DNA of 459 nucleotides from Escherichia coli. Its GTDB lineage: Bacteria; Pseudomonadota; Gammaproteobacteria; Enterobacterales; Enterobacteriaceae. The stretch is from the NCBI RefSeq assembly GCF_003334315.1, contig NZ_QOWR01000133.1. The stretch is one strand, 5' to 3'. The position numbers were made by a program, and so were the translations under genes. The notes beneath the pieces were generated by a model, which was given only the letters and a program-made list of their open reading frames with translations, was not told where the DNA came from and ran no database searches. Shown one piece after another: positions 1 to 459 of the stretch. How positions within the stretch are numbered: position 1 is the stretch's first letter; every line of letters begins with the position of its first letter.

Positions 1-459
1 TCTACTGTTGACTATTTGTGCCGTTATTTCTGGTGCAGAAGGCTGGGAAGATATAGAGGATTTTGGGGAAACACATCTCGATTTTTTAAAACAATATGGT
101 GATTTTGAAAATGGTATTCCTGTTCACGATACCATCGCCAGAGTTGTATCCTGTATCAGTCCTTCAAAATTTCACGAGTGCTTTATTAACTGGATGCGAG
201 ATTGCCATACTTCAGATGATAAAGACGTCATCGCAATTGATGGAAAAACACTCCGGCATTCTTATGACAAGAGTCGCCGCAAGGGAGCGATTCATGTCAT
301 TAGTGCGTTCTCAACAATGCACAGTCTGGTCATCGGACAGATCAGGACGGATGAGAAATCCAATGAGATTACAGCTATCCCTGAACTTCTTAACATGCTG
401 GATATTAAAGGAAAAATCATCACAACTGATGCGATGGGTTGCCAGAAAGATATTGCAGA
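1..459 (+). CDS. ISAs1-family (H-repeat-associated) DDE transposase, internal fragment; 5' and 3' ends lie outside the window. Reading frame 2: first complete codon at nt 2-4, last complete codon at nt 455-457.
   Basis: Seen in sequence: frame 2 is open for all 152 codons, whereas + frame 1 hits TGA at nt 100-102 and + frame 3 hits TGA at nt 9-11. The translation contains motifs I recognise from H-repeat/ISAs1 transposases: [27 protein letters not shown] and [11 protein letters not shown] in the N-terminal transposase-associated region, IAIDGKTLR (first catalytic Asp, codon nt 239-241) and ITTDAMGCQ (second catalytic Asp, codon nt 428-430). Spacing between the two Asp residues is 63 aa, consistent with DDE_Tnp_1-type (IS4-like fold) transposases. 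Recognition is from memory of the E. coli H-repeat proteins (YhhI-like); no database search was run. Gene symbol left blank because several near-identical paralogs exist and the copy cannot be assigned from 152 aa. Confidence 0.93.
1..459 (+). mobile_element. Interior of an ISAs1-family insertion sequence (H-repeat / ISEc1-like element); the element termini and terminal inverted repeats are not in the window.
   Basis: Inference from the CDS call: ISAs1-family elements are about 1.2-1.3 kb and consist essentially of a single transposase ORF, so a window wholly inside the ORF is wholly inside the element. Window GC is 189/459 = 41.2% (counted by hand), below the roughly 50% typical of E. coli-like chromosomes, consistent with a horizontally acquired element. 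Confidence 0.85.

Follow-up and report, generated by a model that had tools for sequence, protein, structure and literature searches.

A 459-nucleotide segment of an ISAs1-family H-repeat transposase gene of Escherichia coli, identical to an old and probably immobile copy linked to yafV

The window, by which we mean the whole stretch of 459 nucleotides analysed here, is an internal piece of a long-known ISAs1-family H-repeat transposase gene of Escherichia coli, and nothing contradicts this family. We hold with high confidence that it is a segment of an H-repeat/ISEc1-type transposase gene and that its source is an old, vertically inherited copy linked to yafV, probably immobile in cis. The feature is already known, and RefSeq names the gene correctly in thousands of genomes. 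The outcome is chiefly negative, with little discovery value in the window. A textbook repeated element of E. coli is found there and no novel system, just as the initial annotation had claimed; that reading, made by eye alone, was right down to the range of residues. The yafV-linked H-repeat does show the stages of decay of an insertion sequence across strains: an intact open reading frame with a decayed end, a premature stop and a shortened remnant.

Family assignment and candidate catalytic residues

Six-frame translation of the 459-nt window reveals an open frame, frame +2, in which bases 2-457 form 152 complete codons; the remaining five frames contain many stops. Base 1 of the window completes codon 29 of the source gene, and codon 182 begins with bases 458-459. 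The features assigned to the window are the following.

2 to 457, plus strand: open frame of an ISAs1-family (H-repeat/ISEc1-type) transposase, codons 30-181 of 378, at offset 86 in the 1137-nt CDS (NF033564)
2 to 196, plus strand: DDE_Tnp_1_assoc domain (PF13808; Pfam, peptide residues 1-65 on model positions 24-88 of 88, E 1.3e-23)
218 to 451, plus strand: first part of the DDE_Tnp_1 catalytic core (PF01609, IS4-like; Pfam, peptide residues 73-150 on model positions 3-90 of 200, E 2.9e-10)
239 to 241, plus strand: GAT codon of D109 (motif AIDGK), candidate first catalytic aspartate, an invariant alignment column
428 to 430, plus strand: GAT codon of D172 (motif TTDAMG), candidate second catalytic aspartate, an invariant alignment column

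The 152-aa peptide of the window scores 226 bits on the NCBIfam equivalog profile NF033564, 'ISAs1 family transposase' (cut-off 70), and is aligned end to end, its residues 1-152 covering positions 2-153 of the 314 in the profile. The full source protein of 378 aa reaches 407.6 bits on the same profile, again with a cut-off of 70. Other DDE_Tnp_1 transposases, those of the IS4 and IS1380 families, share the fold family of the catalytic core and give weak matches below threshold: the full protein obtains 21 bits on NF033592 (IS4, cut-off 115) and 26 bits on NF033539 (IS1380, cut-off 180). Since these scores lie far under the cut-offs, the protein is a member of neither family. Both Pfam domains are found in the window peptide, and their order, DDE_Tnp_1_assoc followed by DDE_Tnp_1, is the architecture of the ISAs1 family. 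The N-terminal DDE_Tnp_1_assoc domain accompanies the catalytic core in this family and has a putative DNA-binding role. In a PDB sequence search with the full protein, no solved structure was detectable by sequence.

Nine ISAs1-family transposases, drawn from Gamma- and Alphaproteobacteria, Bacillota and Actinomycetota, were aligned (alignment A1). All nine carry D109, D172 and E306, and a block formed by R300, H302, W303, H310 and D314 is likewise invariant. E306 (motif HWHVEN), the candidate third residue, is located 400 nt beyond the window in the source gene. By homology with DDE_Tnp_1, residues D109, D172 and E306 would form a candidate catalytic triad. From these sequence comparisons, we infer that the protein is most likely a DDE transposase. 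In this view, the N-terminal domain would serve to recognise the terminal repeats (CAGGG type) of a 1291-bp element, and DNA cleavage and joining would fall to the triad, as in IS4-like enzymes.

The ISAs1/H-repeat transposase identity claimed in the initial annotation is thus supported by NF033564, by Pfam and by 100% DNA identity to RefSeq-annotated genes. The prediction had been a near-full-length, high-identity match to ISAs1-family transposases over roughly residues 30-180 of about 380 aa; such a match was obtained, and the actual range is codons 30-181 of 378. Findings that would speak against the identity were also looked for. No non-transposase family gave the best match, and the identity is far above the 40% that had been set as a lower limit.

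The yafV-linked locus and its decay

Megablast of the window against 5426 complete E. coli genomes gave matches in 5311 of them; the median number of places per genome is 5. The best place has at least 99% identity in 848 records, many of them at 100%, and 23 of the H-repeat match places sit on plasmids. We inspected five of the 100% matches, from E. coli C and strains 720632, 300709, M217 and Combat13F7, and all are at one locus. In each of the five, a 1137-nt gene named 'ISAs1 family transposase' in RefSeq is convergent with yafV, which is followed by ivy and fadE. The window corresponds to nucleotides 87-545 of this CDS, located at L001:7915-9051, where L001 denotes the E. coli C locus. The assignment to this locus comes from the five inspected 100% matches, and an identical stretch of 459 nt may conceivably exist at a second locus. 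Many E. coli chromosomes carry this yafV-linked copy immediately upstream of yafV, in their aspV-fadE region. With a probe of 301 nt spanning the junction between the transposase gene and yafV, the junction proved to be kept, with at least 80% of the probe covered, in 2948 of the 5426 genomes. Because the junction is common to so many genomes, the copy is regarded as a fixed, vertically inherited insertion.

Directly upstream of the transposase gene, an Rhs gene with small downstream ORFs is found in four of the five inspected loci. According to the annotation, this Rhs gene encodes an intact core protein in two of the four and is a frameshifted pseudogene in the other two. At the E. coli C locus the upstream genes are an IS1A transposase and hypothetical proteins, and the Rhs part is replaced or interrupted by IS1. 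The position 3' of the Rhs core/tip region is also found at the locus of strain cq9 (L019), and the H-repeat copies of K-12 follow rhsB, rhsC and rhsE. That Rhs elements and H-repeats are associated has been described before (PMC3032704).

Alignment with K-12 yhhI and ydcC places the element at L001:7772-9062. It measures 1291 bp and contains a single 1137-nt ORF, in keeping with the one transposase ORF and the size of about 1.2-1.5 kb expected in the ISAs1 family. The left end of the yafV-linked copy, CAGGGAAAGATCA, is canonical for its first 13-14 nt. The right end of K-12 yhhI and ydcC, TAATCTTGCCCTG, forms a good inverted repeat with the left end, and its reverse complement, CAGGGCAAGATTA, matches the left end at 11 of 13 positions. 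The right end of the yafV-linked copy reads TAGTAATACCCCG (L001:9050-9062) and is off canonical at 5 of 13 positions; its reverse complement, CGGGGTATTACTA, matches the left end at about 7 of 13. ISfinder lists CAGGG ends for the ISAs1 family, and in the yafV-linked copy a CAGGG-type terminal repeat is present at the left end only. Given the degenerate right end, the copy is descended from the ISAs1 family but is not an intact element. No target duplication of 8-10 bp is visible by eye at L001:7772/9062 or at the flanks of K-12 yhhI and ydcC. As the left flank of the yafV-linked copy is another H-repeat/intron fragment, a target duplication may have been lost there.

With a degenerate right terminal repeat and a fixed chromosomal position, the copy is probably no longer a mobile insertion sequence. 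Some residual activity is possible, since neither the ORF nor the candidate triad is damaged and the left end follows the canonical sequence over 13-14 nt. We consider it unlikely, however, that the copy still moves by itself as an active, autonomous insertion sequence. Its right terminal repeat is off canonical at 5 of 13 positions, no flanking direct repeat is visible, the inspected 100% matches are all at yafV-ivy-fadE with the same yafV junction in 2948 genomes, and the E. coli W genome paper states that transposition of the H-repeat has not been observed (PMC3032704). These observations are set against an intact ORF of 378 codons with D109, D172 and E306, the canonical first nucleotides of the left end, and a multicopy family with several places per genome and some of them on plasmids. 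In the reading that we prefer, the yafV-linked copy is an old, vertically inherited insertion with its ORF intact in the lineage of the window, and it would at most supply transposase in trans to other copies.

The orthologous copies of other strains show further decay. Those of strains cq9 (L019:1514-2650) and G3 (L020:1516-2652) share a premature stop, Q18*, and their right ends are intermediate, TAGTCTTACCCCG (L019:2649-2661; L020:2651-2663). In LSC52 the orthologous copy is a 195-nt fragment. In K-12 MG1655 the last 292 nt remain as the pseudogene yafF, 100% identical, and the window region is absent from the locus. Such losses speak against a domesticated, transposase-derived gene that selection keeps at the Rhs/yafV junction because of a role in the host, such as the rearrangement of Rhs toxin tips. 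Domestication would be in line with a chromosomal position fixed in more than half of the complete genomes, with an ORF that is intact although the right end has decayed, and with the consistent position of H-repeats 3' of Rhs elements. It would also be in line with the dN/dS of 0.07-0.22 among the paralogues, a value that fits a gene functional during the divergence of the copies; past selection for transposition, however, would account equally well for such a low value. The intact orthologues differ by 1-2 nonsynonymous versus 0 synonymous changes (small numbers), which also argues against domestication. Since orthologues are pseudogenised or shortened in other strains, domestication is rejected as the main reading, and we regard it as very improbable. 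We likewise give very little credence to the idea that the intact copy is kept by selection, either as a trans-acting source of transposase or as a domesticated recombinase that shuffles Rhs toxin/immunity tips.

Two further observations were made at these loci. At positions 953264-953564 of NZ_CM151407.1, a record labelled E. coli K-12 substr. MG1655, the full transposase/yafV junction is present at 100%. This record annotates an ISAs1 family transposase there, whereas all that the reference NC_000913.3 shows at this place is the yafF pseudogene of 189 nt; NZ_CM151407.1 may be mislabelled, or the strain may be a different one. G3 has, upstream, a further ISAs1 pseudogene that is frameshifted, together with a ydcD-like gene; this order resembles that of K-12 RhsE (ydcD-yncI-ydcC), which suggests an exchange between Rhs loci.

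Other content of the window and its upstream flank

Further ORFs of at least 20 aa in the window are 24-43 aa in length, and the longest, of 43 aa, lies on the minus strand at 292-423. No Rfam family was matched on either strand of the window at E<=1, no tRNA or tmRNA was found in it, and none of the PADLOC defence models matched it. Its direct and inverted repeats are two-copy matches of 10-16 nt only, with no meaningful repeat. RNA folding of the window compared with dinucleotide shuffles gives z = -0.83 for the plus strand and -0.69 for the minus strand, i.e. no excess structure. Promoter-like sites number 1, against 0.9 expected from shuffles, and terminator-like sites 1, against 0.2 expected. 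The terminator-like site is a hairpin of 7 pairs, 3 of them G-C, with a T-rich tail, on the minus strand at 418-436; it lies within the coding region and is treated as chance. The G+C content of the window is 41%, that of the E. coli chromosome about 51%, and the value of the window would fit a horizontally acquired element.

The minus-strand 43-aa ORF and the minus-strand hairpin (436-418) are what could be cited for a chance or non-coding open frame, with an RNA or antisense gene as the true function of the window, but this reading is effectively refuted already by the probability of about 3.7e-5 for 152 codons without a stop, computed from the base composition of the window, by the strong matches to curated transposase profiles (NF033564; Pfam), by the Rfam and folding results, and by numbers of consensus sites close to the shuffle level.

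The initial annotation had described a single ORF with no intergenic space, no second gene and no unexplained structure. The six-frame translation agrees with the first part of this description, and the null results for Rfam, tRNA, repeats, folding and PADLOC agree with the last. It had also remarked that the interest of the locus sits in the flanking DNA. This proved correct, as the flanks hold an Rhs toxin gene, nested H-repeat fragments and a group II intron remnant. The upstream elements at the E. coli C locus are the following.

L001:7519-7595: older, more divergent left-end fragment of an H-repeat, 77 nt, beginning with CAGGAAAAGCATCACGTGATGCTGATTTTTTGCACTAAATAATTCGC, upstream of the intron remnant
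L001:7596-7609: H-repeat left end of 14 nt, joined to the intron remnant
L001:7610-7770: 5' part of a group II intron, about 160 nt (Rfam RF01999 match at 7681-7801)

Three H-repeat left ends are thereby represented in a row at this locus. The intron remnant of E. coli C lies about 230 nt upstream of the window position, and the same match is present in two other loci, L002 and L003, at 3681-3801. It scores 81.8 bits on RF01999, compared with a gathering score of 36. In this piece, no match to domains D5/D6 (RF00029) and no RT gene were found, and because the RF00029 match is absent we regard the intron piece as a remnant. A 190-nt segment with the remnant occurs in 2567 of the 5426 E. coli genomes. 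In the improbable reading of a copy kept by selection, the remnant, fused to the left end of the element, might also alter expression of the transposase gene.

A full-length group II intron was found at the ydcC locus of strain MFDS1022581 (L011:5015-6902). It carries ltrA (441 aa) and scores 93.1 bits on RF01999 and 62.8 bits on RF00029. Its site is after about nt 14-15 of an ISEc1/H-repeat left end, upstream of the transposase gene, and the O103:H2 strain 12009 (L010) has an internally deleted version of the intron at the same place. The possibility that the transposase ORF is located inside domain IV of the intron was considered and rejected: the MFDS1022581 intron carries its own ltrA and D5/D6, and at the source locus what is left of the intron is about 160 nt from its 5' part, after which a new H-repeat left end begins. 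In addition, the last hairpin of the model aligns to H-repeat sequence by structure only. Two papers of 1994, by Knoop & Brennicke and by Ferat et al., reportedly concern the H-repeat ORF. Their titles, on group II introns in E. coli mobile DNA, are listed among the references of PMC10012718.

Relation to other ISAs1-family elements and to the K-12 H-repeats

The ISAs1 family generally is characterised by a single ORF of about 360-400 aa, by the domains DDE_Tnp_1_assoc and DDE_Tnp_1 and by an element of about 1.3 kb, and the gene of the window shares these properties. The family also includes ISAs1 of Aeromonas salmonicida, IS1358 of Vibrio cholerae and IS1548 of Streptococcus agalactiae. A tblastn search against plasmids returned 922 records, among them named elements with full-length identities of 32-49%: ISAs12, ISKpn31, ISPa60, ISSba2 and ISRm21. 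Over the window residues, the same named plasmid-borne elements show 31-59% identity in alignment A1. Some relatives of the ISAs1 family have been found as new insertions in their hosts. For the H-repeat of E. coli, in contrast, transposition has never been observed (PMC3032704).

The closest relatives are the H-repeats of E. coli themselves; the H-repeat (H-rpt), or ISEc1, is the same element as the copy of the window. In K-12 it is represented by YhhI, YdcC and YbfD, by the pseudogenes ybfL and yncI, and by the yafF remnant. The window peptide is 96-97% identical to K-12 YhhI and YdcC, each named 'H repeat-associated putative transposase', and also to a copy annotated as 'ISAs1-like element ISEc1 family transposase'. 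For the full CDS, the identity to K-12 yhhI, ydcC and the RefSeq 'ISEc1 family' copy is 96.5-97% at the nucleotide level and 96-97% at the amino acid level. Over the window, the differences amount to 15 nt and 4 aa for yhhI, 16 nt and 5 aa for ydcC, and 22 nt and 6 aa for the 'ISEc1 family' copy. The yafV-linked copy agrees with the K-12 copies in the lengths of the CDS (1137 nt) and of the element (1291 bp), in the left end up to nt 13 and in its location 3' of Rhs. It is unlike them at positions 14-25 of the left end and in the right terminal repeat.

Follow-up and report, generated by a model that had tools for sequence, protein, structure and literature searches.

Introduction

When a stretch of bacterial DNA encodes part of a transposase in which the catalytic residues are intact, the question arises whether the corresponding element can still move or whether it persists as a resident of the chromosome. 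This question is raised by a locus in Escherichia coli that was analysed starting from a stretch of 459 nt, in the following referred to as the window. The window lies within a gene of the H-repeat/ISEc1 type; both this element and its association with Rhs loci have been known since the 1990s.

Results

The window is an internal segment of a transposase gene

Frame 2 on the plus strand is open from nt 2 to nt 457 (152 codons in the ORF scan of the 459-nt window) and the other two plus-strand frames are rich in stop codons. On the minus strand of the window all ORFs comprise at most 43 aa, which argues against a second gene, and an Rfam scan gave no RNA match inside the transposase ORF. A previous sequence-only reading of the window had described the 152 codons as free of frameshifts and premature stops and had placed Asp codons at nt 239-241 and nt 428-430; frame 2 is indeed open throughout, and GAT codons are read directly at both positions. 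The segment belongs to the transposase ORF of an H-repeat of the ISEc1 type (ISAs1 family). With window nt n corresponding to nt 5000+n of L002, which together with L001 matches the window exactly, the features in the window are the following:

2..459, plus strand: internal segment of the transposase ORF (codons 30-181 and two bases of codon 182, of 378)
2..196, plus strand: helical N-terminal domain, C-terminal two-thirds (DDE_Tnp_1_assoc, PF13808; window residues 1-65, E 1.3e-23)
218..451, plus strand: DDE catalytic RNase-H-like domain, first part (DDE_Tnp_1, PF01609; window residues 73-150, E 2.9e-10)
239..241, plus strand: GAT, Asp109 in IAIDGK, first Asp of the DDE triad (window residue 80; context VIAIDGKT)
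242..247, plus strand: GGA AAA, Gly110-Lys111 immediately after the first Asp (each 121/121 in the alignment)
356..367, plus strand: AAA TCC AAT GAG, Lys148-Ser149-Asn150-Glu151, KSNE motif opening the helix that follows the third core strand
428..430, plus strand: GAT, Asp172 in TTDAMG, second Asp of the DDE triad (window residue 143; context IITTDAMGC)

The 152-aa fragment encoded by the window scores 226 bits (E 6.3e-67) against the NCBIfam model NF033564, 'ISAs1 family transposase', and thus exceeds on its own the curated equivalog cut-off of 70 bits; judged by sequence score, the family match is far above chance level. In the full protein, PF13808 covers residues 8-94 (E 1.6e-33) and is followed by PF01609 at residues 102-343 (E 5.8e-28), and the former, N-terminal domain is presumed to bind the DNA ends of the element. 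In many E. coli strains, chromosomal genes annotated as 'ISAs1 family transposase' match the window at 100% identity, and the RefSeq label of the window's gene is likewise this generic one and not 'ISEc1 family'. The score of 226 bits and the 100% matches to annotated genes both confirm the identification as an H-repeat/ISAs1 family transposase that had been made from the letters of the window. Therefore, the gene is a known H-repeat/ISEc1-type ISAs1 family transposase that is already annotated in RefSeq. A paper on the loss of type VI secretion (T6SS) that appeared to mention 'ISEc1' was dismissed, because the name occurs there only as part of longer IS names.

The complete gene is open and the element is full length

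In L002 the ORF starts with an ATG at nt 4915 and extends without interruption to nt 6051 (378 codons), with the motif IRNHWHVENKLH downstream of the window. A start codon with a ribosome-binding site and an ORF of about 370-380 codons had been listed as features to confirm, and in the genomes matching the window exactly (L002 and L001) the ATG is preceded by AGGAG and the 378 codons are unbroken. The limits of the element were set by comparison with the canonical yhhI (K-12) and ydcC copies and correspond to L002 4771-6061, i.e. a full-length element of 1,291 bp with a single ORF. This is the size and architecture expected of the ISAs1 family (~1.2-1.5 kb, most of it taken up by a single ORF). 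The stop codon of the ORF overlaps the right terminal repeat. A promoter scan gave one 9/12 site upstream of the ORF (4873-4901); because the total number of sites was not above the shuffle expectation, we claim no promoter.

Conservation and predicted fold identify the catalytic triad

To place the two Asp residues of the window in the complete protein, the latter was aligned with 120 full-length representatives (35-54% identity) from 1.84 billion cluster representatives. D109 and D172 are each Asp in 120/121 aligned sequences, and E306 in the motif HWHVEN is Glu in 121/121. G110, K111, E151, K196, N198, R232, R236, H302, W303, H310 and D314 are invariant in this alignment, and the residues of the KSNE motif are conserved to different degrees (K 115/121, S 110/121, N 120/121, E 121/121).

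In an AlphaFold2 model generated from the family alignment (pLDDT 95.1, pTM 0.92), residues 3 to 97 are all-helical, D109 is located within the first core strand (105-113), the KSNE motif is carried by a helix comprising residues 148-161, D172 directly follows the fourth strand (168-171), and E306 is located on a long helix (292-316) downstream of a beta-rich insertion at approximately residues 221-286. This predicted layout is the canonical one for DDE enzymes, with an RNase-H-like core and a Tn5-type insertion domain. In agreement with this, the best PDB matches of the model in Foldseek are the Tn5 transposase (E 1e-9, probability 1.00, TM 0.53), followed by piggyBac.

A profile search against PDB sequences gave only chance matches (E > 0.7), one of which was the Rhs-type protein YenC2, and comparison of the family profile with the validated Tn5 sequence by hhalign failed to link the two (probability 0.07). 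PF01609 was ruled out as a bridge to Tn5, as Pfam aligns Tn5 from residue 125 and misses D97, and a residue-by-residue match to D97/D188/E326 of Tn5 was not obtained by sequence methods. Because these sequence links to Tn5 failed, the catalytic assignment is based on conservation together with fold topology. On this basis, we accept D109 and D172 as the two Asp residues of the DDE triad, as the sequence-only reading had proposed (each 120/121 and in canonical positions in the model), and the conserved catalytic Glu that it had expected downstream of the window is E306 in HWHVEN (121/121).

The right terminal repeat is eroded

In the yhhI and ydcC copies, the canonical left end CAGGGAAAGAT and the canonical right end ATCTTGCCCTG form a 10/11 inverted repeat. 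The window's allele has retained the left end CAGGGAAAGAT unchanged. The right terminal 11 bp, compared at the same flank, ACTCTCCCC, form a series:

ATCTTGCCCTG: canonical (yhhI, ydcC, ES5), 11/11
GTCTTACCCTG: ETEC4077, 9/11 relative to the canonical end
GTCTTACCCCG: WCHEC035123 and E32, 8/11 relative to the canonical end
GTAATACCCCG: the window's allele and the K-12 remnant, 6/11 relative to the canonical end

On the complementary strand, the right end of the window's allele reads CGGGGTATTAC, which corresponds to 6/11 matches to the left end and 6/11 matches to the canonical right end, and the family-typical tip CAGGG is changed to CGGGG. Matching terminal repeats beginning with CAGGG are therefore not present as a pair in the window's allele, in which only the left end is intact. 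DDE transposases in general depend critically on the tip positions of their terminal repeats. Descent of the element from the ISAs1 family is not in doubt and the feature that fails is a working pair of ends. The intermediates 9/11 and 8/11 in orthologous alleles show that the right repeat has eroded in place from the canonical state. Intact terminal inverted repeats, which would have been expected of a competent copy, are largely contradicted by this right end.

Target-site duplications of the ISAs1 family are 8-10 bp (ISfinder). No direct repeats were found flanking the yafV-locus, yhhI, ydcC, nrfB-locus and IncX4 copies, and the original target is not reconstructable. The sequence abutting the left repeat varies among strains and the right flank is constant. 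Likewise, the two flanks of the ydcC copy are adjacent, i.e. form an empty site, in 0/5,426 genomes. A target-site duplication, the other mark by which a mobile copy was to be recognised, is thus not detectable at the copies examined.

The insertion is old and fixed beside yafV

Both exact-match genomes that were opened (strain C and strain W5-6) have the gene at the same site, with the aspV-linked hcp-vgrG/Rhs (type VI secretion) island on one side and yafV, followed by ivy and fadE, on the other. The window is present with at least 99% identity in 848 complete-genome records. Moreover, nearly every E. coli genome contains several paralogues of the window with 95-99% identity, the median being 5 places per genome, and the highest-copy genomes have up to 11-18 places matching the element. 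A query of 1,716 nt that includes the locus-specific flanks has at least 99% identity in 839 complete-genome records, and therefore nearly all near-identical matches to the window represent one locus. The statements made here on ends and flanks hold for this yafV-locus copy, which is the source of essentially all near-identical window matches.

Of 5,426 complete E. coli genomes, at least 2,625 contain the full length of a 161-nt probe that spans the junction between the element and yafV; some of the remaining genomes have shorter junction remnants and some have none (e.g. O157:H7). K-12 MG1655 has the identical yafV junction, next to which the ORF is reduced to its final 288 nt. Because the junction is common to so many genomes, the insertion is old and not recent. 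In total, the copy is an old, fixed and vertically inherited insertion.

The orthologous alleles examined at the yafV site are annotated pseudogenes with 96.4-96.6% identity (93.8% in strain ES5), and their nonsense codons are located at positions 18, 93 or 322. Together with the 288-nt remnant in K-12, these stops bear out the earlier statement that many chromosomal copies are decayed. All pseudogenised alleles examined keep D109, D172 and HWHVEN (E306), and for this reason the intact Asp residues in the window are uninformative as to whether a copy is live or dead.

Substitutions suggest relaxed constraint in resident copies

The window's allele has four private changes, i.e. S99T, W311R, C322Y and D347E. 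Residue 311 is the fifth residue after E306 and is part of the signature HWxIENxLHWxLD on the catalytic helix; among the 120 representatives this position is W in 114, Y in 5, L in 1 and never R. Because the K-12 remnant also has R311, the W311R change is old within this allele lineage.

Pairwise comparisons of the window's copy with copies from other loci and with alleles of its own locus give a dN/dS of 0.05-0.11 (dS 0.10-0.23), with the exception of the nrfB-locus copy (0.23). By themselves, these values would suggest strong constraint. Among seven copies, the changes shared by at least two copies are 3 non-synonymous and 30 synonymous, and the private changes found in a single copy are 48 non-synonymous and 55 synonymous, which amounts to a non-synonymous excess among private changes (odds ratio 8.7, Fisher p 6e-5); the dN/dS estimated for the private branches of the seven copies sampled is ~0.26 and not 1. 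Private changes occur at invariant or near-invariant sites, as in the case of N198T in K-12 YhhI, K111T in ES5, S149F and E319K in ETEC4077, A154P in the ydcC copy and W311R in the window's allele. Such a substitution pattern would arise if the protein had been under constraint during the active period of the lineage and the constraint had been relaxed once the copies were resident; some constraint may remain, or copies still under constraint may recently have donated sequence by gene conversion. The alleles are mosaic in that the window's allele is, over its initial ~300 bp, almost identical to the ydcC copy and different from two orthologous alleles. This mosaicism points to gene conversion among paralogues, a process that could contribute to holding some ORFs open.

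Plasmid copies and published data on mobility

The element is matched by 26 of 72,556 plasmid records, many of which are megabase-sized 'plasmids' or very small contigs. Three of these records were opened as possible evidence of movement and none was convincing: one contains the chromosomal ansP-ydcC-nhoA region and is clearly misassigned, another is a non-mobilizable record with chromosomal-type neighbours, and in the third, an IncX4 record, the copy is frameshifted, its right end is damaged and there is no duplication.

According to the genome paper on E. coli W, H-rpt has not been seen to transpose (PMC3032704). In mobilome sequencing of K-12, ISAs1 is absent among the IS groups with a raised circle signal, and the same preprint states that such circles may be rarer (bioRxiv 10.1101/2024.07.17.603846). 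The ISAs1 family as such is mobile, because members such as ISPmar4 of Paracoccus have been caught as functional elements in trap-plasmid screens (PMC3281130). In addition, ISAs1 family members elsewhere affect neighbouring genes, as described in one report (PMC7096684).

Comparison with known systems

The closest relatives of the window's copy are the ISEc1/H-repeat copies of E. coli Rhs elements, with the K-12 paralogues YhhI, YdcC, YbfD and the yafF remnant. Like yhhI and ydcC, with which the ORF shares 96.9-97.0% nucleotide identity, the copy has a length of 1,291 bp, the left end CAGGGAAAGAT, a product of 378 aa, a stop codon overlapping the right repeat and an association with Rhs/VgrG loci. 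The K-12 remnant beside yafV is a truncated version of this very copy. From canonical ISEc1, the window's allele differs by its right repeat (6/11 as opposed to 11/11) and by S99T, W311R, C322Y and D347E.

The Tn5 (IS50) transposase of the IS4 family is the closest solved structure and shares the overall fold. In both proteins the DDE core is RNase-H-like, a beta-rich insertion separates the second Asp from the Glu, and the third residue ahead of the catalytic Glu is a Trp (W303 here and W323 in Tn5). By contrast, identity between the two is ~10% with no detectable sequence or profile similarity, the N-terminal domain is PF13808 here and PF14706 in Tn5, and the C-terminal dimerisation domain of the Tn5 type is absent here. 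The IS4 signature Y-(2)-R-(3)-E-(6)-K is absent around E306, where the residues are T-A-I-R-N-H-W-H-V-E-N-K-L-H-R-R-L-D with Ile at E-7, His at E-4 and Leu at E+7. A Tn5-like fold in a protein lacking the IS4 signature therefore points to a Tn5-type mode of working within a separate ISAs1 family. ISAs1 of Aeromonas salmonicida, IS1548 and ISPmar4 are similar to the E. coli element in NCBIfam/Pfam family, in having a single ORF and in size (~1.2-1.5 kb); they differ in that they show insertion polymorphism, whereas the E. coli H-repeat copies examined sit at fixed sites.

Discussion

Combining the data on the ends, the chromosomal site and the substitutions, we suggest that the copy is a resident H-repeat relic in which the ORF is still open and which is most likely unable to mobilise itself, and we consider this explanation probable. 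By analogy to Tn5, a DDE transposase of this kind would bind terminal repeats of the CAGGG type, and its triad would coordinate two metal ions, cut the ends of the element and join them to a target. In the resident copy, which is vertically inherited, the right terminal repeat has eroded in place, and the open frame would reflect an ORF that is unbroken so far and that has possibly been refreshed by gene conversion among paralogous copies. Self-mobilisation is unlikely because the right repeat is eroded, because W311R is close to the catalytic Glu and because the sister alleles are pseudogenes or a stub. We infer the Tn5-like chemistry from the analogy described above and the loss of mobility from the general behaviour of DDE transposases. 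Two observations fit this explanation less well: the exact protein with an intact ORF is found on at least 1,000 contigs, which is somewhat surprising if it is useless, and the private-branch dN/dS of ~0.26 in the seven copies is below 1.

The sequence-only reading had suggested a transposition-competent or recently acquired copy, i.e. an autonomous IS in which the transposase acts on its own two ends. A 378-codon ORF with a ribosome-binding site, a complete DDE triad, the full length of 1,291 bp and a perfect left end CAGGGAAAGAT would all be compatible with such a copy, as would the function of other ISAs1 family members, e.g. ISPmar4, in trap screens (PMC3281130). However, the right repeat matches at 6/11 with an altered tip, W311R is located within a conserved signature, neither a target duplication nor an empty site was detected, and the presence of the junction in at least 2,625 genomes argues against a recent arrival. 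Moreover, the element is nearly absent from real plasmids, H-rpt transposition has not been observed (PMC3032704) and ISAs1 has no raised circle signal (bioRxiv 10.1101/2024.07.17.603846). In view of these data, an autonomous or recent copy is very improbable, and the earlier proposal is not supported. Less improbable, although still unlikely, is that the element itself is immobile and that its protein is active in trans on H-repeat copies with good ends such as ydcC and yhhI. These two copies retain 10/11 inverted repeats and E. coli genomes have a median of 5 element-matching places on which a protein with an intact ORF and triad could act, and the low pairwise dN/dS indicates that the protein sequence has been kept. 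Bacterial transposases, e.g. that of Tn5, generally prefer to act in cis, which counts against this possibility. W311R may impair the enzyme, and the fixed flanks and the small number of plasmid copies give no sign of any copy moving.

Alternatively, the protein could be retained by the host in a domesticated form, e.g. for promoting the exchange of toxin/immunity cassettes beside Rhs/VgrG loci. The fixed positions adjoining these loci, the differing upstream cassettes that abut the same left end across strains, the pairwise dN/dS of 0.05-0.11 and an ORF that is intact despite an eroded terminal repeat could be explained in this way. Against this stands that the gene at this very locus is interrupted by nonsense codons in many strains, that K-12 has lost most of it, and that private changes hit invariant sites (N198T in YhhI, K111T in ES5) and are enriched for non-synonymous ones, as expected for decay in place and not for selection at the level of the host; also, the variation in upstream cassettes is explicable by homologous recombination with the repeat as a homology arm. 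Domestication is therefore a poor prospect, only marginally ahead of an autonomous copy. The same low standing as for the autonomous copy applies to the specific idea that H-repeat ORFs are kept by selection as a host-serving recombinase, e.g. one that swaps the cassettes ending at the left repeat; we give it hardly any credence. If true, it would explain why the ORF is open in hundreds of lineages despite the decayed right end.

The finding has little importance beyond correct annotation of the gene. It carries the lesson that mobility cannot be judged from intact catalytic residues within a short window. The informative features were located outside the window, i.e. in the terminal repeats, in the fixed junction and in a radical change near the catalytic Glu. 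The decay series of the terminal repeat together with the non-synonymous excess among private changes could provide a template for separating relics from live IS copies.

Genomic context of the H-repeat element

At the yafV site, the H-repeat element is the border between a variable toxin-cassette region and the conserved chromosome. Comparison of the junctions in the chromosomal locus that matches the window exactly (L002, junction at 4771) and in the orthologous alleles L007, L008, L009 and L010 demonstrated that the DNA adjoining the left terminal repeat varies by strain, and that yafV is the unchanging right flank in these loci. Across strains, the left flank contains a VgrG-associated ORF, Rhs C-terminal tips or 'dsORF-h1'; in strain E32 it is a second, tandem H-repeat pseudogene, and in strain ES5 ICE-like genes are found at this position. 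The H-repeat region is also a recurrent target of other IS elements: (i) in strain C, an IS1A insertion (L001 3414-4111) lies upstream of the H-repeat in place of the vgrG side, and (ii) in strain 23CRST021 (hit H31), the locus is broken by a separate IS1A insertion.

Two features were identified immediately upstream of the element in L002:

L002, within 4519-4595: third, more diverged partial H-repeat left end, upstream of the intron fragment; 37 nt with 92% identity to 4780-4816
L002 4596-4770: group II intron fragment of ~160 nt, directly 5' of the element and outside the window; Rfam RF01999 group-II-D1D4-2 (81.8 bits, E 2e-16)

The intron fragment is flanked on both sides by the H-repeat left-end 14-mer CAGGGAAAGATCAC, with copies at 4596 and 4771. 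With the third, partial left end further upstream, the region of L002, therefore, contains nested or duplicated left-end remnants. The same intron fragment precedes the ydcC copy of O157:H7 (L005). The 'Rhs IS (= ISEc1-5)' has been described as a homing target of introns E.c.I2 and E.c.I9, and fragments of E.c.I9 have been described as persisting (PMC3522654); the intron fragment between H-repeat left ends fits both of these published observations.

Divergence among H-repeat copies

A whole-element alignment of L002, L003, L004 and L007-L010 revealed that the H-repeat paralogues are mosaic. Over the first ~300 bp, 4 sites separate the intact yafV-locus allele from the ydcC copy and 24 sites separate it from two orthologous alleles. 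The left ends fall into two sequence types, GATCACGTAACGCTG and GATCATCAGAAGTTC. On the basis of this alignment, the mosaic structure and the two left-end types point to recombination or gene conversion between H-repeat copies.

YhhI of K-12 is the reference intact ISEc1 transposase, yet its codon 198 (yhhI, L003 1648-2784) encodes Thr at a position that is Asn throughout the family alignment (121/121 sequences). Private changes at conserved positions are also found in other resident H-repeat copies (K111T, S149F, E319K and A154P). These changes suggest that, among the H-repeat ORFs classed as 'intact', several may be impaired in function.

Positions 171-218 of the transposase family profile (TIDAMGCQ...LKGNQ) gave a weak match to YenC2 (PDB 4igl_B / 9c4k_Q; E ~0.85-1.3), an Rhs-type toxin shell protein. 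The match is almost certainly due to chance; it is curious in view of the link of the H-repeat to Rhs loci.

Plasmid records

Among the PLSDB 'plasmid' records that contain the element, several consist of misfiled chromosomal sequence (CP054253.1 (L011), NZ_CP141089.1, NZ_OL790696.1 and others), examples being one record of 252 kb with ansP-ydcC-yddH-nhoA and others of 4.8-4.9 Mb. For chromosomal IS elements, plasmid counts require filtering of such misfiled chromosomal records.

Follow-up and report, generated by a model that had tools for sequence, protein, structure and literature searches.

The question raised by this stretch of Escherichia coli DNA, 459 nucleotides long and hereafter called the window, is whether a low-GC fragment of a repeated mobile element can be traced to one chromosomal locus, and whether that locus adjoins accessory cargo. 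An exact count gave 189 G+C out of 459 (41.18%, or 41.2% when rounded), the value that the initial annotation had reached by hand and had called low for an enterobacterial core genome. In strain 720632 (region L002), which carries a 100% identical copy, the core genes beside the element (yafV, ivy, fadE, lpcA and yafJ) are 50-57% GC, and the mean of the 30-kb region is 53%. G+C content spans 35% to 52% across 100-nt windows of the 459-nt stretch. The whole 1.29-kb element is 40% GC in strain 720632, and the low GC of the window is therefore an element-wide property rather than a local fluctuation. Windows of 459 nt at or below 41.2% GC occur in just three patches of the L002 region:

L002:6049-7101, low-GC patch (at or below 41%) in the tssB-hcp intergenic spacer
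L002, low-GC patch covering Rhs tip to H-repeat
L002:22455-23658, low-GC patch at the dinJ-yafQ toxin-antitoxin pair and the yafL upstream region

In an island-rich comparison sample of about 91 kb (mean 51%, SD 8.6%), 16% of windows were at or below this GC content, and the value is unremarkable among horizontally acquired E. coli DNA. Low GC is common to all H-repeat copies and so is not a local effect; it would reflect a foreign origin of the H-repeat.

Frame +2 (window nt 2-457) runs through its 152 codons without a stop, and stops are numerous in each of the other five. The program-made list of open reading frames held short ORFs only, since the real one extends beyond the window at either end. 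When we searched Rfam with either strand of the window at a permissive E-value, no RNA family was returned and a non-coding RNA reading was dropped. The 152-aa translation matched the NCBIfam profile NF033564 'ISAs1 family transposase' with 226 bits (E = 6e-67), well above the curated cut-off of 70 bits, residues 1-152 aligning with profile positions 2-153 of 314; the H-repeat/ISAs1 label given initially is thus borne out. Genomes with an identical copy carry a gene of 1137 nt that encodes 378 aa and is annotated 'ISAs1 family transposase', and its full-length protein scored 407 bits over profile positions 1-314 of 314. The window corresponds to nt 87-545 of this 1137-nt coding sequence (L002 and E. 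coli C, region L001). On these matches, its 459 nt come from the interior of the only gene of the H-repeat, the E. coli member of the ISAs1 insertion sequence family. The features in the window are as follows, with Pfam domain limits taken from the full-length protein of an identical copy:

2..457, + strand: ORF segment, codons 30-181 of the 378-codon transposase gene; frame +2 open, NF033564 match
1 and 458-459: partial codons, nt 1 being the last base of codon 29 and nt 458-459 starting codon 182
2..196, + strand: PF13808 DDE_Tnp_1-associated domain (N-terminal), residues 30-94 in the window (Pfam, full protein residues 8-94, E = 1.6e-33)
218..457, + strand: first third of the PF01609 DDE transposase domain, residues 102-181 (Pfam, full protein residues 102-343, E = 6.2e-28)
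239..241, + strand: codon GAT, Asp109 (VIAIDGKTL), presumed first catalytic Asp of the DDE triad, intact
428..430, + strand: codon GAT, Asp172 (IITTDAMGC), presumed second catalytic Asp, intact

The third presumed triad residue, Glu306, lies outside the window. A PDB sequence search with the transposase at E <= 1 gave no match, and conservation across distant relatives was used for the catalytic residues. D109, D172 and E306 were invariant in an alignment of eight sequences, made up of the window's full protein and seven ISAs1-family transposases at 27-50% identity from five phyla (Vibrio, Klebsiella, Acaryochloris, Piscirickettsia, Bacillus, Sinorhizobium and Streptomyces plasmids). Their catalytic role is presumed from this conservation and from the DDE family pattern.

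We then asked which copy of the repeated element the window represents. Some match to it was found in 5311 of 5426 complete E. coli genomes, at a median of five places per genome and up to 11. The window is 100% identical to a gene common to hundreds of these genomes, and 848 records matched at 99% identity or more. In all nine exact matches that were inspected, the transposase gene lies just upstream of yafV, at a single chromosomal place. The place is the yafV-proximal end of an island bounded by tRNA-Asp (aspV) on one side and the core gene yafV on the other; the transposase gene ends 40 nt before the end of yafV, is convergent with yafV and co-oriented with rhs, and is followed past yafV by ivy, fadE and lpcA. 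The nine belong to about 850 near-identical records, and for the remainder the assignment relies on the agreement of counts. A query running from the window into yafV was covered to at least 80% in 2809 of the 5426 genomes and reached at least 99% identity in 886 records, and a second query, which started in the Rhs tip and crossed the small ORF into the window and H-repeat, was covered to at least 80% in 896 genomes, 810 of them at 99% identity or more. The agreement of 848, 886 and 810 indicates that nearly all carriers of the window's allele have one arrangement. Places without the yafV junction reached at most 97.4% identity in a spread sample of rows, and the K-12 paralogs differ from the window at 15 (yhhI/RhsB), 16 (ydcC/RhsE) and 22 and 23 (ybfD and ybfL/RhsC) of 459 positions. 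We infer that the window's allele is locus-specific and belongs to the H-repeat copy beside yafV, and the neighbourhood described below is likewise that of identical copies. A fragment of 459 nt can in this way be assigned to one chromosomal locus through allele-specific differences among the copies of a repeated element.

The window itself contains neither flanking DNA nor Rhs parts, and the neighbourhood was tested in genomes with an identical copy. In eight of the nine inspected genomes, the gene order was Rhs gene, small low-GC ORF, H-repeat and yafV, the Rhs gene being annotated as an intact RHS core protein in three, as a pseudogene in four (frameshifted or IS-interrupted) and as VgrG in one. 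In the ninth, E. coli C, an IS1 has removed all that stood between a yafT-like gene and the small ORF, including the Rhs gene; the yafT-like gene lies downstream of tRNA-Asp and adjoins a truncated ykfM. Two genomes were fetched with 15-kb flanks, and one of them, strain 720632, has vgrG, hcp and a type VI secretion system (T6SS) cluster further upstream, in the order tagH, tssG, tssF, tssE, tssC, tssB, hcp, vgrG, a 1414-aa RHS core protein, a 130-aa ORF, the H-repeat and yafV. The Rhs assignment was confirmed by NF041261 RHS_core (2505 bits) and seven YD-repeat stretches, and VgrG by TIGR03361 (630 bits). An H-repeat at the distal end of rhs and co-oriented with it is found both at the yafV locus and at RhsB, RhsC and RhsE of K-12. 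Within the Rhs protein of strain 720632, DPLGL (of the PxxxxDPxGL motif) lies at residue 1257, with an AT-rich tip behind it and then the 130-aa ORF:

L002:13643-14111, Rhs C-terminal tip, 153 aa after the DPLGL cleavage motif
L002:14092-14484, small ORF, 130 aa, 33% GC, immunity candidate

The composite GC pattern of this region agrees with the mosaic that an Rhs element should show:

T6SS genes, 49-57%
Rhs core, 63%
Rhs tip, 44%
Small ORF, 33%
H-repeat, 40%
yafV, 55%
fadE, 57%

These observations bear directly on what had been proposed for the surroundings of the window. An accessory or toxin-type neighbourhood had been judged plausible, and an Rhs gene with a small ORF indeed stands upstream in eight of nine identical-copy genomes, with a T6SS in one of the two wide fetches. 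The suggestion of an Rhs or an O-antigen setting held for Rhs and failed for O-antigen: the 15-kb flanks of the copies in E. coli C and strain 720632 contain no annotated glycosyltransferase, wzx or wzy gene, and an O-antigen or polysaccharide neighbourhood for the window's allele was rejected. The initial annotation had also described the picture that would speak against it, namely core DNA on either side, a simple IS insertion that had duplicated its target site, and an absence of cargo. What we found is core on the yafV side only, no duplication and adjoining toxin-type cargo. A low-GC ISAs1 fragment in E. coli is thus a fair predictor of an adjoining Rhs toxin region.

The Rhs tip of strain 720632 gave a weak Pfam match to YkuD (L,D-transpeptidase; E = 2.7e-4) and holds H-x18-T-M-G-C, a partial likeness to the Tlde1 effector motif HXX14-17(S/T)HGCh (PMC9638812). 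A PDB sequence search with the tip for a Tlde1-like relative gave no significant match. The 130-aa ORF had no family match, and its N-terminus is lipoprotein-like (...VIGC). By the weak Pfam match and the partial motif, the tip and the 130-aa ORF fit a periplasm-acting peptidoglycan toxin with a lipoprotein immunity partner. The biological interest would lie in this pair, both members of which are outside the window.

Several further features of the island were noted. The small ORF is split by frameshifts in several genomes (L003, L004 and L021). The island has repeatedly been struck by other insertion sequences, with an IS1A truncation in E. coli C (L001:13414-14111) and apparently in a BL21 derivative too, and with ISCro1 (IS66 family), which in one strain separates the small ORF from the H-repeat and in another lies within rhs (L003:3983-6598; L004:2854-5469). 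In addition, a second, divergent ISAs1-family element, a pseudogene with about 67% nucleotide identity to the H-repeat, lies directly upstream of the H-repeat at two places:

L008:8594-9218, divergent ISAs1-family element, yncI at RhsE of K-12
L011:5685-6811, divergent ISAs1-family element at the yafV locus of strain A2

This element appears to accompany a ydcD-type Rhs tip, and strain A2 carries such a tip together with the yncI-like pseudogene upstream of its H-repeat.

To establish how the yafV copy is built, we compared it with the canonical K-12 copies, which are 1291 bp long with a single 1137-nt ORF and end in an imperfect terminal inverted repeat, CAGGGAAAGATCA on the left and ATCTTGCCCTG on the right (reverse complement CAGGGCAAGATTA). 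These terminal repeats agree at 11 of 14 positions (CAGGGAAAGATCAT vs CAGGGCAAGATTAC). The yafV copy spans L002:14771-16062, is 1292 bp long and has one 1137-nt ORF, in keeping with the single ORF and the size of about 1.2-1.5 kb that mark ISAs1-family elements. Its left end is intact and begins at L002:14771, whereas its right end, at L002:16062, reads GTAATACCCCG in place of the canonical ATCTTGCCCTG, with the last 11 bp decayed. The reverse complement of this right end, CGGGGTATTACTAC, matches the left end at 8 of 14 positions and has lost the terminal CAGGG, which makes it a recognisable decayed repeat and not a functional-looking one. At the same locus, strains A2 and JCM 5491 have the right end GTCTTACCCCG, and a terminal CCCTG is absent from every copy seen there. 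The right repeat is, on these alignments, degenerate in every lineage seen at the yafV locus, and more so in the lineage of the window. Truncation of the element at the stop codon on its right was considered and rejected, since other lineages show a full-length yet decayed repeat.

The ISAs1 family makes target-site duplications of 8-10 bp. No direct repeat was found around the yafV copy, nor around the RhsB and RhsE copies of K-12. Two short solo fragments of H-repeat left ends lie 175 and about 250 nt upstream of the yafV copy, one of them about 81% identical over 78 nt and the other starting with exact CAGGGAAAGATCAC:

L002:14518-14595, solo left-end fragment between the small ORF and the full element
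L002:14596-14660, solo left-end fragment between the small ORF and the full element

Both look like remnants, left either by earlier copies or by nested insertions, and in this they resemble the tandem defective copies at RhsC of K-12 (ybfQ, ybfL, ybfD). Since these upstream fragments are left ends of other H-repeats, the original target may have been overwritten.

The yafV junction itself proved to be widely kept. In K-12 only the last ~280 nt of the element survive, as pseudogene yafF, with an identical yafV junction, and in JCM 5491 a short ISAs1 remnant abuts yafV despite an unrelated island at the site. The H-repeat stub is thus a right border that unrelated cargo has in common. The island of this strain (L010:1-8800) contains genes for a type I secretion ATPase and adaptor, a 1275-aa Ig-like domain protein, regulators, an IS630 fragment and an ICE-family gene. 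Outside the species, Escherichia sp. E1V33 has the left ~520 nt of an H-repeat, 89% identical, joined to the conserved right junction at yafV (L019:10381-10919); this copy has an internal deletion of about 750 nt and occupies the same yafV-ivy-fadE locus in a non-coli Escherichia. A scan for the junction sequence in one genome per species matched one non-coli genome, the exact-match pattern being so blunt that absence elsewhere means little. The junction is kept in K-12, JCM 5491 and E1V33, and the insertion is therefore old and inherited in place. A fixed old junction, a decayed repeat and a missing duplication together argue that the yafV copy is probably immobile. By these comparisons it would be an old, vertically inherited resident that marks the border of the island, with no recent insertion.

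Strict vertical descent is nevertheless insufficient for the element itself, since the H-repeat at the yafV locus diverges by 4.1% (dS ~0.13) between two E. coli lineages (L002:14771-16062 vs L011:6771-8061), whereas yafV, ivy, fadE and lpcA diverge by 0-1.6% between the same two. This difference suggests that dispersed copies have undergone gene conversion, or that the island end was exchanged, a different Rhs tip coming with it. Between H-repeat copies dN/dS is 0.08-0.19, with synonymous changes far outnumbering non-synonymous ones. The ORF shows by this measure a history of purifying selection, which could date to a mobile past or be renewed by gene conversion. The intact ORF could conceivably also encode a transposase that is active in trans, on other copies. 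About half of the genomes (2617 of 5426) are without a full-length copy at the yafV site, and the H-repeat ORF of strain A2 has an internal stop; both count as evidence against a host function. The likeliest present role for the host would be passive, in that dispersed homology may promote rearrangement or exchange of neighbouring segments, a part already proposed for H-repeats in O-antigen clusters.

We weighed three other readings against this evidence. The window might come from another H-repeat copy (RhsB/yhhI, RhsE/ydcC, RhsC/ybfD-ybfL, an O-antigen cluster or a plasmid), to which the yafV/T6SS neighbourhood would not apply. Genomes with several and up to 11 matching places give room for this, as do paralogs that are 95-97% identical and open to gene conversion, which the raised divergence of the yafV copy suggests as well, and a few plasmid copies (23 places, with one E. 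coli plasmid protein 97.9% identical). It is distinctly unlikely, however, given that 15-23 of 459 positions separate the window from the K-12 paralogs, that the exact matches inspected were at yafV in nine of nine cases with places lacking the junction no higher than 97.4% in the spread sample, and that a search of the plasmid collection gave no protein above 97.9% identity. Every other K-12 copy also ends an Rhs element, so that the conclusion of an Rhs-linked accessory region would survive even here. That the host has domesticated this border transposase for a use of its own (for example, exchange or rearrangement of Rhs toxin tips, or regulation of the island) rather than for transposition appears very unlikely. 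Fixation at the site predates the divergence of E. coli from a sister Escherichia lineage, the 378-codon ORF is intact in nine of nine exact-allele genomes although the terminal repeat has decayed, dN/dS is 0.08-0.19, and the gene is always downstream of rhs and co-oriented with it. Losses of the kind seen here, with 2617 of 5426 genomes lacking a full-length copy at the site, a stub in K-12 and JCM 5491, an internal deletion in E1V33 and an internal stop in A2, are nonetheless unexpected under host selection, and a low dN/dS may be a legacy of the mobile past or be upheld by conversion from other copies.

An active autonomous insertion sequence, recently inserted into core DNA and unrelated to its neighbours, would account for the full-length transposase ORF with its presumed DDE triad intact, for a dN/dS of about 0.1 between copies and for the conserved core of normal GC on the yafV-ivy-fadE side. 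We regard it as extremely unlikely. The yafV junction is identical in 2809 genomes and is also present in the K-12 and JCM 5491 remnants and in another Escherichia species; the element has no target-site duplication and a degenerate right repeat without terminal CCCTG; its opposite side is Rhs/T6SS cargo rather than core; and no pair of genomes with an empty and a filled site and a duplication was found among the samples examined. Transposition of H-rpt has moreover 'not been observed' according to the literature (PMC3032704). Taken together, our results make it very probable that the window is a piece of the H-repeat transposase gene from an old, probably immobile copy that lies beside yafV and ends an Rhs/T6SS island. 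It can be set aside in a genome scan as a known mobile-element gene, with little significance beyond annotation.

Both the mobile-element gene and its context are known and have already been described. The association of H-repeats with Rhs elements is textbook knowledge, and ISAs1 has been shown to transpose. The Hill-laboratory papers on Rhs and H-rpt (J Bacteriol 1993 and 1998) reportedly describe an 'RhsG' and a 'min 5' H-rpt remnant. We considered and rejected an equation of the 'RhsG' of EHEC papers with the yafV locus, the naming scheme being a different one. RefSeq labels related H-repeat copies as ISEc1- or ISEc5-like. In E. coli W, Rhs region 1 has been placed at b0215-b0221 (PMC3032704), a site that matches the yafV locus. 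An H-repeat remnant at the junction of a recombinant Salmonella O-antigen cluster has been proposed as a mediator of cluster recombination (PMC3715488).

Among individual elements, H-rptB (yhhI) and H-rptE (ydcC) of K-12 share with the yafV copy an architecture of ~1291 bp, a 1137-nt/378-aa ORF, the left terminus CAGGGAAAGATCA and a distal, co-oriented position in Rhs, at 96.3-96.5% nucleotide identity over about 1280 bp. The yafV copy differs from them in being a distinct allele (15-16 of 459 positions) at another site, with the right end GTAATACCCCG in contrast to their ATCTTGCCCTG. The yafF pseudogene of K-12 (b4503) has the same locus and right junction, and K-12 is 100% identical to the reference copy in the final ~280 nt of the element and the first part of the flank. 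Upstream of this point nothing of the island end is left in K-12, neither the whole stretch that the window represents nor rhs and the T6SS cluster, which rules out the yafV locus of K-12 as the source of the window. More distantly, ISAs1 of Aeromonas salmonicida, ISKpn31, ISRm21 and ISPa60 belong to the same family, whose NF033564 profile the H-repeat protein covers end to end, and resemble the H-repeat in their two-domain layout and in the invariant D, D and E, although protein identity is merely 27-50% and those elements reside on plasmids of many genera. At the level of the whole island, the yafV locus shares with the E. coli Rhs elements (RhsA-E of K-12) a GC-rich YD-repeat core, an AT-rich tip, a small ORF and an H-repeat. 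Unlike rhs at the K-12 loci that were fetched, which does not stand behind vgrG and a T6SS, the Rhs gene of the yafV locus follows vgrG and a complete T6SS cluster.

Follow-up and report, generated by a model that had tools for sequence, protein, structure and literature searches.

Does an H-repeat (H-rpt) transposase gene that departs from the Escherichia coli K-12 sequence at a few residues represent a copy of its own, and do these residues matter for the protein? The question is raised by a stretch of 459 nucleotides of E. coli DNA (in the following the window, meaning the whole stretch that was analysed), for which an earlier note had suggested that four residues may differ from K-12 YhhI. 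The evidence set out below leads, with a probability of roughly 0.93, to the answer that the window comprises codons 30–181 of the H-rpt transposase of a lineage found at the Rhs end in the aspV-yafV interval, and that the residues reflect divergence of this lineage and are likely neutral.

The window encodes an internal piece of an ISAs1-family transposase

What does the window encode? An open-frame scan revealed a single long open frame, frame 2 on the plus strand (nt 2–457), which comprises 152 codons without a stop; the remaining frames are stop-rich. The 152-residue fragment alone scores well above the cutoff of the curated NCBIfam model NF033564 'ISAs1 family transposase' (226 bits, cutoff 70, profile positions 2–153 of 314). 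Moreover, when the full-length protein encoded by the E. coli C copy, the window part of which is 100% identical, was scanned against Pfam, PF13808 was found to be followed by PF01609, which is the domain order of the ISAs1 family, and the window straddles the junction between the two domains. Residues are numbered by window codon throughout this text, and the position in the full protein, obtained by adding 29, is given in brackets or used where the full protein is discussed. The features are as follows.

2..457, plus strand: internal ORF, codons 30–181 of a 378-residue ISAs1-family (H-repeat / ISEc1-like) transposase, as identified by the open frame, NF033564 and the E. coli C CDS
2..196, plus strand: part of the DDE_Tnp_1-associated N-terminal domain PF13808 (full-protein residues 8–94, ending at window codon 65, i-Evalue 1.6e-33)
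218..457, plus strand: N-terminal part of the DDE catalytic domain PF01609 (full-protein residues 102–343, starting at window codon 73, i-Evalue 6.5e-28)
E. coli C locus L001, 6001–6459: the window, inside the CDS 5915–7051 (WP_000420821.1)

The window comes from within an ordinary, RefSeq-annotated E. coli H-repeat / ISAs1-family transposase gene, which is already known and unsurprising. As in the ISAs1 family generally, the H-repeat contains a single ORF for a DDE transposase built from PF13808 and PF01609, and it matches the NCBIfam ISAs1 equivalog model. Members of the family such as ISAs1 of Aeromonas salmonicida and IS1358 of Vibrio cholerae are more distant and belong to other genera.

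Four residues differ from the K-12 protein YhhI

How does the window differ from the H-repeats of K-12? The H-repeat loci of K-12 MG1655 were taken from NC_000913.3, comprising yhhI (after rhsB), ybfQ, ybfL and ybfD (after rhsC), yncI and ydcC (after rhsE) and the yafF remnant adjoining yafV, and the comparison was made by BLAST and by a codon-by-codon table. Nucleotide identity to the window amounts to 96.7% for yhhI (15 nt differences), 96.5% for ydcC (16 nt differences), 95.2% for ybfD (22 nt differences) and 95.0% for ybfL (24 nt differences). At the level of amino acids the window is distinguished from YhhI only by the following four residues.

164–166, plus strand: Ser55 (Ser84), TCA, in SPSKFHE; Ala GCA in YhhI and Ala in all K-12 copies, encoded by GCA or GCG
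209–211, plus strand: Thr70 (Thr99), ACT, in CHTSDD; Ser TCT in YhhI and Ser in all K-12 copies, encoded by TCT or TCA
281–283, plus strand: Lys94 (Lys123), AAG, in SRRKGA; Arg AGG in yhhI, ydcC and ybfL, Lys in K-12 ybfD
344–346, plus strand: Arg115 (Arg144), AGG, in GQIRTDE; Lys AAG in all K-12 copies, Arg in the yafV-locus alleles L009, L011 and L012 (see below)

The other 11 differences between window and yhhI are synonymous (nt 43, 88, 91, 136, 199, 202, 232, 250, 259, 361 and 382), and YdcC adds L26P to the differences seen with YhhI. Estimated by the method of Nei and Gojobori, dN/dS of the window is 0.09 versus yhhI, 0.11 versus ydcC, 0.13 versus ybfL and 0.30 versus ybfD. The K-12 gene yhhI (b3484; RhsB-linked; annotated by PGAP as 'ISAs1-like element ISEc1 family transposase') is the same gene as the window type, with the same length of 378 residues and in the same register; nucleotide identity amounts to 96.6% over 1,280 nt of the element, and 148 of the 152 residues in the window and 368 of the 378 residues overall are identical, the changes from yhhI to the window type being A84S, S99T, R123K and K144R in the window and six further residues outside of it. 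Both elements have the left terminal repeat CAGGGAAAGATCA in common, but they reside at different chromosomal loci, and yhhI terminates with the stop codon TAA whereas the window type terminates with TAG.

All four flagged differences are real, and the earlier note was accurate to the single residue, as YhhI departs from the window at each of the four positions (with Ala, Ser, Arg and Lys) and no further difference had been missed. The description of the exchanges as conservative holds as well (Ala/Ser, Ser/Thr, Arg/Lys and Lys/Arg), and tabulating the differences in the suggested alignment against YhhI, YdcC, YbfD and YbfL brought up no identical K-12 copy. The note had also reasoned that 100% identity to a known copy would mean that its reference residues were wrong. 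Such identity does exist, the segment being identical for example to WP_000420821.1 and WP_000420818.1, but the differences from K-12 stand nevertheless.

Three of the four substitutions fall into highly variable positions

Are the substitutions likely to affect the protein? The 120 best homologues of the 152-residue fragment were aligned. Most of the homologue matches are partial, and proteins of about 194 residues (P0034, P0042, P0064 and others), annotated as 'H repeat-associated protein' or 'DDE_Tnp_1-associated family protein' and divergent past about window position 116, look like frameshifted translations of H-repeat pseudogenes. Such frameshifted partial proteins inflate the apparent variability beyond about position 116 unless they are filtered, and the columns were ranked after filtering to 41 non-frameshifted representatives. 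In this ranking of the 152 columns by variability Ser55 is 4th, Lys94 11th, Thr70 14th and Arg115 74th. The question, also put in the earlier note, whether the four positions vary across the family is herewith answered in the affirmative for three highly variable columns, but the column of Arg115 is only middling. Alternation between Lys and Arg is common at columns 94 and 115 of the family alignment. Within the domain structure, Ser84 is located at the end of PF13808, Thr99 in the inter-domain linker, and Lys123 and Arg144 in the N-terminal part of PF01609. The window further contains two conserved Asp residues that may be catalytic, as suggested for the first of them by its conservation and its position in PF01609.

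239..241, plus strand: Asp80 (Asp109) in VIAIDGKT, presumably the first catalytic Asp of the DDE triad; found in each of the 118 aligned homologues and intact here
428..430, plus strand: Asp143 (Asp172) in IITTDAMG, presumed second catalytic Asp; Asp in 39 of the 41 non-frameshifted representatives and intact here

The candidate for the Glu of the triad, E306 in HWHVENKLH, lies outside the window, and all four substituted positions are located away from the conserved Asp residues. The substitutions are conservative, are situated away from these Asp residues and in three of four cases occur in highly variable columns, which makes it most likely that they mark the lineage without selective consequence and do not alter function. 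Searching the PDB by sequence did not bring up a solved structure of any relative. Among the 90%-cluster representatives of the homologues none contains the full combination of Ser, Thr, Lys and Arg (STKR), the nearest being P0044 with STKK.

The window type is common and located beside yafV

How frequent is this sequence and where in the chromosome is it found? A megablast search of 5,426 complete E. coli genomes detected H-repeat matches in 5,311 of them, the median genome having 5 matching places. The best 40 records listed are all 100% identical over the 459 nt, and in 848 records of the 5,426 complete genomes the best place, annotated as 'ISAs1 family transposase', is at least 99% identical, which puts the window type into roughly 16% (about one in six) of complete E. 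coli genomes. In the plasmid collection no exact copy of the window was found and the best match was 97.8% identical, indicating that the allele is chromosomal.

Six exact copies were inspected, those of E. coli C, 720632, AR_0011, Combat13F7, ECONIH6 and KL53. In all six the 378-codon ORF lies directly upstream of and convergent with yafV, which is followed by ivy and fadE. The association with Rhs that characterizes H-rpt was found in five of the six, where the H-repeat directly follows an Rhs core gene, which is intact, frameshifted or 5'-truncated, and the small ORF WP_001101839.1; in E. coli C the Rhs core was lost to an IS1, which also truncated the small ORF to WP_012777340.1. Nucleotide identity to the K-12 H-repeats ybfL, ydcC and yhhI is likewise high, at 95.5–96.6% across 1,280 nt. 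The host interval of the window-type copy is dnaQ-aspV...yafV-fadE, and the element occupies the distal end of the Rhs element. Furthermore, a query spanning the junction to yafV matched 889 records with at least 99% identity, a number close to the 848 window matches at this threshold. The locus assignment is based on the six sampled genomes and on these agreeing counts, out of about 850 near-identical copies, and the window's own copy could in principle be a rare copy at another site. In the E. coli W genome paper this interval is listed as the Rhs region b0215–b0221, which is occupied in W but empty in K-12 (PMC3032704).

Erosion of the Rhs element upstream of the window-type H-repeat has taken different courses in different strains. 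In E. coli C an IS1A is found between a ykfM fragment and the truncated downstream ORF (L001 4285–5484) and the Rhs core is gone, and in KL53 (L015 1–1614) a truncated tssG, a baseplate gene of type VI secretion, abuts the 5'-truncated Rhs core, implying a deletion within the adjacent T6SS cluster.

K-12 retains only the 3' end of this copy

Why then is there no counterpart in K-12? The K-12 pseudogene yafF (b4503), located between yafU and yafV, is the same copy at the same locus with the same degenerate right end as the window type, but its 5' part of about 1,000 bp including the whole window region is absent, as is the preceding Rhs element. The K-12 sequence L005 3599–4428 is 99.88% identical to L001 6771–7600 of E. 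coli C, the identity extending into yafV, and upstream of it there is no match. Within this segment the yafF region spans L005 3599–3878, equivalent to L001 6771–7050 and to the 3' approximately 280 bp of the element. For comparison, the E. coli C element (L001 ~5768–7050) is 96.5% identical to the yhhI element. Because the 5' approximately 1 kb at the yafV locus is deleted in K-12, no K-12 gene matches the window exactly, and the H-repeat copies that survive in K-12 are paralogs of the window type.

Several alleles occupy the position beside yafV

Is STKR simply the signature of the yafV-locus paralog? This notion was rejected, as alleles with other residues at the four sites, ASRK and ASRR, hold the same position elsewhere. 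A query reaching from the window to yafV is covered to at least 80% in 2,813 of 5,426 genomes, so that about half of the strains contain an H-repeat abutting yafV, and the records of this junction query that are not among the 889 at 99% or more are about 96–97% identical. Five such non-window alleles were fetched, from SMN197SH3, CM135829, ETEC1747, Z0117EC0040 and 2013C-4538 (L008–L012). They have position and orientation relative to yafV in common with the window type and each of them follows an Rhs element, but they are only 95.4–96.5% identical in the window and their Rhs tips differ (dsORF-h1, ydcD-like). SMN197SH3 and CM135829 are of the type ASRK, and ETEC1747, Z0117EC0040 and 2013C-4538 of the type ASRR, as opposed to STKR in the window type. 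Premature stops are found in four of the five, at codon 93 in L008 and at codon 18 in L009, L011 and L012.

One of these records deserves a remark of its own. The locus L010 (NZ_CM135829.1 2033995–2041595) comes from a record labelled 'strain DH5alpha' (4.83 Mb) and contains an intact Rhs core as well as two H-repeats, an additional partial one and, beside yafV, a full one of the ISEc1 type. Because MG1655 keeps only the yafF remnant there, NZ_CM135829.1 does not seem to derive from K-12 at the yafV locus and the record may be mislabelled.

How are these alleles related? In a neighbour-joining tree of 11 near-full-length copies the window-type copies form their own long branch, and over 1,280 nt the window type is 95.5–96.6% identical to all other compared copies. 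Relative to eight other near-full-length copies, a comparison in which K-12 ybfD was left out as too truncated, the window type has 15 fixed differences in the 1,280 nt, eight of which are located in the window (nt 88, 91, 136, 164, 199, 209, 250 and 282). Among the compared copies, only those of the window-type lineage have Ser55 and Thr70. The earlier idea of a distinct paralog or allele instead of an exact K-12 copy is borne out by these data, as no K-12 H-repeat is identical and the fixed differences delimit a separate lineage. In terms of the alternative posed by that idea, the window type is both: its copy is specific to the yafV locus, and it is one of several alleles found there. STKR is the signature of one allele class beside yafV that co-occurs with one Rhs variant.

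It could be imagined that the allele is instead a mosaic created by gene conversion, with Lys94 originating from a ybfD-like copy and Arg115 from an ASRR-type copy. Multi-copy IS sequences within a genome do undergo conversion, and the two residues are indeed found in the presumptive donors, Lys94 in K-12 ybfD and Arg115 in other alleles of the yafV locus. However, the fixed sites, eight in the window and 15 element-wide, are evenly spread and absent from the eight other near-full-length copies, and the window type sits on a long branch of its own. Moreover, the alternation between Lys and Arg recurs family-wide at both columns, so that homoplasy suffices to explain the sharing. A mosaic origin is therefore improbable, and divergence of a separate lineage is the preferred explanation.

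The element has a degenerate right end and an intact reading frame

Can the window-type element still move? A repeat search of the window-type element for terminal inverted repeats gave nothing useful because its right repeat is degenerate, and the ends were resolved by lining up several copies. In yhhI, ydcC and ybfL the canonical ends are CAGGGAAAGATCA... on the left and ...TCGTA-ATCTTGCCCTG on the right, and the yhhI element measures 1,291 bp between the terminal repeats. The right end of every window-type copy, and of the K-12 remnant too, reads GTAATACCCCG, which deviates from the canonical ATCTTGCCCTG by 5 mismatches in 11 positions and has lost the terminal TG (L001 7051–7061 in E. coli C, equivalent to L005 3879–3889 in K-12; the same in L006, L007 and L013–L015). 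At loci that are 100% identical to the window the element thus does not have the matching terminal repeats of a complete IS, and no obvious direct repeat was noted in its flanks as displayed. The right end of the ASRK and ASRR alleles L008–L011, GTCTTACCCCG, is also degenerate and likewise lacks the terminal TG, so that these copies too are probably immobile. In 2013C-4538 (L012) the right end is canonical and is separated from yafV by about 180 additional bp.

As a rule a DDE transposase requires both ends of its element. The decay of the right repeat with loss of the terminal TG suggests that the window-type copy can probably no longer move and is passed on with its locus. For H-rpt no transposition was observed (PMC3032704), and a mobilome preprint describes ISAs1 as lacking a clear circular-DNA signal.

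Left-end sequences are found a second time in front of the element. A solo fragment of the H-repeat left end, CAGGGAAAGATCACCGGTGTGCC... (L001 5596–5628), is located 175 bp upstream of the true left end, with the same arrangement in L006, L007 and L013–L015, and a stretch of about 80 nt (L001 5517–5595 versus 5770–5848) is 81% identical to the left end of the element. These left-end fragments between the Rhs downstream ORF and the element look like debris of earlier H-repeat insertions or rearrangements.

All six window-type copies have an intact ORF. They differ from each other by at most 2 nt, and all of these differences are nonsynonymous (T277S, T277P and R355K). Codon 277 (L001 6743, CDS nt 829, outside the window) encodes Thr in E. 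coli C, Ser in 720632 and Pro in AR_0011, Combat13F7, ECONIH6 and KL53, and elsewhere Pro in YhhI and Leu in YdcC; the occurrence of A, T and C at the same nucleotide suggests a hypervariable site.

Could selection have retained the transposase? According to such a scenario either the four substitutions or the entire allele would be functional, and a 'domesticated' protein with altered activity or specificity would be kept intact in an immobile element for the rearrangement of Rhs C-terminal tips, or for some other host function, with Ser84, Thr99, Lys123 and Arg144 as part of the specialisation. The intact ORF in six of six copies despite the decayed right repeat would be consistent with this, as would the low dN/dS relative to K-12 copies (0.09–0.13), and the finding that, of the five other alleles sampled at this position, four are pseudogenes could hint at selection keeping the window type. 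Nevertheless, intactness of the ORF is weak evidence of selection, as copies that are no more than 2 nt apart are young and an intact ORF is to be expected by default, and the low dN/dS may predate immobilisation. Within the lineage the only changes seen are nonsynonymous, which is not suggestive of purifying selection; the four changes themselves are conservative and three of them lie in highly variable columns. Finally, no transposition activity of H-rpt has been reported (PMC3032704). Taken as a whole, a role for selection, be it in the shuffling of Rhs tips or in another host function, is very unlikely.

Lineage divergence as the probable origin of the four residues

How did the four residues arise? 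In the preferred reading, neutral divergence of the lineage beside yafV, the four residues reflect a nucleotide divergence of about 3.5% between the window lineage and the K-12 copies, which is mostly synonymous. The protein, if active at all, would act as a DDE transposase that binds terminal repeats of the type CAGGGAAAGAT. The element itself is probably fixed in place and would have spread between strains by homologous recombination along with its Rhs element. The notion that sequencing errors or private mutations turned a K-12-type yhhI, ydcC, ybfD or ybfL into the window sequence, for which nothing speaks beyond the overall similarity of 95–96.7%, is hardly credible, as the window is separated from every K-12 copy by 15–24 nt differences, mostly synonymous, and as the identical 459 nt recur in complete genomes that were sequenced independently of each other, the number of which runs from dozens to hundreds.

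Significance

What does this mean for the biology of H-repeats in E. coli? The biological weight is very small, as the allele is common and annotated and its differences from K-12 are ordinary lineage divergence; the only mildly interesting point is the intact ORF versus the decayed right end. The window also indicates that its source genome is not K-12-like at the yafV locus. The Ser/Thr pair (nt 164 and 209) together with six other private SNPs marks the yafV-adjacent, Rhs-linked lineage as opposed to the yhhI, ydcC and ybf copies, and these private SNPs could help to assign short reads or contigs to the correct H-repeat copy.
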